Source: Azolla caroliniana (Eukaryota > Plantae > Polypodiophyta). Taken from it: a DNA stretch of 15,247 nt. A program made the position numbers and the translations under genes. Below, one piece after another: positions 1 through 15,247 of this stretch (the first letter of the stretch is position 1; every line of letters begins with the position of its first letter). The notes beneath the pieces are model-generated. The model saw only the letters and a list, made by a program, of their open reading frames with translations, was not told the origin of the DNA and searched no databases. The stretch is taken from positions 1 through 15,247 of the forward strand of contig JBHGNT010000807.1 in the NCBI GenBank assembly GCA_043228905.1, in the 5' to 3' direction.

Positions 1-756
1 AGTCGGGTGGGAACCGCCGAGGTTTTGGACTAGGAGAAAGAAGAATATGAGATGAGGCTAGTAATAAATAGATTATTAGAAAGAGAGATAGAAATTTCGT
101 GAATCCCACGAGTGTATTTTATTCGATTAATCAATATTTAGATAAGAATATGTATTTAGATTGAAAGAAAGATATAAGAAACTTGTGAATCCCACAAGTA
201 TAGATTATATTATTTTCGTGAATCCCACGATTATATTAATCGGTTGGTGTTTTCGGAAATATATCCAATTTCCAAATATTTCACACGCCTATTACATTGT
301 GCTCCCCATCCTTATGTAGTGATGGGAGAGACTAAGCATAGCTACATGCTTTTTTTCTAATATATTCATGCACACTAAATGTGCATGTGATGCTTTTCTA
401 ATCCTTGCTTTTATTTGCTAAATATAGTGCTCATGCACGCTAGATGTGCATGAGTCACTTTTTTGTTGCTTGCATTTTTCTATAAAATATTCACGCACTC
501 TAAAAATGCACGATTTATCTTTGAATAAAGGTAGGTGCAAATAAAGCACTTATAGTTATTAAATCTATTTGTAAAACACTAAAGATAAGGTAGCATAATG
601 GTAAAGTTAAGGTTTGGTTACGTGGAGGTACAGGGTTCGAATCCTACCTTATGCACGTGATAAATATCTTGATATATTATTTTATTTATTTATATGTAAT
701 TAAATCGGTTATATTATTTTTACTTTTTCACGTAGTGTACGAAATACACTACGACA
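1..756 (-). mobile_element. LTR, family A, copy A1 (5' LTR or solo LTR; about 32 bp cut off by the left window edge)
   Basis: 1-83 aligns with 4007-4089 and 84-~330 aligns with 9420-~9666. Both copies end in ...CGTAGTGTACGAAATACACTACGACA (756 and 10081). Copy A2 begins TGTCGT at 3975, giving TGTCGT/ACGACA terminal inverted repeats. Orientation comes from the PPT beside copy A2. No PPT follows 756; copia gag sequence starts immediately. Confidence 0.9.
584..654 (+). promoter_or_regulatory. tRNA-derived Pol III type-2 promoter-like cassette (A box + B box) inside LTR A1
   Basis: A box TAGCATAATGG 591-601 and B box GGTTCGAATCC 634-644. ATAAGGTAG 585-593 is the reverse complement of CTACCTTAT 644-652. 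A TTTT run follows at 680-683. There is no intact anticodon arm. Confidence 0.75.
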
Positions 757-3700
757 TCGTTGGGAGGCATGCTCAAGCTCACCGGCTCCAACTATTCCAT
801 GTGGAAGTCGAAGATGAAGGACATGCTCGTGGTTAAAGATCTTTGGTTGCTAGTTCAGTTCGGGGACAAGAGACCAGACAAAATCGACGCCACGAGATGG
901 GAGGTGATGCACATGAAGACAACGGCATAGATATGGTGCTTCATCGACATGAGCCTATACAACAACTTCAATGAAGAGAGCAAGGCTCAGGACCTCTGGG
1001 AGAAGATTGGCATTATGTTTTAGAACAAAAATGATGTTAACCAGGTTTCGGTATTCCGGAAGCTAGTAAGACTCCGGTACCAAGATGGCTCCAGCATGGC
1101 GGAGCACATGAATGCCTTTCAGGGGCTGATACACCAGGCAACATCATTGGAAATACCTCTCGCCAATGAGGTACTAGCGGTACTCTTGCTCGGTTCCCTC
1201 CCGGATAGCTGTGAGACGTTGGTTGTCACTTTGGGCAACGCAGGGCCGGAAGGGAAACAATTATCCCTAGCAAGAGTGAAGTCGAGCTTGCTAGATGAGG
1301 AGGCGCGTTGGAAAGATAAGGACACGAACTACGACTCCAAAGCGCTCCTTACCGAATCGGAACACGGAAGACAAAGGAACCGTAATCCCCAGAACCAGGA
1401 AAAATCGGGGACACAGTCAAAGTCAAGGGGGAGGCCTACTTGCTTCTATTGAGGCAAGCCGGGACACTACCAAAAGAACTGTCGGCATTTCCGTAAAGAC
1501 AAGGAAACCAATGGTACCGATTCGAAGCAAACCCCGGACCGGAACAGTAAAGACCGGAGGGGGCCGGACCGGAAGGGAACAACGGCAATCGCGGCAAGTG
1601 AAGAAGAGTTGATGCTCATCACCGAGGAGAGTGAGCTAAACCTTACCGACGACGAGATGACCTGGGTGGTCGACTCCGGAGCGTTGTTCCACCTTACCCC
1701 GAACCGGAAATGCTTCTCATCCTACTCAGCCGGTGATGACGGTTGTGTCCGTATGGGGAATGAAGGTACATGCCGAATTGTCAGCATAGGAGGCGTGTTG
1801 TTGAATACACCAACCAGATGCAAGCTGCTGCTGAAGGATGTCCCACATGTTCTGGAGGTTCGTCTGAAGCTGATATCAGCCGGTCGGCTAGATGATGAAG
1901 GTTACACTGGTAGCATCCGTAACGGTGTTATGAAGTTTAGCAAAGGGAGCCTGATTGTGGCTCGGGCCCGGAAGGTAAACACATTGTACCTTATGAATGC
2001 CTGGTTATGTCTGGAGGAAGTGAATGTGGCATCCGACACTCCGGTGAGTTGTGTCACATGAGGAGAAGGCGATAAGAGGCTTGCAGACAACAACCTCATT
2101 CGAGTTAAGAACGTGCACTTGGAGAACTACACTGACTGTTTGGCCGGTAAACAAAACCAGACCTCCTTCCGATCGAGACCACCGATGAGACATAATGCAC
2201 CACTCGAGTTGCTGCATACTGATGTATGTCAAGTGGACACGAAGTCACATGGTGGATCGCAGTATTTCGTGACGTTCATAGATGACCACAGTCGGAAGCT
2301 GTGGGCCACACCGTTGAAGACGAAGGATCAGGTGTTATCTGTCTTCAAAGAGCTCCACGCGAGAGTGGAAAGAGAAACTGGCCGGAAGCTGAAGGCGGTT
2401 CGAGCAAATAACGGAGGTGAATACCGGGGGTAGTTCGAGGAGTACTACCGCTCGAAGGGAATCCGGCTCGAATTTACTGTGCCGAAGATGCCGGAACTAA
2501 ACGGGCTGGCCGAGAGGATGAACCCAACCATAATGGAGAGGCTCCGGAGTATGTTGGCGCATGCAAAACTACCCAAGAAGTTTTGGGCTGAGGCACTGTC
2601 GACGGCGACATATGTGATAAACAGATCACCCTCAATACCCTTGGACGGAGACACGCGATAGAGAGTTTGTACCGGTAAGGAAGTGTCCTACCGGCATCTG
2701 AAGGTATTCGGGTGTCTCGCGTATGTGCATGTAGCTAAGGACCGGAGAGGAAAACTAGATTTGAAGACCCGACCATGCATATTCCTCGGTTACGGCGACG
2801 ATGAGTTCGGCTACCGAGTGTGGGACCTAGTCCAGAAGAAGGTATTCCGGAGTCGAGATATTATCTTCATGGAGGACAAGACGCTCGCCGACTAGGAGTC
2901 GGAGAAGAAGATAATAAACTCCGAGTTGACCGGTAAGGATCGATTCTACGATGAGCCGACCCAACCGGCAAGAGACCGGTTAGCACTCGAGGAACCAGCC
3001 GGTTACGGTGAGGATACTGAACCGGCAGAAGAAGAAGTAGAGGAAGCTGAAACCGGAACCGGCCAAGACCCCGAATCAGATTCAGATGAAGAGCAAATGG
3101 AGGAGCCGGTTACCGAAGCCCGAAGACGGAGATATCCTCTCAGAGAGAGAAGGCCCCCCCGGAGATTTCCGGATGCAGAGCATGTGCTGCTAACCGATGA
3201 GGGGGAGCTAGAAAGCTTCGAAGAAGCGAAGGATGACACCCACAACCGAAAATGGTTAAGTGCCATGCAGGATGAGATGGATTCCTTGCATGAGAACCAT
3301 ACGTACGAATTGGTGGAGTTGCCGAAAGGAAAGCGGGCAATCCGAAACAAGTGGGTGTACAAGTTGAAACCGAGAGATGCCGGCAACCCCCCGAGATACA
3401 AAGCCAGGATCGTGGTGAAGGGGTTCCAGTAGATGAAGGGCATGGACTTCGACGAGATATTTTCCCCGGTAGTAAAGATGACCTCTATCCGGACGGTGCT
3501 GAGTATAGCGGCAAGCATGGACCTCGAGGTAGAGCAGCTGGACGTGAAGACGATATTCCTTCACGGTGACCTCGAAGAGGAGATTTACATGTAGCAACCG
3601 GAAGGATTTGTGGAGAAAGGGAAGGAGCACCTGGTATACTGGTTGAAGAAGAGACTGTACGGACTGAAGCAGGCTTCCCGACAATGGTACCGGAAGTTCG

Positions 3701-3974
3701 ACTCCTTCATGACCGATCAAGGGTACCACAAGACGCAGACCGATCACTGTGTGTTTGTGAAGAATTTCGAAGGAGGCGACTTCCTGATACTCCTTCTGTA
3801 CGTGGACAAGATGTTGATCATCGGACGGGACCAAGCCAAAATACGGATGCTAAAGAAGGCTCTCAACCGGACCTTCTCAATGAAAGACTTGGGTCCGGCA
3901 AGACAGATGCTGGGGATGCATATCATCCGGAACCGGCCAACGAAGCAATTGTGGCTGTCGCAGGAGAAGTACGT
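757..3974 (+). mobile_element. Ty1/copia retrotransposon C (Tnt1/Tork-like), internal region only, interrupted at both ends by family A LTRs
   Basis: Copia domain order gag-PR-IN-RT is present. No LTRs of its own are in the window. RT breaks off at LWLSQEKYV|TGTCGT (3974/3975). Confidence 0.92.
769..3974 (+). pseudogene. Degenerate copia gag-pol polyprotein of element C
   Basis: Gag N-terminus MLKLTGSNYSMWKSKMKDML from 769. UBN2-type gag LLLGSLPDS. Zinc knuckle CFY*GKPGHYQKNC 1441-1482. Protease WVVDSGA 1663-1683. Integrase LELLHTDVC...YFVTFIDD...VRANNGGEY...ELNGLAERMN 2113-2895. RT NKWVYKLK...YKARIVVKGF, QLDVKTIFLHG, LYGLKQASRQW, LYVDK (degenerate YVDD) ~3250-3974. Multiple in-frame stops and a small indel near 2045-2100. 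Confidence 0.92.
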
Positions 3975-4089
3975 TGTCGTGCCTTTCGTCTCCGGATCGT
4001 TGCGTGAGTCGGGTGGGAACCACTGAGGTTTTAGACTAGGAGAAAGAAGAATATAAGATAAGGTTAGTAATGAATAGATGATTAGAAAG
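3975..4089 (-). mobile_element. LTR family A copy A2, left segment (split by insertion of element B)
   Basis: Starts TGTCGTGCC at 3975 exactly where copia C RT homology stops. 4007-4089 matches 1-83 (8 mismatches by eye). Confidence 0.9.
4085..4089. repeat. 5-bp target site duplication GAAAG of element B (left copy; right copy 9415-9419)
   Basis: ATTA-GAAAG-TGTTGAG... and ...TTCTACA-GAAAG-AGAGATAG. The uninterrupted site ATTAGAAAGAGAGATAG is present in LTR A1 at 75-91. Confidence 0.97.
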
Positions 4090-4524
4090 TGTTGAGAGAC
4101 AAGCTCAACATCGGCCGGATCGGCTGAAGAAGCCGAGGACCGGATCGGTTGGGACCGATCGGTTAGGCCGAATGCGTAAACCGGTACGCAGACCGGTGCG
4201 TAGGTAGGGCTGGATCGGTGCGGAAACCGGGAGGCCGTTAGGAAAGATATTCCGTGAGGAATATATTTGGGAGTTAGTGTAGGAGCTCTCAATGAGCATT
4301 GAAGTACTGTCAGTACTTTAGTCAGTCCTTCTAGGACTTGTATAAAAGTGTTCACTGAGCACGTCTTATGTACAGATCGAGTATTATTGTTGAATATAGT
4401 TCTTGTGATTTCACTCTCTCTGTCTCTCTCGTGTATACTGTGTAAGCTCAAGTTCTGCATTAAACCTAAGTTTTTCTTCCTTTAGTTCGGTCTTCATACT
4501 TGCTTCCGCACGCTACTTTCTACA
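4090..4524 (+). repeat. 5' LTR of element B (435 bp)
   Basis: TGTTGAGAGAC...CTACTTTCTACA, a direct repeat of 9050-9414 with 6 substitutions and a 70-bp indel. TATA-like TATAAAA at 4341-4347. Confidence 0.97.
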
Positions 4525-4535
4525 TGGTATCAGAG
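4525..4535 (+). promoter_or_regulatory. Primer binding site complementary to the 3' end of initiator tRNA-Met
   Basis: TGGTATCAGAG immediately after the 5' LTR; this is the standard plant copia PBS. Confidence 0.95.
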
Positions 4536-7500
4536 GGCGAGGGTTGAGAACCTCTCTGCAGCCGACACAGCTTGACGAAGAAGAGCAAGAAGAACGATGG
4601 ATAGAGGCATGGCGATCTTGCTTCCAACAAAGAAGCTTGACAGAACCAACTACGCGTTTTGGTCCTACAAGATGCACCAGTACCTGCTCGGGCACGGGTA
4701 CTGTAGTTATGTCGAAGGATCTAATGACGCGGCACCCAAATCGACACACAGAGACTTCCCGTCGTGGGAGCAATCGGCGAGCAGGGTATTATACTGCTTT
4801 GCATCGTGTGTGGGCGAACAACTATTGAGCTATGTTCGGGATGCCAAGATGCTGAAGGGTGCGTGTGAAAATCTGAAGAAGATTTTCGCCGCGAGCACCA
4901 CAGCGAGGAAGCTTCAGCTCCAACAGGAGTTGAGCAACCTACGACAACGCGACTTGTCGGTGGCGGACTATACCTCGAAGATCAAGGATATCTGCGACTC
5001 CCTCGGCTTCATAGAGGTGAACATCGAGGAGAGCGAGATGGTCCAGGTCTGTCTCGGAGGTTTGGCGTCGAAGTTCGGAGCGTTCCGAACGGCCGTGTGT
5101 ACCCGGGAGAATACGCCGTCCTTTTTCGACTTACAGTCAATGCTCCTGGTAGAGGAGAACCACGCGGGTGCGTCTACAAGCACGCACTGCGACAGTAGAA
5201 TGTTGTACACGGAGGGAGATAGGCCCCGTGGACGTGGAGGACGAGGCGAGTCGGCGCGCAATGGAGGCGGCCGACGAGATCAAGGAAGAAGGCACTGAAG
5301 TGATGCCGACAGCAACTCTGGACCCTCAAGAAATAGGGGGAGTCGAAGCGATGAGAACCGGCAAGGGAAGGCCATCGCGGAGTGTTGGTACTGTGGCAAG
5401 AAAGGCCACAGGGAAAGTGAGTGCTGGAAGAAGCGCGCCGATTCGGAGAGAACCGGTTCCGGAAACGGCTCCGGACATACCGACAAGGGAGATCGGCAGC
5501 GATCGCACTACGCCGAAGACTCCGGGAGAGCCGGAGAAGGGTCTACCTTCGTGACGAGACACGAAGCAAACTCAATGAAACAGACCACCCCGAGATCGGA
5601 TGAGGTGTGGTACGTAGACTCCGGCGCGTCAAACCACATGACGAGCCATAAGGAGTGGTTCTCGTACCTTGAAAAACTGATACAACCATAAGGTGTGGTA
5701 CGTAGACCACGTCAACTACCAGCGGCTTCAAGATCTGTAATTAAAAGAGGTAGTGTTCGGATTGCCCAAATTTAGTGGCCGAAAGGCACAAATTGGTGAA
5801 GCCTGCCAGCTCGGGAGGCAACACCGACTTCTTTTCCCCAATGAGCGAAACCGGAGCTGGAACAAGCTCAACCTTATACACTCCGATGTATTGGGGCCAA
5901 CACAAAACGTTAGTCTCGGCGGGAGCCGATATTTCGTCTCCTTCATCAACGACCACACGCGGCACATGTGGATTTACCTCATTGAGAGGAAGAGCGAAGT
6001 CTTCAACTGTTTTCGGGAACTCAAAGGGTTCGTGGAAACGGAAATTCAACAGTTATCTACAACAAATGGGAATTCGGCGCGAATTCAGTTGTAGATACAC
6101 GCCGGAGTAGAACGGCGTGGCCGAGAGGAAGAATCGGTCAGTTGTGGAAGCGGCACAGGCAATGCTAGAGGAGAAGAGCTTGCCCAAGTTCTATTGGGCC
6201 GAGGCGGTAAGGACCGCGGTATACATCCAGAACCGGATCGGAGACAAAGTGTCGGTGCACGAGCTATATTTCGGAACGAAGCCGAACTTGCGACACTTGA
6301 GGGTGTTCGGTAGCATTGCGTATGTGCATGTACCGATGGAGAAAAGGAGGAAGCTGGACCCAAAGGCCGAGAAATGCATCTTGGTCGGTTACTCGGACGA
6401 GCAGAAGGGCTATAAGTGCTATAACCCTCGCACCAAACAAGCGTGTGTTAGCCGTGACGTTATGTTTTACGAGTTTGCGTCCTGGTATCAACCCCCGACT
6501 CCGCACCCCGACTCCAATCCGAGCTCTGATGATGAGGTCAGCGAGGCCGAGATGCCTCCGGATGAGCCCGAAATCGAGTCCCGCGAAGAGAGTCCGATTT
6601 CACTCCGTTTAAGTGGACCGATTGGACGACTGAGTCGGTACGACCAATCCGATGAAGAGCCGACGAGTAGTGGAGACTCCGCCGTGCATTCCCCGCGTAG
6701 GAAGCTGAGGAGACGGCTTACACGCGAAGAGAAAGGGAAGAAGAAGGTGTCGGATTCCGGCACGGATAGGAACGGTCGGATCGACACGAGTCCGACTTCG
6801 AGGGAAGTGGCGACGGACCTTCAAGAACGAAGTCCGCGTCAGCCGAGAAGACCTCGACATCGGCAAATGACCGATTGCGCCAATCTACCTACCAAAAGAA
6901 CCCAGTTGTGCGGTTCGGATACAACGAGTACATGGCGCATCACTATGCGTACATGACCCGTGTAGCGGAAGTGCGTGAGCCGGAGAGCTATGCAGAAGCG
7001 GCTAAAGACGCGACTTGGCGTGCCACGATGGAAGAAGAGATGCACGCATTGGCGGAGAACGAGACTTGGGACTTGGTTGACACACCGAAGGGTGTGAAAC
7101 CGATCAGGTGTAGGTGGGTGTACAAGGTCAAGTACAACACCGATGGCTCGGTCAACCGGTACAAGGCTTAGCTAGTGGCAAAGGGCTACACGCAGAAACA
7201 CGGCATCGACTACGATGAGACATTTGCGCCGGTCGCGAAAATGACGACCGTCCGCGTTTTGCTCACAGTAGCTGCGGTGAAGGGGTGGCACTTACATCAG
7301 ATGGATGTAAAGAATGCGTTCCTGCAAGGTGACCTCGTGGAACATGTGTACATGGTACAGCCCCCCGGATTTCACTCTGGAACGAATTCCTCGGCAGTAT
7401 GCCGACCGAAGAAGTTCCTTTACGGACGGAAGCAAGCCCCGCGTGCCTGGAACGCGAAGATCACGCAACACTTGCTTCGGATGGGCTTCGTCACGTCAAA

Positions 7501-8508
7501 ATCGGACTCTTCCCTGTTCATCTGGAAAGGTCGACTCAGACCGGTTAGTATTTTACTATATGTTGATGACTTGGTCATCACCGGCGCCGACCTAGGTGAA
7601 ATCGACCGCGTGAAGCTCCAGCTTGCGGCATCGTTCGACATGAAGGATCTAGGGGACCTTCATTACTTCCTCGGGATCGAAGTGATCCGTACCCCCGAAG
7701 GCATATTGATCAGCCAACGTCATTACGTGCTAGGTATGTTGTTCAAATTCGGGATGGCCGACTATAAGTCCGTCTCGACTCCTCTAGACAGAACCGTCAA
7801 GCTTTGTCTCGATACGGGAAGGGTATGTGACCCGACGAGGTTCTGACAAATTGTCGGAAGCCTCATATACTTGACCATCACCCAACCCGACCTCAGTTAT
7901 CCGGTCAGAGTGATCAGTCAGTTCATGGCGCGACCTACCGAGGAGCACCACCAGTGTGCGCAATGCATACTTCGGTATGTCAACGGCACTAAGGACCAAG
8001 GACTGCTATATCGGACCGGTGCAGCCGCATAGTTAGTCGGCTACACCGATGCTGATTGGGCTAGCAATGCCGCCGATAGCCGATCCACGTCCGGATACGC
8101 GTTCTCCCTCGGAAGTGCCGCGATCGCGTGGAGCAGTAAGAAGCAGCCGACAGTTGCACTGTCGAGCACCGAAGCTGAGTACCGAGGAGCGGTTATTGCG
8201 ACATGCGAAGCCATATGGTTGAAGTGGTTACTTAAGGACCTGCAAGAGGAGGTGTCCAATCCAACGACGATCTACTGCGATAACCTCAACAGCATCCAAC
8301 TTGCGAAGAACCCCATCTTCCACGCACGGACCAAGCACATTGAGGTCCATTACCATTTCGTCCGAGATCGTGTCCTTCCCGGTGAAGTCGAACTTTAGTT
8401 TGTGCCGACGGATCAACAGACTGCCGACATCTTCACAAAGCCTCTTGGTTTGGACAAGTTGCGGCAATTCTCAGGTGCACTCGGATTGTGTCACCTCGAC
8501 GTGCCAAA

Positions 8509-8520
8509 CTTGAGGGGGAG
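8509..8520 (+). promoter_or_regulatory. Internal second PPT-like motif at the end of RNase H
   Basis: CTTGAGGGGGAG is identical to 9038-9049, which abuts the 3' LTR. Confidence 0.6.
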
Positions 8521-9040
8521 AAATGTCCCGAATGACCAAGCAAGGCAGCAGTAAAGGAACGGAGACTGTCACACCAAGTCGGTTGACTCGGTTGTCGAGT
8601 TCGACTTTGGATCGGCTGAAGAAGCCGAGGGCGGACCCGCGGAAAAGTCCGGAAGCGGACAGAAGGGGAACAGCCGAAGGAGGGAGCCGAAGCCAACCAC
8701 GCATGGGGAAGATGACGCCGTCAAGGGCGAGAAGACTGAAGACAAGTTGGAGACAGCCAACTCGGACGAGAGTGAAAACCGATCGGAGGTAGCCGAGTCG
8801 GTTCGGATGTTTGATTTAGATACGCTGAATCAACCGAGGCCCGAACGGAAGAAAAGGCAGCAGGAGAAGTGTCAACACCGGAACAACAGAAGAGCTGATA
8901 AGGGCCACATGAGCAGACAAGTCGACCGGAAGGGTCGAAGTGCGCGGAGTCGAACAGGTCGAGGAGCGCGAGCGAGGCGTGAAGCCAGGAGGAACTGGAG
9001 CTGTGAGCCCAAAGATCCCGAAGAGCCTCAAGTTGAGCTT

Positions 9041-9049
9041 GAGGGGGAG
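9041..9049 (+). promoter_or_regulatory. Polypurine tract of element B
   Basis: GAGGGGGAG directly before the TG of the 3' LTR. Confidence 0.93.
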
Positions 9050-9414
9050 TGTTGAGAGACAAGCTCAACATCGGCCGGATCGGCTGAAGAAGCTGAGGAC
9101 CGGATCGGTGCGGAAACCGGGAGGCCGTTAGGAAAGATATTCCGTGAGGAATATATTTGGGAGTTAGTGTAGGAGCTCTCAATGAGCATTGAAGTACTGT
9201 CAGTACTTTAGTCAGTCCTTCTAGGACTTGTATAAAAGTGTTCACTGAGCGAGTCTTATGTACAGATCGAGTATTATTGTTGAATATAGTTCTTGTGATT
9301 TCACTCTCTCTGTCTCTCCCGTGTATACTGTGTAAGCTCAAGTTCTCCATTAAACCTAAGTTTTTCTTCCTTCAGTTCGGTCTTCATACTTGCTTCCGCA
9401 CGCTACTTTCTACA
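9050..9414 (+). repeat. 3' LTR of element B (365 bp)
   Basis: Direct repeat of 4090-4524, followed by TSD GAAAG 9415-9419. Confidence 0.97.
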
Positions 9415-9419
9415 GAAAG

Positions 9420-10081
9420 AGAGATAGAAATTTCGTGAATCCCACGAGTGTATTTTTTTCGATTAATCAATATTTAGATAAGAAGATGTAGTTAGATTGA
9501 AAGAAAGATATAAGAAACTTGTGAATCCCACAAGTATAGATTATATTATTTTCGTGAATCCCACGATTATATTAATTGGTTGGTGTTTTCGGAAATATAT
9601 CCAATATCCAAGTATTTCACACACCTATTACATTGTGCTCTCCATCCTTATGTAGTGATGAGGGAGTCTTAGGAATCCATGCTTTTTTTTCTCTAACTAT
9701 AGACTCCATGCTTTTCCTATAGACTATATGCTTTATCTAAAGTGATTATGCTTTTTCTAACTTGTGCGTCTTTTATCAACTATAGCGTTCATGCACGCTA
9801 GATGTGCATGCATAGCTTTTTCTTTTAGCATGCGTTTTTCTTTTAACTAAAGTTTATCCTACGTGAACTTACCTTTTTTATGTAAAAAAGGACATCTACT
9901 TTTTAACATGAATAAAATGCTAGTATAATGGTAAGACATTACATTATTAACATGGAGGTGTAAGGTTCGAATCTTGCCGTATGCATGTTATATATATTTT
10001 AATATTTTCTACTATTTATTCATATTTATTAAATCGGCACTTTATAAGTTTTTCACGTAGTGTACGAAATACACTACGACA
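9420..10081 (-). mobile_element. LTR family A copy A2, right segment; 3' LTR of a minus-strand element
   Basis: Resumes colinearity with A1 position 84 directly after the TSD and ends ...CACTACGACA at 10081. A minus-strand PPT is adjacent. Confidence 0.9.
9914..9984 (+). promoter_or_regulatory. tRNA-derived Pol III promoter-like cassette (A box + B box) inside LTR A2
   Basis: A box TAGTATAATGG 9921-9931 and B box GGTTCGAATCT 9964-9974, with the same 43-nt offset as in A1. TTTT at 9997-10000. Confidence 0.7.
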
Positions 10082-10093
10082 CTCGCCCCCTCC
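10082..10093 (-). promoter_or_regulatory. Polypurine tract of element A2
   Basis: The minus strand reads GGAGGGGGCGAG immediately followed by TGTCGTAGTG (LTR start). Confidence 0.85.
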
Positions 10094-10582
10094 GAACCCG
10101 CACATCCTCCGGTATGTGCCGAAGTTGTCGGTGATTGTTAGTCTCGTCCGTCCGTTTTCCGCATGGTTGGTTTCGTCGCCGGTCATTTTTGGTTGCCGGC
10201 CCCGTTCGGTCTCCGGTTTTTGGTTGCCGACTTCGCCCGGTTTCCGGTTCAGTTCGGTTGCCGGCTCTGTCCAGTCTCCGATTACTAGCCCTTGTAATTC
10301 TTCGTTACTTGTTGTACCCTTTGTTTCTCTCGTTATGTCAGCTTTGTCTCTCCATTTTGAGCACGTCCATTCTTTCCACCCGAACCATTGTTGCCATCCG
10401 ATCCACCATAGTCTTCATTCATTCTTTGCATTGCCATGAGTGGTTGTCATGGTCCCTTGTGGTACTCTTGAGCATCTCAGCGTGTTGTCTCTCTCCACTC
10501 CGTGCTTGTCTTCTGTAGGTTCTACCCACGCGTCGATGTCGACCTCCGAATACGCGCTCGCTGTTAGGTCCTTGTGCGGTTT

Positions 10583-11427
10583 TCATGCATGCTTTATTTC
10601 TCGTTGTTGCACATGTGTCGTATTCCATCGTAGTGCATGCGTCGTATTACCCCGTAGTGCATGCTTCTTTTTGCACCATAGCGCGTGCTTCTTTTTGCAC
10701 CGTAGCGTGTGCTTCTTTTTACGCCATAGCGTGTGCTTCTTTTGGTGCCGTAGCGCGTGCTCCGTATTACATGCTTCTCCCATCATAGACCCGACCTTCG
10801 CATTGTTGTGCTTTTGTTTACATCGGAATTTCAGATGGATCATCTTCCATCCGAACCAGCTTCCGACTTTACCTTCCTTGTTGCCACCTCCCGTCTCTCC
10901 GGTCTCACGTTGGTTCTTGGACACAACCGCTGAAGTCTCTAGAATTAGTGGGTAGGAATCCTCGGTATTATCACCCTCCGTTGTTTCACCCATAGCCATA
11001 TTCTCGGCTATCTCTCCGTCGTACGCATCGGCTTCGACCTTTGTTTTCTCTCCGCCACCTTCTGTCTCTTCGGTCTCACGTTGCCTTTCGAACGCAACCG
11101 CCGGAGTCTCTGGAATCAGTGGTGGGGATGTCTCGATATGGCCATCCACCATTGATTCGTCCATAGCCACCTTCGATTCGATGTCATCTTTCGTGGCGAC
11201 CTCCTCAATGAAGTCGTCCTTGCTCTCTTTCACTGCATCAATTATGCAAACATCAATTATGCTTACCCCTTTTTCACCCGATGTTTCAGATACTTGCATT
11301 CCGAAATCTTCTTCCACACTTGGGTTATCGGCCTTATCCTTAGCCGTAGTTCTTTCGCAAGACAAGAGGGTAGCTTGTTGTACACCCTCTTCCGTCACAC
11401 CATCATGTTGTATTTCGGCCTTCAGTA
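10583..11427 (-). CDS. 5'-truncated ORF of unknown function (acidic, low complexity, internal repeats) in element A2; possibly pseudogenised
   Basis: The 271-aa ORF 10583-11398 stays open up to the junction (LKAEIQHDG-VTEEG). It is E/D/T-rich, with a 57-aa-period duplication and 8-aa repeats. I recognise no domain. Confidence 0.55.
10605..10772. repeat. 24-bp tandem repeat, about 7 degenerate units
   Basis: Units start at 10605, 10629, 10653, 10677, 10701, 10725 and 10749. Approximate consensus CRTAGYGYRTGCTTCTTTTTGCAC. Confidence 0.92.
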
Positions 11428-14400
11428 ACTGAAGCCCAACGCCAACATCATCAGGACAATGGACTCTGTCTCTATTGTGGCAACCCCGGCCATGTCATCC
11501 GCGCCTGCCTGGTGCGGGGCCTGCTGCACCAATTCCATCGTGCACATCTTGTGGAGGTTCCTCAACAACAAGAAAACGACCAAGTCCGGTTGCAGTAGGA
11601 GCCATGCCGTTGGACACTTCTTGTTATGCATCTTCTCTATGCTCCTACAAGCCCGTTCTGCCATTAGGAGGGTTCTCTTTGCAAGTAATTCTTTGTTTTG
11701 GTTCAACTTCAATACATTATCATGCCTTGCTCGATTTCGGAGCATTTACTTGCTTTATCGATAAATCGTTTGTTCGCGCACATAATATCCCCACTATCCG
11801 CACATCACAACCCATATTCGTTGAGGCGATTGACAATCGGGTTCTCTCTTCGGGGGCAGTTCCCGAAGCCACTATCCCATTGGTACTTCAAGTCCGGGCG
11901 CATCAGGAGGAACTCACGTTCTACCTCATCGCAACCCCCCGACATCCGAGTGTGTTGGGGCTATCTTGGTTGGAGACACACAATCCAACGGTGGATTGGT
12001 GTAACCGCTCCATCACTTTTCCAGTAACGCCAATTCCTTCTAGGTCACGACACTCTTTTGATTCCGTTGCGGTCGAGACCGGTTTGGTCGCTACACGGGC
12101 CATTGTGTCAGGGGATGTCACCGTTCCTGTCAACAATTTACCCATCCGATATAACGACTTTTCTGACATCTTCGAAAAGCGGGATGTTGATCGGTTACCG
12201 GCTCATCGCGCCTACGATTGCCCAATCGAACTCCAAGTTGGCGAGCATCCCCCATTTGGTCCTATCTATGGGTTATCTGAACCCAAACTTGAGGCTCTCC
12301 ACATATATCTGGCTAAGATCTCACGAAGGGCTTCATTCAACCCTCCAAATCACCGACCGGGGCACCAATCTTATTTGTCAAAAAGAAGGATGGCTCCTTA
12401 CGCTTATGTGTAGATTATCGGGGCCTCAACAAAGTTACGGTGCATAATCGTTACCCCTTGTGCTTATTTCCAACGCTCCTCGATCGACTCTGAACTGGGC
12501 ATATTTTCTCCAAAATCGACCTTCGGGGCACATACAATTTGGTGCGCATCAAGCCTGGGGACAAGTGGAAAACTGCTTTTCAGACGCACTATGGACATTT
12601 CGAGTACAAAGTGATGCCATTCGACCTTACCAACACTCCGGCCGTCTTCCAACACATGATGAATGATATTTTTCGAGAGTATCTTGATCATTTCATGGTC
12701 ATCTACCTTGACAACATCCTAGTTTTTTCTTCCAACTAGGAGGGGCACACACACCACGTCCAGCTGGTTCTCACCAAACTTCGGGAATATGGGCTGTTCG
12801 CCAAAAATGAGAAATGTGAATTCGATCAAACCTCTATTGAATTCCTGAGTTACATGATCTCACCTACCGGGATGACAATGGATGAACGGAAGGTGGCGGC
12901 AACCACTGATTGGCCTCTCCCGACTCGGCTGAAAGAGGTACAATCGTTTCTTGGTTTTGCAAATTTTTATAGAGGACTTATAAACGAGTTCTCTTCCCTA
13001 GTCCAACCTCTCATCCACCTTACCCGGAAAGATACTCCATTTCATTGGACCCCCGCGGCACACAATGCTTTTAATGCCCTCAAAGCAGCTTTTCTCGCCG
13101 CCCTCGTGTTAGTCCACCACGACCCCACCTGCCCTTTCCAAGTTGAAACCAATGCCTCTGACTTTGCCATAGGTGTGGTCTTGTCTCAGCCCGACGATGA
13201 TGGCACCCTGCATCCGGTCGCCTTTTACTCTCGGATGTTTATAGCCTTGGAAATCAATTATTCGGTCTATAATAAGGAGCTTGTAGCTATCATCTCGTCC
13301 TTTGCCGAATGGCGACCCTATCTGGTTGGGGCCCAACATCGTCTTCAGGTGCTGACTGACCACATGAATCTCATCTACTTCACCACCATTCATATGTTGA
13401 ATCAGAGGCAGGCTTGTTGGTCATCTTTTCTCACCGACTATGACTTCGAAATCTTTTTTCAACCCGGCGTTCAACATGGGAAAGTAGATACTCTCTCTCG
13501 GCAACCCGACTTTGCACTACGCCCAGGTGACGAGGCATATTCTCAGCAATTGCATTGTTTATTGTGTCCCAATCAACTCCAAATGTTAGCAACCTATATG
13601 TTGCAGGATGATTCCTTGCTCAACGAGATCGCCCAAGCAACTGCATCGGTCCCTTTCGCTAGTGACATCATGGTGTGCCTCAACAACCCATCCCAGTAAA
13701 TGCAAAGCTCAGATCTCAGTCACTTTACAAATCAATATGGGCTACTCTATCGTAATCACCTCCTTTACGTACCAACTGGCACATGTCACCCGATTACATG
13801 ATGTCACTTCTAATCAAGGTCCTCAATTTATCTCCCACTTTTGGCACCGAATTCTATAGACATTCGGGACTTTTGAGAACTTGTCAACCGTGCACCACCC
13901 TCAAACTGATGGTCAAACCGAAAGTGTCAACCAAATCCTCGAATAATACCTCCGGTGTACAGTCAACTACCAACAAGAAGATTGGGTGGACTTGCCATGG
14001 TGGAACTTCCCTACAATAATAGTATCCATGCCTCAACTATTGTTTCCCCATTCTTTGCAAACTATGGTTTCCACCCTTGTTTCAGCATTTCCATTCTACA
14101 GATTTCAGTCAATCCATCGGCCGAGAGGCGTGCCCACACCTTACAAGATGTCCATCGTGACCTCTACCTCGAGCTCCGTGCCGCTGGAAAATAGTATAAA
14201 GCTCACACAGATCGACATTGCTTAGTCACATCGACCTTCATAGTCAGTGACATGGTTTGGCTGTTATGTCGCGACATCGCAACCACCAGTCCCTACGCGA
14301 AGCTTGACTACAAAAAGCTAGACCCCTTCTGTATACTTGAGTGCGTTAACCTAGTCGCCTTCCAATTAGCACTTCCTCACACATTTCAGCTTCATAATGT

Positions 14401-14670
14401 TTTCCACGTCTCTCTCCTCGAACTCTACCATCCTTCTCACATTCCAGGACGACAACCTCCTCCTCCACCGCTCGTGGAATTATCGACAAGTGAGGAGTAC
14501 GAGGGTTTTGACCTGATCGTCAACTCCCGCTTGTGTCGACGAAGACTTCAAAATAGTTGGTCTTATGGAAAGGTTACCCTCTTTCAGATGCCACATGAGA
14601 ACCAATTACACATTTACAACATGCGTCAGAGGCAATTCGCGCTTTTCATCAACGATACCCTCATAAACTG
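11428..14670 (+). pseudogene. Degenerate gypsy gag-pol of element D
   Basis: TEAQRQHHQDNGLCLYCGNPGHVIRAC (CCHC knuckle) from 11428. Protease ALLDFGA ~11724 and [72 protein letters not shown]. RNase H VETNASDFAIGVVLSQ, NYSVYNKEL. Partial integrase SNQGPQFISHFW, HPQTDGQTE, SPFFANYGFHP, HNVFHVSLLE. Many frameshifts and stops. Confidence 0.92.
14492..14670 (+). other. Chromodomain remnant at the integrase C-terminus of element D
   Basis: EEYE...IVNSRLCRRRLQ, then after a frameshift VLWKGYPLSDAT*EPITHLQHASEAIRAFHQRYP. This matches the EY-V--I...YLV-WKGY...TWEP chromodomain pattern. Confidence 0.85.
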
Positions 14671-14695
14671 GTCGTGGATGTTAGGAGGCGGCCTT

Positions 14696-14708
14696 AGAGG
14701 AAGGATAA
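14696..14708 (+). promoter_or_regulatory. Polypurine tract of element D
   Basis: AGAGGAAGGATAA directly before TGTCATAGAC. Confidence 0.8.
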
Positions 14709-15105
14709 TGTCATAGACATGCCACGGAGGAAGGTAGGGATTGAACCCAAGACCTCATGGTCTCTATTGGGAAGCCCTACCAATTGAGCTACATATGCAT
14801 CCTTGCACCAAATCCAACTTCGTGTAGTGTAGATTGAACACTGCAAGTTCCTATCTTGCATGCATCCTCATTTCTAGCTTGCACACATTCTCATGCATTC
14901 TCTATTGCATGCATCCTCATGCATCCTCTATTTTCTAGTTGTCTTATATAACCCTACCTTCTTGTATAAATATTCAGGTGCACCTTCATTTTAATCAAGG
15001 TGAAAAACACCAGTTATGGATTCTATAAGTTAAGTTCTTGTTCTTTTCCTCTCTCTTGTTTTCTAGTCTTGTCTTCGCTCTGCTCTATTATACTTGTCCG
15101 TGACA
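14709..15105 (+). repeat. 3' LTR of element D (397 bp)
   Basis: Begins TGTCATAGAC after the PPT and ends GTCCGTGACA (8/10 terminal inverted repeat). TATA-like TATAAATA ~14964 and a pyrimidine-rich 3' part. There is no second copy in the window to confirm the boundaries. Confidence 0.8.
14727..14798 (-). promoter_or_regulatory. tRNA-derived Pol III promoter-like cassette inside LTR D
   Basis: The minus strand reads TAGCTCAATTGGTAGGGC-T-TCCCA-ATAGAGA-CCATG-AGGTC-TTGGG-TTCAATC-CCTAC. A box 14791-14780, B box GGTTCAATCCC 14747-14737. The D stem GCTC/GGGC pairs and the T stem pairs at 4 of 5 positions. Anticodon and acceptor stems do not pair. Confidence 0.8.
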
Positions 15106-15247
15106 ATTATCCCATAAGTTTTGGGCTCAAGGAAATCGTTGTTTACCTTCCATCATATTGGGGTGCGTAATCATTTTCATATCTATCCCTCTCGTCTCTT
15201 GTATAGTCGTCCTCCCAATATGGGTCCTCTTCCAACGAGGGTCGCTT
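15106..15247 (-). other. Flank of element D; coding-like acidic sequence, probably another TE (possibly the continuation of element A2)
   Basis: The minus strand translates KRPSLEEDPYWEDDYTRDERDRYENDYAPQYDGR*. It is on the same strand as the A2 ORF and similarly acidic, but too short to identify. Confidence 0.3.

What the first reader, a model, noticed from the sequence alone, without database searches (positions are those of the whole stretch)
584..683. Family A LTRs carry an antisense tRNA-like Pol III cassette conserved inside otherwise diverged U3 DNA
Seen: A1 has TAGCATAATGGTAA (591) ... TGGAGGT ... GGTTCGAATCC (634). A2 has TAGTATAATGGTAA (9921) ... TGGAGGT ... GGTTCGAATCT (9964). The A-to-B offset is 43 nt in both, but the anticodon-arm-equivalent sequence between the boxes and the flanking DNA barely align. 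Each cassette has a T4 run shortly downstream (680-683; 9997-10000) and points opposite to the element's sense strand, about 100 bp from the LTR 5' end. Established: A and B boxes are the TFIIIC-binding internal promoter of tRNA genes, and Cassandra TRIMs carry 5S rRNA-derived Pol III promoters in their LTRs. From memory, tRNA-bearing non-autonomous LTR elements have also been reported outside plants. Inference: keeping the boxes but not the cloverleaf points to selection on TFIIIC/Pol III recruitment. The result could be an antisense RNA of about 85-100 nt, or a tDNA-type chromatin barrier protecting the LTR promoter in heterochromatin.
Basis: partly seen in the sequence, partly recalled or inferred. 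Interest (0 to 1): 0.85.

Follow-up and report, generated by a model that had tools for sequence, protein, structure and literature searches.

The report
Backward tRNA promoters in moss LTRs
Three different families of jumping genes, likely from mosses, carry a worn-out tRNA gene back to front at the outer edge of their terminal repeats; it no longer folds as a tRNA but mostly keeps the two RNA polymerase III promoter boxes, and likely serves as a protein landing pad that helps keep the element's own promoter open.

Summary
Both family-A LTRs hold a 73-nt tRNA relic, antisense to the element, with perfect A and B boxes 43 nt apart. All 8 independent metagenome copies that cover the region carry it at the same length. 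A third cassette lies in this window's chromovirus LTR (14737-14791), and a fourth LTR family in fetched loci has one too, each antisense at the outer U3 edge. Shuffles give 0.06 box pairs per window. The cloverleaf is gone; the inter-box spacer is the only hypervariable part. Family A looks Phygy-like (NCGN targets) and gag-only. Best reading: a tRNA/SINE-derived TFIIIC site kept by active LTR lineages, likely acting on chromatin rather than through a defined RNA. It is not Helenus (sense, non-coding, short). The scan noted antisense tRNA relics in fungal retrotransposons before. No expression or binding data.

The parts
584..656 (+). tRNA relic in LTR A1 (73 nt, canonical tRNA register, stems broken), antisense to the element
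591..601 (+). A box of A1 (7/7 promoter-defining positions)
605..622 (+). Hypervariable inter-box spacer (anticodon-arm equivalent), fixed length
   Evidence: 6/18 columns shared between subfamilies; 8/18 positions variable in laid contigs
623..629 (+). Conserved TGGAGGT, variable-loop equivalent
   Evidence: 7/7 between A1 and A2, 0.96 between subfamilies
634..644 (+). B box of A1 (8/8 promoter-defining positions; CpG at 638-639)
   Evidence: no variant at 8% or more at 634-643 in four DNA runs
680..683 (+). First T4 run after the A1 B box; chance-level, the family's usual T4 is at about 667-670
1..756 (-). LTR A1 of family A (runs off the window start by about 30 bp); U3 roughly 756 to 290, R/U5 below
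310..318 (-). TATA-like motif of LTR A1, about 270 bp from the cassette start (inferred Pol II promoter)
9914..9986 (+). tRNA relic in LTR A2 (second U3 subfamily); A box 9921-9931, B box 9964-9974, T4 9997-10000
9420..10081 (-). LTR A2, outer (U3-R) part; 3' LTR of a family-A element
3975..4089 (-). LTR A2, inner (U5) part, separated by the nested Copia B; preceded by target ACGT (3971-3974)
10082..10094 (-). Polypurine tract of family A; fixes the element's sense as the minus strand
   Evidence: same junction in L001, L002, L003, L009
10583..11494 (-). Acidic C-terminal part of a gag-like ORF of family A (broken; Trp-rich tail in another frame at 10082-10414)
   Evidence: 36% identity to P0265, E 2e-27; P0265 1-230 nearest to Retrotrans_gag clusters at 0.93; no Pfam hit
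14731..14794 (-). Third tRNA relic, in the LTR of chromovirus family C: A box 14791-14780, B box 14747-14737, offset 44, antisense to the element
14709..15105 (+). 3' LTR of family C (after a purine tract; TATA at 14945)
11433..14700 (+). Decayed pol of family C: protease, RT, RNase H, Tf2-type SH3, frameshifted chromodomain
4090..9414 (+). Nested Copia B (TSD GAAAG, LTRs 359/365 identical); its LTRs carry no cassette
757..3974 (+). Decayed Copia interior into which both A elements inserted

Best explanation
The outer U3 edge of three LTR families carries a back-to-front, tRNA-derived A-box/B-box cassette whose stems are broken and whose spacer drifts freely, and which is likely kept by the actively copying lineages as a TFIIIC (Pol III) binding site that likely acts on chromatin, holding the outer LTR open and shielding the element's Pol II promoter about 270 bp away. 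Shown: the cassette, its orientation, its presence in 10 of 10 informative family-A copies and in families C and D, loss of the cloverleaf, relaxed spacer, intact B box in the depth-dominant copies. Inferred: origin from a tRNA gene or tRNA-SINE head captured into U3 and then copied to both LTRs at each round of reverse transcription; TFIIIC binding; the barrier or opening effect. Because it points outward it cannot make the element's genomic RNA, unlike Cassandra or Helenus. The benefit would be largest for these elements: family A inserts at CG-centred 4-bp sites inside other transposons, and family C has a chromodomain. Any Pol III transcript (about 85 nt in family A) would be a by-product.
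For: Three A/B pairs in 15 kb, all in LTRs, vs 0.062 expected. Same orientation and outer-U3 position in a Phygy-like, a chromovirus and a third LTR family. Cassette length 73 nt in 10 of 10 copies while flanks vary (66-76 and 90-135 nt among full copies). A1, A2 and L007 keep 15/15 promoter-defining positions across two U3 subfamilies only 65-72% alike, whereas tRNA stems pair no better than shuffles. Spacer relaxed in two data sets: 6/18 vs 46/55 columns shared between subfamilies, p=1e-4; 8/18 vs 11/127 positions with variants in four DNA runs, p=4e-4. The B-box CpG is the most often mutated CpG in old copies (7 of 8) yet is kept in both subfamilies and shows no variant at 8% or more in four runs under three organism labels. 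Terminator distance differs between families (22, 131, 183 nt) and no common fold was found, which favours a DNA-level role. tRNA genes in yeast and tRNA-derived SINEs in mouse are described as boundary elements (PMC3258141, passages).
Against: Promoter-defining columns are not better conserved than the immediate flanks (13/15 vs 71/90, p=0.73; variants 1/15 vs 5/72), although chance identity is higher in the AT-rich flanks (0.33-0.41 vs 0.27). All 6 A1-type metagenome copies have lost C56 (5 T, 1 G); the tree cannot tell independent decay from an amplified subfamily with a broken B box. A G-to-T change in the A box (593) makes up 44% of depth in run X18 and is in 2 of 8 loci, so a lineage with a damaged A box did amplify. 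Only 1 of 8 metagenome copies keeps all 15 positions. The C and D cassettes were found with the box scan itself, so their box match is circular; only their position and orientation are independent. Laying at 80% likeness favours copies close to A1. Copia B thrives in the same window without a cassette.
Confidence: 0.48

Rival explanations
1. Passenger relic: a tRNA-SINE head or tRNA pseudogene landed in U3 of ancestral LTRs, had already lost its cloverleaf as a SINE, and now rides along because the outer U3 is conserved for other reasons (Pol II factor sites, integrase end).
For: Boxes not above flanks; 7 of 8 old copies carry box lesions and an A-box lesion amplified; tRNA-like DNA is common in these loci (tRNA array in L002; further relics), so captures may be frequent; the A and D cassettes resemble each other beyond the boxes, so one capture plus U3 exchange could explain two families. 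An earlier scan note (e1-9852194, not checked) reached this verdict for a fungal case.
Against: Uniform drift does not explain why only the 18-nt spacer is randomised between subfamilies and among young copies, why length is fixed, or why three families share orientation and position.
Confidence: 0.27
2. The RNA is what matters: Pol III makes a roughly 85-nt antisense RNA from each LTR that pairs with the U3 end of the genomic RNA or feeds small-RNA pathways, so the element limits or tunes its own expression.
For: T4 at +22 from the B box in six copies from both subfamilies; the block 645-656 after the B box is the best-conserved 11-nt window; some copies fold better than shuffles (A1 z -2.9, L007 z -2.7); foamy viruses make Pol III small RNAs from U3 (PMC3993851, passages).
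Against: T4 is expected by chance in 80-84% of shuffles; A2 and L009 do not fold better than shuffles and the folds differ; no covariation; families C and D lack a nearby terminator; the majority of A1-like depth in X1 lacks the +22 T4 (668 C-to-T only 25%).
Confidence: 0.17
3. The conserved motifs are Pol II enhancer sites that only resemble A and B boxes.
For: U3 holds other conserved blocks, such as repeated ATGCA motifs, one of which ends the cassette.
Against: Exact tRNA register over 73 nt, D-loop, variable-loop and T-loop motifs in place, Rfam tRNA alignment in two unrelated LTRs, 0.062 pairs expected.
Confidence: 0.05
4. The orientation was misread and the cassette is a sense promoter as in Helenus.
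For: Both LTR ends read TGTCG, the primer-binding site was not seen in any locus, and the TATA-like motif also occurs on the plus strand in 2 of 7 LTRs.
Against: Purine tract, TATA (6 of 7) and the gag-like ORF all lie on the minus strand for family A; for family C the pol ORFs, purine tract and TATA fix the plus strand and the cassette is on the minus strand.
Confidence: 0.03

Closest known systems
Helenus (TRIMp3; Kojima 2024, PMC10886601; parts 1-4 of 6 of the text, figure legends and tables, searched passages, supplement passages read)
   Same: tRNA-derived sequence inside the LTR, conserved around boxes A and B, mostly not a functional tRNA; proposed to arise by SINE insertion into an LTR. 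The paper also remarks that 'not a few' Repbase LTRs resemble part of a tRNA.
   Different: Helenus elements are non-coding TRIMs of 311-1263 bp thought to be transcribed from the cassette; the only plant case is Selaginella, and in its consensus the cassette is in the sense orientation. Here LTRs are 400-780 bp with a TATA-like motif, the interiors encode gag or pol, and the cassette is antisense.
Cassandra TRIMs (as described in PMC10886601, introduction; PMC7215508 seen as search listing only)
   Same: Pol III internal promoter inside a plant LTR.
   Different: 5S-derived, drives the element's own transcript, non-coding element.
Foamy virus LTR Pol III small-RNA cassettes (PMC3993851, passages read)
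   Same: Pol III units in U3 of a protein-coding LTR retroelement.
   Different: Hairpin miRNA precursors with tested expression, not tRNA relics; here no conserved hairpin or terminator, and the cassette points against the element.
tRNA-gene and SINE B2 chromatin boundaries (PMC3258141, passages read)
   Same: The mechanism proposed here: Pol III machinery on a small unit blocks spreading heterochromatin.
   Different: Those are host loci in yeast and mouse; none is reported in the passages read as a part carried by an LTR element, and none in plants.
Phygy and Tcn1 clades of Ty3/gypsy (Neumann et al. 2019, PMC6317226, passages read)
   Same: Phygy is the one plant lineage with an NCGN insertion preference, matched by family A (10 of 13 flanks NCGN, 3 of 13 the deaminated form). 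Tcn1 is the moss and club-moss chromovirus clade, matched in make-up by family C.
   Different: Phygy elements are described as nearly all polyprotein; family A appears gag-only. No tRNA-like LTR cassette is mentioned in the passages read. No RT tree was built, so both placements are inferred.

Membership tests
Helenus / TRIMp3 | tRNA-derived sequence with boxes A and B in the LTR | tested here: met
Helenus / TRIMp3 | Short non-coding TRIM (about 0.3-1.3 kb in all) | tested here: not met
   LTR alone 702-780 bp; interior over 1.3 kb with a gag-like ORF; family C has pol
Helenus / TRIMp3 | Cassette oriented to transcribe the element (sense) | tested here: not met
   antisense in A, C and D; sense in Helenus-1_SMo
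Helenus / TRIMp3 | Primer-binding site and purine tract | tested here: inconclusive
   purine tract present; no locus reached the primer-binding site of family A
Functional tRNA gene | Cloverleaf stems and model score | tested here: not met
   ARAGORN 0 genes; Rfam 14.5-14.6 bits vs 29; 46.7% paired vs 47.8% shuffled
Recent tRNA-SINE insertion | Own tail and TSD, present in only some copies | tested here: not met
   present in 10 of 10 informative copies at fixed length, no tail seen
Type-2 Pol III promoter / TFIIIC site | A and B box consensus at workable spacing | tested here: met
   15/15 positions in A1, A2, L007; 12-14/15 in seven other copies
Type-2 Pol III promoter / TFIIIC site | Boxes more conserved than neighbouring DNA | tested here: inconclusive
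   above the spacer (p=0.004) but not above the flanks (p=0.73)
Type-2 Pol III promoter / TFIIIC site | TFIIIC or Pol III occupancy, or a transcript | not testable with these tools
   no ChIP data; only contig runs were offered
Phygy (family A) | NCGN 4-bp insertion preference | tested here: met
   10 of 13 right flanks NCGN, 3 of 13 NCAN/NTGN; ACGT left of A2; L004 flanks ATGT/ACGT; L005 and L010 flanks match only loosely
Phygy (family A) | RT/RH/INT phylogeny and full polyprotein | not testable with these tools
   no pol seen in family A; gag-like ORF ends next to the purine tract
Tcn1 chromovirus (family C) | Chromodomain after integrase | tested here: met
   chromodomain-like motifs split over two frames at 14495-14670, read by eye; SH3_Tf2-1 E 4e-15
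Tcn1 chromovirus (family C) | Clade placement by RT tree; self-priming | not tested
   5' end of the element is missing; no reference set on hand

The most novel reading that the evidence does not exclude
Unrelated Gypsy lineages in mosses have repeatedly armed the outer edge of their LTRs with an outward-facing tRNA-derived TFIIIC site that works as a portable chromatin barrier, letting thousands of copies stay transcribable inside methylated transposon islands and seeding the genome with Pol III factor sites.
Probability: 0.3. Interest if true: 0.8.

Novelty: new variant of a known kind. Interest (0 to 1): 0.5.

Why it matters
Pol III promoters in LTRs are described for miniature non-coding elements, where they are thought to drive the element's own RNA. 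An antisense cassette in long, coding LTRs cannot do that, so if it is under selection it points to a different use of the Pol III machinery by retrotransposons, most simply insulation against silencing. It is directly testable in mosses, would add a large number of potential TFIIIC sites to a plant genome, and would confound tRNA-pseudogene annotation. If it is a passenger, it is only a curiosity of LTR evolution.

Tried and rejected
No whole genome is held for this window, so the genome-wide alignment could not be run. The LTR-end pattern gave 0 hits in viral contigs and genome contigs; family C's RT-RNase H gave no locus in viral contigs. No RNA holder listed for window 1-790; this says nothing on expression. 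Two protein searches returned almost only unnamed records and did not name the host. Rfam on the whole window or on five whole loci did not list the cassettes at all; they appear only in 161-nt scans at E 1.4. A test for transcription-linked mutation was inconclusive: C-to-T exceeds G-to-A on the plus strand in the cassette (15/70 vs 10/161 cells) but similarly in upstream U3 (18/187 vs 4/135), and several of these sites are CACG/CATG motif variants. The U3 tree of ten copies separates the two subfamilies (support 100) but does not resolve the A1-type copies. L003 first looked like a cassette-free LTR; it is a copy truncated just past the B box inside a host intron, so it was dropped. L017 duplicates L004 (99.9%) and was dropped; seven loci begin within 29-116 nt of the LTR end and do not reach the boxes. 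No donor tRNA isotype can be read: the anticodon position differs between copies. The bacterial promoter scan is not relevant. Literature searches for this feature in mosses or in coding LTR elements found only Helenus/Cassandra papers; the library lacks most subscription journals, Repbase reports were not searchable, and the supplements of Neumann 2019 were not read.

Full report
Setting. The window is a nest of plant LTR retrotransposons. A decayed Copia interior (757-3974) is flanked by two family-A LTRs; LTR A2 (3975-4089 plus 9420-10081) is split by Copia B (4090-9414, TSD GAAAG, LTRs 359/365 identical); a decayed chromovirus, family C, fills 11433-15105. Family A reads on the minus strand: a purine tract precedes A2, a TATA-like motif lies on that strand in 6 of 7 LTRs (on the plus strand in 2 of 7), and the interior ends in an ORF 36% identical to P0265, whose first 230 residues sit nearest to retrotransposon gag clusters. 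The Trp-rich tail of that protein lies next to the purine tract in the window and three loci, so family A is inferred to be gag-only. A1 and A2 share R/U5 (312/330) but not U3 (166/289 over 331-583).

Observation. All motifs are at the stated coordinates, and 500 shuffles give 0.062 A/B pairs per window against three loci seen. The third is new: A box 14791, B box 14747, minus strand, inside the first 90 bp of family C's LTR, again antisense. Positions 584-656 fit a 73-nt tRNA register, and the Rfam tRNA model aligns to A1 and to C at 14.6 and 14.5 bits, below the gathering score of 29. ARAGORN calls no gene.

Other copies. No genome was available. A pattern from the LTR end, outside the cassette, fetched 17 metagenome loci. 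Nine reach the cassette, one of them a duplicate; one more is truncated just past the B box and seven stop short. All 8 independent informative loci carry the cassette, which is 73 nt in 10 of 10 copies with the window's two. They fall into two U3 subfamilies, 65-72% alike. Of 13 non-internal junctions, 10 read NCGN and 3 the deaminated form. Neumann et al. 2019 (PMC6317226, passages) name Phygy, from Physcomitrella, as the only plant lineage with this preference and Tcn1 as the moss and club-moss chromovirus clade, so the host is inferred to be a moss. Loci L004 and L008 also hold a fourth LTR family (D, about 445 bp, TATA on its sense strand in L004) with an antisense cassette at its 5' end, intact in L008 and decayed in L004. 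Contigs of four DNA runs under three organism labels cover the A cassette at summed depths far above single contigs, so the family is highly repeated (depth is not a copy number).

Conservation, for and against. The cloverleaf is not kept (46.7% of cells paired, 47.8% in shuffles). The inter-box spacer is the outlier: 6/18 columns are shared between subfamilies against 46/55 in the rest of the cassette (p=1e-4), and 8/18 positions carry variants at 8% or more in the laid runs against 11/127 elsewhere in 584-728 (p=4e-4). A1, A2 and L007 keep all 15 promoter-defining positions. The B-box CpG is changed in 7 of 8 metagenome copies, more than any other CpG between 540 and 728, yet no variant at 634-643 reaches 8% in any run; this fits selection on copying lineages and decay of old copies. 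Against this, the boxes are not above their immediate flanks (13/15 vs 71/90, p=0.73), all six A1-type metagenome copies lack C56 and the tree cannot exclude shared descent, and an A-box G-to-T change holds 44% of depth in run X18. Columns and copies are not independent, so the p-values are rough.

Mechanism. Facing outward, the cassette cannot produce the genomic RNA. The distance to the first T4 differs among families (22, 131, 183 nt) and the predicted folds differ among copies, so a shared RNA product is unlikely. What the families share is a B box with an A box at fixed spacing at the outer U3 edge, about 270 bp from the TATA-like motif in family A. From established knowledge TFIIIC binds mainly through the B box (recalled), which would also explain tolerance of the A-box lesion. 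tRNA genes in yeast and tRNA-derived SINEs in mouse act as boundaries (PMC3258141, passages). I therefore rank a TFIIIC-based opening or barrier role first (0.48), a passenger relic second (0.27) and a functional antisense RNA third (0.17). Binding, transcription and effect are all untested.

Comparison. Helenus (PMC10886601) is the closest family, but it is short, non-coding and, in the plant consensus seen, sense-oriented; two defining features fail here. Foamy viruses carry Pol III small-RNA units in U3 (PMC3993851, passages). A survey of Physcomitrium transposon expression (PMC7466625, passages) has no occurrence of 'tRNA' or 'polymerase III' in its main text. Seven searches found no description of antisense tRNA cassettes in moss LTRs, but Kojima notes that not a few Repbase LTRs resemble part of a tRNA, so the sequences may be on record. 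Gag-only LTR elements have been called TR-GAG (recalled, no call). Earlier notes of this scan report antisense tRNA relics in fungal retrotransposons, one judged a passenger, and none for this stretch.

Verdict. Real, recurrent in three families, a new variant of a known kind; function plausible but not shown. Interest 0.5.

Noticed in passing
window 14709-15105: Chromovirus LTR with its own antisense tRNA-like A/B cassette 28-83 nt from the 5' end, with a nearly complete D stem.
   Followed up: partly
L008 864-1309; L004 about 1286-1743: A fourth LTR family (D) whose 5' terminus coincides with the 3' end of an antisense tRNA relic; the L008 copy resembles family A past the B box, hinting at a shared donor or U3 exchange. 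No TSD was found.
   Followed up: partly
window 1-330 vs 331-728 and A2 equivalents: A1 and A2 have 95% identical R/U5 but about 60-70% identical U3, suggesting U3 swapping between subfamilies.
   Followed up: partly
window 10082-10414 (-); L001, L002, L009; P0265: Conserved Trp-rich motif at the end of a long acidic gag extension just before the purine tract; 26 library proteins at E 0.001 or better, no Pfam family.
   Followed up: partly
L005 and L010, left LTR junction: Both solo LTRs have GG between the loosely matching 4-bp target and the LTR end, possibly an untrimmed cDNA end.
   Followed up: no
L002 879-1972 and nearby: Tandem array of about 740-bp units with tRNA-Asn and tRNA-Thr genes and decayed copies in opposite orientation, next to a truncated family-A element.
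   Followed up: no
window 355-523, 9778-9821, 14849-14923: Repeated ATGCA/CATG motifs in the U3 of both families A and C, candidates for Pol II factor sites.
   Followed up: no
window about 11430: Family A interior (minus strand) joins directly to the end of family C gag (plus strand) with no LTR between, so both elements are truncated by a deletion or rearrangement.
   Followed up: no
window 731-753 and 10056-10078: The family-A LTR end holds an 8-bp inverted repeat hairpin just inside the terminus.
   Followed up: no

Follow-up and report, generated by a model that had tools for sequence, protein, structure and literature searches.

The 3' long terminal repeat (LTR) of a chromodomain-bearing Ty3/gypsy element, here called family D, contains a tRNA-derived A box and B box on its minus strand, in exact tRNA register. 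Comparison of related sequences shows this cassette to be real and family-wide, and it is probably under selection. Descriptions of RNA polymerase (Pol) III modules in LTRs have so far been confined to short non-coding elements, in which they serve as promoter, and a conserved module lying backwards in pol-coding elements requires another function than that of element promoter.

The cassette and the element that carries it

On the minus strand of the window (the whole 15,247-nucleotide stretch of DNA analysed), tRNA position 1 falls at 14798, T8 at 14791 and G53 at 14746, and 18 bp separate the end of the cassette from the edge of LTR D (Table 1). An earlier note on this DNA had placed the cassette about 20 bp inside a 397-bp LTR, with boxes at exact tRNA numbering from T8 to G53, and both the register and the shuffles described below bear this out. 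Counted in tRNA register, the window copy pairs at 4/4 positions of the D stem, 4/5 of the T stem, 1/5 of the anticodon stem and 3/7 of the acceptor stem, in agreement with the same note's description of a paired D arm, a nearly paired T arm and scrambled anticodon and acceptor arms. ARAGORN finds no tRNA at the cassette, and the Rfam tRNA model gives 14.5 bits (gathering score 29, E 2.2) on a 251-nt segment containing it; over the whole window nothing tRNA-like is reported. Lacking acceptor and anticodon stems, and with the tRNA finders blank, the LTR D cassette is not a functional tRNA gene.

Nor is the pair of boxes in LTR D due to chance. The background frequency of such pairs, a check that the earlier note had called for, is 0 in 20,000 dinucleotide shuffles of LTR D for a strict A+B pair and 1 in 1,000 shuffles of the window, and 13 in 20,000 and 23 in 1,000, respectively, for a looser pattern. 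The real window contains three pairs, the one in LTR D and those in two copies of a second LTR, family A; the LTR of copia element B has none, as had been noted. Neither a tail nor a target-site duplication was seen around the LTR D cassette, and no cassette copies lie outside LTRs in the 687 kb scanned. A decayed A+B-like stretch at L016:15481-15557 (minus strand), apart from the chromovirus LTR and outside the training set of the model that found it (R1, E 0.0027), is possibly a SINE remnant.

Loose ends, which diverge ahead of 14709, and summed contig depth, which drops to flank level past 15105, back the limits of LTR D. Ahead of it lies a 3.3-kb gag-pol remnant in which protease, reverse transcriptase (RT), RNase H and SH3 domains were detected, together with a chromodomain recognized by homology to a close relative, P0124, which has a Chromo match at E 1.3e-16. 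Y, W and Y residues are visible in the chromodomain alignment at what we take to be the aromatic cage positions. Element D is a chromodomain-bearing Ty3/gypsy element, Tcn1-like as judged by domain order and chromodomain, the tree built here containing no named references.

Because a TATA-like box at 14965 and an R-start motif near 14997 are kept in relatives, the cassette can be assigned to the outer edge of U3, where it faces away from the TATA-like box. Relatives that have the cassette and relatives that lack it alike retain this TATA-type promoter and R start. The predicted R start is based on a family D joint, 15105>15006 (strand not given), with three letters between. In relatives L003, L011 and L016 a self-priming site complementary to the R start follows the LTR, three bases past its end. 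A conserved hairpin lies directly before the likely transcript start in the window (14980-15010), in L003 (1960-2140) and in L011 and L016. At the other end of the element (11420-11430), family A on the minus strand and family D on the plus strand, both without their 5' parts, are joined head to head within their gag regions, which may be a deletion or an assembly join.

Table 1. Positions of the features discussed (window coordinates, except for L080)
Feature	Position	Strand	Remarks
Family A LTR copy 1, cassette	584..654	+	LTR on minus strand, outer end 756, flank NCGN
Family A LTR copy 2, cassette	9914..9984	+	minus-strand 3' LTR 10081 to 3975, interrupted by copia B; flank NCGN
Element D, decayed gag (CCHC knuckle)-protease-RT-RNase H-integrase-SH3-chromodomain	11423..14698	+	5' truncated; stops and frameshifts
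T4 run named in the earlier note	14550..14553	-	245 nt; specific to the frameshift of the window copy
First T4 run of the family majority (broken in the window copy)	14618..14621	-	would end Pol III read-out at ~180 nt
Polypurine tract (PPT)	14696..14708	+	directly before LTR D; same tract in relatives
Family D 3' LTR, 397 bp, TGTCA..TGACA	14709..15105	+	5' LTR outside the window
tRNA-derived cassette (tRNA positions 1-72)	14727..14798	-	antisense to element D, outer end of U3
B box (tRNA positions 53-61)	14738..14746	-	8/9 positions invariant over 4 subfamilies
A box (tRNA positions 8-19), TAGCTCAATTGG	14780..14791	-	9/12 positions invariant over 4 subfamilies
TATA-like box, likely Pol II promoter of the element (putative function)	14965..14972	+	153-176 bp from cassette +1 in 5 copies
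Likely start of R region	14997..15006	+	complementary to self-priming site after LTR of relative L003; predicted for family D
L080 cassettes	4827-4899; 4995-5065	sense	T run after each

Distribution and conservation of the boxes

Relatives were fetched by their integrase-chromodomain protein, independently of the cassette, which gave 79 metagenome, one viral and eight genome loci. Over 552 kb of these loci a relaxed A+B pattern finds nine pairs, seven of them antisense at the start of a 3' LTR (L001, L004-L007, L015 and L056; 7 of the 79 metagenome loci) and two in a single further locus, L080. The seven antisense carriers are every locus (7/7) whose LTR start aligns with LTR D, and the spacing from A to B box is identical in six and 1 nt longer in the seventh. 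Repetitive contigs under five organism labels (A-E) cover the cassette as well, always in the antisense orientation. The proposal that the cassette is a standing module of the LTR of a pol-coding chromovirus is thereby upheld for family D, as are the family-wide presence and fixed strand that had been named as checks (7/7 antisense).

For organism A, four runs covering 14450-15247 were used, from at most three samples and three studies, one of them perhaps the source of the window itself. Each has 129-1093 contigs over this interval. In the LTR their summed depth exceeds that of the flank by two to three orders of magnitude and peaks over the cassette, a measure of repetition and not of copy number. 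Among the 40 variants listed for organism A (there are 126 more), cassette changes occur only at 14772 and 14774, neither of which falls in a box. Four runs from three studies, one of them (X16) flagged as probably DNA, represent organisms B, C, D and E and were compared at a minimum of 80% identity; variants reaching at least 25% affect 0/9 positions of the B box, 2/12 of the A box and 10/51 of the remaining cassette.

The cassette is not found throughout the wider lineage. L003 belongs to the same protein clade and has a homologous LTR core without it; at L003:1850-2140 this shorter LTR leads directly into a gag ORF, in a tandem or collapsed copy, and provides a natural control. In a more distant family it was found in 0 of 27 loci (24 with at least 200 nt of LTR), and in 0 of the 40 other loci. 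Besides the seven carriers there are five close loci, L003, L002, L055, L012 and L039; L002 and L055 are interrupted before the LTR and were not scored. L012 and L039, more distant members of the clade, were recovered as decayed carriers by model R1, but both were part of its training set and they are not counted. Under a matrix built from family D cassettes alone, L012 scores 15.1 (matched in 1/300 shuffles) and L039 9.8 (8/300 shuffles); L039 does not stand out from 12 control LTR starts, the best of which reaches 10.7, and has no tRNA match in Rfam, so that these two hold at most decayed traces. A tree of 38 chosen rows splits 13 close rows from the rest with an ultrafast bootstrap of 91, the order inside being unresolved. 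No further carriers came up among viral contigs, which were scanned for PPT patterns, the end of LTR A and the protein of family D.

Four subfamilies, represented by the window, L001, L006 and L007, can be compared gap-free in tRNA register with the boxes preset as positions 8-19 and 53-61. The boxes are invariant at 17/21 positions, versus 19/51 elsewhere in the cassette (Fisher p 0.0007) and 12/27 fourfold-degenerate sites of the adjacent coding region (p 0.011), both p values being indicative only, as they come from four related sequences of unresolved tree order. With L015 in place of the window, the boxes are invariant at 16/21 positions and the fourfold sites at 10/27. Over the six pairs of subfamilies, identity is 17-20 of 21 positions in the boxes, 58-82% at fourfold sites and 5-13 of 17 positions in the anticodon arm. 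D-stem pairs are kept in 27/28 cells; pair 49:65 is mismatched in all seven D-clade copies, and the anticodon and acceptor stems are lost, which speaks for conservation as DNA and not as a tRNA. Changes that weaken the boxes do occur: G10A in 4/7 and G53A in 2/7 aligned copies, and G10A at 239/522 depth units in run X16. Among family D copies at least 80% identical the contrast is weak (variants of at least 25% at 2/21 box positions versus 10/51 others). Since the boxes are kept above both the rest of the cassette and the synonymous sites, the comparison points to selection on a promoter-like DNA motif. The kept D arm, variable loop-T arm and D-stem pairs could also be explained by a role at the level of RNA.

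Family A also contains a tRNA-derived cassette in antisense, with T8 160-165 bp from the LTR end. The earlier note was right that the two LTRs are unrelated and that both carry an antisense cassette; their interiors show no homology (best E 0.69). Three further points on family A call for correction. It is probably not a chromovirus: NCGN stands at both visible flanks (2/2), and NCGN with a 4-bp duplication is the insertion rule given for Phygy elements (PMC6317226). As judged from these flanks, family A is likely a Phygy-type non-chromovirus. Together with the Tcn1-like element D, the flanks point to a moss as the likely host (PMC6317226). Family A was taken to be protein-coding like family D, but the internal part (10082-11428, minus strand) consists of a gag-like ORF, about 500 non-coding bases, a PPT and the 3' LTR, with no pol before the PPT, and is possibly a pol-less Phygy-type derivative. 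Finally, its cassettes would not read out through the LTR boundary as those of family D would, since T4-T5 runs follow them inside the LTR, at +84 to +141. The ORF has 15 protein relatives, which extend into a gag-like region; the gag label for this neighbouring region is our assumption. Pfam and Atlas searches with the ORF were blank or low. The two family A LTRs are inserted at NCGN sites in a copia element that spans 757-9419, and a second copia element (B, duplication GAAAG) is nested in LTR copy 2.

Common descent of the A and D cassettes, which the earlier note had considered beside convergence, was suggested by an in-register match at positions 61-68 and then found unsupported on control tests. 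Identity between A and D at positions 62-72 is 38/88, modestly above the 29/88 of an unrelated control, L080, and both comparisons pass when permuted in the same way (682 and 508 of 20,000); at 20-30 and 40-52 the A-D identity is below that of the control. A profile built from D cassettes alone does not find the family A cassettes at E 1 in 687 kb. The two share nothing demonstrable beyond the boxes, and independent capture is therefore likelier than descent; on these comparisons, capture in A and D was probably independent.

L080 itself, a single record, is a third case: a full-length decayed gag-pol element, which we take to be of Tekay type from its PPT and LTR start, with two sense cassettes, both less than 400 bp from the start of its LTR. 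With the Rfam tRNA model the first cassette reaches 19.3 bits, and both 200-nt segments beat 300/300 shuffles under the family D-only matrix. Its sister Tekay-like elements lack the cassette (0/9).

Possible functions

We tentatively favour, by analogy, the idea that the family D boxes might be a DNA landing pad for TFIIIC and Pol III that acts as a chromatin barrier, which would keep the Pol II promoter of the element open and block silencing spreading in from the flank. One tRNA or SINE head would have inserted into an ancestral LTR and then been copied into both LTRs at each round of replication; TFIIIC would bind the boxes, and the outward orientation would spare the Pol II start, 150-175 bp away, from Pol III run-in. 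The cassette points outward and the element keeps a Pol II-type promoter, so that the replicating RNA cannot come from the cassette; any Pol III RNA would be a by-product, running from the 5' LTR into the flank and from the 3' LTR about 180 nt into the chromodomain end. What favours a landing pad is that promoter DNA and its spacing are kept in either orientation across lineages, antisense in family A and twice in sense in the Tekay-like L080. The tRNA-gene barriers of fission yeast depend on TFIIIC and Pol III and function whichever way they face (PMC2040200), and the chromodomain of the moss chromovirus RLG1 has been proposed to steer insertion into heterochromatin (PMC7466625). Against a landing pad, the module is dispensable in the wider lineage, being absent from L003, the distant family and other loci, and the precedent for a barrier comes from yeast and not from plants. 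It is a bolder and rather doubtful extension that coding LTR elements of at least three lineages (Tcn1-like, Phygy-like and Tekay-like) each acquired independently, in the outer U3, a tRNA-gene promoter that serves as a portable TFIIIC barrier, an insulator of their own for heterochromatin-seeking elements that would have seeded thousands of Pol III landing sites in plant genomes.

We consider it unlikely that the cassette is a passenger, a SINE head or tRNA copy that inserted backwards into an ancestral LTR and was copied along with no present function. The abundance of cassette-less relatives, the spread of box-damaging variants in subfamilies, the decayed traces, at most, in L012 and L039 and the weak contrast among close copies all speak for it, but neutral decay predicts uniform loss, whereas two interleaved blocks are kept (30/37 invariant at positions 8-26 and 44-61, block limits chosen post hoc) against 6/35 in the anticodon arm and at the two ends, and the boxes are more conserved than synonymous sites. 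A Pol III RNA from the 3' LTR might instead pair with the genomic RNA at its end, over the PPT and chromodomain tail, feed small-RNA silencing and so limit the element, and this antisense self-regulation seems quite unlikely. It would fit with the lack of a T4 run between the family D cassette and the LTR edge, with the finding that in 5/7 related loci the first T4 comes 179-181 nt after +1 (the other two having it at 90 nt in L007, where there is a deletion, and at 23 nt in L056) and with D and T hairpins that still fold on the Pol III strand. However, the shared T4 site is coding sequence (Gln-Asn codons) and may be incidental, and the window copy has lost it, C14620 being read as A in 14568/14625 depth units in run X1. 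The 245-nt antisense transcript of the earlier note does have its T4 in the window copy, at 14550-14553, but this run arises from a 2-nt insertion (794/1245 depth units in X1 are without it), so that the length depends on two private changes and the family majority would give about 180 nt. Moreover, in family A and L080 T4-T5 runs come 84-97 nt past +1, inside the LTR, and the sense orientation of the L080 cassettes argues against antisense RNA as a general purpose.

An improbable alternative is that the cassette acts in the element RNA as a complement of tRNA D and T arms, to which a host tRNA would anneal and help priming, dimerisation or packaging. The conserved blocks are exactly the D and T arms, antisense and in fixed register, G-to-A changes (in the tRNA sense) would still permit G-U pairing, and the bipartite primer-binding site of Ty3 offers a likeness, a U3 sequence complementary to the T and D arms of the primer tRNA that binds them (PMC5371799). 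Ty3, however, is tRNA-primed, whereas the family D lineage appears self-primed, with sites in L003, L011 and L016, and its complement spans the whole tRNA length in register (PMC5371799 for Ty3); most Tcn1 elements are reported to lack a tRNA primer-binding site (PMC6317226), the sense cassettes of L080 cannot dock a tRNA, and blastn against phage records found no matching tRNA, only short matches to tRNA-Pro and tRNA-Met (E 2-7) that are uninformative as to the donor. We give very little weight to a co-opted Pol II enhancer, in which the retained blocks would bind ordinary transcription factors and the Pol III machinery would be uninvolved: the cassette does lie in U3 among other conserved blocks upstream of the TATA-like box, and non-canonical box variants are tolerated, but the positions and spacing retained are those of a type 2 Pol III promoter, in three unrelated LTR types.

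Relation to described elements

The closest likeness is to Helenus (TRIMp3), which has a tRNA-derived sequence with boxes A and B inside its LTR but is non-coding and 311-1263 bp long, whereas family D has a gag-pol with a chromodomain; in the LTR consensus sequences compared, the Helenus cassette is in sense and proposed to be the element's own promoter, whereas that of family D is antisense at the outer edge, with a TATA-type promoter kept (PMC10886601). Because Helenus is non-coding and its cassette is in sense in the sequences compared, family D is not a member. In the parts of the Helenus account considered here, Selaginella is the source of the only plant Helenus, tRNA-like parts are ascribed to 'not a few' LTRs in Repbase, the analysis itself being of TRIMs under 1000 bp, and autonomous partners are held to need Pol II and to be unlikely to share such LTRs (Kojima 2024, PMC10886601). 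As those Repbase LTRs are mentioned in passing, the bare observation may sit unanalysed in repeat libraries.

Cassandra and Ajax likewise have a promoter module derived from a Pol III gene that is fixed in their LTRs and kept across families, but it is of 5S origin, the elements are non-coding and the module drives the element transcript; that of Cassandra always sits away from the LTR termini, at 25-75% of LTR length, in the material of these two sources, whereas the family D cassette is at the outer edge (PMC10886601, bioRxiv 10.1101/2023.07.14.548913). Plant Tcn1 chromoviruses resemble family D in domain order, in a chromodomain with aromatic residues, in a PPT-abutting TG..CA LTR of ~400 bp and in self-priming, seen in family D relatives, whereas their LTRs are described, in the sections compared, with TATA and CAAT boxes and no tRNA-like or Pol III element (PMC2864245, PMC6317226); neither 'tRNA-like' nor 'polymerase III' appears anywhere in PMC6317226. 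The barriers formed by tRNA genes and SINEs share with our proposal that DNA with A and B boxes, or a tRNA-derived SINE, serves as a chromatin boundary, but the yeast and mouse examples are host loci or free SINEs, whereas the family D cassette is fixed in an LTR and would have its barrier role by analogy (PMC2040200, PMC8136502). The portions of this literature compared describe no barrier that an LTR retrotransposon carries as a fixed component. For LTR elements that code for protein, the literature searched describes no such module; one may exist in Repbase reports, bioRxiv supplements or the majority of subscription journals, which lay beyond the search.

If the cassette is a barrier, it would offer a testable answer to how heterochromatin-aiming chromoviruses remain transcribable there, and a means of testing directly whether TFIIIC sites act as insulators in plants. 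LTRs of the family D type would also inflate tRNA-pseudogene and SINE calls in annotation. The eight genome loci among the relatives (L081-L088) are eukaryotic chromovirus fragments in bacterial genome bins, which suggests that these bins are contaminated.
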